A stretch of DNA of 64,000 nucleotides, from NCBI GenBank assembly GCA_046563655.1, contig CM102287.1, positions 3,162,001-3,226,000 of the forward strand. Direction: 5' to 3'. This document shows, in pieces, positions 1 to 64,000 of this stretch. A model generated the notes under the pieces. It searched no databases. It was not told where the DNA came from and worked only from the letters and a program-made list of their open reading frames with translations. Position numbers and translations under genes: made by a program. The stretch is from Yuukianura sp. NJ FZ-2021. Lineage: Eukaryota. Within the stretch, counting starts at the first letter, position 1. Every line of letters begins with the position of its first letter.

Positions 1-3000
1 GTACTCCGCCGCTCATGCCCAGCACAGTTCCTCAGATCCCTCAGCAAGTCATGATGGCGGCTACTACCGGCATGTACTCTTCCGCTATGCCTACCGCACC
101 ACACCCTACAACGTTACCACTCGGTTACGATCCTAATGGTAAGCGTTAAAGCGTTTAGAACAAAACGATTTGAAAAACAAACGTTCTAGAAACGTCAACT
201 AAAGCGGAAAACGTTCTCATAATTTTAGCAATGATGCAGCCACAACAGCCGACAATAGCTCAAGTTCAAGGAATTCCATCAATTCCAAGTCAGAGTCGGT
301 CGATGTCAATTACTAGTCAAGAATCAGTGTAAGTGGATCCTTATTCTCACCACCGTAACCACTCTCTATTGTCTCTATGTATAACCACCGTAACCACTTT
401 CTGTGTATAACCACCGTAACCACTTTTTGTATGTTTTTAGCGTGTCGCCACTCATGGAATGGGCGGTTCCAAATCCTTCACGTCTCAAATATACGCAATT
501 GTTCAATCAAAACGATCGATCAAAGTCTGGGTTTCTCTCGGGAGTGCAAGCTAGAAATATTTTAATGGGAACGCAGCTACCGCAGCAAATTTTAGCAACA
601 GTTTGGGCCCTATCTGACTTGGATGCTGACGGACGTCTCTCCTGTGAAGAGTTCATTCTGTCAATGCACTTGTGTGATGTAGCTCGGCAGGTTGGTCAAA
701 ATTCGTCATTTTCAAGAAAGTTCTAAGAACATTCAAACTCATAACAAAGTCTTTATGTTTTAGACTGGGCGTTTACCACCTAAACTTCCTGCAGAACTGA
801 TTCCGCCTTCTTTCCGTTCCGGCGGAAGTAGAAAGCAGTCAATAAAAAGTGGAACTGGTTCTATTGTTCAAAGTGGACACAACACAGGGTCCAACACGCC
901 CACTTCCATGATTGAGCCGGAGCCTCTACTTTCTCCAGGTAACCAAAAAAACGGAATTTATACTCATTTTTTCATAAACTTTGATTCTTTGTGTTGAAAA
1001 TGTTTTTTTTTGTACAAAGGTGGAACTTCATTTGAAGACAAACGAAAAATGAACTACGACAAAGGTCAAGCCGAACTTGATCGACGTAGAAGAGTTCTCG
1101 AAGAAATTGCTGCTCGTGAACGTGAAGAGCGCGAAAGAAAAGAGCGTGAAGAATTTGAGAAACGTGAGAAACAGAGGTAAAATTGGTTCAAGATTTTTCA
1201 GTTTTGAGTTTGTTTTGATAATTTTTTAAATATTTTTGAAAGATTGGAGCAAGAGAGAAGAAAACAAGAGGAAATTGAGCGTCAGATGGCAATGCAACGA
1301 GAAATGGAAGAGCGGAGGATAGAAGAACTACGAAAAGCAGAGGAGCAGAAAGAAGCCGCTAGAAAGGAAATGGAGCGACAGCGGAGGCTGGAAATGGAAG
1401 AAAATAAGCGCTTGGAGCTACTCGCTCGGAGACAAAAAGAGCAGGACGAAGTGCTGCGTCTCAAGGGTGTCAATCATGGACTTGGACTAGAGTTGTCACA
1501 ATTGGTAATTAACTAATTAGTTGTTAATCATGATTAATCAAACACCTTAATCAATGATTAATCTGACTTGTTCTGTGATTTAGACCGAGAAGGTGAAAGA
1601 CTTGTCTGGAAAAATAACGGAGACGCGTGTGGGTGTGTCTACAGTCAAATCAGAGATTGATGGAATGCGAGCCAAACGGGATGGATTTATGAGTGAAAGT
1701 GGATCGCTAAAGAATCAACTCAAAGAACAAAATGCAAGGATGTTGCATGCTGCTCAAGAGAAAACACGACTTGAGCGACTTGCTACCGAAAGTGAAGTGA
1801 AACAGATAAGTCTGAAACAACTTCGTGAAAAGTTGCAGAATTTGAAAGAGGAAGTGAGTTATCATAATCAAAAAGTCATTTTTTTTTCAGTGAAACTCAT
1901 TTGATTTGAACTCTTTTTGTTCGTTTTAGCTCGCAAAGAAGCAGGGCGATGCGGATGTTGCTGTTGGTGAATTGAATGAACTGAAATCCACTTTATCCAC
2001 AGTAATTGAAAGTTGCATGTCAATTTATGAGGAGTATCAAGACAAGAGAGAGAAAGTTATTCAAATGAGGAAGAAGCATAATGCTGAATTTGACTACAAT
2101 GTGGCATGGGGTGCTCCTGTCAAGGCAGGCAGTTTTCAAGAAGAATCTCCGTCGAAAGATGACGGATTCGGTGGACCTGGATTTGCTACTGTCGGGGACG
2201 CTCCGGCCTACTACCGGGCTCTTTATGATTTCGAAGCTAGGAATCCTGATGAATTGGGATTTGTTGCTGGTTCAATAATACAGGTAACAATGGAAGTAAT
2301 TTAACGTTAATCGATTAATTGACTAAGCTCATTTGGTTTACATAGAGAGACGACAGTGTCGTTCCTGATCCTGGATGGCTCGCTGGGATTCTGGATGGAA
2401 AGTCAGGCTGGTTTCCGGAGTCATTTGTGGAAAGCATCGCAGCAGACGAGACAGCGGTGGTAGACTCGTAAGTTGTGTTTTTTGAAAGATTTTGAAAAGT
2501 AAAACTTTGAAAGAAAATTGCACGAAAATTTAAAAAACACCACCTTTTTTTTTTCGTCTGTTTAGAACGTCAGCTCCGGCTGGTCCAGTCTCCCAAGGAT
2601 CAGTGGACAGTCAGCAGTACAACCAAATCGGTGGAGGTGAAATTCCAAAAATCAACTTTTCGAAATTTTGAAATTTTAGTTAAAATTCAGTTTCGTAATT
2701 TTTGAAATTTTGATTTTAGAGTACTACGTGGCAATGTTTCCTTACACTTCAACCGAACCTGGAGACTTACCTTTTGATGCTGGCGAAATTATTCTTGTGA
2801 CACAAACAGAAGGAGAGTGGTGGACAGGCACCATTGGACAAGATCGTACTGGCATATTTCCTGCCAATTACGTTGCTAAACAAAGCGAAGTTGCGACGGA
2901 AGAGCCAGCATTTGAAAATTCCGCTGTCACTGAAGACGTTTTAGCTCCAATCAATAACTTTACAGCTGATTTTCCAGCATTTGAAGGCATGGGCTCCAAA

Positions 3001-6000
3001 ACTGAGCTGGAACCATTCGAAGAAGCAGAAATCAAACGAGAAATTTTTGAATTGGCCAAAGGACCGCCAAAGTCTCCCAAAACTGTCAAGACAAAGAAGT
3101 ACGAAATTGCTACAGTTTTGGCCAACTACCAAGGAAATGGCGCTGGCCAGCTGACTTTGACCAGAGGGCAGCTCATCACGGTTAGGAAAAAGTCGCAGTC
3201 TGGTTGGTGGGAAGGAGAGTTACAGGTAATCGATTAAATCAGAAACTAATAGATTGATTTCATGTAAATTAACTGTGTTACTATTTGATTTATAGGCAAA
3301 AGGAAAGAAACGAGAGTTGGGCTGGTTTCCGGGATCGTACGTAAAAATTCTCGGGCCGGGCGGCGGGTCGAGACAATCTTCGTCGCGGACAACGCCGATT
3401 CCATTTGATGACTTGATTATGCCCACGACGATAGCACCCGTCTATGCGGATTTTAGTAAATGTAAGTCCCTTTTTCAAAATTTTGAAAATTTTCAATTTG
3501 AAGTTTTTGAATTTTGAATTTCTGTTTGTAGCTGAGCAAATGGTTGCACTTTATCCATACTCTGCCCAGAATTCTGACGAATTGACGTTCGTGAAAGATG
3601 ACATTATCACGATCATTTCAAAGGACGAACCGGATTGGTGGAGAGGGCAACTAGGAACGGCCATTGGTCTCTTTCCGGTCAACTACGTACAACCTATAGA
3701 AGGCGAACAGACTAACAACCAATGTAAGTTACAACTTTGACCTTTGACCTGTTCTAGTTTCACTTCTCGTACACTTTTGATCGTTTCTAACGCTGCTGTG
3801 GAGAAGTTTGCATCTTTTTGAATTAGAGTTGTTTCATCACAGAAAAAAGTTACATTTGAGTGAACGGAATTTAAATTTTTCAATTGTTTCCAAATTTTTC
3901 AAACTTTTATGGAAATCGTAAACTCTGTCCTTTGTACATGTTTCTCTGTTTTGTTGTTTGTTTTAGGAAGCTAAAATTGTTCCACCTTCGCACTTCTCTC
4001 TTTCAAAATTTGGGCGAAGAGAAACTTTTAAAAAAAACTAAGACACGAGTCATGGCCCCTCCTTCCATGTTACAAGACAGGGAAAATCTTTTCGAAATTT
4101 TCGAAGTTCAACAAAATTCAACCGAAAATTGTTGATTTGAGTCATCACAACTTGTGATTCACAATTGAAAATGTTGGAATAACTTGGAAAATTCAAGTGT
4201 CTTCTAGTCAAAATGGAAACTTTGTGCAGAAATGACCTCTGATGAAATCATCACTGTTGATGATCATGCTGAGTTACGCTGGAAGTGTTAAAACAGCGAT
4301 TTTAGCTTTAATATCTTCAATCTTTCTCTGTAGTAGGACATTTTAGGAGTTAAGATTCAAGAAGTAGTGTTTTTTAGAACTTTTTTGAAAAGCAAATTCT
4401 GAAAAACAAGAGTTGAATCTGAACAAATTGTCAAAAAAATCTTTTGCTGGCAGCGCCGTCGAAAAAGTTCGGTGCTGATTCACTAATCGCTGCTAAAAAA
4501 AAAGTTTAATGGAAATTGTTGGCCTCTGTTGGTTAAAAATGTTTGAACATTTTTGATTTTCCTTTTGAATTTTTGATTTTACGAGTCAAAAGTTATATAT
4601 TTTGAAATAATTTGTTCAAAAAGTATGATAATTTTAACAAATCAAAGTTAAATTTAATTGTTATCTTAATTAACACTAATTTTCTTACATTGTTTTTAAT
4701 TAGTAATCAAACTTTAGTTATAGTTTTGAGTTAGTGCCGCTGTTAGCCTGGTTTGTAACATGGTAGGTGGGGTGTGTCTCGTTTTGTTTTCGTTTTTTCT
4801 TAACTTTCCTTCACCTAGTTGCACACTAGTTTTTCATTTTTGAACTTTTTGATACAAAATTTTCGATCCATTTGATCGAAAATTTTGAACGAAAACCTCA
4901 CCTTACCACTAAATGTTGCAAATCGGGTCATTTTATGCCGGGTTTGTGTTATTACCTTAAAATTTAGTTGACTGAAAAATCGAACTTGCAAAGACCTTTT
5001 ATTTGCTCAGTGTATGAAAAACCTTGTTATTTAGGTTTAGACAAAAATTTGTATCAAAGTTTTGAGATCTGAGTGACCCTTGAAGTCTCTTTTAATGCAA
5101 TCTTACGTAATTTCCAAAATGATATTAGTTAAAAACTTAATTTTAATTAAAATTTTGGAGAATAAAGGCAGAATGACACCTAAGTGTTGTGTCTCGCCTA
5201 AGCATTCCAGGACTCGATGACTCAATTATGAAAATGTTATAAATTTTAGTCAATTTAAAATATAACTTAGAACCAGTTTTAAAACTTAACTAAAGATATG
5301 ACACATTTGACCTTTGACCCGGTTTGCACATTGACCCAGGAAGTACTGCAATAACAGTAATAAAAAGAAACATTAGTCATGTTTTTATCATAAATTCTGA
5401 AAAAAAGGAACATTTTTTTGAAAATTGGTTTGAAAAGGATGAAAATATTCAAAAACTGTTCTAAATATAAATGTTTTTTTCACTTGACCTTTGTGGTGCC
5501 TAGGGGGAGGAGGAACCAACGAAGGTCATTTCGCACAAAACAACAATAATGGTGGAGGTCAAGCCTACGAAGAAGACGATGACGACTGGGATGACGATGG
5601 TCCAGGTCAAGGTCAGGGGTCACGGGACATGATGACCGGTGACAACGGAAGTTGGAGTGGCAGTGACCTCATGTCAACTCCAAGACCGGAGTCCCGTGAC
5701 ACGACGATGTCCGAAGCATATTTTCAGCAGCGACAGCACTTTGAACCGGTTTTCGACCTCGGCGGAATTCGGTTTTCGACGTACTCGATTGACATGAGTT
5801 TCGGACCGGAAGAGACTTTGAGACAAGAAGCGATCAAAGAGCTGCTCAACACGGAACAAAACTATATCAATGACATGGTCAATGTCAGAAAGGTAAAAGG
5901 AATTAATTAACATAATATATTAATTAATATAACATATTTTAATTGATTTTGATTTGTTTTTGCAGTACTTTAAAGATCCAATACGTGATTCCAAAATCCT

Positions 6001-8511
6001 GACCTCGGATGACCTCTGTACAATTTTTGTCAACTGGGAGGAACTGATTGACTGCAGCTTCAAGCTCCTCAAGGCCTTCAAAATCCGAACAGGACACGAG
6101 AGCAAGGCGGTGTTCATCGTCGGTGACATCTTATGTCAGCATGTAAGTTTTTGAAAAAACCGGATTTTGTAAAAAAAAATTTTGTCAAAATTTCGAAATT
6201 TTTGTTTTTAGATGCCAGCAATGAAAGTGTACATCCGTTTTTGCAGTGCCCAGTTACGCAGCGCTGCGTTCCTACAAAACAAGACTGAAACGAATCCCGA
6301 CTTTCGGGAACTGACGAAACGCTTACAAGGAAATCCAGCGACACAAAATCTACCTCTGAGTTCTTTTCTCATCAAACCAATGCAGCGAATCACTAGATAC
6401 CCGCTACTGATCAAGAAGGTACTAACCTAACATAACTAACGTGAAATTAAGCTTGACCTTTGACCTTTGACCTTTGACATTTTTCCAGATTCTGGAGCAT
6501 ACTCCTGACAGTCACCCGGACAGGCAGAACCTGGAAGAGGCTTTGGCCAAAGCAGAAGAACTTTGCGCCCAAGTTAACGAAGGAGTCCGGGAGAAAGAGA
6601 ATTCGGATCGACTGGAGTGGATGCAAACGCATATCAACTGCATCGGACTAGAAGAGCGCTTGATTTTCAACTCAACCACAAATTCACTCGGACCAAGAAA
6701 GTTCCTACATCATGGAATACTCAAAAAGGTAACCAAAATTTTGAAAAAGTTTCGTTTTTTTTTGAAATTCCTTAACATGACTTTTCGAAAACAGACGAAA
6801 AGCGGCAAGGAACTGCTCGGACTGCTGTTCAACGACTTCTTGCTGCTCGCTCAACCAACCAAAATTTTCAATCAGAGTCAATTCTCGTTTGACCGAAATC
6901 GGGACCAAAAGTTCAAAATCTACAGAAAGGTGAGAATTCATTATAATAAATACACTTTTTAATAAAGCTTCATGGTAAACACCGATTAATCTGTAGGAAA
7001 GATTTCAAAATTTTGATTTTGATTTTTATAATATTTTTGTTTGACGTTTAGCCGCTGTTTCTGAACGAAATTTCGGTGACTGAGGATGGATTGAGTGAAG
7101 CTGAATTTTCAATTAGAAGTGAAAAGAAGGCAAGTCAGTTGGTCGTTGCTGCTCCCGGGGGAACTGAAAAACGATTGTGGATCAAATGTATCTCCGAAGC
7201 ACAAAAAAGTTACCATCGCGTTCAACAACAGTATTTGCAAAGGCAGCAGTCAAGTAAGGCTTCGATTCTACAAAAATATCTAACGCCTATACAAAATTAA
7301 GCTAAAACGATTTTTCGAAGAGTTATTGGACAGAAACTGCAAAAAACCTGAGCGCTTTTAGTACTTTTCTCATTCCAGGACACCTTTTTTTTGAAATTTT
7401 AAATTTTTTGAAAAAGTAATTGTAAGTTTTTGTTCAGAAAAAGTGAAAGGTGCAGTTGGGCGCCTGTTGGTAACCGTGATGGAGGCGACTTGTCTTTGTT
7501 TAAGAGATAGGAGTGGTAAGAATCGCTGAAAAACGAAATTGCTTAGCAATTTTCACAAAAGCAATTTAGCAATTTTCAAAAAACTTGGCAATTTCAGCTA
7601 ACTTTGCAACTTCCTCATTCACAACTGCATGAATCGCTGCTAGAACACTGATTTCTGCGTGCAGTGTTGTAGTTTTAGTAACTTTAGCGTATTGGTTTTT
7701 TTTTTCAAAATTTTAATTACTTTGTGACTAATTTTGTATTTGCTGCACTCACTCTAATTCTTTGTGTAAATTTTAGTTCGAAGGCGTCGCCCCCTTGGTT
7801 ATCTTAAGGTTAAGGTTGTGGAAGGCACTAATTTGACTAATCGAAACCCGCATGGTAGAATCTAGTTTTTTTGCAAATCGGGCTTAACTGTGTGTGTTGT
7901 GACTAATTTTAGCAAAATTAACTCTCAACCTCAGTTTGCGAATTTTTTGCAACAATTTGCATTGAAGCGTGATATCCTGCTTCGTTGCTTCTCTTTTTTG
8001 CTCGACAGACTCAAAAGTTTCTACAAATCTGCATGAGATGCTTTGCTAAAATCTGTAAATGCTTTGGAAATCATGAAATTATGAAGTTGTATTTGCCTTT
8101 TTGAAATTGACCTCGTTTGATCTCTAGGGAAAAGCGATCCTTACTGTGAAGTTAGTTTGGGATCAGAAGTGAAACAGACGAGAGTGATCAATGGAACGCT
8201 GAATCCGCGCTGGAACGACTCCATGCAGTTTTCAGTCAAAGATCTCAACGAAGATATTCTTAGCTTTACTGTTTATGACAAAGATCATTTTTCACCGGAC
8301 CGTACGTTTTGACTTTAAATTTCAAAAAAGAGTTTCAAAATTTTGAAATTTTTCTCTCTTTACAGAATTTTTAGGACGAACGGAACTCCGAATTTCGTCA
8401 ATTGCACAAATCAGGAATCAAAAGAATCCATGGACCAAAACATTTCCATTACTTGAAATTGAATCAGGAGAAATTACTATCAAATTACACCTACAAATTT
8501 TCGAAAAATGA
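1..8511 (+). CDS. ITSN: Intersectin (Dap160/ITSN), long form; 5' end lies outside the window
   Basis: Spliced ORFs encode an EH domain ([16 protein letters not shown]...[13 protein letters not shown], 441-690), a KELRQ-type coiled coil (1020-1853) and four SH3 domains ([31 protein letters not shown]). These are followed by DH ([15 protein letters not shown]...[14 protein letters not shown]), PH and C2 (GKSDPYCEV...LNPRWND...[10 protein letters not shown]). Last exon 8366-8511 ends in TGA. GT-AG boundaries were read by hand. Confidence 0.95.
7438..7515 (+). other. Intersectin C2 alternative exon A (78 nt)
   Basis: ttcag|...|gtaag; phase 1/1; [27 protein letters not shown]. Confidence 0.85.
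7777..7854 (+). other. Intersectin C2 alternative exon B (78 nt)
   Basis: ttttag|...|gtaga; phase 1/1; [27 protein letters not shown]. Confidence 0.8.
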
Positions 8512-8919
8512 AAACTTTCAAATTTTGAAAAAAATGAACAATTTAGTTCCAATTTCTAATTTAGCTCTGTAGTTAAACTCTGTTCACAAAAGTTCAGGCA
8601 GAATCACATGAAAATCTTTAGCAAAATATTCAGTTTCTTATGATTTTTTGTGATTTGCAAAACTTGAAATCGAGAAAATGTCAAAGTAAATTATTGCATT
8701 TTGCAAATTTTCTGCAAATTGTAGCAAATTCGTAAATTTTATTGCCATTTTTCCATAATTAACTTTCCAACTCAAAACTGAAATGTAATGCGGATAATCT
8801 AAAGTTGTGAGAGACTGACTACTAACTTTGGGTTATAAAATTATGTAAATTTGCTAATTCTAATTAACTTTTCAACCTAACATGAACTTTTCATGTAAAA
8901 ATTGTTACCTTAGTGTACT

Positions 8920-9754
8920 TTAGTATGCGTTGATGTCTTCGATGTCATCTCCATAGTTGTTGTCCAGTGCCGGCATGACGTTATGTGTAAGGTCATCGAC
9001 TCTTTGCTGATGAGCGTCCCATGGATCAGGGCCGGCAGCTCTAGCAAACTTGCCTCCCAGAATGGCCTTGTCCAGTGACAGTTTTCCAGCGATGAGTGGC
9101 ACAATCAGCGCCAGTAGAAATTGAACTACTGTCCAGATTCCGACGATGACGAACACGAAGATGACGATGGGGAAGAGCAAGTCTCCTTTGGCACCCAGAG
9201 CAGAGCCGATCCAAGTCTGAGGGAGGTATGAAGGGCCCATGAACCCTGGAAATCCAGCGTACCCTCCAGGGTACATTGAGCCGCCAAGAATTGGATCGAA
9301 TGCTGGCGGTGGTGGGGCTGGAACGCCTGAAAAAACGAAAAGTTTCAAGTTTGGCCAGCATTTTAGTGAAATGAACTTTTTTTGAAACTTTTCAAAATTT
9401 CGAAATTTACCTGGAAGTGGGGCTGCTGCTGGTGGGGCCGGTGGGGCTGCTGCTGGAGTTCCGCCGGCAAACAGTGAAGCTAGTAGAGGTCCATATGAAG
9501 CAGGAACGGCAGGCGGGGGTGGTGGTGGCGGTGGGGCATTGCTGGAACAAAAATGAACATTTTTTAGCCAATCAGGAATTAGCGTCAAGTTGAATTCCAA
9601 AAATCGCTTCAAAAATCGGTGCTTACCTTGTTTCAGGGTCTGTGGATGATGAACTTGAAGACACTGATTCCTTGACGATGTGATTTGACATCTGACCGAC
9701 AGCAATTTGACCCAAACACAATGTGACCAAGGTCACGAGCGAAACAGTCTTCAT
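8920..9754 (-). CDS. Uncharacterised membrane protein with signal peptide and Pro/Ala-rich region
   Basis: Exons 9754-9627 (MKTVSLVTLVTLCLGQIAVG, signal-like), 9541-9411 (poly-Pro) and 9326-8920 (hydrophobic LLFPIVIFVFVIVGIWTVVQFLLALIVPLIAG). Frame is kept across GT-AG introns. Confidence 0.75.
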
Positions 9755-10145
9755 GTTTCCTAACTGTAGAGTGACCTTGTTGACCTTGATGTTGACTTTG
9801 ACAAACCAAGTTCCAGAAGACGACTGAAAAGTTTTTCATGCTTCCAAGTATTACTTATAACCTCGGTGTCTCGCACACGCTAACTTTTGATTTGCAATTT
9901 TACTCACATCAATTTGCATTTTTGCCCAAGAAAACTCCAAAATGGCATGAAAAAAAAACTTTTTGCAAACAATTCAATGAAAAAAGGAACAGAGAGATTT
10001 AATTTATTTGAGCAAAGACGTTGGATTTTTTAGCGAACGGAAGTCTAGAGGTCAGTAACCCACCTATAGCATCACGAAAGTTACAAAATTTCCATTTTTT
10101 TTTTTCAAAATTTTACATATATTTTTTTTTCAAAATTTTGTAACT

Positions 10146-13100
10146 TTATGCTCTCGATGTTCCAATCCAGGAGTTGTAGTGAGCAATGTTGGTAAATACC
10201 GATGGAAGATCTGGATCTGAAGCACAGTCTCCTTGACCCCAACTCACAACTGAAAACAAAGGTCAAAGGTCAGGGCAAGGTCACTACCAAGTCCATCAAA
10301 TTTTGAAATTTTTTGGAAAAAATTGTCAACAGGTCACCACCAAGTCCATCAAATTTTGAAATTTTTTGAAAAAAAAATGTCAACTTAAGTCGTAGCAGGT
10401 AAAATGGTCAAAGTAATTTAGTCAAAAAGTGAAAATGTCAACTGTGGCAAAAAGTAGTTTAGTTGTGGTTTGGCTGTTTTATTATTATGCTGATCCTTTC
10501 ACTTTTTGACCAAATTGCTGTTGACCAAATTGCATGGCACCACTTACGTCCAGCCAAGTACGGAACTGCCCCATTTCTACAAACGAATCCAGACCCAGAA
10601 TCGCCGTGACACGTTCCCTTGTACGGTTCGTTAGCACAGATCATGCCCATTGTGATCGGCGTCTCAGGAAATATCTCTCCCCAGAGATCAGTGCACTCCA
10701 CGCGGTCAACCATGGTCAGCTCAACTTTCTGGAGAACGTCAGGAGTGGGGTCACTCTCCATAGTACTGCCCCACCCAACGGCAGTACACACTCCGGTCGG
10801 CACGGTACTGCTCGGAGCAATTCCGATTTTATCCACGGTACTACCGAACGTCAACGGTCCACTCAGCGTCAAAACGGCAATGTCGTTGTCAAACGTCTCC
10901 CTGAAACACAAAAGTATGAAATTAATCCGCGCCGTGAATTTAGTTAATTAGTGAATTAGGCGTTGTTAGCCTAATCCTGACTTTTTACAAAAGTCCTTCT
11001 GTAGGAAGTTAGAAAGTGTGATGGTCTTTTCAAAAAACAATATTTTGGAATTTTTTAAATTTCCATAAAAAAGGAAAATTCACTTTAGTGAATTTGTTAC
11101 AGTATTTTAACTCACAGACTAAATCCTGGGTGAATTCTGACACTGGAACCAAGAACTTTCTGTTCGCTGCCATTTGGATTTTCGATATTGATGATTCCGG
11201 CGACAACGGTCACGGTGGAGGCTGGAACGTCGCCTTCTTCAGTCCGGAAGCAGTGTGCTGCTGTAAGGATTGTGCGGGAATCGAAGATGACTCCACCACA
11301 AAACTTGTCCGGATTGGTCGTACCGGGTTGCGGTTTTTGCAGAGATACTTGCCAAGGGAATTCGCCTAAAGCCGCATCCGAACCGTTCACGATTTTTTTC
11401 GGCGGAAGTTGTCTAAAAAGAGCTGAAACTATCGGTGACAGTTTTTTCCCGGGAATGAACGGTGAAGCTAAGAAATCAAAGTTAAAATTTATGAAAATTA
11501 TGACAAAACTTAAGAAAGGATGGTTTTCGTTAAGGGGCTTATTTTGGCCCATCAAAAAATCATTGATGTGCATGTTACAGGAACGTAAAATTTTCAAGTT
11601 AAGTTCATGGAACATCGATATTGAAATTGCCAAATTTACATGTTCCTGTACCATGCACATCATATCGATATGTATTTCACAATGATGACGATTTTGGAAG
11701 ATTTGGGGTCGGGGAACACCAAAACTAGCAGGAAATCACCATGGCAACCAACATTGTAATTGCGAGCATTGATTATTAACGAGTTTGGCACAAAAAGTTT
11801 CAACTTTTTTGTTACTAAAAACAAAATCCTTGACCAAATCGGAAGGAAATTGTCGGTGTCGGAAGGAGATAAACTCCAAGATTTCATCAAGTAAAAATTT
11901 TAGATTTTGATGGGACTTAGCAAGGTTTCATCAAGTAAAAATTGTAGATATTGATGGGACTAAGCTAGATTTCATCAAGGAAAAATTTTAGATATTGATG
12001 GGACTAAGCTAGATTTCATCAAGGAAAAATTTTAGATATTGATGGGACTAAGCTAGATTTCATCAAGTAAAAATTTTAGATATTGATGGGACTTAGCTTG
12101 ATTGCGTCAAGAACAAATTTTAGGCTATGATGGGAATTAGCAGATCCTCCTCTTGTAAAAATTTTAGACATTCGTGGGACTTAGCTAGATTGCGGCCAGA
12201 AGAAATTTTAGGCTATGCTGGGAATCAGCAGATTTTCATCTACCAAAAATTTTAGACATTCATGGGACTTAGCTAGATTGCGTCAATAACAAATTTTAGG
12301 CTATGCTGGGAATTAGCAGATCCTCCTCATGTAAAAATTTTAGACATTCATGGGACATCAAGTAAAAATTTTTCCTTGATGAAATCTAGCTTAGTCCCAT
12401 CAATATCTAAAATTTTTCCTTGATGAAATCTAGCTTAGTCCCATCAATATCTAAAATTTTTCCTTGATGAAATCTAGCTTAGTCCCATCAATATCTAAAA
12501 TTTTTCCTTGATGAAATCTAGCTTAGTCCCATCAATATCTAAAATTTTTCCTTGATGAAATCTAGCTTAGTCCCATCAATATCTAAAATTTTTCCTTGAT
12601 GAAATCTAGCTTAGTCCCATCAATATCTAAAATTTTTCCTTGATGAAATCTAGCTTAGTCCCATCAATATCTAAAATTTTTCCTTGATGAAATCTAGCTT
12701 AGTCCCATCAATATCTAAAATTTTTCCTTGATGAAATCTAGCTTAGTCCCATCAATATCTAAAATTTTTCCTTGATGAAATCTAGCTTAGTCCCATCAAT
12801 ATCTAAAATTTTTCCTTGATGAAATCTAGCTTAGTCCCATCAATATCTAAAATTTTTCCTTGATGAAATCTAGCTTAGTCCCATCAATATCTAAAATTTT
12901 TCCTTGATGAAATCTAGCTTAGTCCCATCAATATCTAAAATTTTTCCTTGATGAAATCTAGCTTAGTCCCATCAATATCTAAAATTTTTCCTTGATGAAA
13001 TACTCCATAAAATCCAATAGGCGAAAACTCCAACGTGTTTCTTGCTAAGCTACGCTCCAGGTTTTGCAAGAAAGAAATCAGAAAAGCTTTCGTTCGCTTC

Positions 13101-13824
13101 CGTCCAGAAGATGTTGGTCCAGAATCAATTTTAGGATGGACCTGTACATGCAAAACTGGATCGAGAACACTTTTGGTTGTTGTAGCCATGTCGCTACTGT
13201 AATTTGGTACATGGGGTTCATCCGTCACATTCCTGAAGCTGCAACAAAACCTAGACCGCTGGCATTTTCTGTTCTGGGTGTCGCTTCAAAATCTGAACAT
13301 CCCGAAGACACAGAAGATGACAGCGAAGAGGAATAGGCAATCACCTCAACTTCATCTTAATCAATTAACGAAATGCCACTCTCTCATACAAAAAAGTAAT
13401 GCTTCATGTAATAGACACATGTCAACTGCTGGGGAAATAAAAAAAATCGTTTTTACCCCATATCCAAGTGAATTTTCATTTAAGCATTTTAACGCTAAAA
13501 TTATTGCCTTGGCGACAGGGTGTTACGTTATGTGTGAAACGTCACTAAATGTTGGGCCCACGTTCTAACACTACGGGAAATGCGTTTGGGCCCAGATTCC
13601 TATTCATTTCCAAACTCCTCCTTTATGAAAATTATGACAATTATGACAAAATTTAAGAAATTATGACAATTATAAAATTTATGAAGATTATGACAATTAT
13701 AAGATTTCTCACAATTTTGTGTGTAAATTTATGCAATTTGGTAAAAGTTTTTACCTGTACTGAACTGATATCCAAAAAGCGAAACCAGAATTAAAAATTT
13801 TCGAAAAACTTTGAAACCTGACAT
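10146..13824 (-). CDS. S1 (trypsin/chymotrypsin-family) secreted serine protease
   Basis: Exons 13824-13755 (signal peptide), 11467-11116 (IVNG, PWQVSL, TAAHC), 10900-10548 (DIAV, GTCHGDSGSG) and 10249-10146 (VSWG...PSVFT). Catalytic triad intact; Gly rather than Asp at the S1 position suggests non-trypsin specificity. Confidence 0.9.
11880..13000. repeat. 44-bp minisatellite with an internal orientation switch
   Basis: Unit atttcatcaaggaaaaattttagatattgatgggactaagctag. About 11 degenerate forward copies (11880-12360), then about 14 perfect reverse-complement copies (about 12370-13000). Confidence 0.95.
13002..13336 (+). pseudogene. Transposon-type SWIM zinc-finger C-terminal fragment (frameshifted)
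   Basis: ...LAKLRSRF...ILGWTCTCKTGSRTL / frameshift at cttttggt (about 13170) / GCCSHVATVIWYMGFIRH, followed by an acidic tail and TAG. Confidence 0.65.
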
Positions 13825-14317
13825 TGTTAGTTCAATTGCTAAATATTTACTGCAAACGTTACAATTTCGAGCAATTCGAAAGTAAATCAGATAAAATTGA
13901 CCTTGTCAAGATTTCGAATTGAATAAATAGCAAATCAATTTTCCTCTTTGGAACGAGATTAATCCTGTTATCAAATCTCCACTTAACGTCAACTCTAATT
14001 TCAATTCAACAGTTATCGCTGATCGCTGCAAAAAAAATATCACTGAAAAAACCCAAAATAGCTGGAGAACGCCATTTTACCAAGAATTGTTCTACAAACT
14101 CACAAAACATTCCAAAATCAAACTTCAACAGAAATTTTAAAGTTTGACTTTCACAAAAACTTGACAAGTATATGCATTTCCTTTAGGAGTTTATATGAAT
14201 CCAGTAGTAACTTAAGTGTGAAGTACTTGTACTTTGCACCATTTTTGGAGTTGATGATGCTTGAAGTGTGGAAAGTTCCCGATTTTAAGCAACACTTAGA
14301 TTCCATGTCAGACTTTG

Positions 14318-15001
14318 TCAGTAGCTCTCAGTGGGCATGAATGGATGAGTTTTGAGATTGTGGTTGGACCAGTACATGATGTAAATTCCAGCAAAGATGA
14401 CGGCATACACGAGGTCCAGCCCGAGAAAAGTTGTGAACAGAACGGCAACCATTAACTCCTTTGACTTTCCTTTGTCAGGGTCAATACTGTCGAAGAAATG
14501 TTCTCGAACGTCGGAAGTAATGCCGATGACTGGAGACAGGAAAGCCAACAGTATGACGACGACGACCAAGAACTGAGCCCAGCAGTACCACTTGTACTTC
14601 TTACAGAACATCTACAAAACAGAGACTATTACATACATGTATACTAGTACATACATGTGACATGCCATGTGACATGTTAGGTACGCTATCACTGCTTACC
14701 AAGAATGCTGTAAAAAGTTGGACACCGCCACCGACACCTCCTAGAATAGAGCCCACGATGGTAAAAGCTTTACTTCTGCCCAATTCATTTGGAAACAATT
14801 CCTCAAATTCCGTCGTCTCCGTATTGTTTACGTCCATCGGCGGATAGTTGATGACCATAACTCCGCCGCAGAGGGCAATCACCACGAGACCAAACACCTA
14901 AAGGTCAAAGGTCAAATAATTAACATACAAAAAAGAACTATTGTACTAGGTAAACATTGACTTACGGCTCCAAGGATCGCGAACCAATGAAGTACCGCCA
15001 T
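14318..15001 (-). CDS. Small four-transmembrane protein, uncharacterised
   Basis: Exons 15001-14966, 14897-14685 and 14611-14318 join in phase 0; four hydrophobic segments. Confidence 0.75.
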
Positions 15002-15359
15002 TTTTCAACTTCCAAAACACAATCCGTGAATAGTTGGAGGAGCCGAGCGGGATTCATCTTGATCTTGTGAATCGCTGCAGCGACAGAAAACTAACAAAAG
15101 CTGCCTGCTGTGGCTACTGTGGTAGCCATAGTGATTTCCTTGGCTCCGATTGGCTAATCGTGTTCAGGTTTACAAAAATCATAGCCTTGCTTTGTGCTTA
15201 AAATTGTAATGAATACTGACGGTGGAAAAGAATCTTACGTCAACGTTTACTTCAGTCTAAACTTTGATTGATTGATTTAAAATAGACGACATGAAGAGTT
15301 TCTTGGACGTTTTTGGAAGTTGAGCACCAATCGTATAACATCATGAGATTTGTCAGTTG

Positions 15360-16817
15360 TTAATGTTTAGGGTTGTTTTGTTGTCTTCTTAGAATTCGCG
15401 GAGTAAAGTACGAGATGATCACGTCAACGCCGGCTCTCCTGAGTCCAGTCATGGCTTCGTCAATGGCCGTGTCAAGGTCAAATAAACCTGCCTTGGCTCC
15501 AGCAATCAGCAAAGAGTATTCTCCAGAAACCTGACCAAATACATTTTTTCAGTAAAAACTTATCACATAAAAATCAGCAACATCAGCTGTTTGAATTCCG
15601 AAGGTTACCTGGTATGCAAACAGCGGAAACTCTGGATATTTTTGTTTGACGGAATGAATTATGTCCAAGTAGGCCATAGCCGGTTTGACCATGAGCATGT
15701 CAGCACCTTCACTCACATCACGTTCCTGGAGCAAAAATGGACCAACTTTAGTTTAATTTCTACATTTTTTTAAAACGTATTTTGAACGTATAGACTTACA
15801 ACTGCGCGTAATGCAAGACCAGATGACCCCGCCGGGAGTTGGTAAGCCTTTCGATCACCGAATGCTGGAGCAGAAGCAGCAGCAGCTCGAAACGGGCCGT
15901 AGAAACAAGATGAAAACTTGGCAGCATAAGAGAGGACGGAAACACTGCGGAGTAGTCCAGCTCCAGCCAATGCCTTCTTAATCTCCAAGATCCGACCGTC
16001 CATCATGTCCGACGGAGCAATGATTTGACATCCTGCCAAAGCATATTTCACTGACACTTGGGCCAATCGCACAATCGACTTGTCATTGTCAATTGTCCCG
16101 TCTTCTTTCAAAATTCCACAGTGTCCATGGTTAGTATAAGCACAAAGACAAATCTGAAATTATCAAATTCGATGTCGATTAAAACGATTGAGTAAGTTAG
16201 CATAAACACATAGAAGTTAACTCTAGGTATTGTCTGAATCACATATCGGGTCATCTGTTATTGTATTGTGGACTGACGGTCTCCACTTACATCACAAGCA
16301 ACCAGTAGATCCGGAAATGACTTTCGAAGGAGCTTAATAACTGGAATGACCGGTGATCTTGCGTCATCGTCAGCACTGCTCGCGGTTTCATCCTAAAAAA
16401 CGTTTATGTTATGTTGCGGTTAAGATTGAATCCTCCAGTTCTTTAACTCTTTAGTAATTACTCACCTTAACCTCGTCATTTGCAACACCGAACAGAAGTA
16501 CTGACTTAAGCCCAAGGTAAACAAGTGGTTTCAGATGACCTTCAACAGTATTCAGGCCCCACCGTTTCACTTCCGGCATGGACGGTATCTCTTCCTCGGC
16601 ATTTGGATCGGATCTAAAAATCATTCAATTAACAAAATGTAATTAACTAATGAAGCACATCTAGCAACAATTAAGAAATGACAAAATCCAATGTCGCTTA
16701 CGATAAAAATATGGGGTACATGAGGTTTGTAGCTGTCACTTGGGTATTCGGAGATTGCCATTCCCTCAACACTTTATGGAAGTAGCCACTGTGAATTCCA
16801 AAACCGCTGGAAGCCAT
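15360..16817 (-). CDS. ALAD: Delta-aminolevulinic acid dehydratase (porphobilinogen synthase)
   Basis: IHSGYFH...NLMYPIF, zinc-binding [52 protein letters not shown]; multi-exon; stop TAA at 15362-15360. Confidence 0.97.
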
Positions 16818-17725
16818 GATCTTCTTCAATTTGCCAATTCAACAATCAATTAATCAATCGTTAATCGATTAATTAATTCACAAAATCCACAACCAAATGA
16901 TACGAAGTTCCTGCACACATGTGTTTCTCTAGGTAGAAATATATAGAAAAGTTGACTGTCACCAACTCGCGGCTGTTGTTGAGGAGCTCGAGCTCATATT
17001 CGGTATCAAAAAGACGTTCATTTTGTTCAAACATTACAATTTAAAAAAAAACTTGTTAAAAAATTATACTGTTCAAAATCTTATGCTTAGAAGGTACTGG
17101 AAAACCATCGCTTCATCAAAATGAACAAGTCAGCGCAATACTACCAATTCATTATCCAACATTTTTTAAACAAGAAATTTCAGATTTTGCTGGGATTATG
17201 TTCAAACACCGCTCGTGCTTTGAAAATTGAAATACTGTTCAAACTGTTCAAAGTTCGCTTGGCTAGAGTTTTGTTTGAAAAAAAAAAGAGCTATTATGGT
17301 CTCCGTTTTACTAACTTGCATTTCAGATTAGCATCTGACAGTGACATATCGATGTCAACGTTTTTCCAGAGGTTCCTGGAACGGAGTTCTTTGAAAAAGA
17401 ACAATTTACTTGTCAAATTAAAGTTAAATTAACAAATATAGTTTGACGCAGGCAGCCAACCCTCATTTTTCTGGAATACGTTTCCTGGAGTAAACACGAT
17501 ATTTGAAAAAGAAAATGTAGCTTTGAGGATAAGATTTTAACTTTGTTGGGGGTGATGGAGGGTGGATCGATTCCTGCTTTCATCGATTTTTTTAAGCCAA
17601 GAGACCCACTTTCCACGTAATGCTTCAGGTCTTCTGGAATGTGGCTCTAGCCAGCCACGAGCCACCGTTGACCCACATCCTTCTCTCTACGCATCAATAA
17701 CTTGACCTCCATCGTCTGTTCGGTG

Positions 17726-18629
17726 CATAGATGGGCGTCCTCACTCAAAAAATCCTCAAAGAGGACGAAATCCTCAAAGAGGACACGATTTTGGATGAGG
17801 ATTGAGTATAGAGGATTTGAGGACCGATAGCCGGGAAGAGTATAGAGGATTGAAGTTTTGAGGATGGACTTTGAATGAGGATAGAGGTTTTGAGTATTTA
17901 AGGATACAGTATGAAGTGAGGATAGAGGATTAGAGTAGTTGAGGATTCAAATTTCCTTGAGGATTGAGTATTTGAGCACTCCTCAATTTCGCAATTCCTA
18001 GAGAAATTGAGTCAAATCAGACATCCCCAGACATCCCGCTAACAACCGCGGTTGTTTCAAAGTCGAGCATTAGCTTTGATCCGATTTCTTCTCTTCACTA
18101 TTATTCTTTTGTATCATCAGCTGCCACTGCCAATAGTATAGTCCGAAGTGGTGTGTATCTAATTTAAATTAGTTAGTGAATAACATGTCGTCGAACTTAA
18201 AACAGGCAACACTCGAGTTTCGTCCTGTCGTGATTAATGACGAGGAAGTACAAGAAATCGTATCTTCGTCATCTGCAAAAGTTATCAACCGTCTACGTTA
18301 CAAGAAAGTTACTGGTGGTGTTCCTGACGATGTTAGGTTAGGTTAATTAAATTGAATATTAGTCTGAAATAAAATTGACTTGGTGAACCAACTTTACATA
18401 TTAGTTATTTTCACTTAATTGAGGATAGAAGTTTAAGGATTTGAGGACATTATTGGAATTGAGGATAGAGGATTTGAGGTTTTAAGGATTGGGATACCAA
18501 TGAGGATGAGGTTTTGAAGATTTGAGGACTAGAAATCGAGTGAGGATAGAGGAGAAGAGTACTTGAGGATCGGGAATCGATTGAGGATAGAGGATTTGAG
18601 GACGTCCTCTTTGAGGATGCCCATCTATG
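17726..18629. mobile_element. Non-autonomous hAT-type DNA transposon (904 bp)
   Basis: TIR CATAGATGGGC(G/A)TCCTCA at both ends. Perfect 8-bp TSD gttcggtg (17718-17725 and 18630-18637). Many subterminal GAGGAT repeats. Confidence 0.9.
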
Positions 18630-21600
18630 GTTCGGTGTCACTTTATGTCAAACTGTCAAATGCTAACTAACCATAACACATAGCCAAGTACGCATCGTGC
18701 TTTTACAATTTTGCAGGGCGATATTAGAAAGAATCGCTTTTCCTGGAAGCGTCGCTGCTTTTATTTTGAAAAAACGACGCTGCACGACATTTGAATTTAA
18801 ATCAAGCGTCTCCGCTTCCAGTCATTGCAAACTTACGACCAAAACACGCACACTTTCTAATACCACAATACAATAGAGGCCATCCATCACTGGAAACCGT
18901 AGTAGTTACTTCCTCCAGCGGACAAACCTCTGAAACTTACGCCCAAATTGTTAGCAACGCTCAACACAAAAATCCTCCTCATTGTTAGCCTCCCGCGGAC
19001 ATTCGTCCTACAACAAAACGGTCAACAGCAATTTGGTCCATTACATGAACTTCTACTAAAAGAATATCTGAATCTATGAAAAAAAAACGAAAATTCAAAA
19101 TTTTCAAAAATTTCCTTTATTCTAAAGACTTGATCAGTTTTTTGGATTCTTCTCGGGAAACACGACTAGACATTACGAAAAAAAAAGCTTTTAAGAAATA
19201 AAGCCATGTTTGGGTTTCTCCGGTTTCTCTGGAAATTTTCTGGAGTGAAAGCAGAGCTCCACTTTCACTTTCGCTTTCATTCACGCTCCAGCGCTGCTCC
19301 AACTCACACGCAAACTAAGGTTCCAAAATTCAAAATTTCTAAAAATTGTATAACTTTTTTTTACATCAAAACGTAACCCAGCAAAATCTTAACTTCAATA
19401 TAACATCCACTGGACACCGGAAGTCAAAAAGCGATCTGCCTCACTAAACATTGTAACTCTTCAGGTAAAATTTCTAAACATGACTAACTTAACTAAGCTA
19501 ACAAATCATGTTAACTAACATACTTTACCACAAAATTTATCTAACGTTAACTTTTTTCGATTGGATTCCGTAGCGAAGTATTAACTCGCAATTTAATCCT
19601 GACGTAAATTTTATACCAGTTTTTGCTTAACAGCGTGGAAGTTTGACAAGAATTTTCCCTTTTTTTTTGAGAGAAAGAGAAATCTATATTCCCGCAAACC
19701 TTATTTTTTCCTTTCCCCTTGGACTGTTTGTGAAATTCTTTGCGGAGAGAGGGGATGCCAAAAACGTTTTTCCTTGGAAGTAATATTAGATGAATAAAAT
19801 GATAAAAGGAGGAATCGGAAGAGCAGGGACGTGGTTTGTCTTGGGAATAAGTGAAATGTTAGCTTAACCTAACCCTAACCTTCTCCCTTTGTCTCATATC
19901 ATAGTCTCCGATAGGAATTTGTTCCAATTCCAATAAACCTCTTCACTTTTTTTCATCTTGGTTTTTCCATCTAACCATAACCCTAACTCCCTAACTTAAA
20001 CGCTCAAACCATAACCTTAACTTACTAACTTCAATTCTCATCAAAATCATTAACTTTCTTCGAATTTTTATAACAAGCGTGACCTTCGTGAGATCAATTT
20101 AACCTAACATAGAAATTCTAAGAAGAATTTCCACGAAGGAATTTTCCCGAAAAATGAAAAAATGAGGATACGGAAAGAATTTGTGGTCGATTTTTCTTCA
20201 TTTTCGTGGGAATTATGAAATTGGAGGAGAAAGTTAGAAGAAAAGATGAACAAATAAAGGGATGTTGTGTGGCCCCACTATAATTCCCAGAGTCCCACCG
20301 GCGGTGGGCTCAGCTTTCACTTTCACTTAGTTTCAGGCCCCACCAGCAAAAAAGTTGGAGCTTACAACCTAGTGCTTCCTGTATTATCAAAGTTTTCTCC
20401 TTTTGTTTCAAAAATTTATTTTGAAAAAGTACTTTTCTCAAAATCTCCAAAAATTTCCATTTTGTGGATGTCAGCTCATGGATTTTTGCAAGAGAGAGAG
20501 ACAGAGATTTAAATTTTTCGGGAGAAAGTTAAAAGCAGCTTATAAACTTCTTTATTTCGCTTGGATTTGGTTGTCAAAATTTTGAGACAAGGAAATTACT
20601 GCCTAAGCTTTTAGTACTTTTTCAAATGTGGTTAGCATAAGAAATGTTGTTGAAAAAATTCTAATAGTTTTTCATTTTAATCATTCCGAAGAAAGTTAAG
20701 CTCCACTTTCCCCTTGCTCTCAAAAATGATTTTCTCAGAATCTTTTTTTTTTGCCCGAAAAAGAAACGGAAGTAACTTAAAATCCGAAATTTCTTGGGAC
20801 TTATTAGTCCTAAGCACAAAATCTTCAAAATCTATCGAAATCTGGGAAACCTTTTGAATGAAAATCTCTTTTGAAACTTTCTTTTCAAAATCCCAGAGAA
20901 TGTATAAAAGTAAGTGGAGTAACAATTGAGGAGAGAAAGTTCGGTTTCAAAGAAAGTGGAAAGAATAGTAGACTTCCACAAGGACTCCCACTATTCCTAT
21001 TATTCCTAACAAGGAGAAAAGTTTTTTAAAAAATTGGAAAAAAAATTTCAAAAAAGTTTGGATATTCTAAAAAAGATTTAGGATCGGTAGTATTAGAATT
21101 GCTTAGACTCGCACTTTCTCTTAAGTTCAAGAGAGAGGGACGACAGCAAGAAAGAAAGTTTTTGGGCAAAAAAAATCTCGCCAATTGGAATTTTTTTTGC
21201 CAAAAAATGCCAAAATTTTGTGCAAAAAGTGGAGAGTTTCTGGGAAAAGGCGCCAGTCTGACGAAAGTCGAGCTGTCCAGACCAATGTGTAATTTTTATG
21301 TGCAAAAATTTTTTTGCAACAGTTTCAGTTTTCTGTCGCGAAATATGAGAAAAAGTTGAGCATTGGAAACTATACATAGGCTTTGGTCATTTTCCTTGTC
21401 ATGACCAGAAAGTGGGGGTCATGACCTTTTGACCTTTACGAGACAGACAGACAAAAAAGTTTTACTTTTATGTCTAACAACCAAAATTTTGAACCAAAAT
21501 GTTCAAATTTCCAAAAATTTCCTGTCTGATGACTTGTTTGTGACACCACGTGACCGCAGAGGTCACGACCGCAGTGACACTTTTGAGGTCAAACCAAAAT

Positions 21601-21922
21601 TAATCGTCAAGTTTCAAAGTTTGCAAAGTTATTCACTCGTTGGACAACATTACAAATGAGGGCAATTCGATTCTCGACATTGTAGTTCCAAAATTTCGGA
21701 GAAAGTAGAGAAATTTTGAGAAAAGCGTGCAAGTTTTGTGAAAAGCGTGAAACTGTCTTTTCTCTTTTCAAAACCCAACGTTCCTTTGTTTGACAGGGAA
21801 TTTATTTGAGCAAGACGCTGTCAGCGGCGACCGTTTGTCACTCCACAGTGACATTTCCAACACATTCTCAACTTGACGAAAGTGAATTTTCAAACACGGC
21901 CGCGGTGTGTTCTTCTTCCAAC

Positions 21923-24900
21923 ATGGAAATCCCATTGTGTGGAACAAAAGAAAAAAAGAAGCGGTTTTTTCGAAAAACGGGCTCCGGCGGCTCCAGTTCC
22001 TCGTCGTCACGGGGCGGAGGCAGTCAAAATTCGTGGGACAGTTTGCAGCACAGCCCTGTCTCAAGTATGACCAACAGTTTTGAAAATGCCACGACCACCA
22101 CTGGCCCCACCACGGTGGCTCCGACTTCGAATAATCCACTGCCACCGCCAGCACAACCGTTGAATAATTTGAACTACCCGGGATCCGCCACCCCACCGCG
22201 GAAAAATCAACAGCGGACCAAGTTGCAGGGAGTGACGACCGGGAGTCCAGGAAATTCCATTAGTTTGGACGAAGCGGAGCATATTCTGCAGCAACATCGA
22301 CGCTTCATGGGCGCGCCAAGGAGGGCGCGAAGCGCGGAACGGTTTGATGGCATGCGTATCAACAATTCGTCGGGTAAGTTATGCTTTACTTTTATTAACC
22401 TAACATTTATTCTGAATTTTTCAAAATTTCACGACGTATTTTTTTACCGAGGATTTTTTTGTCTCCCACTTTTTTCCGAGGATTTTTTGTGTCGCACTTT
22501 TTGCTCCGGTCAAAACTTTTTTTGAATTTGTCGACCACCCAATGTTTGAAATTGCTTAGTTTTTGAAGTGGTTAAGTTAGTTGGTTAGAAAGTGGTAAAG
22601 CGTTTTTGAAGTGACTGTTTCAACCTCACGGCTTCCTTGTTCAACTAGTTTTCTCCCTTTCTCTTTCTAAAAAGACAAAAGCAAAAGAAGATACTGGAAA
22701 TTTTGAAAGTTGTAAAAGTGCTGGAGCTGCGATGTTAGAAGAAAAGCGAGTCACGTCTTCTCACCCACGCTCTCACTCGATCAATCAAGATTTTGATCCT
22801 GTTAGGTCAGGTTTCTACTATGCTTATGTTCAGTTTTACTAAGGTTAGGCTGTTTCTGGAAAAAGTGAATATTCGTTTCATACAAACTGAATTCATTCAT
22901 TGTATTCACCCAAAGAGAAAGTTTTGGTATCTGATGACGATCGGTGTTTGAGATGCCAACAAACTTTTTCAAGGTTCAACCTTGACCTCCAAAAACTCTT
23001 GCTTTTCCAAAACGAGGTATTAAGATAGGATTTCCAAAAAGTTTTCAAAATTTAGTACCCACTAACCAGAAGTTTCAGAATTGAAAACTCGTTTAGAACT
23101 TTGCAGTTTTTACTACAAAATTGAAAATTTGAATTGCTCAAATTGAATATCGAACAATATTTCCTGCCAAATCAAAGTGAAAAAAATTGTCGTAACTTAC
23201 AGTTGACACACGTGTTACAATCTCCAAAACAGTTATTTAGAAAAAATAGGGTTTCGAAATTTTGGAAACTGTTTACTTTTTCATAATTTTGAACTTTTTT
23301 TGAAACTTTGAACCACGTTCCAAAGTTATTGAAACGAAACCTGACCGATTGTAATAAACCGGCAGTGTAAAACGTTCATGCTTATGACAAATTTTTAAGG
23401 GCTCATCCCTTTTATTTTTTTTTCTAAGAGAACCAGTGGGCCCTTGGGACTCACTTTCACCCTGAACTTTCACTTTCGCTTTCCACTGACCTCTCAACAA
23501 GGGCTTAGACTTAGGAAAAGGAAAAGAAATTGTTAGAATTTACGTGGTCTTTGGCTAAAACAAAAACTTTTCTTCTTCCTTTTCTTAAAAACTTTTACTT
23601 TGCTGAGCTAACAAATTATTGAAAGGTTCTCAATAGAGCATGCGCAGGTTCGAGCTTCTTTTTTATTTAAGTGAAAGTGGAAGTGAAAACTTTTTTCAAG
23701 TCCAAAGCAAACACTTCTTGACTCTCTTCAAAAGAAACACAAGTTTTCGAGAAAAAAAACACGAGAAAAGCTGAAAAAAAAAACAACACAAAAGCAAACG
23801 GAAGGTGTATATTTCCAACTACGCGCTTTTCGCGCGTAGATCTTTTGTTCGATATACATTTTCTTGCGCCGCCAAACTTCGTTTACGTTTTCCCCAATTT
23901 TTTGCCATCCTGTCTAGTGGTTTTTACGTTTTGCCTTTTTGGTGGATTCCTTGTTTTCGCGCCGTTTCGGGAGCGTTTTTCGCGTCTCGGGCGCGTATTT
24001 TTCCTGACCGGTGTGTGCCTTGTAGAAATTGGAAGGGATTGTGTTGACACAGCATTGGCTGGGCAGGGATTTGTGGTGGCTAATAAGAGTGTAATGTTCC
24101 TGGAGAAAGTTAATTAAGGCCAGGGTGAAAGTGGATTTATGTTTCTGTTTCTACTGCACAGGAGAGAAGCAAGTCCACTACCCAACACCTACCAGGGAAC
24201 AACTTCTGGACAAAAGCAGTCCAAGCAACAGCAATAAATTCAATCCAACCAGACCAGCAGCCAGACCCACCAGCGGTGGGGCAAGCCCCGCCGGGACCAC
24301 TGCCCCCACCGGCGATCTCCGAAGAACTACGCAGCTTCCTCTGGGAGGTCCAAGCGTCGTCTCTCCGCCGCCACCGTATCAAGCTGCCGTTAACGAAGTA
24401 AGGTCAAAGGTCAATTAAAAAAAAGTTCATCAAAATCTGTTCCAGACAGGCTTTGAAATTTCAAAATTTCACTTTCAAAACTTTTTGTTTAGAAATCTGG
24501 ACCACCAACTTACCGTCAAGCTCTTGCTTTGGCAGCACAGACGCAATCGGTCAAAGGTCAAATGACAACGGCGCGACCGATGACCTTGAATCGAACGCGT
24601 CACCACCACCGCGGCGGTCAGAGCCAGAGCTTTGATTTTGAATTTGGCTCCAGCGGCACGACAATGCGTTCCGCCGTGTCCGTTCCAGCGTTCTCTAATG
24701 AGGCCATTTGCAACTGCTCCAAATGCCAGGTAACAACCACTATTCTTCCAGAGGCATAACATAAAAGTTAACGACGCTTTCTAAACACGCGCCAAATTTG
24801 ACCTTTGACCTCTCTACTTTCACTTAGAGTGACCTCAAGGTCAGTGAAATTTTATTGCGGAAGCTGATAAGTTAAAGACATGATCTCCCAGTTTCCACCT

Positions 24901-25177
24901 CGTTCTCAGAATCTCAAATCTTTTTTATTTGAAAATAAAAATTGAAGGGAGAGCAGGTTTTTTTAGCTTGACATTTTGATTTTGAAATTTCAGAATTTTC
25001 GATTTTTTGACTTATTTTTTTTCAAAATTTTAGATTCAGAACAAAGCAATGCTGGCTGGTGAGGATGCGTATGGGAATGGAGGAGACTACAACGATTCAG
25101 CAGTGTACATGGAGTCACAAGCATTTCTAATGCATGAGATCATGACCGATGGAATGGCATTCTGCAGTATCATGTAA
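21923..25177 (+). CDS. Uncharacterised low-complexity protein with PPxY motifs and C-terminal CaaX (CSIM)
   Basis: Exons 21923-22373, 24162-24397, 24493-24729 and 25034-25177 splice in frame. Motifs PPPPY, PPTY and CNCSKC; ends MAFCSIM*. The start may lie upstream because the frame is open from the acceptor near 21797. Confidence 0.7.
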
Positions 25178-28100
25178 AAATTTCGAAAAACTAAACGTTT
25201 TTTCAAAAACAAAATTTCACACATTTCACATTTTTCAAAAAAAAACTGAGCTCTGATGGTGAGGGGCGTTCAAAACACTGAGAAATTGAAAAGAGATACA
25301 AAGCAGAATTGGTTTAATTGAGATTCTGAAATGAAATTCAGAAATTGGTTTAAGCAAACTTTTTGAAAATTTTTTAGAAAAAGTGTATAAAACTTTGTGT
25401 TGTGTGGATTAATTTAGAGGTAGAGTTTTTATTAGCAACTAGGTGGAGGATGAAGTAGAACAAGAGCGAGGTAACTTTTGTTCTAAACAAAAAGTTTTGT
25501 TTAGCACAAAATTTTGAAAATGTAGTTCAAAACTTTTTGGAACAAAATTTTGGAACAAGAAAAAGTTTATGAACGTGAGTGCGAGCACTATAGTCCACTT
25601 TGTAAATTTTAACTATCATCTAATACTAGGAACATCCGAGGTTCATATTTGTCTAAAATTTATGAATTTTGTAATTTGTGAAAACTTTTTTTGTTCAAAA
25701 GTTGGTCAAAATTTAAAATGAAACTACGACTTTCCCGGACAAACTAACAAATTCCAACAAAAAAGTTCTCATCTAATGAATAAGTAAATTCACTTTTTTT
25801 TTTATTGAAACGTGAATATCAGAAGACGCAAATAGAAACGTGAATTCTACTGAAACGCGAATTGGCGCGCGAATTTTCCTGGTGAAAGCGATTTCTTGTT
25901 TAAAACTTCAAAGGGAAAGTATTAGTTTTCATGGCATACAGAGCTAATTAGTTTCGTTAAGGATTTGAAAACGGCTTAAACTTTCTCTTGATTGAAAAAC
26001 GATTACCGGCATAAAAAAAAGTTGAATTTTCAGAATCTTTTCATAAAAATGTGGCTTTTTCGAACAGTTTGTTTGGTTTTCTAGAAAAACTTATTTTGTG
26101 GTTTTGTTTTACAGAATTGTCTCAAAGTTCAAACCCTTTTGAAAATATAGTGTCCAGAGTTCGTGAACTTCGTTTCAAAGACTTAGTTTGTCATTTTCAC
26201 TTCACCAGTTTCGTTTGCCCTTTTCGTTTTTTTTTTCGCGCCGTCGTTTTTCGCGATTTTCGCGTTTTCGCGTCCAACGCTTATTTAGTAAAGTTCCATC
26301 GGCACGTGTCAAGTGTTGAGTTTTTTTTTGTGTGGTAAAAATGTAGGATTCCCCAGGATTTAATTAAGGGTGGGACTAAACCTCGGAATGGGGGATTAAA
26401 ACTGTTACATAACACATGTTCCGTTGCATGTTACGTTTATGTTAGGTTAACGTTAGGATTGTATTAGATTTAGTTGGTGTTCGTGAGGCTTAAGGTTAGG
26501 CTTTAGTTAGGCCAAGGTACATCAAAGTTTGAAAACTTTTGTAACTCCTATTTTCCCCAAGAAAATGGGAAATATTGGTAGAGAAGCAGAGCTGGTCTCT
26601 CGTAGTTCGTTTTTTTTAGAAAAAGAGAAACGCTTTAGACTTTTTCAAAAAAACACTTTCAAGAAAGCGGTGAAATTCAAAAGGATTAGATTCTAAGTTC
26701 CTTGGAATTGGAAAAGAGAAAGTCTCCAGTGGTGCTAAAGTGAAAGTCGTCCGTTCCTGAACAAATACTAAAACTACAAAGAAAAAGTTATTGAAAAAGA
26801 AATCAAAATTTTTACACAAAACGGAAATCAAAGTTCCAAAAAGTTGTATTTTAACAGGAAATGAAACTTTCTCGAATAAACTTCACACAAAACGTAACCT
26901 AGAAACCTCTCTTACAAATGAGAGTGATATAAATGTTAAGAGTTTACGTAAAATAGAAATTTGAAACCCAAAAAAGTTTTGATGAAATTTCGAAATTCAA
27001 ATGCTTTTTGATAAAGATCGAGAAGTTAAAAAAAGTAAAATTTGATTTACATGAACACCTTTAGATGAGCTTATGAAGAAAAAAAATGCGAGTATTGTAA
27101 ATGTAATATTCAAAATTTTGAAAAAATGTAAGCAAAATGCGTTTAGATTGCAAATTTTAAGGGAAAGTGAAAATTGGTTTTAATCAAATCGAAAACTAAA
27201 ACACTGTGGTTTGTTTGTACCTGTAAAAACTAAATTATCAATTGATTACCTGTTGTAATGAAGTTAACTTTAATTGCAATATTTAGTTAGTTTTAACTTT
27301 TGTTAAAACATAGTTTTAACCTCGAAAACTTTAGTTCAAAATTTAGTTTTAACTGTTTGTTTAACTTGCTACGACACTTATTTAGTACTGCTGTTTTAGT
27401 TTACAAAAGTTTAATTTTAGAACAATTTTTTTTTCAAAAAGTGAAAAGTTTGGTTGTTAACCTCAATAAAACACCAAATCCTTGGATTTTTTCGAAAACT
27501 TAAAACTTTACAGCAGTAGTACAAGACACAAAAAGGGAAAATAAAAGCGAAAGTGAAAGTTTAGTGCTTTCGTTTTATGTTCTTCTTGCATGAAAAAAGT
27601 TAAAAGTTTTGCCAACTGTACCAAACCGTGTTTTATTTTTTTAAGTTCCGTTTTTTTTTGTATTTGAAAAACAAAACTGTCTGGGCCAAATTGAAACGTA
27701 AAACGGAGAGTGGAAATCTCTGGGCTAAATTTCAGTTTTAAAAGAGAAAGCAGCGGGGAAATTCAAAACTTCCACTTTCTCTTGTCATCTCTCACTTTGT
27801 CACTGTCACGTCCACAGAAAACGCTCATCTTCATCATGGAAACTCTCAGTTCCTAATTTCTACTTTCCCAGTTTCTAGACAGACAACATAAAGTGAAAAC
27901 TAAGGGAAAGCGAGTGTGCGAAAAAAAGAGCGGGAGAAAAACAAAAAAGTAAATTTTTCAAGAATTTACTTTGTCAGTCATCTTCGCCGCATTTCAAAAG
28001 AAATGCTTTCACTCTTTTCTGTTTTCCTCTTTCTGTTCTAGTGCTTTCTCATTTTTTTTTATTTTGGAGGGAGTAACTATTGCAGAAAAATCAAAAAGTT

Positions 28101-28447
28101 ATTACTTTCGAGCGTATTCGAAAATCTTAGGAATGTGGGATGCCTATCACCAGGAAATGAGGGGCACAATTTTTTAAAAAAAAATCGATTTCAGCTCATT
28201 TTCCCGCTCTTTCTAAACTTTAAAAAAGCGAGAGAAACCAAAAGTAGAAGAGAAAGAGAAAGTGAACGCTTGAGAACTTTCTTTATTAAATCATGAGTCT
28301 CTCCAATTGGCTTTTCTCTTGCTCATCCTTCCTTCACATTAACTTCCGCGTGGATACTCAACCAAATGAGAATTCTCCCAAAATTACATAGATTGTAACA
28401 AGAAACTGAAAATTTTGAAAGTTGTGGAACGTGATTCCTCCCGCCTT

Positions 28448-31400
28448 TCACATCTGCTGTGTCGAATTCCCATTGTACGTCCCCTGCTCATCATCAGAAT
28501 CACTCTGATTCGTTGGAAATCGATGAATATTTCCCTCCACTCTCCCGAAACTGAAAACAGAAAACCAAAATTTCAAAATTTCAAAAAGAGTTACTCTCCA
28601 AAACCGAAAATTTACAAATTCCCAAACTTTTGGTAGTACAACTACAACTATCTAGTTAGTTCCAACAAGTTTGTAGTTTCGTTAGTCTCTAAACAAAAGT
28701 TGCAAATTAAGTTTCATAACTTTCCTGGCCTAACTTTTTTTAAAGTTTACTTTCACTTGTGCTGGCTATTCAAGCTAAGAATGCTTCCAGTATTCCTTTC
28801 TTACTTGGCCATCATCTCTACTTTGAAAAGTTTAATTCAATTGAATTCAAGTTGACTAACAGACCATGAGAACTTTCTCTTCCTTCTCTCACAAGCAGGA
28901 AAAGACTTTCTCCATTTTCAAAGTGGAATCCCATGCCATCGGAAACCTAATTATGCAGCTTTCTCCAAAATGACTTTCACTCCTCATTTCAAAACCAGCA
29001 GGATGTGCACCTTTGACAATTCGGTCAACAACAATTTCGTCAAGTACAAAACTGTCAACAGAAGTGTCAACTCCACAAAACCTTCTGCAAAACTTGCCAA
29101 ACACTATCAACACTGTCAAAATTCTCAGGAGAAAAAACTTCTTTTTCTTCATTTTTTTTAAATTTGTAAAATATCTACGCCACTAGAATTCCTCGATATC
29201 CAGATTATGCAAACTTTTAAAAATTTTAGTTTTTGACAGGACAATAGAGGGTGAGCAACAGAGAGACAAGACAAATATCGAATGTTGTGAATTGTTGACC
29301 ATTTTGCTGTTGGTCGATTTTGTAGTTGGTCGTTTTGCCCTGACTGAAGAACCTTACACTCGCGATTCACTCAACGTTCAACTGCGACGTTAACCAGAGT
29401 CTTTCCTGGACCACGCCTGAATACCTTAACAAGAGGAAGCCCTTGACACTCCCCCTCCACAATCCCAGCAAACTTCCATTCTCACTTTCCGAAATCACAT
29501 CTCACAGTGTGGACCAACACTTAATTAACATTTTGATGAGACTCCTTCCAGCTACTCATTTCACACTCAAACTACAAAATATAAATTAAACTCAACTCAT
29601 CCCGCCAAGGTTTGTTCACTTTGATTTTCTTTAACAGCTTGGGTAACGCCTCATCTTTTTTTGATTTTGCAGAAAAGTGTCTTTTCATTGCCTCACCTTT
29701 GACCTTGACCCCTTTCAGCTCCAGTTCGTCTCTGGCTTGCCCCGTCTTCAGCACCACTGTTTGCACCAGGAAGCTTCCTCGGTGGGATCGTCCTGGCCAC
29801 ACCACCGCTAGAAGTGGTTTGACCTTCCGGTGGGGCCGGAGTCCCACCAGGGCGAATCCAGGACCAGAGAAAAGTAAATGGAGACAGAAGGACTTGCATC
29901 ACAGCGTAAAGCATCGGCATCACTCCACCGGCCCCACCACCGCCACCACGAGCCAAAATTGACGTTTCCGCATTCTGAAATAAAAAAAAATAAAAAATTA
30001 GAACTAAAATTTAGACAAAAATTTTCAACTACGTTTCTAGGAACTGTTTTGATGAAAATCTTCCTGTGAAGCACAAAAATTTCATTTGGTTCAGCAGGTT
30101 CTTCATTTCCGCTTCGCTAATTAAATTCCTCTTTTTCAACTCGGAATTCTCGAAACACGGGAAACGTTTCCAGGAATCCACTTTCTCAAAATTTCATCTT
30201 TTTTCAAAATCTTTTCAAAAACATTTTTGAAAAGAAATACCTATAGAACGATTTTGAAATTTCTGTGACCCTGGACACACTTTGAAAAAACTTGAAAAAT
30301 CTCCTTTCTCCGCCAATTCACTTAAAAACTGGTTTTCTCCCAGTTTCACCCCAAATGAATCCGAAACACTTCAGATTTTGGACAAGTTCTCATTAGACAC
30401 GCGTCTGTCCAGAACTTTTTGGATCTCTCAAGAACAAGCCGCACGAGTTAGGTTAGGCACCTAACTTAAACCTAACGTAAAACTAAGCTTATCCACCAAC
30501 TTTCTCCTCAGTATTTACCAAAGTCCAATTCAGGATAAGCTCCACTCACTTCAAAGCGTCTTACAACTTTCATTTTCTGATCCATAACCAACACTCTCCT
30601 GCCAAAACTCCAAAACTCGTCTTTTCATCATCAAACATTCAATACTCCACAGTCACAATTTCGAAAACTTCAAAAAAAAAATCAAACAATTAAAACTCTT
30701 CTGGTGATTACCCAATGCCACAAGTTTAGAAAAAAAATTTAAGAAACACAAATTTTTCCTTCTCAAGCGAAACTATTGTCTTCGTTTGCAAATTTTGTTT
30801 CAGTTTTTGAAATTTTCAACATAAAAGGCTTAAATCCGAATTTTTTCCGTCTGTCTTGTCACTTCCGAAAAACGGGAACAGTAAAATTTTGACAGTTTTT
30901 CCCCAAGGTTGAGTCAGAATTCATAAAAATCCGGGAATCAAGGTCACTCCGTGTCTCTGAGATCGAAAAACGTAAACAAGTTTTTGCTAAGAAAGAAGTG
31001 AAAGGAGCCCTTAGAAAAAATTCCTTTCACTTTCTTCTCTTAAACTCCTTCGATTTTGTCCAACTTTTCCTGCTGTGACACGAGCGCTTTTTACTTTCTC
31101 ACAATTTTGAAAAGGAGGATCTCCTGGCCTAAATGTCAATAAATTTCACTTTATTTCGTTACACAAAAGTCCTACCTTCACAACTCCAGTTTACTACGAC
31201 TCTCTCCAGAAAACCGTTCAAAAGTGGTTAAGCCTTAAGAGGAACCCGGGAAAATTCAAAACTCGGTGTGGTAATGATCCCACTGCTCCAGGCACAACTC
31301 ACTGTCGCTTCACTTCTTTTGAGCTCCAAATCAAGTTCAACATACACCGTATATCTCATCCCAATCTACGCTTTTACGGTTATGACGAAAAAGTTTCTGA

Positions 31401-34400
31401 GAATAAACGACGTTCTTAAAACGTTTCTCGTGTCTAAATCTAAGTCTGCCTTGACAGGTCGTAAACATCCAGAAAAAAAACCACCCAGGAATCCTGAATA
31501 TACTGGTCCAGCATTTCCTGAATATACTGGCCTAGCATTTCCTGAATATACTGACCCAGCATTTCCTGGATATACTGCTCCAGCATTCCTGGATCAGTCA
31601 AGCATGAATCCCTCTGGAGCCCGAAAACCCAATAACAACAACTTTCTCTTCCAGAAAATTCTAATTAGCGACAACTTTTTGACAACAAGCTGATCCAAGG
31701 TCACATGACAAAAGATGACCTTTGACCTTTGCGCCGTGACCTTTGACCTTGTGACCTCTTACGGGAATGATTAGTAGAGTAGCGGTGGGTAGAAGTCCAA
31801 GATCTCTAAGCGAGTTGCCATAATCTTCCGGAGTGAAGGCTCGTCGTGGAAAGGCAATAGAAAGTGTAAATCCCCTGAAAAACCAAGAAACAAATTTTAA
31901 AAACCAAAAACACACACACCAAATTTTAACAACAAACATCAAACAAAAATTCGCTTCAAAACTTTCTCTTTTAGCTACAGTGAAATCAATTTGAACTCAT
32001 TTACACCAGAAACTAGAAAATTCGAAATTTCCAAAACTGTAAAAACCGCTTGTTAGTGACCTTTGACCTTTGTAAATAAACAACTCAAGATCAGTTTATC
32101 ATTTTACTTTCCGGAAAGCGCCAAAGCGTTTACTTTCCTCCTTCAACTGTAATTCTAAAAAAACATCCCCCAGGAGTAAATTTTTTTTCAAAAATCTAAA
32201 AAACGCGTCCAAAAAAAAGTAAACGCGTTCTTCCGCTTCCTGGACTCGCAATTTATCTTTTTCGGTTTCTTTCCTCCCCACTTTTTAAAAGTTGCTCTGC
32301 CTCTACACTTCAAAACTGTAACTCTGCAGCCCTTAAAAAAGGAATACTTTCCAGTTCTGCTGTTCTCACAAAGTTAGGCTAACCTAACGAAAACGAAGGA
32401 AAAGAGCAATTTCCTCCAAAGATTAAAGTCATCGGAGTACTAAAAATCGGATTTTCGTAGATTTGAAGTTGTAGAGCACACTAGAACTAAAAAGTAGACT
32501 TCAAACGGAAGTGTCCTATTTCTCTTTGGTCATATTTCTTGGACCGGGAGTCTTAGATGTCAAGAAGTCATGTCCTCAAGGCCCAATTAACTTTCCACTT
32601 TCTTTCTCCTACCCAAAACCTAACTCTAACCTAATACTAGGCTAACCCTAACCAAAAAGGACTAAAAAGGCCTAAAGTCGTTTGTTTTTCTAGCACCACG
32701 GTGAAACAAAAACGCTTTTTAGCAAGAAAAATTGCTGCGTCTTTTCTAAAAATGGGTCACACTTTTCGGCAGAACAGCAGAAACTGTGTGACTTTGGGCC
32801 TGTAGCTTCCTAAACCATAAATTAAACCTGAAATCATTACGTTGTCGCTACTTTGTTACACTAATCCAATTAAATCTGCGAACAAGCAGAGCAGAAGACA
32901 CATTTTTTGTAACTTTGTCTTCTGTCTCAGCATCTCTTGCTTACTAAACACTTTGACACTCCAATTGAATTAAAGCGTTCGCGTCGCGATGCTGGATGCT
33001 GTCAGCACATCGCTTTCAGAACAAGACTAAGCTTGTCACTTCAAAAACACTTTGAAGTTTAGTAGCAGGGAGGTTCATTTCGTTAGAAATTTGAACCTTG
33101 CCGCTACTTCAACCTCAATCGAATTAATGTTAATTAATTAATTAATTGAGGCTGATGTGGCATTTTTTTTTGTTTTCAAAAAGAAAAGACAACTTACTTT
33201 CGAGGAATTTCGATATTTGCGGTGAGGTATTCACGAACATCGTGCAGAGTTTGTTGAGGCTCAAAAGCATGTGAATGGGAAGAGCCATCAGGAAGTCGGA
33301 ATTGGAGTCGAGCCAATCCAGTGTAGTTGGAAGCAGCGGGGTCACGACCGGAAGTAACTTTTGGAGCAGGAGGAGTTTGCGCAGGAGTTTCGGCTGCTAG
33401 AGCTGCTTGGGCACGAGCTTCACGGTCGATTCGATCTTGAGCAATTTGGTCTTTGACGCGTTGACGTAAAGCGGCTTCCTCTTGCTTGTCTTTACGACGT
33501 TCCTCTGCTAATCGTTTCGTTTCTTGTTCCATTTGCCAGCGTTTGAGTTCTGCAACTTTCCTGCCCGCTTCGCGTCTCTCGGTTTCACGACGTCTGGCTT
33601 CCTGAAAAAAAAACGAAAAAATCTTATGAACGAAGTTCAAATTTAAGGTTTTTCAAAAAAAAAAAATCAAAATTTTGAAATTCAAAATGTTGGCCCTTAC
33701 AGCATCTTCTTCTGCCTTCTTCTGAGCCTGTTTCGCTGCAGCGAGTTGCTTAGCTCGTTCGATTTTGTCTTGTAAAGTTGGTTCTGTCGCTGAGGTTTCA
33801 CTTGAAACTGGTTGCGCATCTGACGAAGAAGGTTCTGGATTAACGATATGCGATGCAGTTGAAGGAGACTGCGGAGCAGGAGTGGCTGAAACTGATGTGG
33901 AAGGAGCTTGAGATGTACCGGTTGAGGTCAATCCGAAAGCTTCACGATGCCGTTGCAGAGCAGTATCGAACCTTGACTTGAGTGTAGCAGGATCAACGTA
34001 GCCTGAAATGACTTGGACAGCGACACCGCCAGTGGTGATACAGTAAATGGATGGAGACGAAACGTTTGAATCTGTGAAAACAAAACCAGCTACTCAGCAA
34101 ATTTGACTTTAAAAAAGCCTTTGAACAACAATGGCTAAAAAAATCTTACAAATGGCTCCGAACTGTGCAAATTCTTCACTGTTTGAATCAATACGAATGG
34201 AAATGACCCCTTCTTTCTCAATCAACTGTTGGATATCACTGGATTCCAAAGAGGTGAGTAATCCTGTAGAATCAGCATCTTCACCTGTAAAACCAACCAA
34301 TATTGAGTAACTGTATGTCAAGCGTTCCTTTCCAGAATGTTGTTACTCCGCGCACACATAAAGAAGATTCTTACCAAAAATGGCGACGCAAAAGAGCACT

Positions 34401-34456
34401 TTCTTTGCCTGTGCATGGGCAACTGCTTCTGGGATAGTACCAGTGTACCACTTCAT
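28448..34456 (-). CDS. UBXN4: UBX domain-containing protein 4 (erasin)
   Basis: N-terminus MKWYTGTIPEAVAHAQAKK; coiled coil; UBX (ARLQFRLPDGSS...AFPRRAFT...SLRDLGLLPTATL); hydrophobic hairpin (29974-29697); diagnostic C-terminus EGNIHRF...TYNGNSTQQM* (28550-28448). Confidence 0.95.
31493..31593. repeat. 24-bp tandem repeat, about 4 copies, in a UBXN4 intron
   Basis: Degenerate copies of cctgaatatactggtccagcattt. Confidence 0.85.
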
Positions 34457-35862
34457 CTTTGACCTGACCTTTGACCTTCCAAGTAAAAATACAAGTAATT
34501 AGGTTTACAATAAGTTGCAGCTCTTCTTGCTCCTCCAAAGTAAGCCCGATGTTCAAAATTTTTGAGTCAAAGATACCTATAAACGTTTAGTTACGATGTA
34601 TTACGTAAGCTTACGCCGTAAGCCTTACGGTGCAAGTTGAATATTAATCTTTGATAATTGTGAATTTGAAATTGCGAATTTGAACAGCCGAATTTTACAA
34701 TTTGCGAAAAATACACGTCAAATAAGAAACGAATTTGAACACAAGAATTTTTGAAAAATTGAGATCAGCTGATTTTCTACTCAACTGTCAACTCCCTACG
34801 CCCGCCTCCCGCCCTATGCTATGATTTGTGCTTAAATAAAAGTTAAACCATTTACCCCTTACTTCATCAATTACATGAATCAACGGATCCCATTGATCAC
34901 CAATTCCATCTTCTTATAATAGGTCAAAGGTCATGACATTGGAGTGACTAAATGACAGATACCTATGACCTAAGTCAGATTTTCCTGCGTTTTTCAAAAA
35001 TTTCTATTTTACAAAATATTTCTTAGCGCGGTTTTATGTTTAACACAGCTTGTCATATTTTTTTTGTCTTACTCTTACAAGGGGAAGCTGTGATAAAAAT
35101 TGGCAAGTTTATGTATCCCTTCAGTTGCCCGCCTCGGCGCTTTTGTGTTTTTGTTTCACGAAAAAAAGCAGGAAAGAGTCAGTCGGTCGTTGAGGAGCAG
35201 CGTTTCACGCTGTTGGTTTGTTAATCGATTAATTGGAAGATTGCATTGTGCTGAAACGGTAATCAAAACATAGGATATTGGATTGAATAGATTTGTCTTT
35301 GAGTGAGACTGACACAACTGCTTGTGCTTGTACACTGAGAAACCGCGAGGAAGATCCCGGCTAAAGCTTTTCGGTGTCGTCGTGTCGACGGCCCAACGGT
35401 GACCTGACCTTTGCCATTCTAATTGCATAGTAATTGGAACATAGGTAAGCCCGGAGTCTTCAGTTACCTAGCTATAATAAAAGCAATCTAAAGTTTTGGT
35501 GTGTGAGGGCTTACTTTGCATGCTTAATGTGTTTAGAATTGGCATGGTTGACATGAGGACATGACATGACAGTGTCAATTGGACACGTCGCGTAGTCAAG
35601 GCTTGGAATGGAGGGAAGGGCTTTCTCGCTGTCGCTGCTGTGTTAGCGCTAGCGGGTTGTCTGGGTCATTTGTTGACGCGTTGAGCGTTGACCCACGTCA
35701 ATTGCAAATGCTTCCGATACTAATTCTAGACTTGAAGTCTTTCGTTCTTTCTCATTTGCATGGTTATTTGGCTCTTTTCAACTGAAATGACGACTGATTT
35801 TAATGAAATTGTTATGCGCGATTACCTAACTCCGCCTGCCTCCTTTGTTAATTTGGTGTCCT

Positions 35863-36271
35863 CGAAGCAGACCAATTCCTAAACACAGTCAATTCGTAAG
35901 CATGCACAATTCGTAAGCAGAAAATTCGTAAGCATGGCAAATTCGTAAGCACGGTTAATTCGTAAGCATTCTCCTTTCGTAAGCAAATCTTTCCGTATGG
36001 TTGTGTTTCCGTTCTGTAAGGTTAGGTTTTTAAGCTTTTAATTGAATTTAGATTATGTTGCGTTAGGCTAAATTAGGTTAGGTTATTTTTTCTTCAAAAT
36101 TTTGAAATTGAAATAGGTTTTACGAGGCTTACGAAAGCACTGCTTACGAATTGGGCTGCTTACGAATTGACCATGCTTACGTATTGACCGTGCTTACGAA
36201 TTGTCGGCTTACGAAATTGAGCTTACGAATTGACTGTTTATGAATTTGAGCTTACGAATTGACCTGGAACC
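35863..36271. mobile_element. Foldback-type MITE in the 5' region of Top2
   Basis: Left arm has repeated AATTCGTAAGC, right arm has repeated GCTTACGAATT. Flanked by the direct repeat ggtgtcct (35855-35862 and 36272-36279). Confidence 0.8.
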
Positions 36272-36657
36272 GGTGTCCTAATGTTTTGTTGTACGGGAAT
36301 TGACATTTGGTAGACGGCGTTATGCGAAATTGGAAAAATTACGCAGATTTTTACTTCCTTTTTTGCATTTATTTTGAGATTTTAGCATAACTTCTGCGGT
36401 GCTGCTGTCAGCCGGCCTCAGGCTGCTGTGTGCTACAACAAGCAAGCGCCTAGTTCAGCTCTCGGCTGCTCCTTTTCCCGTTCTTAAGGCTACAAAGTCA
36501 GCTTCTGCAGCAGCTCCGAACAAATTGAAGGTTCAAAAATTCCTAATTAACTGCGCGATAATCTTACCCGTACATTAGACTACGCTGCTTTATTCTTTTG
36601 AGTTTTTCAATTGATTGAATCGTTTCATTTTTGTTTTGACAGGATTGTTGGTCCAAG

Positions 36658-39600
36658 ATGAGTACGAAAGATCCGGTTCCAATGGACGTAACCAACGACG
36701 TGCAGGCTGCCAGTAAAAAGAAAAAACCAACTGCGATTGAAGAGATTTACCAAAAGAAGTCTCAATTGGAACACATTCTTTTGCGTCCCGATACATACAT
36801 TGGTAAGTAAACACAATTCAGCAGTGTTAGTTTAACTTTCCTAAGAATTGACAAATACAAACTGTTGGTATGATTTTCACACTTGAATCTTTGGTTTTCG
36901 TTTCATAGGCTCCGTGGAACCGATTACAGAGAAGATGTGGGTTTTTGAGGATGGGAAAATGGTGCACAAGACGATCACATACGTCCCTGGACTCTACAAA
37001 ATATTTGACGAAATCTTGGTCAACGCTGCAGACAACAAGCAACGTGACAAGAACATGGACACGATCAAGATTGACATTGATCAGTAAGCCTTTCTCTCGT
37101 CAATTATCAGTATATATTCTGATCAATTATCAGAATATTCTGATCAATGGTCAGAATCTGAATCTGATGATCATTAGTCCTTGACTAATCTGTTCTTTTT
37201 GCGTTTTGAAACAGAGAGAGCAATACAATTGCAGTCTACAACAACGGCCAAGGGATTCCGATTGTGGAGCACAAGGACGAGAAGATGATGGTTCCCACTC
37301 TGATTTTTGGTCACCTCCTGACATCGTCGAACTTCAATGACGACGAGAAGAAAGTCACTGGTGGACGAAACGGTTACGGAGCCAAACTCTGCAATGTCTT
37401 CAGCACCAAGTTTACAGTGGAAACGGGGAATAGGAAGGAAGGAAAAGCCTTCAAACAGGTAAACATGCTCCAAAAAAAGTTCAAAATTAAAACGATTTCT
37501 ATGAAACATGTTCGTTTTGTTTCGTTTCCAGACGTGGGAAAACAACATGTCAAAGGCCCATCCACACAAAATTACTGACCGAATTGGTGACGACTTTACG
37601 AGAGTGACATTTCAACCAGATCTCAAGAAATTCAATATGCAGACGCTGGAGAACGACGTTGTGGCTTTGTTCCAGCGACGGGCTTATGACGTCGCCGGAA
37701 CGTCTGCAGGCGTCAAAGTTTTTCTCAATGGCAAACGATTACCGGTAAGACACTCAAGTGGAGCCTTGTTTCAACTTTTAACGTTGTTTTAACACTAAGT
37801 TTTACCTTTTAATTTTAACTTTTCAGGTGAAAAGCTTCAAGGATTATGTTGATCTGTTCGTGAAGGATCTTGTAGACCAAGCCGACAATCCAGTGAAGTG
37901 CGTTTGGGAAAAATGTAACCCACGATGGGAAATTGCCGTTTGTCCTTCTGAGGACAACTTTCAACAAATCTCATTTGTCAACAGTATTGCCACTACTAAG
38001 GTAAGGGGGTACTTCAAGTTCAAAATTTTATGAAATTTTGAAAATTTTGAGTTTTTTCATGTTTTTTTTTTGTTTCAAATTGTAGGGAGGTCGACATGTA
38101 GACTACATTGCTGACATGGTAGGGAAACAGTTGGTTGACGGTGTCATGAAAAAGAACAAAGGCGGAATTGCTGTCAAACCAGCCCAGATTCGGAATCATA
38201 TGTGGGTGTTTGTCAACTGCTTGATTGAAAATCCAACATTCGACTCTCAGACAAAGGAGACCATGACGCTTCAAGCGCGGCAGTTTGGGTAAGATTCAAA
38301 ATTCTGATGCTGGCAACCAATAATTCTGATGCTGCCGGTGCCAATGAATGCTGATGCTAACAATATCTTTTTTTTATCGCTAGATCTAAATGTGAACCGT
38401 CGGCTAAATTCTACGCCAGTGTGCAAAAATGCGGGATCGTTGAGAGCGTCGTGTCTTGGGCCAAGTTCAAGCAAGACCAAATCAAGGACAAGGCTGGTGG
38501 GAAGAAGACGAACAAGATCAAAGGAATTCCGAAACTGGAGGACGCTAACGACGCTGGAACGAAGAATTCTATGGCCTGTACGCTCGTGTTGACTGAGGGA
38601 GATTCAGCCAAATCGCTGGCAGTGGCTGGACTCGGGGTTATTGGCAGAGATAAGTATGGCGTGTTTCCGCTTCGTGGAAAACTTTTGAACGTTCGGGAAG
38701 CTTCTCATAAGCAGGTAGAGAACCAAAAAATATGAAACGACAACCGACTTTTTTAAAAATTTTCTTTTGTTTTCGAATTCTGACAATGTTCGTTTTTTTT
38801 TAGATTGTGGAGAATGCCGAAATCAATGCAATGGTGAAGATCCTGGGATTGAAGTATAAGCAAAAGTATGATTCAGTCGATGAGATGAAATCGCTGCGTT
38901 ATGGCAAGTTGATGATCATGACTGATCAGGATCACGACGGTTCTCACATCAAAGGTCTCATCATCAACTTCATTCACCACAATTGGCCAAGTCTCCTCAA
39001 GAGAAACTTCATTGAAGAGTTCATTACTCCAATTGTCAAAGTTACCAAAGGAAACGAAGTCCTTTCGTTCTTCTCAATGCCAGAACTGGACGACTGGAAG
39101 TCAAATACTCACAACTGGAAAACTTATAGGATCAAGTACTATAAGGGTCTGGGTACTTCAACTTCAGCAGAAGCCAAAGAGTACTTCAAAAATATTGAAC
39201 GACATCGAATCAAGTTTCGATACGCTGGAACCACCGATGACGATACCCTGACAATGGCTTTTAGTAAGAAGTGTGTTGAACAACGCAAGGATTGGCTGAC
39301 GAATTGGATGGACAGTTGCAAACGACGCAAGGAGTTGGGCTTGTCCCAGGAAATCATCTATGGACAAGATGTCCGGTCCATCACTTACTCCGAATTTGTC
39401 AACAAGGAGCTCGTCTTGTTCTCAAACTTAGACAATGAGAGATCAATTCCTTGTATCGTCGATGGATTCAAACCAGGTCAACGCAAAGTCCTGTTTACTT
39501 GTTTCAAGCGAAATGACAAGCGGGAGATCAAAGTGGCTCAACTGGCTGGATCAGTTGCTGAACACTCGGCTTATCACCATGGTGAAGCGTCACTCATGTC

Positions 39601-42122
39601 CACGATTATCAATTTGGCCCAGAACTATGTCGGAAGCAACAATATCAACCTACTGGAACCCAATGGTCAGTTTGGCACGAGACTCCAAGGGGGCAAGGAT
39701 GCTGCATCACCTCGTTATATTTTTACGCTCCTTAGTCCCATGGCTCGAATCATTTTCAATCCACTGGACTCTCCACTATTACGTAACTTGTATGACGATA
39801 ATCAGCGGATTGAGCCGGAGTGGTACTGTCCGATCATTCCAATGGTCCTGGTCAACGGAGCCGATGGAATCGGTACTGGCTGGATGACGAGAGTTCCGAA
39901 CTTCAATCCGAGAGAGATTGTGGCCAATCTCCGCAAAATGATCATGGGAGAGGAACCGGAGCACATGAAACCATGGTACAAGAATTACAGAGGTAAGTTT
40001 CCCGCCAAAACTTCCAAAATTTATTTTTAAACGCAAAACTGTTAGTATTTGTTTTAACTTCTTTTTTTTAATTTCTAATGTTTTTTTTTTTAAACTAGGT
40101 GAAATTGTTGAACTATCTCCGCAGAAGTACGCCATCTACGGTGAAGTTTCAATGTTGGACGAGACAACTCTAGAAATTACAGAACTCCCCATTGGAACCT
40201 GGACACAGCACTACAAGGAAAGTGTAATTGAAGTACTTGCCAATGGCAATGAGAAGGTCACTGCAGTTGTGAACAGCTACAAAGAGTACAATACTGATAC
40301 GACAGTTCGGTTCGTCCTCAGCGTCAAACCGGAGACGATGAAAGCTTGGGAAAAAGAAGGATTTCACAAGGCACTCAAAATCCAATCCACGACAAATCTC
40401 ACTTCCATGGTTCTGTTTGACAAAAACGGATGCTTGAGGAAGTACGAGACTCCATTGGACATCCTCAAGGAATTCTTTGAACTGCGCATGAGTCTGTACG
40501 TGAAGAGACGAGAATACTTGATTGGACTGCTGTCTGCCGAAGCACTGAAACTGAGCAACCAAGCTCGATTTATCCTGGAAAAGTGTGATGGAGACCTCGT
40601 CGTTGAGAATAAAAAGAAGAAGCAACTTATTGAGGAACTGATTGCTCGAAAATACGATTCGGATCCAGTCAAAGCATGGCAGAGTCGTCAGAAATCGCTG
40701 CAAGATCAAGAGCGAGAAGCCGAAGCGCGCCAAATCGAAGCCGAGGAAGAAGGAGCAGAAGCCGAAGAAGAGGCAGAAGAGGGGAGAGATTTTGACTATT
40801 TGCTGCAGTTGCGAATTTTGAATTTGACTTTGGAGAAGAAAGAGGCTTTGCTAAAAGAACGGGATAACAAAAAACAGGAACTGGAGATCATCAAGGCCAA
40901 AACTCCCGCAGATTTGTACAATGACGATCTGGATGTGTTTATGACCACGCTGGACAAGGTGGAGCAAGCTGAGATGGAGGAGGAGCTTAAGGGCAACAAA
41001 AAAGCGAAGTATGAGAAAATCGCTGCCGCTGCAGACAAGAAGAAGGGAGGTGTGAAGGGCAGAGGATCGGACAAGCGATTGAGCATTGCGCATGTGGATA
41101 CTTTGCCATCTTCTGGAGCTGAACGAATTGAGCCAATCGTGGATGAGCTGATGAAGAAAGAGGAAGCGAAGAAGGTCAAGGGAGAGAAGAAGCCGAGAGT
41201 GAAGAAAGAGAAGAAGGAAGACATGGACGAATTTGATCTCATGGCAGATGACAAGGACTCACTTTTTGACAAAATTTTGAGTTCGGCTGAAGGCAAGAAA
41301 GTCCCGATGAAGAAAGTCAGAGCCAAGAAAAACGGCGGAAAAGACGGACTGAAGCAAACTACGCTCAGTTTTACCAAGAGAGAGAAGAAATCTTCGTCGT
41401 TGTCCCCAAAGAAGAAGGCGCCCAAGAAGGACAAGGAGTTTGACTCAACCGGGAGTGAAGATGAAGAGAGTTCGGTCAACTTCGGCAGCAGCGATGAAGA
41501 AAGTTTTGTAGCCCCGAAGAAGAAGAATCCTGAAGTAATCGCTGCTAAACCGAAGAAAAATATTTTGTCCTCAGACGAAGAAGAAGACGTGAAACCGTCA
41601 ACGAACTTCGGGGCTGAAGCGCTCAAGAAAATTTTCCCGGGAGCCGCTAAAGCTAAACTGACGCTGCCAAGGAAAAAAGCGCCACCTAAAACGAAAGATG
41701 CTTTTTCGCTTGATTCGGATTCCGAATCCGGTTCGGGCAGCGATTCGGATGCTGGAGGTGGCAAGAAAGGCAAGAAGAAGACTGCAAGCAAAGCACCGCC
41801 AGCGAAAAAAGGACCTCCGCCGCGCAAGGCAGCAACGATTGCAGCCGTGAAGCAACTGGTGACGCTGGATTCGGACTCGGACGATGAGGATTTCAAGACC
41901 AAGGTCAACGGAGTGTCAAACAACAAGGACTCAAGGTCACCATCACCCACGCCAGTGAAGAAGGGAGCCACGAAGAGACCTACCGGTTCGCGTGCCGGTC
42001 CGGCCAAGAAGACGTACCAGATCAATTCAGACTCGGACGATTCGGAAAATGGATTCAAAGTGCCGGATGATTCGTCTGAGGATGAGTATAAACCGTCTCC
42101 GTCGAAACGACGCAAAGTCTAA
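36658..42122 (+). CDS. Top2: DNA topoisomerase II
   Basis: IYQKKSQLEHILLRPDTYIG, LYKIFDEILVNAADN, GGRNGYGAK, TEGDSA, PLRGK, IMTDQDHDGSHIKG, YYKGLGTS, ASPRYIFT (catalytic Tyr) and a long K/D/S-rich C-terminal domain. First AUG at 36658. Confidence 0.98.
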
Positions 42123-42657
42123 GAAAAGTACTGGCAGTACTTCCAGTAGTACTGATGAACTTTACAACAATTTAGTAACTGAATAACTCACTTTCTCATA
42201 ACATTTACTCAATAGCACACAAGTTCTTACTTCTTTTGAAAATATTTAAACTAAACTGTTATGTTAATCGATAATCGTAAGTTAACTTTAAATAAATAAA
42301 TTACAATTTCATCAGTGCGTTTTTTGGAAAATTTTAGATGTTGGAAATTAACATTATATTTATGAGAATTTGTGTTCTGCAACTTGAGCCGGCCAGTATA
42401 GAGTTGCAGGAATTGCTAAAAAGTTGCAATTTTTGGAATTTTGTGATCTTAGGATTTAGGAATCATAAAGTTTTAGTGTAGTTTTTGGTAGAATTAACAC
42501 TTAAGATAGGATGTTGTACGGAGCGAAGAAGTAGATAGTAGGAGAATAATTTTTAATATTCCAATTTTTTTAGGAGTCATAATTTTCTAAATGTAATTTA
42601 AACATTTTTAGAGTTGTGTATAGAAAAAGTAGGATTTTCTGGATTTTTCTGTAGTTT

Positions 42658-44977
42658 TTATAGCGATTTGGTCGGAGAAGACTCGAGTGTGCTGGAATCT
42701 GTTGGAGTTTGATCAGTTTCTGGAACTTGATGTTCATCCTCGGAGGGGGAGTAGTCAGCATCTTGTGCTTGCGGATTTTGGTTGGACACCATTTCAGTAT
42801 CAGAATGCTGTTCACGCTCGGAATCGGAGTCCTCATGACCACGAGTTTCAAAATTTTGGGTGCGCTGAGGAGAATCGAATTCGGATTCGGAAGAATCTTC
42901 CTCCTTGTCATCTTCACTTTCTTCAAAAGTTTCGATTTTAAAAAATTCACTGTCGTCGTGGTCACCTTCTGACTCTTCAGTGACCTGAATGACCGCGGCA
43001 GGTTCTGATTCTGCAAACATTCTGATTGGTAGATGGTGGTGGTTACACAAAAGTTCTTCGTAGTCTCCAAGTTCTCTTGGTTCTTCGAGGGTTCTGTCGT
43101 AGTAGTTGAATGGAAAGTGTGTCACGAATTTAACTTCGTCCATGTGATAGAGTTGCGGTGCTATGTCGTACCCTGAGAACACAAGGAAACGATATATAAC
43201 TTAGGTATATAAGTTAGCCAGTTCTCTATCAATAGTTTCTTACTTCGTTCATAGTTTTTAGGATTGAAGGGATAAGCATCACAGTAAGTTGTGGGCACAA
43301 GCCAAGCAATTTCAGCGTATCTTTCAGCGTTTTCAAATTCGACTAAGTTGAGAATCTGAGCAAAGTAGGGTGAGGGTCCAGTTGGTTGGTCAATGGCAAC
43401 AATGTCACCGATCTGGTAGTAAGTCATATCGTGAAAAAACGACCGCCCAAAACTCACGTCGATTTTTTCCGATTCGGACAGCGACGGTCTGATACCCTGC
43501 AAGTTAGACAATTTATTTTGTATTGTTTTTTGAGAAAACTTATTTTTTGACTTACTTTTCGAACCATTGCTCTCTTCATCATTGTCCGACGACCTCTTTT
43601 CCTTGATTTTCGTTTCGGTACGGTACGTCGAATCTGAGTCTGAGATGCTTTCAATACGGCAGGATCTGGAACTTTTGGGACACGACGAAAACCGGAGTCG
43701 TCATCCGATGAACTCTCCGAACTCCCGTCGGGAGTCGAAGGAAAACAAGGAACAGCAAATCTAGGATCGTTTTTGACTTCAGCCAACTCCTCTTCCGCTT
43801 TGAGTTTGCAGCTTTCGCTCCATTTTTCAGCTGCTTGAGTAAACGCCTCTTGCTCGATCGTCTCAAAATCAATTTTGATTGGTTTCGGAGGTTCCACTTC
43901 TGGTTCTTCTTCAATCGTTTTGGCCAATTTGCGAGTGAGAAAGTTAATTTTGATTTTGACTGGTCCATATGGTTTAGTAGATTTCTTACGTTTGATAGGC
44001 GAAGTATTGTAAGCCTTCCTCTCAGCCATGGTTCGAACTCTATTGGCCGAACTCTGATTGGTTGAACTCTGAGGAAAAGGAAGTTTTGTCATTATCTTCT
44101 TCCTTTTTACAGGAAGTTGTTTCCTTTTGACTGAAGTTTTGTCGGATTCAGATTCAGAAGCCCTGGAGCTAGTGGAACTGGAAGGCTTCGATGAAGTTGA
44201 CGAAGTGCGGGGTGACGACGATGACTTTGAGGAGGAAGTTGAGGAAGTGCGGACTGACGACGATGAGGAAGAGGAAGCGAAGTTGTACGACAATGGATAG
44301 ATTCTCTTATAGACGGTGGGGCGGTGGCGGGGTAGTTTCGGTGGGGATGTGCTGGATACCGATTCCTTTTCGGTTTCCTGCTGTTTGTGATCTGGTAATC
44401 TAGATAATCGTATTTCCAGTTTCTTGTGAGCTTCCAGATCCGTAAGGTTAACGTCCTGCAAGATATGGAATTAATCATGTCCTAAATTAGTAATGAAAAT
44501 AAAGATGTTAGTTCAGTACATACCCTTTTAGTTGGACTTTCATCGTCCATTGTTCCTTCAGTACTGGCAGACATCAGTCCATCTGCTAGAGACAGAGCAC
44601 CGATGTCATCTGGTCCTTCACTGTCGTCTTCCTGCTTCTCCGATGACTCTGTTGTGTCCAGAGCTGAATTTGCAATTGGTATATTCGTTTTTTCAGTACC
44701 ATCATCGTCATGTTGCCCAGCTTCATTTTCCTCTGTCTTCGCATTTCCTGTGTCATCTGAAACGGAATCAATGTTGGAATGCTCTTTTCTTGGTGAGTCA
44801 TCACACTCGTCGGCTTGTCCTTCTAAACGTTCAGCTTGAACAGAACTAGGAACGATCTCCTAAAAAAATCAAAATTATGACTGATTAAAACTAATACAAA
44901 AGAAAGTGATCCACTACCAAAGAAGGATTTGAAGAATCAATTGCACAAATTAAGCTAACCATTTTAGAAACTTCCAT
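42658..44977 (-). CDS. GATAD1-like BAH-domain protein with a long disordered N-terminus
   Basis: Exons 44977-44960, 44859-44524, 44455-43556, 43496-43244 and 43172-42658. SFFHDMTYYQIGDIVAI...YFAQI...RYAEIAWLVPT...FNPKNY resembles the GATAD1 C-terminal BAH-like domain. Confidence 0.7.
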
Positions 44978-46030
44978 TTCCTGTGGTGTGGATCTTGCCA
45001 GAGAGCAATTGATTGTCGTTTTTGGCCAATTGATTCAATTAATCGACGGAAAATGTACACAAAATTAATTGAAACTGAAAGAAGAAAAGCCGAACTTTAT
45101 TCTTTATTTTATTTTTTGTAATTTTTATTTGTTTTTGTTTTTAATTTAAATCCACTTTGGCGCGCAAAACGCACAGCGAAGGGGTAAGGTGACACGAAGG
45201 TAATCTGAGCACTTCTAAACAATAAAAATGTAAAAATTTGGAACCAAAAAAATCTCCATGGCAACCGGTACCACTTTTAATTTTGCTTGTTTCGTTTATA
45301 AATCAAAACCCACAAATCGTCATTGTTAAGGCTCTGTTATCCCGGCAACGAAGAGGTCTGCTAACTACTGAAAATTGGCCATTTTCTAAAATCAGTTAAA
45401 AATCGTAGGATCGACGTAGAAGGGCAAGTAAGGTATCGACACCTGCGGAATAGCATGGCGGGGTATTCTATAGAGTCAAACTTTAAATAACTTAACCCGT
45501 TTAAAAGTTACAGCCGATGAAGCAAAAGTAGTCAGGAAAAATCGTTGTTTTTTAGATTGAAGAGGTGGAATTTCTAATTTTTTATTCTATAGAAAACCCC
45601 GCAATCGCTTTTCACAAATTTTGATACCATTAATCGTATTTTTATGTCCATCCTAAGGGTCCCTGGCACAAATTTTACAAACTGAGCAAAAAGTCCGGAA
45701 GTTTAATTTCGAATTGAAGTAAATCACCAAGACATCGGCAACAATTTGTGTGTTTGTACGAAAGGTAAAACGCATTTCCGTATTCCACTCTGATTCCTCC
45801 GCGGAGGGATTTGAATGAAAACGAACAAATATGCCGATGTCTGTTGATAAACAGAAACTGATTTTGCAGTTGTTAACAGCAACGATTGATGTTAAATAAT
45901 CAACAATAAGCCGTCCTTAATTCAAAGTCTCAGTTGCTTGAAAATTTCTGTATTTGCAATCCATCTCTGTTTGACCTCTTGTGTTGTTTAACCGCGAGTG
46001 ACCTGACCCTGACTTGAACTGTAGGTCAAC

Positions 46031-46589
46031 ATGCCTTTGTTCAGCTTCTGCAGTCACTTCAAGCTTCGAAAGGCTCCGCCAAGAGATCCCAAGTTCCGTC
46101 CTACCGGGAGTGCCGCCAAAAGTTCAAAAGAAGATTCATGTGAGGAGGTCAAGGTCAACCTAGGGTCAGTGACCTGCAGATTCCAAGATGGAGACTGGAA
46201 CAACGGTGACTTAAGTTTACATAATAATTAATCTAATAATTAACACAATTTAATCTTAAAGTTTGATTTTGATCTTCTAGACATTCCTCAGACGAAAGAA
46301 AAAGTTGACCAGGAGTTGCTGATTCTGCGCTGTCAAAATGCCAAAATGGAGGAACAAATGAATTTGATTCGAATAAAATACGAACTGCTTCTGGACACTG
46401 TAAGCTCCAAACTTAGAGGTCAAAGGTTATGAAAGGCCAAAAGTCAAGGTCATTGACATTTTGATTTTAACTTTCAAACAGGTTGTTATCCAAAACTCCA
46501 AAATCCGTCAACTGGAGACAGAAAATGGGACACTGCGGGAGATTTACAATAGACCGAAAGGACGATTTCAAAAACAGAGTGCAAACTAA
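46031..46589 (+). CDS. Cby: Chibby homolog
   Basis: Exons 46031-46205, 46281-46399 and 46482-46589. MPLFS...KAPPR...VNLGSVTCRFQDGDW...NAKMEEQMNLIRIKYELLLD matches the Chibby-family layout. Confidence 0.8.
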
Positions 46590-48453
46590 AGCAAAATAAA
46601 CTGGAAAACTTCCAATTTTGAAGTTTTTGAAGTTCAAAAACTCACTTTTTCAAAAAACAGTTCCAGAATATGTGAAAAAAAAAAAACAGCATAAAACCGT
46701 TGAAACGTCCGTTTGATTGTGCTCATTTGTTAATTTTAGAATTTAATAAAAAGGTCGCCGTTCTAAATAAAATTGGCAAATCAAGCGGATTTGAAAAAGT
46801 ACTAAAAAAATATTCTATTTTCGTTTTTTGGCTCGCTTTTGAGAGGAAAAACATTTGATTACTTTCCATCTTTTGTCTATTCAAACAAAATGTAATACTT
46901 TTCAAACTAAATAAACCGATTTTATTTATTGACAACGTTTTTTTGAAAATTGTTTCATTTACTTTTCAAATTTATGAGTATGATCATTTTTTGGAAGTTG
47001 TTTCTTGGAGATTGTGTAATAAAATGATCATGGTCTAAAAATATTTTATCATTTTTGCAAATTCAGGTTCTTCTTTTTCTCTTTTATACAAATTCGCAAT
47101 GTTTCAGCTTTCAGATAGTTTAGTGCATTCGTTTTTCCAAATTTTATGCAAGACTTGCGGCGGAATGTGTTGCCAGAAACACTGTTTTACAGAAAAAACA
47201 AAAAAGAAAATTATTATGACCAAAAAAAATTTGTTACAAATTGATTTTAGTGACAGACAAATTACCGATGACTCTTCGAAAAACAATAATCTAAGAGGGT
47301 AGTAAATTGTTAAAAAAAAAAGAGTTTTCAAAAAGCTTAGGAAAAATTACACTTTTATCAAAAAGGTATTGAATTTTGGGTTTTGCTCAATTTTTCCAAA
47401 ATTTTGTTATCTTTGGCAAATTTGTGAGTGATGAAACCACATTGCGACTGTTGTGGGAGAAAGACAAGATATAAAATGCTAAAACTTTTTTTTAGTTTTG
47501 AGTTTTTCGACATTTGAAATAGTTGGACATGTACTTGTCTAAAAGTTTTTGACAAATTCAAAAAACTTGCAACTTTGGTACGTACTTGGACCACAATTCC
47601 TTTTCATTGCCCAATTTTTTTGGAAGTAGCCCATAAAACTTTATTCAGAAAAATAACACAGTTTTTTTTATAAGTCGCCCACTTTCACAAGGAAAAAAGC
47701 TTCGTCTTTCACTCCTCCTTTTTAAGTTGGTAATGAATGATCTACTAAAATAATTATTTTTAGAGCTCCAAGCAACCTTGTTTTTTTTGTAGAAGCAACA
47801 CAGCTAACGTAGAAATTCGGACGAAGACTAAGATCGTGTCACTTAAAAAAAACGATTTTTTCTTGGCTCACGACATGGACGACACTTTTTACAACTAACT
47901 TTTTATACACAAACTAGAAGCGACAGAAACACTAAGAACAACAACGTTTTTTCAAAAAAAAATTTTTTTTGGGCGAGGACAGAAATAATGTCGAAAGGTC
48001 AAAGGTCACTGACGTCAATTGACGTCGTCCATGACGGGTTTGACGGATTACGTCGTCCATGACGGACTCCAGGTAAAATGTCACAATAAGGACGCTAAGA
48101 CGCTATGGATGTCCTCTACAAAAAATGTCAGACATTAGTCTGCGGTGACACAAATTCAAAAAAACGCCGAAACTTGGCCGTCGAAACTGTTCCGGTACTG
48201 CCTGGAAAGTGTTACGGTACTGACGACCGTTATGACACTGAAAAATTGAAACCGTTCCGCCTGACGACCGTTGACGGATTGATGTCACCGTTGAGCCCAA
48301 AGTTGTCAAAAGTAACAACTTTTTGATGAGAGCCTCACTTGTCACATTTACAAACTGCCAAGACGAAAATACTTTTTCAAAAACTCCCGTTTTTTGAAAA
48401 ATTGAAAATACTTTTTCAAAAACTCCCGTCTTTGAAAACTTGCACCTAAAAGT

Positions 48454-49931
48454 TTATAGTCCATCGTCCAGGTTAAGTATAAGTGCCCCACCGCTGCTTC
48501 TGGACCCACGTCCCACACTCCCACCGCTCGCCGTCCCTAAACTCCCACTGTCACACCCCACTGAAAGTGTTCTGGACACGGGAGGGCGTGGTCTGGACCC
48601 GCCTTCTTCAATGTTTACTGAAGGTGTTCTGGATACGGGCGGGCGTGGACGGGTACTTGACCCGCCTTCAGTGTTTACTGAAGGTGTTCTGGATATGGGC
48701 GGGCGTGGACTTGACCCGCCTTCGTCAATGTTGACTGAAGGAGTTCTGGAGTATTTCGGTAAAAAGTCGACCGTGACCGATCCAGTTCTGCCTCCGCGTG
48801 GAACTGTCATGGTTCTGGACAGCAGTGGAGCTCCTAAAACAGGTAACCCACCACTGATACTCCCATCTCCATTGGCATTCATAGACTGAGTTCTGGAACA
48901 TGGGACACTTCCTGGCGGGGTCATGAGGTCACCGACGTTGACCGAAGAAGTGCGAGAGACGCTTCTGATTGGCAGAACGGGACTGCTGGAGGCGGAAAGC
49001 GTCGTCATCGGATTGGCAAAAATTGAGTGCAGGTCGGCAATGAACTTCCCGATGATGTAAACACCTATGAGCCGAAAACTTCCTTCAAAAGCATCCATAG
49101 ATACTGAAACTGAAATTCAAAAAAAAATTGTCAAAAATTTTCAAAAAAAAATTTTTTTTTTGAAAAACTTTACCTAAACGCTGGTTTTCACCATCAATTA
49201 CAAAGTAAGTGTATAGCGAAACGAAGAGATCCAAAACGAGAAAAACCAAGAGCACAATTGAAAATGTCTTCCACAGTTGACACTGAAAAGGTCAAAGGTC
49301 AAAACTTTTGTATTTTGAAAAGTTGAAGTTGTGAGTGTGACCTTACCTTCTTCATCATTGTTTCTGGGTCTGTAGTCATCTGGAACAAGGAAGGTCAAAG
49401 GTCAGATTTTTTTTTAACTTTTAACTTAAAAAACTTACATCTTTTGTTGCAGTGAGCAGAAGGAAGGCAATTACTAATTGAAGTCCAATTAACGCAAAAA
49501 CTACTAACCAGTAAACCATTGCTATGAAAATATCTGAAAAATGACACAATTACTAATTGTAATTACTAAACTAATTACTTGAATTATTTGAATTACTTAG
49601 CTAATTACTTTTCATGTCGCCTTACTTTCATTAGCCCCAATGAGAACAATTAGACTTTGGTCCTTAAAATCGTAGGTAACAAGTCGATATGCTGCGTAGA
49701 ACAGGAGTAAGCCAGAAATATTCTTTTCAAATTTAAAAAATTGTTAGAATTTCAAATTTTTGAATGTTTTTTGTCTAGATTTATCAATTTTTTTTTTACC
49801 AGATCAATAATGGCAATGTATCTAACAGTTTTTTTGCGAACAAATGGATCACTCTGCATCCGCTGCCTGAGCGTCCCACCACCACTACTGTTGTTCCCAC
49901 CGGATTTTCTGGAATTGGATCTACTCAGCAT
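48454..49931 (-). CDS. Four-TM membrane protein with a cytoplasmic SRTPSVN-repeat tail
   Basis: Six short exons with hydrophobic segments splice in frame; last exon carries repeated PP(V/I)SRTPSVNxEEGGS. Confidence 0.7.
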
Positions 49932-50372
49932 CTTGTCACAACTTTGGATCGCCAAAGGTCAAAGGTAAATCCGTTAATTTCCGAATCATCTTACATCCCT
50001 AGCCAATTACCTAACATAACTTCGTCTTAAAAGCAATACGAAGTTGTAAATTGACCTAACATAATCAACTGTCACCACTGTCACTAAAAATGAAAAATGA
50101 AGGCTCTTGGCACCGCGCCGTTGGACTTCTCCGAGCCAACTGAAAGTTGAAACTGGTGCAGCAGTGGTGAAGAGTACACTCTTCATCGTGTGTAAAAAGA
50201 TATTCTTAGACGCTCACAACTTTAGCTATCTATTTCAAAAAAAAAAAGTTGAGTATGTTCTCAATGCTGTCTGCGTCACACGTAACTAAACCCGAAAGAC
50301 ACAAAGTGTCAGGTCACGGACAAAAACGGTGACCTTTGAAAAGATCATAAAGCATTAAGACTTTTACTTTGA

Positions 50373-50941
50373 TTATTTACCAGCAGCGATTAGTTTCTCA
50401 GCATGGATCAAGTTCATCTGTACACTTTCTCGGGGAACTTTAGCTAAACGTTTTTCTCTAAATGCTGCTGCTGAAGAGATTCGATCTGTCTTCAGTTCGG
50501 ATACTGTAGTGACTTCAATGTTCAAGTCCTTGTAGACCTTGCGGTGTTTAGCTTTCGGAAGTTCCGGTGCTGGTGCAGCATCTTCAGTAGGCATTGACCT
50601 TTGTCTTGTTATCGTAGGATCAGCAAGTTCTGCTCGCAGTTTGTCCAGAATACTTGCGGATGTCGTATCTTCTTTTCTTCGTCTCCTTTCAGCCTGAAAC
50701 ACAAACGTGCAAATGTGAATTCAATAGACAAATTGAAAATATTTACCAAATTTCAAGTAGTTACCTTCTGTGCCTTTTGAGCAATGAATGCCTCCTCCCT
50801 CATTTTCCGTTTCAGTTTTGCATGTTGCTTTTCCAGTTTCTTCTGCACGTTTACCAACTGCCGTTCCTTCTCAAATTCCAGTTTGGCTGTATTGAACGAT
50901 ACTTGCTCTGGAGCGTCTTCGGAGTCCGAGTCTGAGGACAT
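50373..50941 (-). CDS. NOL7-like nucleolar protein
   Basis: MSSDSDSEDAPEQVSF...KLKRKMREEAFIAQK resembles the NOL7 EAPEELTF...KRKRREELFIEQK motif; two exons. Confidence 0.6.
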
Positions 50942-51599
50942 TATGCGTCAATTGAGTAAGTGAACTTGGGAGTTAATTGAATAATTAACAAATTAACCAA
51001 GGGCCGACGCCGACAGAGAGAGAAAAACAACGGACAGGACAGGACACAGGACAAGAAACAAATTTCAAATTTTTTTGTTGAAGAAAAAATTAAAAACACA
51101 TGTTAAGAATTTGAAATTCTAGTTTGCCGCGCTTTTGTTCTTGTTTACAAATCGAAAAATGTGAATGAATCGGTTGAAGTTCAACATAACCAACACTATT
51201 GTATCCCAAGTTCAATTTCAGCTGAATTTTTCAAAATACCAATTCCTCTAAAAGTAAGAGTAAATGGTAATTTTTCAAAGGCTTATCTTCTCTAAACTCG
51301 CGAAGGTTCTATGGGCACTAACTGTGGGCATCTCAGTTCTCCCTATCTCATACCTGGGGGCACATTTTAGTTAAAGTTAGGGTACTGAGCGACCAAAACT
51401 AACTACAGATTCGTAATCAGCGTAAAAACTGAGTCAATTGACATTGTTATCTCAATTAAACGAGCTTGGCGAGTTTCGAGAAGCAGTTCATTTTCAAAAT
51501 TCTGCCACGTCAAAAAGTTAGAAAACAGGTGAATTTTTTCCGAGAAAAACATTTCGAGACGTTAGAGTCCGCGTGAATTTTCCATTCCATTCTATACCA

Positions 51600-52205
51600 A
51601 AAAATTCCATTTTTTTCACTCAAAACTCCCCAAAAAGTCATTTGGGCTATCTGAGAAGTGAAAATTGCATTCCCATATTATGCTTCCGAAAGCCCATCTG
51701 AAGTGAACGAAGCTCAACTTTTGTCAAAAAATCTCTTTTTTTCATTGAAAACTCCCCAAAAAGTCATTCTGAGCATTCTGAGAACTGAAAATTGCACACC
51801 GATATTTTGCCTCAGAAAGCCCATCTGAAGTGAACCAAGCTCAATTTTTGTCAAAAAATCTTTTTTTTTCATTGAAAACTCCCCAAGAAGTCATTCTGAG
51901 CTTTCTGAGAACTGAAAATTGCACTCCGATATTTTGTCTCGGAAAGCCCATCTGAAGTGAACCAAGCTCAATTTTTGTCAAAAAATTCATTTGTTTCATT
52001 GAAAACTCCCCAAAAAGTCATTCTGAGCTTTGTGAGAACTGAAAATTGCACTCCGATATTTTGCCTCGGAAAGCCCATCTGAAGTGAACCAAGCTCAATT
52101 TTTGTCAAAAAATCTTTTTTTTTCATTCAAACCTCCCCCAAAAGGCCATTCTGAGCTTTGTGAGAACTGAAAATTGCACTCCGATATTTTGCCTCGGAAA
52201 GCCCA
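51600..52205. repeat. 127-bp tandem repeat (about 4.7 copies), cut by the LTR insertion
   Basis: gcccat anchors at 51692, 51819, 51946, 52073 and 52201. Confidence 0.9.
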
Positions 52206-52685
52206 TGAGATGGGTGGATGAATGTAGTGATATACAAAAACTGAGAAGATGATTTTGAGTTCCTTTATTGTTACCACTTTCCAAGGAGGAGGGCACAATA
52301 CAAGGCAAAACTTAACTTAACTCGAGAGAGTTAGACTTGACCCCAGTGGGTCCGACTTAGAACAATAGTAGGGTCGAGTGACCACTACTGGAGAGAAACA
52401 CAATTGGCTCGAGTGAGCAAGAGAAGAGAGGGAAGGTATCGCAGCGAGTGCTGGATGACAACTTAAAGTTAAAACTAAACTAACTATGGTTTGAGTGGAT
52501 TCCGCCTCCACTCACCTCCTTGAGAATGGCCACGTCACCTCCGGTGAGGTTGACACTTTGTCGTCTCTCAAGGCAATAAGTGGAGTCGGAAGACCACCAT
52601 GAGTACAGTGTACTTATACTAAACTAGAGTGAAGGTCACACATAGAGGAAGGGAGATTGGTGAATCTCCACTTGATTCCTCAACA
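52206..52685 (-). repeat. 3' LTR (480 bp, TG...CA)
   Basis: Minus strand TGTTGAGG...CCCATCTCA, preceded by polypurine tract GGGGGCAGAA (52695-52686). Confidence 0.93.
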
Positions 52686-54904
52686 TTCTGCCCCCATTGA
52701 GCGATGAGCTCAATTACGGGATCAAAACGTTATGGAATCAGACGTCAAGGGTCATAGAGATCCACCAACTCAAATGAAAAGGATAGTTCTATAGCTATAG
52801 ATAAGCCTATACCAGATAATAAAGAAATTAAATTTTGTGCAAATTTTTAACCAATTACTCTGGATCTTGTGCACGGTGGATTTTTGTGAAATTTTGCAGG
52901 AAGGTAACCTAAGGTGTCTACTATCTAAGAAAATTAACGGTGTACCGTGGCGGTGCCAAATTTTTGCTTAGTCAGTAAATTTAGGGAGAACCAACAAACC
53001 GAATTTTCACACTATAGCATATACTAGGACTTAGCTCTAAGACTATACTATAGTATACTTAATCTACAAGATGACCTAATTATACAAAAGTTTGACGAAA
53101 TACCCAGAGGACGGTGCACGACCGATTTTTCTGAAACTTGGTGGGTAGCTAGCGTTAAGGGTCTAGTGTATGAGAAAATTAATGACTTGCTGTGGCGGTC
53201 ACGAAAAGTTACATTTTCACCCTAACTTAGTCGGTTGGTTGGAGAAGTGGAGCAATCTTCGAAATAGGGCGTTGAAGGGTCCCAGTGGCTGTCTTCAGGG
53301 AGACGACTCGAACCAGTCCATCACTGCCGGGGTGAGTTTCGGACACTCTCGCCATTTTCCACTTCAAGAGGGGAAGTTGGTCGTCTCGGATCAGCACCAA
53401 GTCTCCAACCTGCACATTTGCCGTCTGCCTCTTCCATTTGTAGCGCTGCTGCAACGAAGTCAGGTACTCAGCACTCCAACGTCGCCAGAAATGCTGGAAC
53501 ATCTGGGTCACATGTTGCCACCTCGTCAGGCGATTGACTCGCTGCTGGGTGACATCGTTCTCGGGAAGAGCGGTAAGTGGCTGTCCAATCAGCAGATGAC
53601 CTGGCGTCAGCACGTTGTCGTCCAGTGGGTCATTTGAAAAAGCACACAGCGGTCTAGAGTTGAGTGCGGCCTCGACCTAACCTAACCTAACAAAGTCCAG
53701 AATTCCTCGAGGGTGAGGGTGCTTTGTCCAACAACCCGACGAAGGTGGTACTTTGCACTCTTTACTCCAGCTTCCCAAAGGCCGCCTTGATGAGGTGCTC
53801 CTGGTGGAATGAAGTGCCATCGAATTGACTTGTCTGTCAAGTAGTGGTGAACTTCGTCCTTCTTTGCGATGTCCATGAACTCACGAAGCTCCCTCTCGGC
53901 TCCCACAAAGTTTGTTCCATTGTCGGAATGGATGTCGGATGGAATCCCACGGCGGGATACAAACCGACGGAGAACTGCGAGGAATGCTGGAGTTGAAAGT
54001 TCGGTGACTGGCTCAAGATGAACTGCCTTAGAGGCGAAGCAAACGAAGAGACACATGTAAGCCTTGAACTGCTTTCTGCCTCTTCCCTTGGTGACTTGAA
54101 TGGTGTAAGGGCCTGCAAAGTCAACTCCAACGGCTTGGAATCCACGGGATGGGATGACTCGGGCTGAAGGAAGAGATCCCATCAGTTGGTTGATCTTGTC
54201 AGCTCGAAATCTTCGGCATACCACGCATCTTCGGATGATTGTACGAATGACATTTCGAGCACGAGGAATTCAGTACTTCCTGCGGAGCTCAGCCCAAAGT
54301 AGTTGAAATCCCGCATGAAGTAAGTCCGAGTGGAGATCTTCGACTATCAGCTTCGTGACGTAATGATTTGCGGGAAGAATGATTTGATGTTTAGTGGTGT
54401 CGCTCAGAGCCGAATGCTGGAGTCTGCCCCCGACTCGAAGTAACCCAGTTTCCTTGTCCACAAATGGATTCGACGCTAGGAGAGTGCTCGAGTGAGAAAT
54501 CTCGTTCTTTTGTCCAAGTTGGCTGATTTCAGTGTTGTAGGACTCTCCTTGTGTTTGGCGATGGATGATGAGCAGTGCCCATCGCAATTCTGGAATGGTG
54601 AGGTGACCGGTCAGTCGCTTGTCCTTTTGTTTGCTGGAATTCCTGGCGAATCTGAGCACAAGAGCGACAACACGATTGCGAACCTTGAGTTTTGAAAGCC
54701 GAGTGGCAATGAAGAATGACATCGGAGGTCGTGAGGGAACGAAGGGGTTCCGCTTCTTCTCCTCGAAGTCCTTGGCTGAGATCTCCTTCTGTGGAGTCTG
54801 GAACAATGCTGTGGTGTGGAGTTTGAGCCATGGCGGTCCTTCCCACCACATGTCATGATCAAGAAGTTCTGCCGCTGTGACCCCACGTGAGGCGCAGTCG
54901 GCTG

Positions 54905-55235
54905 CAGGGAGGAAAACCCCGTATGGAGCTATGGGTGTTTCACCCCGTCCAGGCGCGAAGCGCCTGGACCACCCCCCCACCCCCTTGCCAACGTTTTCGG
55001 TAAAATTCCTACAAAAACTAGCGCGAAATGGCAGTTTGGTACCTAAAAATCTAAATTTTATTGCGTCTTTGGCTCAAATACATCGATTTTAAGCCGAAAT
55101 CCGCATCCAAACCGCGTTTTTGTTTCGAAAAACTAAAAATTTCATGCGTTTTTGAGGGTGCCAAGTACCCCCCCCCCACCCCCCTGCAAATCTCGGCGAC
55201 CACCCCCTCCAAAATTTTTGAGGTTTTCCTCCCTG
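54905..55235. mobile_element. hAT-type MITE (331 bp) nested in the retrotransposon pol region
   Basis: Perfect 14-bp TIR CAGGGAGGAAAACC; 8-bp TSD gtcggctg (54897-54904 and 55236-55243); splits the conserved NPADCASRG motif. Confidence 0.92.
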
Positions 55236-57982
55236 GTCGGCTGGATTCAGTGCTGATGGAACATATTTCCCTGATTCGGTTGGGATGATTTCTTGGATAA
55301 CTGCAATCCGGTTGGCAACGAAAGTTTCGAAGCGTCGAGACTTGCAACTTATCCATCGAAGGACGATCTCGGAATCGGTCCAAGTGTGAATCTTGAATTG
55401 AGCATCAAGAGTAGTTTTGAGAGCGTTGATCAGTTTTGCAAGCAGCATGGTGCTGCACAGTTCAAGTCTGGAGATTGAGAGCCTTCGGAAGAGTAACTTG
55501 ACAGAGATTGTCCTTGAAGTTAGGAAGCTGAGAGGGTCGGATTCCCTTGACATCTCCGAGAGGACATGTCGCTTGGTGACCTTGGATGATGTCTTCCGCC
55601 GAAACCCTGTAAGGACGAAAGAGTCCTTAGTGGAGATTCCAAGTACCTTCTGAAGTGTGGAGGATGAGGCTTCAATGGTCCTATTTCTCTCCTTCATGGT
55701 GGCTGGGATGTGGTCCAGTACAGCATTTGAGTCGGAGTCCCACTTCCGGAGTTCCAGTTTGGCGGACTCAGATATGGCGGTGAGTTGCTTCTGGACTTCA
55801 ACAGTTCCTTCTGTGGTAGGATCGGAACACAGGACTTCATCTGCACTGCAATGGTTTTGAAGTACCTCTGCTCCCGGTGGATCCATGGATCCTTCACCTT
55901 CAATGTCCAATGCGTCCAGCAGGGAGACCTGATGAACCCGAATGACATGAACTTGAGCATGTTGTGATGACACGGAGCCACCAATGGTCCACCCAAGACG
56001 AGTGCTGAGTGCAGAAGGAGTTCCAGGTGGGCCATCAATCTTCTGTCCAGTGACCAAAGCGAAGAAACAGGAAACGTCCAGGATCATGTCCACTTCTCCT
56101 GGTGTGTGGAGTTTGGATCCGCCAGTTGCAGCCTTTTGAGGTGGGACCAGGTTGATGTGTCCAGCGGTTGGTCTGGTTGAGGGGTCGTGACCTTTGGCAT
56201 GATGATAGCAGCAACAGAGAACTGATAGGCCCCATCATGTGAAGTCAAAGTGAGCGTCGTGACTCCTGTGCTCTGGCCAACGTACGTGTCACCAACTCCA
56301 TAGATGTGAGGTTCGTTCCTGGAGCGAGGTAGTCCAAGTCGACGAACACAAGCTTCGCTGATAAGATTGCCTTGAGCTCCAGAATCCAGAAAGACACGAA
56401 CCCAGGAATCAGTCCCATGCTTGTTTTTAGCCTTCACCATGGCAGTGGCCAGCAGAGGTAGAGATGAAGACAAGCCGCTTATGACTGCAGAGTTGATGGT
56501 GGCAGAAGCTGAAGAGGCTTCAGGAAGGAATTCGGTGCCACCAGGAACAAATGAAGATGTGATTGGAGGTGGAGCAGTATTGTAGGACGGAGAGCCCTTT
56601 CCACCCCTCTGAGTATCATGAAGAAGCGTATGATGCTTCTTCTGACACTGGCGGCATCGAGATGTAGAGTTGCATTCTTTCGTGAAGTGCCCTGGCGAAA
56701 AACAAGAGTAGCAGAGACGCTTCTGGGTCACGAACTTCTGGCGATCAGCAATTGTTTGCTGATTGAAGTCCGGACACTTGTAGATGGGGTGCCTTTCCTT
56801 GCCACAACACAAACAGTTCTTAGAAGCAGGAGTCCCTTCAGTCACATGATGAACACGATGGTTGTCAGAGGGACGAGCGTTGACCTTAGAGATGGACTGA
56901 AGGCTGCGGATCCTGACCTCTAAGAAGTCCGTCAAGTCCTTGAACTTAGGCATCTTGTTGTCCGCTGGAAGAACCTTGCCCCACTCTTTTCTTGTCTCCA
57001 TGTCCAGCTTCTCCAAGATAAGATAGACGAGAAGGTCGTCCCAATCTTCAACCTCTCTTTTGAGGACCTTGAGTGACCTCAAAGCCTCTGTCACGGTGTC
57101 GATAAGGCGCTGGAGCGACGTGGCACTGTCAGAGGTCACTGACTTGGGTTCAGTAATCCTACGAATCAAGGAAAGGACAATTCGCGAGTGTTTTCATACC
57201 TTTTGATGACCTCTTGCCACGCCTCTTCAAACTGACCCTCAGCAACAGCGTAGTTTCGAATTTGAAGGGCAGCATCTCCTTTCAGCGATGACTTGAGATA
57301 CGACATCTTGAAAACACTGCTGAGGTCATCGTTGTTGACGACAATAGCAGAGAACAAGTCACGGAAACTAACCCAGTCTTCATGTTTTCCGTCAAAGGTC
57401 GGAAGGTCAACTTTTGGCAACTTCACAGAGGGCGTTTTTGTAGCACCAATCACTGACGAGTTCAAAACACTGGTATTCATGGATGCTGGTGGAAGTGAAG
57501 CTCTGGCGGCTGCTTCCGCTTTGGCAGCGGTGTCTTCTAACAACCCTTTTGCCGTAAACAATGCACGAAAACAAGAAGTAATTATTTCCTGACCTTTACT
57601 GATGGTGGATTTGCAATCCGCAAGTGCTTGATCATCCTTGATGACAGACATAGCCAGAAGAACCTCCCTCTCCCAAGATGAAAACTTTGTCTTGAGGTCA
57701 GTGATCAGCATTTCTTTTAGTGGAACATCAACTGACACTACCTTTTTCCAATCCTTGAACTCCTTGTTGTAGAGGTCCTGAATTTGGTCAAAAGTGGCTT
57801 TGAGTCCAAACTGAGCCCACTCAAACAACACTGGTGGTTCTTGAAGGTGACCTTCAGATGACTCGTCAGATGACCCCTTACTTGTAGATTGTTTTCTTGT
57901 CGCCATTTTTCTGTTGACGAACTTTCAGTTATTGTCACAAACACTTTCACACCCTTTGAAGTAGTTTCGGGAGAGTTCCCGG

Positions 57983-57994
57983 CGTTGGGCGCCA
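57983..57994 (-). promoter_or_regulatory. Primer-binding site, complementary to the tRNA-Lys(CUU) 3' end
   Basis: TGGCGCCCAACG, 1 nt after the LTR end; repeated at 63773-63784. Confidence 0.8.
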
Positions 57995-57995
57995 A

Positions 57996-58475
57996 TGAGA
58001 TGGGTGGATGACTGTAGTGATGTACAAAAACTGAGAAGATGATTTTGAGTTCCTTTATTGTTACCACTTTCCAAGGAGGAGGGCACAATACAAGGCAAAA
58101 CTTAACTTAACTCGAGAGAGTTAGACTTGACCCCAGTGGGTCCGACTTAGAACAATAGTAGGGTCGAGTGACCACTACTGGAGAGAAACACAATTGGCTC
58201 GAGTGAGCAAGAGAAGAGAGGGAAGGTATCGCAGCGAGTGCTGGATGACAACTTAAAGTTAAAACTAAACTAACTATGGTTTGAGTGGATTCCGCCTCCA
58301 CTCACCTCCTTGAGAATGGCCACGTCACCTCCGGTGAGGTTGACACTTTGTCGTCTCTCAAGGCAATAAGTGGAGTCGGAAGACCACCATGAGTACAGTG
58401 TACTTATACTAAACTAGAGTGAAGGTCACACATAGAGGAAGGGAGATTGGTGAATCTCCACTTGATTCCTCAACA
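57996..58475 (-). repeat. Shared middle LTR
   Basis: Has the PPT on one side and the PBS on the other. Confidence 0.93.
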
Positions 58476-60694
58476 TTCTGCCCCCATTGAGCGATGAGCT
58501 CAATTACGGGATCAAAACGTTATGGAATCAGACGTCAAGGGTCATAGAGATCCACCAACTCAAATGAAAAGGATAGTTCTATAGCTATAGATAAGCCTAT
58601 ACCAGATAATAAAGAAATTAAATTTTGTGCAAATTTTTAACCAATTACTCTGGATCTTGTGCACGGTGGATTTTTGTGAAATTTTGCAGGAAGGTAACCT
58701 AAGGTGTCTACTATCTAAGAAAATTAACGGTGTACCGTGGCGGTGCCAAATTTTTGCTTAGTCAGTAAATTTAGGGAGAACCAACAAACCGAATTTTCAC
58801 ACTATAGCATATACTAGGACTTAGCTCTAAGACTATACTATAGTATACTTAATCTACAAGATGACCTAATTATACAAAAGTTTGACGAAATACCCAGAGG
58901 ACGGTGCACGACCGATTTTTCTGAAACTTGGTGGGTAGCTAGCGTTAAGGGTCTAGTGTATGAGAAAATTAATGACTTGCTGTGGCGGTCACGAAAAGTT
59001 ACATTTTCACCCTAACTTAGTCGGTTGGTTGGAGAAGTGGAGCAATCTTCGAAATAGGGCGTTGAAGGGTCCCAGTGGCTGTCTTCAGGGAGACGACTCG
59101 AACCAGTCCATCACTGCCGGGGTGAGTTTCGGACACTCTCGCCATTTTCCACTTCAAGAGGGGAAGTTGGTCGTCTCGGATCAGCACCAAGTCTCCAACC
59201 TGCACATTTGCCGTCTGCCTCTTCCATTTGTAGCGCTGCTGCAACGAAGTCAGGTACTCAGCACTCCAACGTCGCCAGAAATGCTGGAACATCTGGGTCA
59301 CATGTTGCCACCTCGTCAGGCGATTGACTCGCTGCTGGGTGACATCGTTCTCGGGAAGAGCGGTAAGTGGCTGTCCAATCAGCAGATGACCTGGCGTCAG
59401 CACGTTGTCGTCCAGTGGGTCATTTGAAAAAGCACACAGCGGTCTAGAGTTGAGTGCGGCCTCGACCTAACCTAACCTAACAAAGTCCAGAATTCCTCGA
59501 GGGTGAGGGTGCTTTGTCCAACAACCCGACGAAGGTGGTACTTTGCACTCTTTACTCCAGCTTCCCAAAGGCCGCCTTGATGAGGTGCTCCTGGTGGAAT
59601 GAAGTGCCATCGAATTGACTTGTCTGTCAAGTAGTGGTGAACTTCGTCCTTCTTTGCGATGTCCATGAACTCACGAAGCTCCCTCTCGGCTCCCACAAAG
59701 TTTGTTCCATTGTCGGAATGGATGTCGGATGGAATCCCACGGCGGGATACAAACCGACGGAGAACTGCGAGGAATGCTGGAGTTGAAAGTTCGGTGACTG
59801 GCTCAAGATGAACTGCCTTAGAGGCGAAGCAAACGAAGAGACACATGTAAGCCTTGAACTGCTTTCTGCCTCTTCCCTTGGTGACTTGAATGGTGTAAGG
59901 GCCTGCAAAGTCAACTCCAACGGCTTGGAATCCACGGGATGGGATGACTCGGGCTGAAGGAAGAGATCCCATCAGTTGGTTGATCTTGTCAGCTCGAAAT
60001 CTTCGGCATACCACGCATCTTCGGATGATTGTACGAATGACATTTCGAGCACGAGGAATTCAGTACTTCCTGCGGAGCTCAGCCCAAAGTAGTTGAAATC
60101 CCGCATGAAGTAAGTCCGAGTGGAGATCTTCGACTATCAGCTTCGTGACGTAATGATTTGCGGGAAGAATGATTTGATGTTTAGTGGTGTCGCTCAGAGC
60201 CGAATGCTGGAGTCTGCCCCCGACTCGAAGTAACCCAGTTTCCTTGTCCACAAATGGATTCGACGCTAGGAGAGTGCTCGAGTGAGAAATCTCGTTCTTT
60301 TGTCCAAGTTGGCTGATTTCAGTGTTGTAGGACTCTCCTTGTGTTTGGCGATGGATGATGAGCAGTGCCCATCGCAATTCTGGAATGGTGAGGTGACCGG
60401 TCAGTCGCTTGTCCTTTTGTTTGCTGGAATTCCTGGCGAATCTGAGCACAAGAGCGACAACACGATTGCGAACCTTGAGTTTTGAAAGCCGAGTGGCAAT
60501 GAAGAATGACATCGGAGGTCGTGAGGGAACGAAGGGGTTCCGCTTCTTCTCCTCGAAGTCCTTGGCTGAGATCTCCTTCTGTGGAGTCTGGAACAATGCT
60601 GTGGTGTGGAGTTTGAGCCATGGCGGTCCTTCCCACCACATGTCATGATCAAGAAGTTCTGCCGCTGTGACCCCACGTGAGGCGCAGTCGGCTG

Positions 60695-61025
60695 CAGGGA
60701 GGAAAACCCCGTATGGAGCTATGGGTGTTTCACCCCGTCCAGGCGCGAAGCGCCTGGACCACCCCCACCCCTTGCCAACGTTTTCGGTAAAATTCCTACA
60801 AAAACTAGCGCGAAATGGCAGTTTGGTACCTAAAAATCTAAATTTTATTGCGTCTTTGGCTCAAATACATCGATTTTAAGCCGAAATCCGCATCCAAACC
60901 GCGTTTTTGTTTCGAAAAACTAAAAATTTCATGCGTTTTTGAGGGTGCCAAGTACTCTTCCCCCCCCACCCCCCTGCAAATCTCGGCGACCACCCCCTCC
61001 AAAATTTTTGAGGTTTTCCTCCCTG
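60695..61025. mobile_element. Same hAT-type MITE in copy 2
   Basis: Identical TIR and TSD; differs only around the C-runs. Confidence 0.92.
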
Positions 61026-64000
61026 GTCGGCTGGATTCAGTGCTGATGGAACATATTTCCCTGATTCGGTTGGGATGATTTCTTGGATAACTGCAATCCG
61101 GTTGGCAACGAAAGTTTCGAAGCGTCGAGACTTGCAACTTATCCATCGAAGGACGATCTCGGAATCGGTCCAAGTGTGAATCTTGAATTGAGCATCAAGA
61201 GTAGTTTTGAGAGCGTTGATCAGTTTTGCAAGCAGCATGGTGCTGCACAGTTCAAGTCTGGAGATTGAGAGCCTTCGGAAGAGTAACTTGACAGAGATTG
61301 TCCTTGAAGTTAGGAAGCTGAGAGGGTCGGATTCCCTTGACATCTCCGAGAGGACATGTCGCTTGGTGACCTTGGATGATGTCTTCCGCCGAAACCCTGT
61401 AAGGACGAAAGAGTCCTTAGTGGAGATTCCAAGTACCTTCTGAAGTGTGGAGGATGAGGCTTCAATGGTCCTATTTCTCTCCTTCATGGTGGCTGGGATG
61501 TGGTCCAGTACAGCATTTGAGTCGGAGTCCCACTTCCGGAGTTCCAGTTTGGCGGACTCAGATATGGCGGTGAGTTGCTTCTGGACTTCAACAGTTCCTT
61601 CTGTGGTAGGATCGGAACACAGGACTTCATCTGCACTGCAATGGTTTTGAAGTACCTCTGCTCCCGGTGGATCCATGGATCCTTCACCTTCAATGTCCAA
61701 TGCGTCCAGCAGGGAGACCTGATGAACCCGAATGACATGAACTTGAGCATGTTGTGATGACACGGAGCCACCAATGGTCCACCCAAGACGAGTGCTGAGT
61801 GCAGAAGGAGTTCCAGGTGGGCCATCAATCTTCTGTCCAGTGACCAAAGCGAAGAAACAGGAAACGTCCAGGATCATGTCCACTTCTCCTGGTGTGTGGA
61901 GTTTGGATCCGCCAGTTGCAGCCTTTTGAGGTGGGACCAGGTTGATGTGTCCAGCGGTTGGTCTGGTTGAGGGGTCGTGACCTTTGGCATGATGATAGCA
62001 GCAACAGAGAACTGATAGGCCCCATCATGTGAAGTCAAAGTGAGCGTCGTGACTCCTGTGCTCTGGCCAACGTACGTGTCACCAACTCCATAGATGTGAG
62101 GTTCGTTCCTGGAGCGAGGTAGTCCAAGTCGACGAACACAAGCTTCGCTGATAAGATTGCCTTGAGCTCCAGAATCCAGAAAGACACGAACCCAGGAATC
62201 AGTCCCATGCTTGTTTTTAGCCTTCACCATGGCAGTGGCCAGCAGAGGTAGAGATGAAGACAAGCCGCTTATGACTGCAGAGTTGATGGTGGCAGAAGCT
62301 GAAGAGGCTTCAGGAAGGAATTCGGTGCCACCAGGAACAAATGAAGATGTGATTGGAGGTGGAGCAGTATTGTAGGACGGAGAGCCCTTTCCACCCCTCT
62401 GAGTATCATGAAGAAGCGTATGATGCTTCTTCTGACACTGGCGGCATCGAGATGTAGAGTTGCATTCTTTCGTGAAGTGCCCTGGCGAAAAACAAGAGTA
62501 GCAGAGACGCTTCTGGGTCACGAACTTCTGGCGATCAGCAATTGTTTGCTGATTGAAGTCCGGACACTTGTAGATGGGGTGCCTTTCCTTGCCACAACAC
62601 AAACAGTTCTTAGAAGCAGGAGTCCCTTCAGTCACATGATGAACACGATGGTTGTCAGAGGGACGAGCGTTGACCTTAGAGATGGACTGAAGGCTGCGGA
62701 TCCTGACCTCTAAGAAGTCCGTCAAGTCCTTGAACTTAGGCATCTTGTTGTCCGCTGGAAGAACCTTGCCCCACTCTTTTCTTGTCTCCATGTCCAGCTT
62801 CTCCAAGATAAGATAGACGAGAAGGTCGTCCCAATCTTCAACCTCTCTTTTGAGGACCTTGAGTGACCTCAAAGCCTCTGTCACGGTGTCGATAAGGCGC
62901 TGGAGCGACGTGGCACTGTCAGAGGTCACTGACTTGGGTTCAGTAATCCTACGAATCAAGGAAAGGACAATTCGCGAGTGTTTTCATACCTTTTGATGAC
63001 CTCTTGCCACGCCTCTTCAAACTGACCCTCAGCAACAGCGTAGTTTCGAATTTGAAGGGCAGCATCTCCTTTCAGCGATGACTTGAGATACGACATCTTG
63101 AAAACACTGCTGAGGTCATCGTTGTTGACGACAATAGCAGAGAACAAGTCACGGAAACTAACCCAGTCTTCATGTTTTCCGTCAAAGGTCGGAAGGTCAA
63201 CTTTTGGCAACTTCACAGAGGGCGTTTTTGTAGCACCAATCACTGACGAGTTCAAAACACTGGTATTCATGGATGCTGGTGGAAGTGAAGCTCTGGCGGC
63301 TGCTTCCGCTTTGGCAGCGGTGTCTTCTAACAACCCTTTTGCCGTAAACAATGCACGAAAACAAGAAGTAATTATTTCCTGACCTTTACTGATGGTGGAT
63401 TTGCAATCCGCAAGTGCTTGATCATCCTTGATGACAGACATAGCCAGAAGAACCTCCCTCTCCCAAGATGAAAACTTTGTCTTGAGGTCAGTGATCAGCA
63501 TTTCTTTTAGTGGAACATCAACTGACACTACCTTTTTCCAATCCTTGAACTCCTTGTTGTAGAGGTCCTGAATTTGGTCAAAAGTGGCTTTGAGTCCAAA
63601 CTGAGCCCACTCAAACAACACTGGTGGTTCTTGAAGGTGACCTTCAGATGACTCGTCAGATGACCCCTTACTTGTAGATTGTTTTCTTGTCGCCATTTTT
63701 CTGTTGACGAACTTTCAGTTATTGTCACAAACACTTTCACACCCTTTGAAGTAGTTTCGGGAGAGTTCCCGGCGTTGGGCGCCAATGAGATGGGTGGATG
63801 ACTGTAGTGATGTACAAAAACTGAGAAGATGATTTTGAGTTCCTTTATTGTTACCACTTTCCAAGGAGGAGGGCACAATACAAGGCAAAACTTAACTTAA
63901 CTCGAGAGAGTTAGACTTGACCCCAGTGGGTCCGACTTAGAACAATAGTAGGGTCGCGTGACCACTACTGGAGAGAAACACAATTGGCTCGAGTGAGCAA

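Follow-up and report, generated by a model that had tools for sequence, protein, structure and literature searches.

The window analyzed here, a 64,000-nt stretch of contig CM102287.1 of Yuukianura sp. NJ FZ-2021 (assembly GCA_046563655.1), contained a gene for DNA topoisomerase II (Top2). The 1,565-aa product was identified as a pancrustacean (arthropod) Top2, a eukaryotic type IIA DNA topoisomerase, and its Pfam domains were Toprim (PF01751, 23.7 bits; cutoff, 23.1 bits), TOPRIM_C (PF16898, 161 bits), and the breakage-reunion domain DNA_topoisoIV (PF00521, 253 and 117 bits). The N-terminal GHKL ATPase domain was represented by a HATPase_c match of 22.8 bits on one 81-aa exon, which was under the cutoff of 26.4 bits. 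The model was 64 to 66% identical to collembolan Top2 across about 1,200 to 1,300 aa. All eight Top2 donors began with GTA, seven of them with GTAA. The peptide of the AUG-containing exon (P0002), when used as a query, proved to be a species-specific N terminus common to no relative. A Pfam scan of the ORFs of the neighboring gene gave zero matches. The features of the locus are listed in Table 1.

Table 1. Positions of the Top2 gene and of features upstream of it, numbered from the first letter of the window
Feature	Positions	Strand	Details
Initiator-like TCAGTT, possible Top2 transcription start	35121..35126	+	Last upstream ATG (35111) just before
Candidate leader exon 1, noncoding or partly coding	35112..35258	+	Donor ACG/GTAATC after 35258
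Stop and near-cognate codons	35230..35258	+	TAA 35230-32, TTG 35233, ATT 35245, GTG 35248, CTG 35251
Foldback or MITE-like inverted repeat	35873..36266	.	16- to 17-nt AATTCGTAAGCA-type subrepeats, within candidate intron 1
In-frame TGA	36375..36377	+	Closes the frame if an unspliced transcript enters the exon from upstream
Candidate coding exon	36386..36530	+	145 nt, phase 2 start, 48 full codons, P0001; predicted acid-free, basic, L/S/A-rich extension
In-frame GTG CTG CTG cluster	36399..36407	+	Alternative near-cognate starts if exon 1 supplies none
Candidate intron	36531..36642	+	112 nt, GC 0.32, weak donor GTTCAA
Start of AUG exon (DCWSK)	36643..36657	+	15 nt after the region's strongest acceptor (T-rich tract and CAG)
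Top2 coding region	36658..42122	+	9 exons, 1,565 aa, introns of 73 to 131 nt; Pfam domains and collembolan alignment

The sequence upstream of the Top2 coding region was depleted in ATG. None occurred in the 335 nt before AUG 36658, where 5.3 were expected (Poisson, P = 0.005), and a run like this was found at just 2 to 3% of window positions. Another stretch, of 408 nt (35112 to 35519; 7.9 ATG expected), likewise had no ATG and began at the TCAGTT motif, which we take to fit the Inr consensus. The 239-nt model leader contained 0 ATG versus 3.7 expected. Judging from the letters, exon 1 may end as listed in Table 1 or at an alternative, stronger donor (TAG/GTAAGC after 35444). Because the 335-nt run includes the supposed 112-nt intron, the leader may also be unspliced; retention of this intron ends the frame at TAG 36576. 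The arms of the foldback in candidate intron 1 were up to 59 nt long and 86% complementary.

An earlier note on this DNA had proposed that a GC-richer segment upstream of the AUG is an exon that extends the Top2 frame and that a near-cognate start gives a mitochondrial isoform. On rereading of the window letters, all of its sequence statements held. The segment runs from ttttag/CATAAC at 36386 to TTGAAG/gttcaa at 36530 (145 nt, 48 open codons); ttgacag/GATTGT at 36643 then contributes DCWSK ahead of the ATG, and the frame then continues without a stop into Top2. The proposed start region reads ATT GTG CTG AAA CG/gtaatc; its GTG lies at 35248 to 35250 and has A at −3, and its donor follows 35258. 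The in-frame stop claimed upstream is TAA at 35230 to 35232. The stretch that begins with the junction Arg and ends in ...NKLK is 49 residues long and includes no D or E and eight R or K, and ATG is absent in any frame from 35112 to 35258, 36386 to 36530, and 36643 to 36657.

The GC content of the segment was 0.54, compared to 0.38 and 0.32 in its flanks, with a sharp step at both proposed borders. The codon usage log likelihood ratio was +9.3 bits in the proposed frame versus −4.0 and −27.8 bits in the other two. None of 163 noncoding 48-codon windows reached this score, which also ranked in the bottom 2.6% for windows of true coding sequence. Both GT donors of the segment were in frame and each was weak: AAG/GTTCAA at 36530 matched 3 of 7 consensus positions, with T at +3, and CCC/GTACAT after 36569 would leave a 73-nt intron and add 13 codons. 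The acceptor tract before 36386 was 65% pyrimidine by manual count and failed the 0.70 filter. These poor donors and this acceptor would be expected if the segment were no exon, with exon 1 spliced straight to 36643 or transcription beginning near the AUG and the GC-richer stretch being intronic or promoter sequence. An initiator-like TCATTT motif, found by eye at about 36624, also suits such an arrangement. However, it does not predict the GC steps, it hardly accounts for an ATG-free run of 335 nt with only 15 nt of it in the mRNA, and an acceptor as strong as that at 36643 suggests that an exon lies upstream. Nor was there a sign that the segment does something else: it matched no Rfam family (best E value, 0.81), and its RNA structure was not unusual (fold z-score, −0.53). 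The absence of an exon here is considered unlikely, and the resemblance of the segment to part of the Top2 5′ leader is supported.

Whether such a leader exon is translated is a separate matter. The exon may be genuine and purely noncoding, ATG-free by selection against upstream AUGs and open and in phase by chance, with nuclear Top2 as the only product. When the exon was shuffled 20,000 times with its dinucleotides preserved, its frame came out open in 16.6% of the shuffles, a proportion favorable to this explanation; it was open without D or E in 6.4% and open, without D or E, and with at least eight R or K in 3.2%. These percentages are to be read with the splice sites having been picked afterwards to fit the frame, which likewise favors a noncoding exon. 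The joint occurrence of all three properties in 3.2% of shuffles and a codon score that was positive solely in the frame joining the AUG point the other way. The combination of an open frame with an acid-free and basic composition is moderately unusual. GA dinucleotides numbered 2 versus 7 expected and were depleted in all frames, so that the lack of acidic residues is partly a nucleotide-level property, as a noncoding exon would allow. The exon peptide had no homologues at an E value of ≤10 among longer proteins, and its top ESM Atlas score of 0.83, to bacterial hypothetical clusters, was at noise level.

Given the proposed splicing, the extension frame was open between the upstream stop and AUG 36658 and contained no in-frame AUG; each candidate exon 1 had a stop 3 to 28 codons upstream. 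All right-phase GT donors between 33000 and 36385 were listed as possible ends of an AUG-bearing upstream exon, and none brought in an in-frame AUG via a credible splice site. Those donors that followed an in-frame ATG were poor sites or lay antisense within the neighboring gene and were rejected. GTG 35248 had C at +4 in addition to its A at −3, GTG 36399 and CTG 36402 had G at −3 and C at +4, and the optimal G at +4 was present in none of the three. From their sequences, TTG 35233, CTG 35251, TTG 35434 (with the donor after 35444), and GTG 36399/CTG 36402 appear equally as possible as GTG 35248.

Top2 sequences of other species were compared upstream of the canonical start, with lineage types set by BLAST to named matches only. 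Acid-poor, basic, AUG-started extensions in frame directly before the canonical Met were seen by eye in 9 of 120 Top2 matches. They were 20 to 41 aa long and came from Bombus (P0091, P0095, and P0096), Apis dorsata (P0113 and P0114), Trichogramma (P0089), the louse Menopon (P0030), and shrimp-type (P0009) and termite-type (P0025) sequences. RefSeq models with and without an extension were found for Apis dorsata and Bombus bifarius. The N-extended arthropod isoforms are database predictions with no stated function, and no alignable similarity was found between them and the exon in the window. Ten Top2 transcript contigs included a 5′ end; in five of them frame 0 stayed open over 55 or more codons ahead of the canonical AUG, compared to 2 of 20 for the other frames. 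The remaining five had stops 3 to 22 codons before the AUG, as noncoding leaders would.

Four copepod-type sequences (L002, L006, L007, and P0027) had AUG-less extensions with a common RSLS motif, and the three transcripts among them had a putative YTG-GCY start and leaders that were entirely ATG-free. The 13 extensions compared had 0 to 4 D or E each and net charges of +4 to +9, whereas canonical N termini had 7.4 D or E per 50 aa. Their multiple alignment gave no convincing cross-lineage homology. The L002 and L006 extensions were identical at 30 of 53 residues, with a dN/dS of 0.59 versus 0.64 and 0.95 out of frame, by which protein-level constraint on these two extensions is weakly shown. 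A profile aimed at the copepod extensions spanned 425 positions of a full-length member and found Top2 cores only. At two genomic loci, copepod-type L012 and thrips-type L013, an upstream presequence exon was not evident on inspection. In a collembolan-type transcript (L009), the closest relative that was usable and included a 5′ end, a stop preceded the AUG by 7 codons and there was no extension; the leader of L009 contained 0 ATG in 282 nt versus 6.4 expected. This transcript opens with TCAGTTCAGTT.

Depletion of upstream AUGs is general in Top2 leaders, among them the one of L009, where an extension is lacking, which is compatible with a purely noncoding exon in the window. Against this stands the recurrence of like extensions on Top2 across several independent lineages, some of them AUG-started. 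A genuine exon without coding function is held to be somewhat improbable, and a serious contender. Presequence-like Top2 extensions, some of them AUG-less, are supported in several other pancrustacean lineages as predicted from these models and transcripts.

The predicted extension of the Yuukianura enzyme comprised 57 aa, with 1 D or E, 10 R or K, 53% A, R, L, and S together, and a net charge of +9. Classical mitochondrial presequences are net positive, (almost) acid-free, and rich in R, K, L, S, and A. The maximum 11-residue hydrophobic moment was 0.50, and it was 0.43 to 0.82 in the other extensions, on an uncalibrated scale that carries no threshold. Cleavage by the matrix processing peptidase (MPP) follows R-2, R-3, and R-10 motifs, none of which was clear by eye at a plausible position in this extension. 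Near its N terminus was a hydrophobic run of about 18 residues with one Arg. This run and the lack of a clear MPP motif would agree with an extension that is translated and serves as another sorting signal, a membrane anchor, or an N-terminal regulator of Top2 or of its translation. The charge and composition given above speak for a matrix presequence instead, a DNA topoisomerase would have no reason to enter the endoplasmic reticulum or the secretory pathway, and the RSLS of the copepod counterparts presumably fits the R-3 MPP pattern. A role other than that of a matrix presequence is regarded as very unlikely.

The interpretation put forward in the earlier note, that one gene yields both nuclear and mitochondrial Top2, is supported in part: the segment is leader-like in its GC step, ATG-free stretch, and frame-specific codon usage, and no in-frame AUG feeds into it from any candidate upstream exon. 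Splicing, initiation, and import in this animal we infer. A leader exon beginning near TCAGTT 35121 would be joined by splicing to 36386, and the segment to 36530 (or to 36569), as a real exon of the Top2 leader, would then be joined to the acceptor at 36643. As the leader is free of AUGs in all three frames, AUG 36658 would be where the majority of scanning ribosomes initiate, giving the nuclear enzyme. The smaller share would initiate at a near-cognate GUG or CUG, either in the last codons of exon 1 or at 36399 to 36405, and the product would be Top2 with a basic, acid-free N-terminal extension of about 50 aa as a mitochondrial matrix-targeting presequence. Two Top2 forms from one gene would thereby provide a type II topoisomerase for both the nucleus and the mitochondria. 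A non-AUG mitochondrial Top2 isoform in this animal is plausible, with a likelihood put at a little below even. A broader proposal is that pancrustacean (perhaps wider ecdysozoan) Top2 was ancestrally dual targeted via an upstream in-frame presequence on a minor mitochondrial form, with an AUG start in some lineages and a near-cognate start and AUG-free leader elsewhere, as in this animal and certain copepods; this is offered as speculative and rather doubtful. If it is true, the mitochondria of nonvertebrate animals have a bona fide encoded Top2.

The presence of a type II topoisomerase in animal mitochondria is a long-running and unsettled question. In Drosophila, to our knowledge, only Top3alpha is accepted as mitochondrial. 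For vertebrate mitochondria, the excerpts consulted of two papers describe reported activities and immunoblots, no known signal, and careful fractionation that speaks against the enzyme (PMC6514783, PMC9638942). In those excerpts, TOP2A and TOP2B are proposed to act on mitochondrial DNA with no targeting sequence identified (PMC6514783), and a later study detected neither in protease-treated human or mouse mitochondria (PMC9638942). The earlier note had remarked that an encoded presequence for animal Top2 is not established, and the literature searched, as far as its excerpts extend, agrees in reporting no targeting sequence. The vertebrate enzymes belong to the same family as the one described here, but here a candidate presequence is encoded. 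A presequence encoded on arthropod Top2 would open the mitochondrial type II question to direct testing with the essential nuclear enzyme left intact. A large dimeric DNA enzyme would, in addition, join the proteins dual targeted by non-AUG initiation.

Among known systems, Dictyostelium has a dedicated mitochondrial type II topoisomerase, TopA. Kinetoplastids have another, TOP2mt, according to an excerpt of PMC6514783. As in these protists, a eukaryotic type IIA enzyme would be imported; unlike here, theirs are products of separate genes and not isoforms. The N-extended Top2 models of Bombus, Apis dorsata, Trichogramma, shrimp, termite, and Menopon are basic and acid-poor like the extension predicted here and, unlike it, AUG-started. 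Non-AUG-initiated mitochondrial isoforms are made from the yeast tRNA synthetase genes ALA1 and GRS1. The creation of mitochondrial isoforms by non-AUG N-terminal extensions is presented as a general principle in the consulted part of PMC12718117, where TOP2 has 0 occurrences among the proteins named. The arrangement proposed here shares with such isoforms a near-cognate start upstream of the main AUG, leaky scanning, and an extension that bears the targeting signal; those from yeast and from alternative-start surveys in human cells were shown experimentally, whereas this one is read from sequence. The excerpts consulted describe nuclear and mitochondrial isoforms of TOP3A (Top3alpha) that arise from one gene via alternative start codons in humans and Drosophila (PMC6514783, PMC12718117). 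As described there, one gene serves both compartments and the presequence is present only on the upstream-start product, as would be the case for Top2 here. Unlike TOP3A, a type IA enzyme with AUG starts, the Yuukianura gene encodes a type IIA enzyme, and its candidate extension is AUG-less and lies on a separate small exon.

Upstream of the Top2 AUG at 36658, the earlier note had placed a GUG start, a short first exon, and a GC-richer segment spliced in frame to Top2, together predicted to encode a mitochondrial isoform. Its description of the sequence was borne out exactly on rereading, and its interpretation was partly supported. The GTG (A at -3) runs on through CTG AAA CG to a GTAATC donor after 35258. 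The segment opens at TTTTAG/C and closes at TTGAAG/GTTCAA, and a T-rich tract and CAG precede GATTGT at the acceptor at 36643, 15 nt ahead of the ATG. The segment is stop-free in one frame only, an in-frame stop lies 5' of the GTG, and the proposed joining keeps the frame open into Top2. About 120 nt 5' of the segment lies a foldback or MITE-like element whose two inverted arms, up to 59 nt long and 86% complementary, consist of 16- to 17-nt AATTCGTAAGCA-type tandem subrepeats.

Features of the Top2 5' end and N-terminal extensions on other Top2 sequences
Feature	Location	Strand	Remark
Candidate near-cognate start GTG	35248-50	+	A at -3; choice of the earlier note
In-frame TAA	35230-32	+	Upstream of GTG 35248
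Candidate exon, 145 nt	36386-36530	+	Translated as P0001, 48 aa
Foldback or MITE-like element	35873-36266		Two inverted arms
Copepod-type AUG-less extensions	L002:111-275; L006:106-270; L007:3-182; P0027 residues 1-45		
AUG-started extension carriers	P0009; P0025; P0030; P0089		Shrimp type; termite type; Menopon; Trichogramma isoform X1
AUG-started extension carriers	P0091/95/96; P0113/114		Bombus; Apis dorsata

The Top2 coding region (36658 to 42122; tblastn and frame-checked splice sites) comprised nine exons encoding 1565 aa, with introns of 73 to 131 nt and Pfam matches to Toprim, TOPRIM_C, and DNA_topoisoIV. The nearest named relatives were collembolan Top2 proteins (64 to 66% identity over about 1,200 to 1,300 aa), with a marginal lead over decapod proteins (62 to 64%), and the top database match to the most conserved exon was 80% identical. 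By these identities, the window's Top2 is of a pancrustacean arthropod type without a close relative in the collections searched. Neighboring ORFs on the minus strand (33653 to 34586), divergent to Top2 and without a Pfam match, have their 5' end at a distance of ~500 nt from where Top2 transcription putatively starts, which suggests a shared bidirectional promoter region.

Several properties of the segment argue for an exon. Its GC content was 0.54, versus 0.38 in the 200 nt 5' and 0.32 in the 112 nt 3' of it. No ATG occurred in any frame in the 335 nt before the AUG (36323 to 36657; 5.3 expected, Poisson P = 0.005); across the window, a position with so long an ATG-free run before it is rare (2.1% on one strand, 3.3% on the other). 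From 35112, another 408 nt are free of ATG (7.9 expected), and this run starts right at the initiator-like TCAGTT; the collembolan-type Top2 transcript L009 likewise opens with TCAGTTCAGTT. Candidate intron 1, between the two runs, contained 20 ATGs versus 22.3 expected. Codon-usage log-odds, trained on the Top2 coding sequence versus local noncoding sequence, favored only the proposed frame (+9.3 bits; the other two scored -4.0 and -27.8). No noncoding window (n = 163) reached +9.3 bits, yet the segment also sits low among true coding windows, of which just 2.6% have so small a score. That the segment is no exon at all is quite unlikely. Against an exon stand the splice sites: Top2 donors begin with GTA in 8/8 cases and GTAA in 7/8, and the GTTCAA donor at 36530 matches 3/7 consensus positions. 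An alternative in-frame donor after 36569 (CCC/GTACAT; 73-nt intron, 13 more codons) is also weak, and retention of the 112-nt candidate intron would end the frame at TAG 36576. In favor of an exon, dinucleotide-preserving shuffles of the segment (n = 20,000) had an open frame in 16.6% of cases and were open, acid free, and supplied with at least 8 R/K in 3.2%. Against it, GA dinucleotides were depleted in all frames (2 versus 7 expected), so the absence of Asp and Glu is partly a nucleotide-level property. Rfam searches with the segment matched no family, and its RNA fold was not unusual (z = -0.53).

All GT donors in the right phase from 33000 to 36385 were listed. An AUG-bearing upstream exon was rejected, as ATG-preceded donors were poor sites or lay antisense inside the neighboring gene; the five most plausible donors had an in-frame stop 3 to 28 codons 5' with no ATG in between, and unspliced entry from upstream is shut by TGA 36375. 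The extension, if made, must therefore begin at a near-cognate codon. GUG 35248 stands as one candidate, with TTG 35233, CTG 35251, TTG 35434 (paired with a better donor at 35444), and GTG 36399 and CTG 36402 (both with G at -3) equally possible.

No homologue of the exon peptide was detected among longer proteins at E of up to 10, and no database protein searched shared the species-specific Top2 N terminus. A metagenome scan yielded 16 loci, of which 10 are Top2 transcript contigs that include a 5' end. Frame 0 was open for at least 55 codons 5' of the canonical AUG in five (L001, L002, L004, L006, and L007), compared with 2/20 cases for the other two frames; the remaining five had a stop 3 to 22 codons 5' of the AUG. 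An upstream AUG was present in L004 and absent from the other four open contigs. L002, L006, L007, and the partial protein P0027, about 70 to 77% identical to Tigriopus Top2, all share an RSLS motif in their AUG-less extensions. Similarity begins at a putative YTG-GCY start (L002 CTG 129, L006 TTG 118, and L007 CTG 51, the last with A at -3 and G at +4), with in-frame stops 4 to 6 codons 5' in L002 and L006. The three whole leaders (275, 270, and 182 nt) contained no ATG (4.4, 4.2, and 2.8 expected). L002 and L006 extensions were identical at 30/53 residues. Their dN/dS was 0.59 in frame, versus 0.64 and 0.95 in the other frames, which hints at constraint on the protein but does not prove it. 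In itself, the copepod-type extension has the appearance of a conserved presequence with near-cognate initiation.

Copepod-type transcripts fell into two groups, possibly a pair of paralogues or else separate lineages: L002, L004, L006, and L007 (long open extension, ~70% identical to Tigriopus Top2) and L003 and L005 (stop 10 to 12 codons upstream, about 61 to 62% identical). Aphid-type Top2 sequences (L001:36-278, P0198, and P0123) have similar residues (TVAG, TVAS, or IVAG) directly before the canonical Met; in L001 the frame stays open over 81 upstream codons, none of them AUG. Two results from relatives speak against the mitochondrial reading. On inspection, neither of the genomic loci L012 and L013 showed a clear upstream presequence exon, and the nearest usable relative, the collembolan-type transcript L009 (positions 1 to 282, beginning with TCAGTTCAGTT), had no extension, though its 282-nt leader also lacked ATG (6.4 expected). 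Upstream AUG avoidance in Top2 leaders is hence not specific to extended forms, and the segment could be a noncoding leader exon, a reading that we consider rather unlikely.

Among 120 Top2 matches, 9 (counted by eye) carried an AUG-started, basic, acid-poor stretch (20 to 41 aa) immediately ahead of the canonical Met and in its frame; lineages of matches without a source name follow BLAST similarity to named ones. RefSeq models both extended and unextended isoforms in Apis dorsata and Bombus bifarius. Short ORF fragments supplied further candidates with an AUG start (P0190, P0219, P0230, P0239, P0198, and P0179), some of which may stem from genomic read-through. P0179, from the nematode Romanomermis culicivorax by its source name, starts at an AUG with ~47 aa that are poor in acidic residues and rich in Arg, followed by an internal Met, and the pattern may on this N terminus extend beyond arthropods. 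Thirteen extensions, the window's included, had 0 to 4 acidic residues and a net charge of +4 to +9; canonical N termini of 123 full-length Top2 proteins averaged 7.4 D/E per 50 aa. Multiple alignment of the 13 revealed no convincing homology between lineages.

The segment's leader-like nature, together with presequence-like extensions that recur on pancrustacean Top2 and in some cases lack an AUG, places the mitochondrial reading well above a chance open frame; with the weak donor, among other things, it is unproven, and we hold a non-AUG mitochondrial isoform as a tentative reading, at somewhat below even chances. Transcription would start near 35121 and give an AUG-free leader of exon 1, the 145-nt exon, and the 15 nt ahead of the AUG. 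Nuclear Top2 would come from the majority of ribosomes, which scan as far as AUG 36658 (A at -3); a few would initiate at a near-cognate codon and add the roughly 50-aa extension, with import into mitochondria and presumably removal of the presequence. The composition of the extension fits a presequence, and no clean motif for the presequence-cleaving peptidase MPP was seen in it, its amphipathicity measure being uncalibrated; that it is translated with another role is very unlikely. A 2022 study found neither TOP2A nor TOP2B in human or mouse mitochondria treated with protease (PMC9638942), and the term TOP2 is absent from a survey of alternative-start mitochondrial isoforms (2025; PMC12718117). 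Full-text searches of the accessible literature, screened by title and abstract opening, brought up no report of an encoded presequence on animal Top2, in agreement with the earlier note's supposition that none is established. If the mitochondrial reading is true, the window's Top2 joins a known kind, proteins such as TOP3A whose targeting to two compartments relies on an alternative or non-AUG start.
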